Translations under genes and position numbers: made by a program
Shown: positions 1 through 18,167 of the stretch, in pieces
Layout: every line of letters begins with the position of its first letter
How positions within the stretch are numbered: position 1 is the stretch's first letter
Notes under the pieces: model-generated
What the model saw: the letters and a program-made list of their open reading frames with translations, nothing else
Told to the model about the DNA's origin: nothing
Database searches by the model: none
Source: Escherichia coli
Lineage (GTDB): Bacteria; Pseudomonadota; Gammaproteobacteria; Enterobacterales; Enterobacteriaceae
Strand: one strand, 5' to 3'
DNA: 18,167 nucleotides
NCBI RefSeq assembly: GCF_003334315.1
Contig: NZ_QOWR01000072.1

Positions 1-9300: not shown

Positions 9301-10043
9301 TTGGGTGTAAATAGCTGGGTGGCGGCAGGGATGTCTTCACTCTTGACCACCTTACCCATTACCTGATCTTTCTTTTCAGAGATGTAGAATTGGTAAAGCC
9401 AACCAATCACTTCTACCTGTTGCCAGTCCTCTTCAGGGATGCCGTCTACCAATCCACGCAGAATTGAGTCGGTACGCGTTAGGTTGTCTGGTAGAAGAAG
9501 CTCAGTTTCATCGTCCAATGCGTCAAATAAGAAAGGCATCGCCTCATGAAGCTTATGGCACTGGCCTAACAGCAGTTCACGATACAGCTCTTCGTCTTTG
9601 TTGCCCGCAAGCTTGAGTTCAACAATGCGAGCTCTATCTAATCCGAGTTCATCCGCAGCGTCTTGGGCATGGTCGATAATTTCAAAGCCTTTAGGGTTGT
9701 CTGGGTGCGACAAAACACGAAAACCGTGGCCTAGATAGTCATGGATTTCCATATAGCGAATAGCACACAGACGGTTGAACCAGGTATAAGCTACTTGTTC
9801 AATAAGTTGTGCATACCCAAGTTTCTGGCTTCTGGCTACTATGCGTTTTCTGGGCTCGGCCAGTTTACCGTCAAAACTGTTACCGGCGATTTGAAGCACA
9901 GAACCTTGTAGATTCGCTTCTGCAATTTGTAGCTCGCCCTTTTTATTCGCGGTGATACCAAAGGTATTTAATCGTTTAGCTACCGCATCCATAAATTCGC
10001 GGCGCGCTTTTGGTGCGTATTTTTTCATGTTGTTCGTATTCAT
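6390..10043 (-). CDS. pglX: PglX, BREX N6-adenine DNA methyltransferase
   Basis: 1217 aa. AdoMet-binding motif I LDPACGSG at 9096-9119 and catalytic motif IV NPPY at 8505-8516, both verified by reverse-complement translation. Size and position match BREX PglX. Confidence 0.9.
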   Translation of the reverse strand: MNTNNMKKYAPKARREFMDAVAKRLNTFGITANKKGELQIAEANLQGSVLQIAGNSFDGKLAEPRKRIVARSQKLGYAQLIEQVAYTWFNRLCAIRYMEIHDYLGHGFRVLSHPDNPKGFEIIDHAQDAADELGLDRARIVELKLAGNKDEELYRELLLGQCHKLHEAMPFLFDALDDETELLLPDNLTRTDSILRGLVDGIPEEDWQQVEVIGWLYQFYISEKKDQVMGKVVKSEDIPAATQLFTPNWIVKYLVQNSVGRQWLQTYPDSAIKTQMEYYIEPAEQSDEVNQQLKAITPESIEPETIKVLDPACGSGHILIEAYNVLKAIYEERGFRSRDIPKMILENNLYGLDIDDRAAQLSGFALMMMARDDDKRIFTRNVRLNVLSLQESNHLDLPTLWKALNLSGSWQSGTSQGLFSDDDQDLSSFNADNRYQLLKRTLARFTQAKTFGSLIDVPSDDHEQLKEILSTLVELQESGDSMQKPAAKQLIEFVHQALVLSIRYDAVIANPPYMGSKYQTAEVKMFLKDNFKGYEKDLFSAYIVRNLQLAKEHGQLGFMTPFVWMFISSYEQLRSTLIDDEIISTLIQLEYSGFDGATVPICTFTLTKGHIPEYIGSYIRLSDFKGAANQAPKTLQAIKNPECGWFYKAKSDDFKKIPGSPIAYWASSLQFSMFDSHPLLTSIANVAEGTTTGDVNRFLKMWHEIDVNGLGIGFDSRERAKDSGKKWFPYNKGGEYRKWFGNNDYVVNWAEDGKELRQYQGSFLRGEKFYFKAGLTWSKVSSGILSFRLFDEGFLFDTGGLCAFSDNIEYIAAILNSKVSLDIMSILAPTLNFTVGTVSSLPIVEGIPRLTENANRLKRLSKSDWDSYETSWDFTKHPLLSHTSLLIKDSYSRLLLENSQSLKEYREIEEYNNKVIAEAYGITSDALTIADHEITLFSSFGYRYGPDRAVNGEFLYRSDVVAELISYSIGAMLGRYSIDSKGVVYAHTANEGFEQLVAEGAYKTFPADEDGIIPLTDQEWFKDDATNRFREFVQVVWGDDHLQENLDFVAESLCLNAIKPKKSESALETIRRYLSTQFYKDHLKTYKKRPIYWLFSSGKQKAFECLVYLHRYNEGTLSRMRTEYVTPLLGKYDAYAEQLEKQIETADSTSEANRFKKELDALIKKQVELREFDDKLKHYADMRISLDLDDGVKVNYGKFGDLLADVKAITGSAPEVN

Positions 10044-10058
10044 ATGATCTTGCGCCTC

Positions 10059-11822
10059 TTATTCTGTCTCTACGCTGCTTGCGGGTTGTAATGCAGTTCT
10101 AATGCGGGCAAGCAGTGTTTCCTGACGCTCGCGGTAAAAGTCCATAAACTGGTTTAGTTGTTCAGGTAATGATGTTATGGCTTGCGATTGCAGATGTGCT
10201 TGTCTTGCATTCACATCAGGCCACTGCTGCGCATACCATTCATGGGGCATTTTTTGCCGCTTCTGGTTGTTGATTGTCCCTTCCAACAGTTGAAGGTTTG
10301 GCAGCTTATTAGATGCCTCGATGAGTTCATCTAGCTGTTCAGCTGGGACACCAACTTTTGCAAGCTTGTTACGCGTAAACAAACCTTTGGGGTAAATGTG
10401 GTCCACATGAAAGTGTCGTGAAAAATCGAATCCTGGGAACAACAAAGTCAACAAGGCAAAGGTACGCGGATTACCATAATCCAACTGCGCTAGTTCACTA
10501 ATTTCCTCTGGGTCAAAGCGCAACGATTTACCACGCTGTTGCATGGTCGCTTCAATTTTCGCTAGCGGGAAACCCGTATCACCCGATTGTTTAATGTCTG
10601 AGCGAAGCATAGTAAGCAGGGTATCCAAACCACTTCCCCAGATGCCTGACGCTTTCAACAACGACCTAATGAGCCAGTTTCTGATGCATTCTCTATCGAC
10701 CGCATATTCAACCCTAGAAAGGTAGCTTGCCGTTAACTTTCGGTGGTGCAGGTAATAGGCTAACGGGAGGATGGCACTTGTTGCTCTGAGGTTTTGTGCA
10801 TTAAAACCAAAACTTGCCAGCAACTGCATTGAGAGCAATAACGCATCACGAATTGGCGTCCAGTTCTTTTCGAGAATCGCCATGTTTTCCTTGTTAAAGT
10901 TCTCAACCTTAAAGCCCACGCTACCGATGTCAGAGAGCATTAAGCCTGCTTTTAAAACGAGATCTTTTGATACGTTGAATCCATCACCAACACGGTTCAT
11001 CTCATCCACTAATGCATAAATTTCTTCACGGGCATCTAACGAGCTCCACTGCGCTACTGCTATTGAAAGTAGTAAGTCTGAGTAGGACAAAGTAGTGCCG
11101 CCGCTATTCATGCGGATAAAGATATTCAGAACACGTTCAAGGCTCTGATCACTTTCTTCGTAAAACGAAATCTTGTCTTTGTCATGGATGGTCCGATACA
11201 AGTGACGAAGAGTTGAGCGAGCCTCTTTGCGTTGCTCCGAGCTCAACCTAGCATCATCAGCAACTTCATCGATAAGTGCATCTTCTTCCTCTTCCATGAT
11301 CCGGCCTACACGGAACCAGTATTGTTCAGATGCATCCAAAGAGGCTTTATCGTCGGTTAGGAACTCAAAGTCATACATCGACCCAGTTTCCAAGTCGGGC
11401 TGGCTTAACAGATTCAAGTGAAGCCTGCGCACTGGGAAGGCGTCATCATTGCTCCACCATTTACCTGTCAGCTTCCACGCAAATGAGCCGCGTAGGCCGA
11501 TGTTCAAAGCGGTAATCCGCTGCTGTCCATCTAGGACGGCAATGAACTCACGCTCTGGTAACTGAGTGACATTTTCACAATGGTAGTTATCTCGCTCATG
11601 GTAATGCTGCATGAACTGATAAAACTGATAGCTATGCCGGTTCTCTGGTTTTATCTTCCAGAATAGAAAGGTCCCAAACGGGTAACCTTGCAACAGGCTA
11701 TCAAATAGACGACAGATCTGTTCTGGTCGCCATACAAACTCTCGCTGGATGGCCGGTAACAGGTATTCCTGCTCAGCAACCTTGTCGAGTAATGATCTTA
11801 TTGTTCCACCCGCTTGATACAT
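10059..11822 (-). CDS. GmrSD-family (DUF262 + DUF1524) putative modification-dependent type IV restriction endonuclease, BrxU/SspE-like, embedded in the BREX operon
   Basis: 587 aa. N-terminal DUF262/ParB-like motifs LLPAIQREFVW and DGQQR (11517-11531); C-terminal His-Me-finger/HNH-like DUF1524 motif HVDHI (10395-10409), followed by NLQLLEGTINNQK. Sits 16 bp after brxC and 15 bp before pglX, each with a purine-rich SD. Confidence 0.85.
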   Translation of the reverse strand: MYQAGGTIRSLLDKVAEQEYLLPAIQREFVWRPEQICRLFDSLLQGYPFGTFLFWKIKPENRHSYQFYQFMQHYHERDNYHCENVTQLPEREFIAVLDGQQRITALNIGLRGSFAWKLTGKWWSNDDAFPVRRLHLNLLSQPDLETGSMYDFEFLTDDKASLDASEQYWFRVGRIMEEEEDALIDEVADDARLSSEQRKEARSTLRHLYRTIHDKDKISFYEESDQSLERVLNIFIRMNSGGTTLSYSDLLLSIAVAQWSSLDAREEIYALVDEMNRVGDGFNVSKDLVLKAGLMLSDIGSVGFKVENFNKENMAILEKNWTPIRDALLLSMQLLASFGFNAQNLRATSAILPLAYYLHHRKLTASYLSRVEYAVDRECIRNWLIRSLLKASGIWGSGLDTLLTMLRSDIKQSGDTGFPLAKIEATMQQRGKSLRFDPEEISELAQLDYGNPRTFALLTLLFPGFDFSRHFHVDHIYPKGLFTRNKLAKVGVPAEQLDELIEASNKLPNLQLLEGTINNQKRQKMPHEWYAQQWPDVNARQAHLQSQAITSLPEQLNQFMDFYRERQETLLARIRTALQPASSVETE

Positions 11823-11838
11823 AGCTATCCGTTGCCTC

Positions 11839-14800
11839 TTACTTAATTCTTACTCGGTCGCCAGCTTTGACCGCAGCAATCAGCTGCTCTCTTAAAGCGG
11901 CAAGATAGGCATCAACTTCGGCTTCACTTTCAATGAATCCGGTTGTTACTGACTTAGCCATGGCATCGGTTGAGTTAATCGTTACGGTACGTTTTGCAAC
12001 CGGCTGTGGCTGCACTGGTTCAGAGGCTGGCTCAGGTGCTAGAGCTGCTTTACCGGCTTTCGCTGCTTCCTCTTCGCGTGTCTGCTGTTCGAGTTCACGA
12101 CGTCTTCGCTCAGCTTCAGCTTTTTTGCGTTGATCTTCGATAAAGCCATTCAGCAACTCATAGGCTTCGTCCTCGTAACCTTCCGCTTCAGTTTGCTCAC
12201 TGATAATTTGTGGTATTGAAGAGGTCGCTTCAATACGCTGTCTGCACATTTGTAACGGGCGCAGTGCTTGGTTCTGTAATTCAGACGGTGCATAAGCTTC
12301 AGCTAGCGCTTCTTTTACACGTCCGATGCGCAGATCAACACGCTCTAAGGCATGAGTGCGTTTTTCTTCAACCAATGTTGAGTTAACTTTTGCCACCTGC
12401 TCGATAAGCGGATTAATGTGGCGCAGCTGCTCATACGGCGAGGGCATATTGTAAATGCGTTCTAATTCAGTGAGCGCTTTTAATGCTTCACTGTCTTTTT
12501 CTAACGCAGGTCTATTGGCCTTAAATTTCTCGTTCAATGCGCCAGCAAGGGCTTGCCAAGTTTGAAATTGGCTATTGTAGAAGTCATCAAGATCCTCAAA
12601 ATCCTCAGCAAACTCTTCAAGGGCATCAGCGTCTTCTAAGAATCGGGTGATAAGGGCGAAGCTTGAAGTTTGCTCAAGAATACCCGCGACCAATGCAAGA
12701 CCCTCGTCAATTTGAGATTTACCTGGGAAATGGCCTGTCTGTGACTTGGTTCTGAATGATTTAAGCTTTTCATTCCAAGCCAGTAATTCATCGCGCACTA
12801 ATTCGTAGAGCTCCTTTTCACCAGAGCCGGTAAAGGTTTTTGAAAAGATCTCTTTAACAAGACCAGCAGCCTTTTTGATTTGGCGCTCGTCATGTTGCCT
12901 GATTTTATGTACACGGATCTCGCCGCGTTTACGCACGCTGGTAAACGGCTCGTAAGCTTTTTTCAACGCCAGATCTGTGCCTTGGGTACTAAAAGATAAC
13001 TTTCCAGCCAAGCCCAGCCTTGCAGTGAGCAATAAGATTTCATTGTCTGGCCAGCCATACGGGCGCTTGCCGAAGTGGGCAACGATGTCACGTAAGTAAA
13101 CAGGCTCATTACGCTCGACTTTTAGCGTTACGTACTGCTCAACCTCACGCGTAGCTTCTGGGTTACATTCATCCGCTTGAAGATCCAGTCCAATCTGAGC
13201 AATATCATCAGCAACAAGAACGGCCTGTAGCTCACGCAAAACTTCACCAGGCGTTGCCTTGAGCATGTTCAATTTAGCGAAGGTATTTTCGATAACGTAT
13301 TTGTATGCTTCTTCGACGATGGCACTTGGCGTTGCTGATTTATTCGGCAGTTTTGTGCCGATCGCGTAAACGTCAGCCTCGGCAAACAAAGCTTCAAAAT
13401 CCGTTCTTAAGCGTTTTTCACGCTCCATATTTTCCATCTGCTTTTCGCGGAGAAGGTGTTCTTGCTCTGGTCGCTGTCCTGAATTTTGTTTTAAGAATCG
13501 GTCAGTTTTTATAAAGGTTGTCAGCTCATCCCAAAGACGCTTATGTTCGCCCAGCTTGACGAGCACGCACCCATCAGCCTCAAGCGTATGATTGAGGCAC
13601 GCTTGATCGTGGGAGTAATTTTCAAAGTGCGAATCCAAAGGTGAAATGACTTTAATGACTAGGTCTTCCAGCGTGGTGCCATCTTTTGGATGACCATTGC
13701 AAAAACGGCTCACCGCAAAGTCTTGCTTATTAATCGGGTATCGATAGGCACGATTACCTTTCAAAATACCGTCAAATACGATGGCTGAAAGCTTGTTCGA
13801 GACCTCTGACATTTCAACGTCAGTGTGACGGATCTCGTTTTCGATCTCTTTTTCTTCGTTGGTCAGGAAGATAAACTCATCACCATTACGCGCAATCAGC
13901 AATTGGCGTTCAAGACGATTCAAGCTCTCTTCAATTTGTTTACGCAGCGCAATTTTATCTGCATCGATTCGATCAATTGACAGCGTCACAAGGTTGTCTA
14001 GTGTGCTTTTGACAACGTCCACATAACGGATCAAGAAAAGCGTTTTTAGGATCTTGCCATCAAAATCCGTTAAGGAATCCAACTCACAGGCTTGGTCAAT
14101 CGTTCGCTTAACCGCTGGCTCCAAAAAGCTTTCAATCGGTGCGTAGAAACTGTAAAACGGGATTAACACATCAAGGCCAGAGTCCTTCATCTGTTTTGCA
14201 GCTGATTGGAAAGCATCAAGTAATGAACGCTCCCCCATGGCTAAGTGCTTACCCGTCGCGCCTTTTGTTCGAATTGACTCAAACACTTTTTGAACCAGCG
14301 TGTAATGGTAAGGCACAAACGGATAGTTGTCCACGAAAGACGGAGCGTCGGTGTAGCCCTTTAGAGACGCGGTTGTCGTTTTATCAAATGTCAGCTGGTT
14401 ACGAAGAATGTCGCCCTTTTCAGCAAAGACATCGATGAGGTATGTACGAGCTTCTTCCGTTTTGGACAACAATCGCTTTTGAATAACTTCCGAGGTATTC
14501 GAGCTCGACAGCTGTAAGCGGGTACTAAAACGCCCTTGAATTTTAGAGAAGTCCTCGCCATCGCGCTTATCCATACCACCAATGGCAGCATCAATGTCTG
14601 CCTGAGAGGTAACAACGACCCAAGCTCTGCCACCACAATATGTGCCAAGATCTTCAGTAATGGTCTGAAGCTTCAACATCATTTGTGTGTTCTTACCGAT
14701 AAACTGACCGACTTCATCGACTAAGAAAAGAAGGTTACGATCCCCAGTGCGATCTAAGTATTCATTAACCCACTTACAGAAGTTTCGGATATCTAGCGGG

Positions 14801-15516
14801 AAATTGTTTTCAACCTGCTCAACCCACGCTTTGGCAGACTCTAATGATTGCTCACTGGCATGAGCGAGTGCTTCTGAAAGTTCGTCTCGATAGAAGTCAT
14901 AGGCGTCACGCTCCTTTTCCCAAGTTGATTGAGTCAACTCAGCAAATTTGTCCTTGAAAGATGCGTATTGATTACGTTTATCAAGCTCGCGTTCTAAGTG
15001 CGCAATATGAGGAAAGTCAGCGCAGTATCCTACACGCTCATTAAAGACTTTGAGGAAAACCTTAAGAATGGCATTTTCTCGGTCGTCCGTATTGGCTCGC
15101 GAATCGATGTTAAAAAGAATAACATCAGTGTCTTTGGTAACCGCTTTTTGGATGTCCGCCAACAGCATGGCGTCGTTGATTTTGTCTTTGAAAAACTCAA
15201 ACGCTTGTCGGCCTTGGCCATCTTTTTCAACAGATTTATTCTCAAGCAAATAAGATAAAATTTTCAGGAAGTGCGATTTACCCGAGCCAAAGAAGCCAGA
15301 AATCCACACACCAATTTTACCTGACATATCACCGTGGCTTTGCGTCACAGATGGGACGTAAGCCTCAAAAAATGCACGAAAGTGTCTATCTAACTCTCGG
15401 GTAACAACATACTCATCAAGCTCGACATACACACTGTCATTGTCTTTTTGTTCCGCTTTAACAACGCCATTAATGTCACGCGTCAACTTCTTGGAAAAAA
15501 TCTGTTCAATTTTCAT
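11839..15516 (-). CDS. brxC: BrxC (PglY-like) large P-loop ATPase of BREX
   Basis: 1225 aa. Walker A GFFGSGKS at 15274-15297 (verified); Walker B-like LLFLVDEVGQ. Size and position are typical of BrxC. Confidence 0.9.
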   Translation of the reverse strand: MKIEQIFSKKLTRDINGVVKAEQKDNDSVYVELDEYVVTRELDRHFRAFFEAYVPSVTQSHGDMSGKIGVWISGFFGSGKSHFLKILSYLLENKSVEKDGQGRQAFEFFKDKINDAMLLADIQKAVTKDTDVILFNIDSRANTDDRENAILKVFLKVFNERVGYCADFPHIAHLERELDKRNQYASFKDKFAELTQSTWEKERDAYDFYRDELSEALAHASEQSLESAKAWVEQVENNFPLDIRNFCKWVNEYLDRTGDRNLLFLVDEVGQFIGKNTQMMLKLQTITEDLGTYCGGRAWVVVTSQADIDAAIGGMDKRDGEDFSKIQGRFSTRLQLSSSNTSEVIQKRLLSKTEEARTYLIDVFAEKGDILRNQLTFDKTTTASLKGYTDAPSFVDNYPFVPYHYTLVQKVFESIRTKGATGKHLAMGERSLLDAFQSAAKQMKDSGLDVLIPFYSFYAPIESFLEPAVKRTIDQACELDSLTDFDGKILKTLFLIRYVDVVKSTLDNLVTLSIDRIDADKIALRKQIEESLNRLERQLLIARNGDEFIFLTNEEKEIENEIRHTDVEMSEVSNKLSAIVFDGILKGNRAYRYPINKQDFAVSRFCNGHPKDGTTLEDLVIKVISPLDSHFENYSHDQACLNHTLEADGCVLVKLGEHKRLWDELTTFIKTDRFLKQNSGQRPEQEHLLREKQMENMEREKRLRTDFEALFAEADVYAIGTKLPNKSATPSAIVEEAYKYVIENTFAKLNMLKATPGEVLRELQAVLVADDIAQIGLDLQADECNPEATREVEQYVTLKVERNEPVYLRDIVAHFGKRPYGWPDNEILLLTARLGLAGKLSFSTQGTDLALKKAYEPFTSVRKRGEIRVHKIRQHDERQIKKAAGLVKEIFSKTFTGSGEKELYELVRDELLAWNEKLKSFRTKSQTGHFPGKSQIDEGLALVAGILEQTSSFALITRFLEDADALEEFAEDFEDLDDFYNSQFQTWQALAGALNEKFKANRPALEKDSEALKALTELERIYNMPSPYEQLRHINPLIEQVAKVNSTLVEEKRTHALERVDLRIGRVKEALAEAYAPSELQNQALRPLQMCRQRIEATSSIPQIISEQTEAEGYEDEAYELLNGFIEDQRKKAEAERRRRELEQQTREEEAAKAGKAALAPEPASEPVQPQPVAKRTVTINSTDAMAKSVTTGFIESEAEVDAYLAALREQLIAAVKAGDRVRIK

Positions 15517-15534
15517 TCGGGAGGCTCCCTGCTC

Positions 15535-16128
15535 TTAAATTTTTTTACCGTCTTCAGGCACAAGTTTGAAGGCGCGATAGTAGTTTTTAGATTCGATCAT
15601 GCCAAAAGGATGCAAATCCCTTCCGCTATATTCACCCGGATAGAAAAGCACTAATGGCGTGCTACCCATCACGTCTTGCAGAGCACTAAGTAACTCATGT
15701 CCTCGGACAAGAGGCCACGCACTGCCTAAGCCTGACAGCAACACAAACTCAAGTTCTGATGGCTTATATTTGTCCGCGATATACCTTGCCACTTTCTCTT
15801 GGCTCAGAGGCCCGGCTAGTGTTTTTCGAAGACCATCAACACCGACTTGCAATTCACGCTGGCAAGCTCGGTCGAAAAGGCCTCGCTCCTCAAGCATATC
15901 TATCAAGACTTCAAAAATATTGAGATGGACAAAGCGGTAACCACGCTTGTTGAGTTTTTCGTCAACGTGCTTAAGGTGCTCTCGTACAAGCAGTTCATAC
16001 TTGGCTGGATAGTCAAATACCCAAAATCCAATTTCATTGCCCAAGCCATCGTTTTTCAAAAACTTAGGGCTTTCAATTCGTTCCTGTATAAGATCAAGCC
16101 TGGTCTGGAGAGCCTTCATATTGTGCAC
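15535..16128 (-). CDS. brxB: BrxB (DUF1788-type) BREX protein
   Basis: 197 aa, second small protein of the operon. The start overlaps the brxA 3' end by 13 bp. Assignment rests on size and conserved gene order, not on a remembered motif. Confidence 0.8.
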   Translation of the reverse strand: MHNMKALQTRLDLIQERIESPKFLKNDGLGNEIGFWVFDYPAKYELLVREHLKHVDEKLNKRGYRFVHLNIFEVLIDMLEERGLFDRACQRELQVGVDGLRKTLAGPLSQEKVARYIADKYKPSELEFVLLSGLGSAWPLVRGHELLSALQDVMGSTPLVLFYPGEYSGRDLHPFGMIESKNYYRAFKLVPEDGKKI

Positions 16129-16715
16129 TCCATGACCTCAATCAAATCTTCCCGGCCCAGACGAACTAACCAGTCTTTAACTTCTGGCATTAGGTAAACA
16201 GGTTGTATTTTCTTTGTCCTGCTATCACTCAGGTAGCCACTATCAACCAATGCCTTAATTGCGTTGTTACCCATTTTTTTGACAGTTGAGTCAGAAAAAC
16301 CGCCAAGTTCGGCATATGCCCGCACTCTCGAGTCATAAAACTCAGACCATGCATCAGCGGTTAAAGCGGGTTTATAGGTGCGACGAGCCTCGGCTAAGGT
16401 ATGTCGCATAAAATCAGCGACAACCGGAGAATGAATGAGTAATGACATCATCAGCATTTGGACATAGGCACGTTCACTCGCGGCTAAAAGATCAGTCATA
16501 AACTCATCACCCAGGCCTTCAATACGCCAACGGATTGTTCTGGCATAACGAATAGCCGTCTGACCGGATTTTTTCTGAAGAACATTTTGCTCAACGATCA
16601 GCGACTTCCACTCATCTTCTGGAAGTTTTTTCAGTAGCGATTCTGCGATTATTCTAGATTCAGTTATCAATAAACTGCTTCCGATAAGATCGCCTAAATA
16701 TTCTTTTATATTCAT
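16116..16715 (-). CDS. brxA: BrxA (DUF1819-type) BREX protein
   Basis: 199 aa, first core gene, 9 bp downstream of the regulator gene. Assignment rests on size and gene order. Confidence 0.8.
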   Translation of the reverse strand: MNIKEYLGDLIGSSLLITESRIIAESLLKKLPEDEWKSLIVEQNVLQKKSGQTAIRYARTIRWRIEGLGDEFMTDLLAASERAYVQMLMMSLLIHSPVVADFMRHTLAEARRTYKPALTADAWSEFYDSRVRAYAELGGFSDSTVKKMGNNAIKALVDSGYLSDSRTKKIQPVYLMPEVKDWLVRLGREDLIEVMECTI

Positions 16716-16724
16716 AAATTCATC

Positions 16725-17651
16725 TCACGATTCGCTATATCCAGGAGCGAGTGCAGCATTGTCAACGCCGTATAGTGCTTCTGGATTTTTAAGTGCTAAA
16801 TGGAACTCTCGCCCATTGCTCTTGCTATTCTTTGAACAATCGATATTCCATAAACGCAGTAAATATCCAGCGAACGCAGCTCTTATCTCTACACGCAACC
16901 TATTGTTTTCCATTGCGTAGTCTATCAATACAGCTTCTGGATGTGCTAGTTTTGGATGAGGTATCAGCTCTAGTTCAACGATTCGGTTCCATTGCTTATC
17001 CCACTGAAGAGTCTCAACTTCGTCGTTAACCTCATCTTCTAACAACTCAACTTCACTTATTCTGGTTAACACAAAATCCCTAAATTCTCTATGCTTTCTA
17101 TCGAATGCTCGGACATGCCATCTCAAGCCATTGTCAATCAAGGTATGAGGAACTATTTGCCTGCTCCCATGACCACTCGACAATGAGGTGTACTCAATAT
17201 TAATCACCGCGCGTTTATGTATGGCTTCACTAATCGCCGCTACCACTTCCAATTTCGGCTTATTGAGATGAAATGGTGCTTCACAAGCCATAGGTGGCCT
17301 AACCTTGCCAAGAAAGCCATCACCGAACCCTTGGCTTATCGTCGCAAGCGTTCGAACAATGTCATAATCAAACAACGGCTGGAATGTGCTCGTCTTCAAG
17401 TGCACTCTGCGCTTTTCGTCATACATAACGTTGTTAGGAGCCAACGCTTTGTACCGCGCAAAATCTTGTGTTGCCACAGACGGCGCTACGCTAAAGCGCT
17501 CGGTTAAATAACTCCGCCCAGCTTCACCTTTAAATAACAAAGTGAAATCAATATGAGCGAGTCGTTCTCTCTGTGCTTGGCTAAGCTCTTCAAGTCCAGT
17601 GTTGTCTTGCACTGTCAACCTCTCAATCCATTTGGGACAAGCCCTAATCAT
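16725..17651 (-). CDS. brxR: WYL-domain transcriptional regulator (BrxR/CapW-like) with N-terminal winged HTH
   Basis: 308 aa. N-terminal HTH-like segment (RSYLTERFSVAPSVATQDFARYK) and a central WYL-like signature (RQIVPHTLIDNGLRWHVRAFDRKHREFRDFVLTRI; WHV in place of WYL). Immediately upstream of brxA on the same strand, as BrxR is in described BREX loci. Confidence 0.72.
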   Translation of the reverse strand: MIRACPKWIERLTVQDNTGLEELSQAQRERLAHIDFTLLFKGEAGRSYLTERFSVAPSVATQDFARYKALAPNNVMYDEKRRVHLKTSTFQPLFDYDIVRTLATISQGFGDGFLGKVRPPMACEAPFHLNKPKLEVVAAISEAIHKRAVINIEYTSLSSGHGSRQIVPHTLIDNGLRWHVRAFDRKHREFRDFVLTRISEVELLEDEVNDEVETLQWDKQWNRIVELELIPHPKLAHPEAVLIDYAMENNRLRVEIRAAFAGYLLRLWNIDCSKNSKSNGREFHLALKNPEALYGVDNAALAPGYSES

Positions 17652-17691
17652 CTAAAACTAGGAAGCCATCGATTGAATTCCATCAAGCAAT

Positions 17692-17708
17692 CTACTGTTT
17701 TTCAGTAG
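17692..17708. promoter_or_regulatory. Perfect inverted repeat CTACTG-N5-CAGTAG upstream of brxR; candidate operator
   Basis: CTACTGTTTTTCAGTAG on the plus strand, centred about 49 bp upstream of the brxR start codon. No T-tract follows on either strand, so it is not a typical intrinsic terminator. Confidence 0.35.

Positions 17709-18167: not shown

What the first reader, a model, noticed from the sequence alone, without database searches (positions are those of the whole stretch)
10059..11822. GmrSD-like type IV restriction gene embedded between brxC and pglX in a BREX operon
Seen in sequence: a 587-aa ORF with DUF262 motifs (LLPAIQREFVW, DGQQR) and a C-terminal His-Me/HNH-like DUF1524 motif (HVDHI) sits inside the BREX transcription unit, with 15-16 bp SD-containing gaps on both sides. 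Established knowledge: GmrSD-family enzymes cut DNA carrying modified cytosines, and a GmrSD homologue (BrxU) has been described in a plasmid-borne BREX island, as far as I recall at a different position than here. Inference: this is a composite BREX/type IV module in which the extra nuclease covers phages with hypermodified DNA that escape methylation-based BREX. Placement between the ATPase and the methyltransferase implies co-regulation by BrxR and may represent an undescribed architecture.
Basis: partly seen in the sequence, partly recalled or inferred. Interest (0 to 1): 0.72.

Follow-up and report, generated by a model that had tools for sequence, protein, structure and literature searches.

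The report
BrxU restriction gene inside BREX operon
The 587-aa gene is BrxU, a published and crystallised enzyme that cuts phage DNA carrying modified cytosines, and it sits in the same place inside the BREX anti-phage operon as in the 2021 description, so the finding is real but already known.

Summary
A 587-aa ORF lies on the minus strand at 10059-11822, between brxC and pglX of a complete type I BREX operon (brxR-brxA-brxB-brxC-[ORF]-pglX-pglZ-brxL). The gaps are 16 and 15 bp, and all quoted motifs are present.

The "undescribed architecture" reading does not hold. The protein matches BrxU of Escherichia fergusonii plasmid pEFER (PDB 7P9K/7P9M) at 584 of 587 residues. The whole island is 99.4% identical in DNA to pEFER. 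There the same gene occupies the same brxC|pglX slot, and Picton et al. 2021 say so explicitly.

- Deleting brxU leaves BREX methylation (GCTAAT) and BREX defence intact.
- Deleting pglX leaves BrxU defence intact.
- D474A and H475A abolish cleavage.
- BrxU cuts 5mC, 5hmC and glucosyl-5hmC DNA.
- BrxR represses the promoters upstream of brxR and brxA.

Every residue shown to be essential is conserved here. What is specific to this window is minor. It is a chromosomal, IS-flanked copy with three substitutions at variable positions, one base change in the BrxR operator, and no pEFER-type brxS/brxT upstream. Verdict: already known, low interest.

The parts
10059..11822 (-). brxU: GmrSD-family type IV modification-dependent restriction enzyme. 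N-terminal DUF262 NTPase domain (RLFDS 38-42, DGQQR 98-102) and C-terminal DUF1524 HNH nuclease (DHIYP 474-478).
   Evidence: 584/587 identical to PDB 7P9K/7P9M. Pfam GmrSD_N 8.3e-34. PADLOC HEC-05 2.3e-233. All mutationally tested residues are conserved (against PMC8565348).
11823..11838 (-). 16-bp brxC|brxU junction. On the coding strand the brxC stop TAA is followed by GAGGCAACGGATAGCT and then the brxU ATG.
   Evidence: No promoter-like or terminator-like site on the coding strand.
10044..10058 (-). 15-bp brxU|pglX junction. On the coding strand the brxU stop TAA is followed by GAGGCGCAAGATCAT and then the pglX ATG. With its stop codon it shares the octamer TAAGAGGC with the other junction.
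16725..17651 (-). brxR: WYL-domain transcriptional repressor of the island
   Evidence: PADLOC WYL 1.9e-18. One aa difference from pEFER BrxR. Function from PMC9122601.
17687..17713 (-). R-BOX1, the BrxR operator: 11-bp inverted repeats with a 5-bp spacer, just downstream of PbrxR. It carries one G-to-A change in half-site IR2 (window 17691) relative to pEFER.
   Evidence: Operator defined in PMC9122601.
16895..16921 (-). R-BOX2, the putative second BrxR site upstream of brxA. Identical to pEFER.
   Evidence: PMC9122601
16116..16715 (-). brxA
   Evidence: PADLOC BrxA 5.2e-109
15535..16128 (-). brxB (RefSeq uses a start 9 nt downstream, giving 194 aa)
   Evidence: PADLOC BrxB 1.5e-70
11839..15516 (-). 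brxC (P-loop ATPase)
   Evidence: PADLOC BrxC E = 0
6390..10043 (-). pglX, the BREX methyltransferase. Identical in protein sequence to pEFER PglX, whose target is GCTAAT.
   Evidence: PADLOC PglX E = 0. 0 aa differences. Motif from PMC8565348.
3733..6390 (-). pglZ
   Evidence: PADLOC PglZ E = 0
1641..3716 (-). brxL (Lon-like)
   Evidence: PADLOC BrxL E = 0

Best explanation

Mechanism (shown for the 99.5%-identical protein, inferred for this allele): BrxU rests as an intertwined homodimer. Binding of a nucleotide to the N-terminal DUF262 domain (RLFDS and DGQQR motifs) dissociates it into monomers. Hydrolysis and re-association then let the C-terminal DUF1524 HNH nuclease (D474/H475) degrade DNA containing 5mC, 5hmC, glucosyl-5hmC or arabinosyl-modified cytosines. 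Unmodified DNA is spared.

BrxU acts independently of BREX and is sufficient for defence on its own. BREX (PglX methylating GCTAAT) blocks unmodified phages, and BrxU removes T-even-like phages with hypermodified cytosines.

Expression (inferred): brxU is co-transcribed with brxC and pglX from the BrxR-repressed PbrxR and PbrxA promoters. The 15-16 bp junctions leave no room for an intergenic promoter or terminator.
For: Identity: 584/587 residues to PDB 7P9K/7P9M. Window 1567-17862 is 99.4% identical in DNA to pEFER NC_011743, with the DUF262 gene in the same slot.

Literature:
- Deleting brxU keeps GCTAAT methylation and BREX defence; deleting pglX keeps BrxU defence; BrxU alone is sufficient.
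- S42, Q101, R102, D474 and H475 are essential. All are present here.
- Substrate range.
- BrxR represses PbrxR and PbrxA through the R-BOX sites. Both boxes are present in the window.

Other support:
- No promoter-like or terminator-like site on the coding strand around brxU.
- brxU GC content (46.3%) matches the island (45.4%).
- Of 9 nucleotide differences from pEFER brxU, only 3 are non-synonymous. They fall at positions that also vary in a 62%-identical orthologue.
- PADLOC's HEC-05 model, which Payne et al. equate with BrxU, scores 2.3e-233.
Against: Nothing contradicts it. Four caveats apply.
- No experiment was done on this allele (H63, Q141, Y269 where pEFER has D, K, H).
- The Pfam GmrSD_C hit is marginal on its own (E = 0.013).
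- Co-transcription of brxU with its neighbours has not been shown directly, even in pEFER. No reporter region immediately upstream of brxU is described in the text I read.
- R-BOX1 carries a G-to-A change in the tighter-binding half-site IR2, so repression here may differ.
Confidence: 0.95

Rival explanations
1. The embedded protein is an integral BREX subunit, needed for BREX methylation or exclusion, and not a separate defence.
For: It is packed inside the operon with 15-16 bp junctions. A 62%-identical orthologue occupies the same slot in a divergent BREX locus.
Against: In pEFER, deleting brxU leaves GCTAAT methylation and BREX-type defence intact, and BrxU alone from pBAD gives its full phenotype. 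A natural 1639-bp deletion of brxU exists in an otherwise intact-looking locus in E. coli AR_0061. Many E. coli BREX-1 loci have brxC directly next to pglX. More distant homologues are stand-alone or sit beside type I or other R-M systems.
Confidence: 0.02
2. This chromosomal copy is a decaying or silent version. The three substitutions, or the rearranged upstream region, would make BrxU inactive or unexpressed.
For: There are three amino-acid changes from the characterised protein. R-BOX1 is mutated, and the pEFER brxS/brxT region is replaced by a truncated zinc-ribbon gene and an IS3. IS elements flank the island.
Against: The ORF is full length and every mutationally essential residue is intact. 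The substitutions sit at positions that vary in the ET896 orthologue. Six of the nine nucleotide differences are synonymous. The -10 element and both R-BOXes lie inside the conserved block. The identical brxU allele is kept in at least three other E. coli chromosomes. A weakened operator would raise expression, not lower it.
Confidence: 0.03
3. It is an SspE-like enzyme that senses phosphorothioate modification, not a sensor of modified cytosines.
For: A weak PADLOC SspE hit, E = 3.4e-05, limited to residues 18-107 of the shared DUF262 domain.
Against: The HEC-05/BrxU model fits the full length at 2.3e-233. No ssp or dnd genes are in the window. The near-identical protein is shown to cut DNA with modified cytosines.
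Confidence: 0.005

Closest known systems
BrxU of Escherichia fergusonii ATCC 35469 plasmid pEFER (PDB 7P9K, 7P9M; Picton et al. 2021, PMC8565348)
   Same: 584/587 residues, the same length, all catalytic and dimer-switch residues, the same slot between brxC and pglX, and the same junction sequences. The flanking BREX genes are the same (PglX 100% identical; the others differ by 1-14 aa), and so are BrxR and R-BOX2.
   Different: H63/Q141/Y269 where pEFER has D/K/H. The copy is chromosomal, not on an IncR plasmid (identical DNA in E. coli PSS-11 and LR-28). R-BOX1 IR2 has one G-to-A change. pEFER's brxS/brxT region upstream of brxR is absent. An IS3-family pseudogene lies downstream of brxL.
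HEC-05 (PADLOC; Payne et al. preprint 10.1101/2024.01.29.577857)
   Same: The best PADLOC model, covering residues 2-580 at 2.3e-233. The authors state that their HEC-05 representative is 99.2% identical to BrxU and confirm defence.
   Different: HEC-05 was found embedded in Hma systems. Here the host system is BREX.
GmrSD sensu stricto (Eco94GmrSD, EcoCT596 GmrS/GmrD)
   Same: DUF262 + linker + DUF1524 architecture, the DGQQR NTPase motif, an HNH nuclease, and cleavage of glc-5hmC/5hmC DNA.
   Different: Only about 13% sequence identity according to PMC8565348. BrxU has the RLFDS motif, which the preprint reports as absent from EcoCTGmrSD. BrxU also has a broader range of nucleotides, metals and substrates, including 5mC.
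Other defence genes embedded in BREX operons
   Same: The general phenomenon of same-strand defence cassettes nested in BREX is documented. E. coli SCU-171 carries an AAA ATPase plus a small ORF inside its BREX operon.
   Different: The cargo protein differs, and in SCU-171 the slot differs too (pglX|pglZ).

Membership tests
[quoted passage not shown] | Full-length sequence identity to the characterised and crystallised protein | tested here: met
   584/587 identical over residues 1-587, E = 0, 1329 bits
[quoted passage not shown] | N-terminal DUF262/GmrSD_N domain with RLFDS (R38, S42) and DGQQR (D98, Q100, Q101, R102) motifs | tested here: met
   Pfam PF03235 at 8.3e-34, residues 9-253. Motifs at 38-42 and 98-102.
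[quoted passage not shown] | C-terminal DUF1524 HNH nuclease with the DHIYP motif (D474, H475) | tested here: met
   DHIYP at 474-478, in a C-terminal region with no differences from the crystallised protein (the three substitutions are at residues 63, 141 and 269). The Pfam PF07510 score alone is marginal (E = 0.013).
[quoted passage not shown] | Gene located between brxC and pglX of a type I BREX operon headed by brxR | tested here: met
   Gene order. The same order is annotated in pEFER and stated in PMC8565348.
[quoted passage not shown] | NTP- and metal-dependent cleavage of DNA with modified cytosines; defence independent of PglX | not testable with these tools
   Shown experimentally for the 99.5%-identical protein. 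Inferred for this allele.
Type I BREX | Six core genes brxA, brxB, brxC, pglX, pglZ, brxL on one strand | tested here: met
   PADLOC hits for all six, E-values from 1.5e-70 to 0, each covering the whole or nearly the whole protein
SspE (phosphorothioate-sensing DUF262 nickase) | Full-length similarity to SspE and linkage to sspABCD | tested here: not met
   The SspE model matches residues 18-107 only, at 3.4e-05. No ssp genes are in the window or its chromosomal flanks.
GmrSD sensu stricto (Eco94GmrSD-like) | Close sequence relationship to GmrSD beyond the shared domains | tested here: inconclusive
   The Pfam domain-level match is met. No GmrSD-named PADLOC model appears among the ten hits. 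The paper reports 13% identity. It is a superfamily relative, not an orthologue.

The most novel reading that the evidence does not exclude
The brxC|pglX slot could be a conserved docking site that couples BrxU production or activity to BREX, not an arbitrary insertion point. Three observations prompt this. A 62%-identical BrxU orthologue occupies the same slot in a BREX locus whose BrxC and PglZ are only 52% and 46% identical. Every pEFER-type locus among 5426 complete E. coli genomes either carries brxU there or shows its deletion scar. Both junctions share the octamer TAAGAGGC. This chromosomal variant might also be regulated differently from pEFER, because it has a mutated R-BOX1 half-site and no brxS/brxT.
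Probability: 0.08. Interest if true: 0.35.

Novelty: already known. Interest (0 to 1): 0.08.

Why it matters
As a discovery it matters little. The gene, its position, structure, substrates, independence from BREX and regulator were published between 2021 and 2026. Three modest points have some value. The pEFER defence island also exists as an IS-bracketed chromosomal copy in E. coli. The module occurs in about 1% of complete E. coli genomes. Natural variants exist (a brxU deletion scar, a divergent orthologue in the same slot, an operator point mutation) that could serve studies of how embedded defence cassettes are gained, lost and regulated.

Tried and rejected
- I looked for signs that brxU is a recent foreign insertion. 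Its GC, GC3 and codon usage do not stand out from the island. No inverted or direct repeats of 18 nt or more flank it. Only the 8-nt TAAGAGGC is shared by the two junctions.
- I looked for an internal promoter or terminator that would uncouple brxU from brxC and pglX. None was found on the coding strand. This is a weak consensus scan only.
- I looked for a pristine 'empty site' among close relatives using a brxC-end plus pglX-start chimeric query. All 55 E. coli records at 95% identity or above are split by brxU except AR_0061, which is a deletion scar and not an empty site.
- I considered SspE-like and canonical GmrSD membership and rejected both as the primary classification.
- NCBIfam has no model for the protein.
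- Rfam found only the IS3 frameshift element, unrelated to the finding.
- I did not run structure prediction, the large protein searches or the metagenome scans. A crystal structure of a 99.5%-identical protein and a 99.4%-identical annotated locus made them unnecessary.

Full report
**Observation.** The window carries eight collinear minus-strand genes: a WYL regulator (16725-17651), brxA (16116-16715), brxB (15535-16128), brxC (11839-15516), the 587-aa ORF (10059-11822), pglX (6390-10043), pglZ (3733-6390) and brxL (1641-3716). PADLOC profiles identify each BREX-1 component over all or nearly all of its length, with E-values from 1.5e-70 to 0. The quoted motifs are present: LLPAIQREFVW at 21-31, DGQQR at 98-102 and HVDHI at 472-476. 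The gaps are 16 bp and 15 bp. On the coding strand the junctions read TAA-GAGGCAACGGATAGCT-ATG and TAA-GAGGCGCAAGATCAT-ATG. The GAGG is 11-12 nt from the start codon, further than a typical Shine-Dalgarno spacing. Pfam gives GmrSD_N (DUF262) at 8.3e-34 and GmrSD_C (DUF1524) at only 0.013.

**What it is.** A phmmer search of the PDB returns one entry pair, 7P9K/7P9M. It aligns over residues 1-587 with only three differences: window H63, Q141 and Y269 against D, K and H. Megablast against plasmids gives E. fergusonii ATCC 35469 plasmid pEFER (NC_011743) as the best hit. Window 1567-17862 aligns to it at 99.4% with two gaps. In the pEFER annotation the DUF262 gene lies between brxC and pglX, exactly as here. 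This is BrxU in its type location.

**How it works (published for the near-identical locus, inferred for this allele).**
- Deleting brxU left GCTAAT N6mA methylation and BREX-type defence intact. Deleting pglX left BrxU-type defence intact. The double mutant was defenceless. BrxU expressed alone reproduced its phenotype.
- BrxU degrades DNA with 5mC, 5hmC or glc-5hmC in a nucleotide- and metal-dependent way and spares unmodified DNA. Later work extends this to further cytosine modifications, including arabinosylated cytosines, and reports that the phage counter-defence protein IPI* can inhibit BrxU.
- The crystal structure is an intertwined dimer, and ATP shifts it to monomers. S42A/D, Q101A, R102A, D474A and H475A abolish defence. 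D474A and H475A retain NTP hydrolysis but lose cleavage.
- All of these residues (R38, S42, D98, Q100, Q101, R102, D474, H475, N485, N519, E528) are present in the window protein.
- The three substitutions are not among the tested residues. They fall at positions that also differ in a 62%-identical orthologue. Only 3 of the 9 nucleotide differences in brxU are non-synonymous.
- PglX is identical in protein sequence to pEFER PglX, so the predicted BREX motif is GCTAAT.

**Regulation.** Picton et al. 2022 (PMC9122601) showed promoter activity upstream of brxR (strong) and brxA (weak), both repressed by BrxR. They found none upstream of brxS or pglZ. BrxR binds R-BOX1 (pEFER 12820-12846), and a second box, R-BOX2, lies at 13612-13638. 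R-BOX2 is exact in the window at 16895-16921. R-BOX1 is at 17687-17713 with a single G-to-A change in half-site IR2 (window 17691). The paper reports IR2 as the tighter-binding half-site. The AR_0061 relative keeps the pEFER base. A consensus scan finds no promoter-like or terminator-like site on the coding strand near brxU. Co-regulation by BrxR is thus well supported by inference. A transcript spanning brxC-brxU-pglX has not been demonstrated in the text I read.

**Distribution and context.**
- The window (78-18167) is 100% identical to chromosomal loci in E. coli PSS-11 and LR-28. There the island is bracketed by IS1 and IS3-family elements within a region of other mobile and defence-like genes.
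- 55 plasmids (Escherichia, Salmonella, Klebsiella) and 44 complete E. coli genomes hold at least 80% of the window.
- brxU itself occurs in 53 of 5426 complete E. coli genomes, at 16 chromosomal and 38 plasmid places.
- With a chimeric brxC-end/pglX-start query, every pEFER-type locus is interrupted by brxU except E. coli AR_0061. In AR_0061 a 1639-bp internal deletion (window 10101-11739) leaves a 125-bp scar containing both ends of brxU.
- A divergent BREX locus in E. coli ET896 (BrxC 52%, PglZ 46% identical) carries a 62%-identical BrxU orthologue in the same slot, with longer spacers.
- Other E. coli BREX-1 loci have brxC directly next to pglX, or carry a different cargo between pglX and pglZ.
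- More distant homologues on plasmids are stand-alone or sit beside type I or other R-M systems. This fits the report by Payne et al. that BrxU/HEC-05-like genes are commonly embedded in Hma and type I R-M systems, and that embedded genes share the host system's orientation in 96.7% of cases.

**Signs of insertion.** brxU matches the rest of the island in GC content (46.3% against 45.4%) and codon usage. It has no flanking repeats of 18 nt or more. The only shared junction feature is the octamer TAAGAGGC.

**Verdict.** The gene, its exact position, its structure, its mechanism, its independence from BREX and its regulator are all published. Novelty: already known. Interest: low. What is specific to this window is minor: the chromosomal, IS-flanked setting, three conservative-looking substitutions, one operator base change, and the absence of pEFER's brxS/brxT arrangement.

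Noticed in passing
L003 (E. coli AR_0061 chromosome NZ_CP020058) 9003-9125; corresponds to loss of window 10101-11739: A natural brxU deletion scar. BrxA, BrxB and BrxC carry the same protein accessions as in pEFER. brxC and pglX are separated by 156 bp that retain the first 83 nt and last 42 nt of brxU, leaving a 37-codon remnant ORF. The 1639-bp deletion is not a multiple of three and shows only 2-3 nt of microhomology.
   Followed up: yes
L004 (E. coli ET896 chromosome NZ_CP100883) 9001-10755: A 62%-identical BrxU orthologue sits in the same brxC|pglX slot of a much more divergent BREX-1 locus (BrxC 52%, PglZ 46% identical). That locus has no brxR, and its pglX is annotated as frameshifted. 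Its spacers are 101 and 86 bp, and the brxC-side spacer contains a GC-rich hairpin.
   Followed up: partly
window 17691 (within R-BOX1, 17687-17713): A single G-to-A change (coding strand) in IR2 of the BrxR operator, CAGTAGGTTGC to CAGTAGATTGC. The position is conserved between R-BOX1 and R-BOX2 of pEFER and is unchanged in AR_0061. IR2 is reported as the higher-affinity half-site, so repression of PbrxR may be weaker in this lineage.
   Followed up: partly
window 17863-18167: Homology to pEFER stops at 17862. pEFER's brxT/brxS region is replaced by a short remnant of a 'putative zinc ribbon protein' gene (17917-18075, 97% identical to the longer gene in AR_0061). According to the PSS-11 annotation, an IS3 element begins at about 18156.
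   Followed up: partly
window 78-1399: Downstream of brxL lie an IS1 remnant (about 78-208) and an IS3-family (ISKpn34-like) pseudogene. The pseudogene has terminal inverted repeats at 220-243 and 1376-1399 and an intact Rfam IS1222-type frameshift element at 500-617 (128 bits). pEFER's 'brxS' is 94% identical to this IS, but it lies on the other side of the island in the opposite orientation. This suggests IS-mediated movement of the island between plasmid and chromosome.
   Followed up: partly
window 1-77: The first 77 bases do not match E. coli PSS-11 or LR-28, although the rest of the window is 100% identical to them. The window therefore comes from a genome with a different junction at the IS1 remnant.
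   Followed up: no
window 7157-8047 (inside pglX): This segment of pglX has no BLAST match in the otherwise 94-99% identical AR_0061 locus. This suggests a swapped specificity region in PglX between close relatives. The window PglX is 100% identical to pEFER PglX (target GCTAAT), and the window contains six GCTAAT sites.
   Followed up: no
window 11823-11841 and 10044-10061; L005 7701-7748; L006 7704-7748: With their stop codons, both brxU junctions share the octamer TAAGAGGC, followed by similar 11-12 nt leaders. Canonical E. coli BREX-1 loci without an insert instead have a 45-48 bp brxC|pglX spacer containing a GC-rich hairpin followed by a short run of T (CAGGGCAG...CTGCCCTTT). That hairpin may be an attenuator or a processing site. 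It is absent from the pEFER-type operon.
   Followed up: partly
L005 (E. coli SCU-171 chromosome NZ_CP054363) 11378-13062: A different BREX-1 locus, on a tRNA-Leu/integrase island, carries an AAA family ATPase and a small hypothetical gene between pglX and pglZ. This shows a second embedding slot with a different cargo.
   Followed up: no
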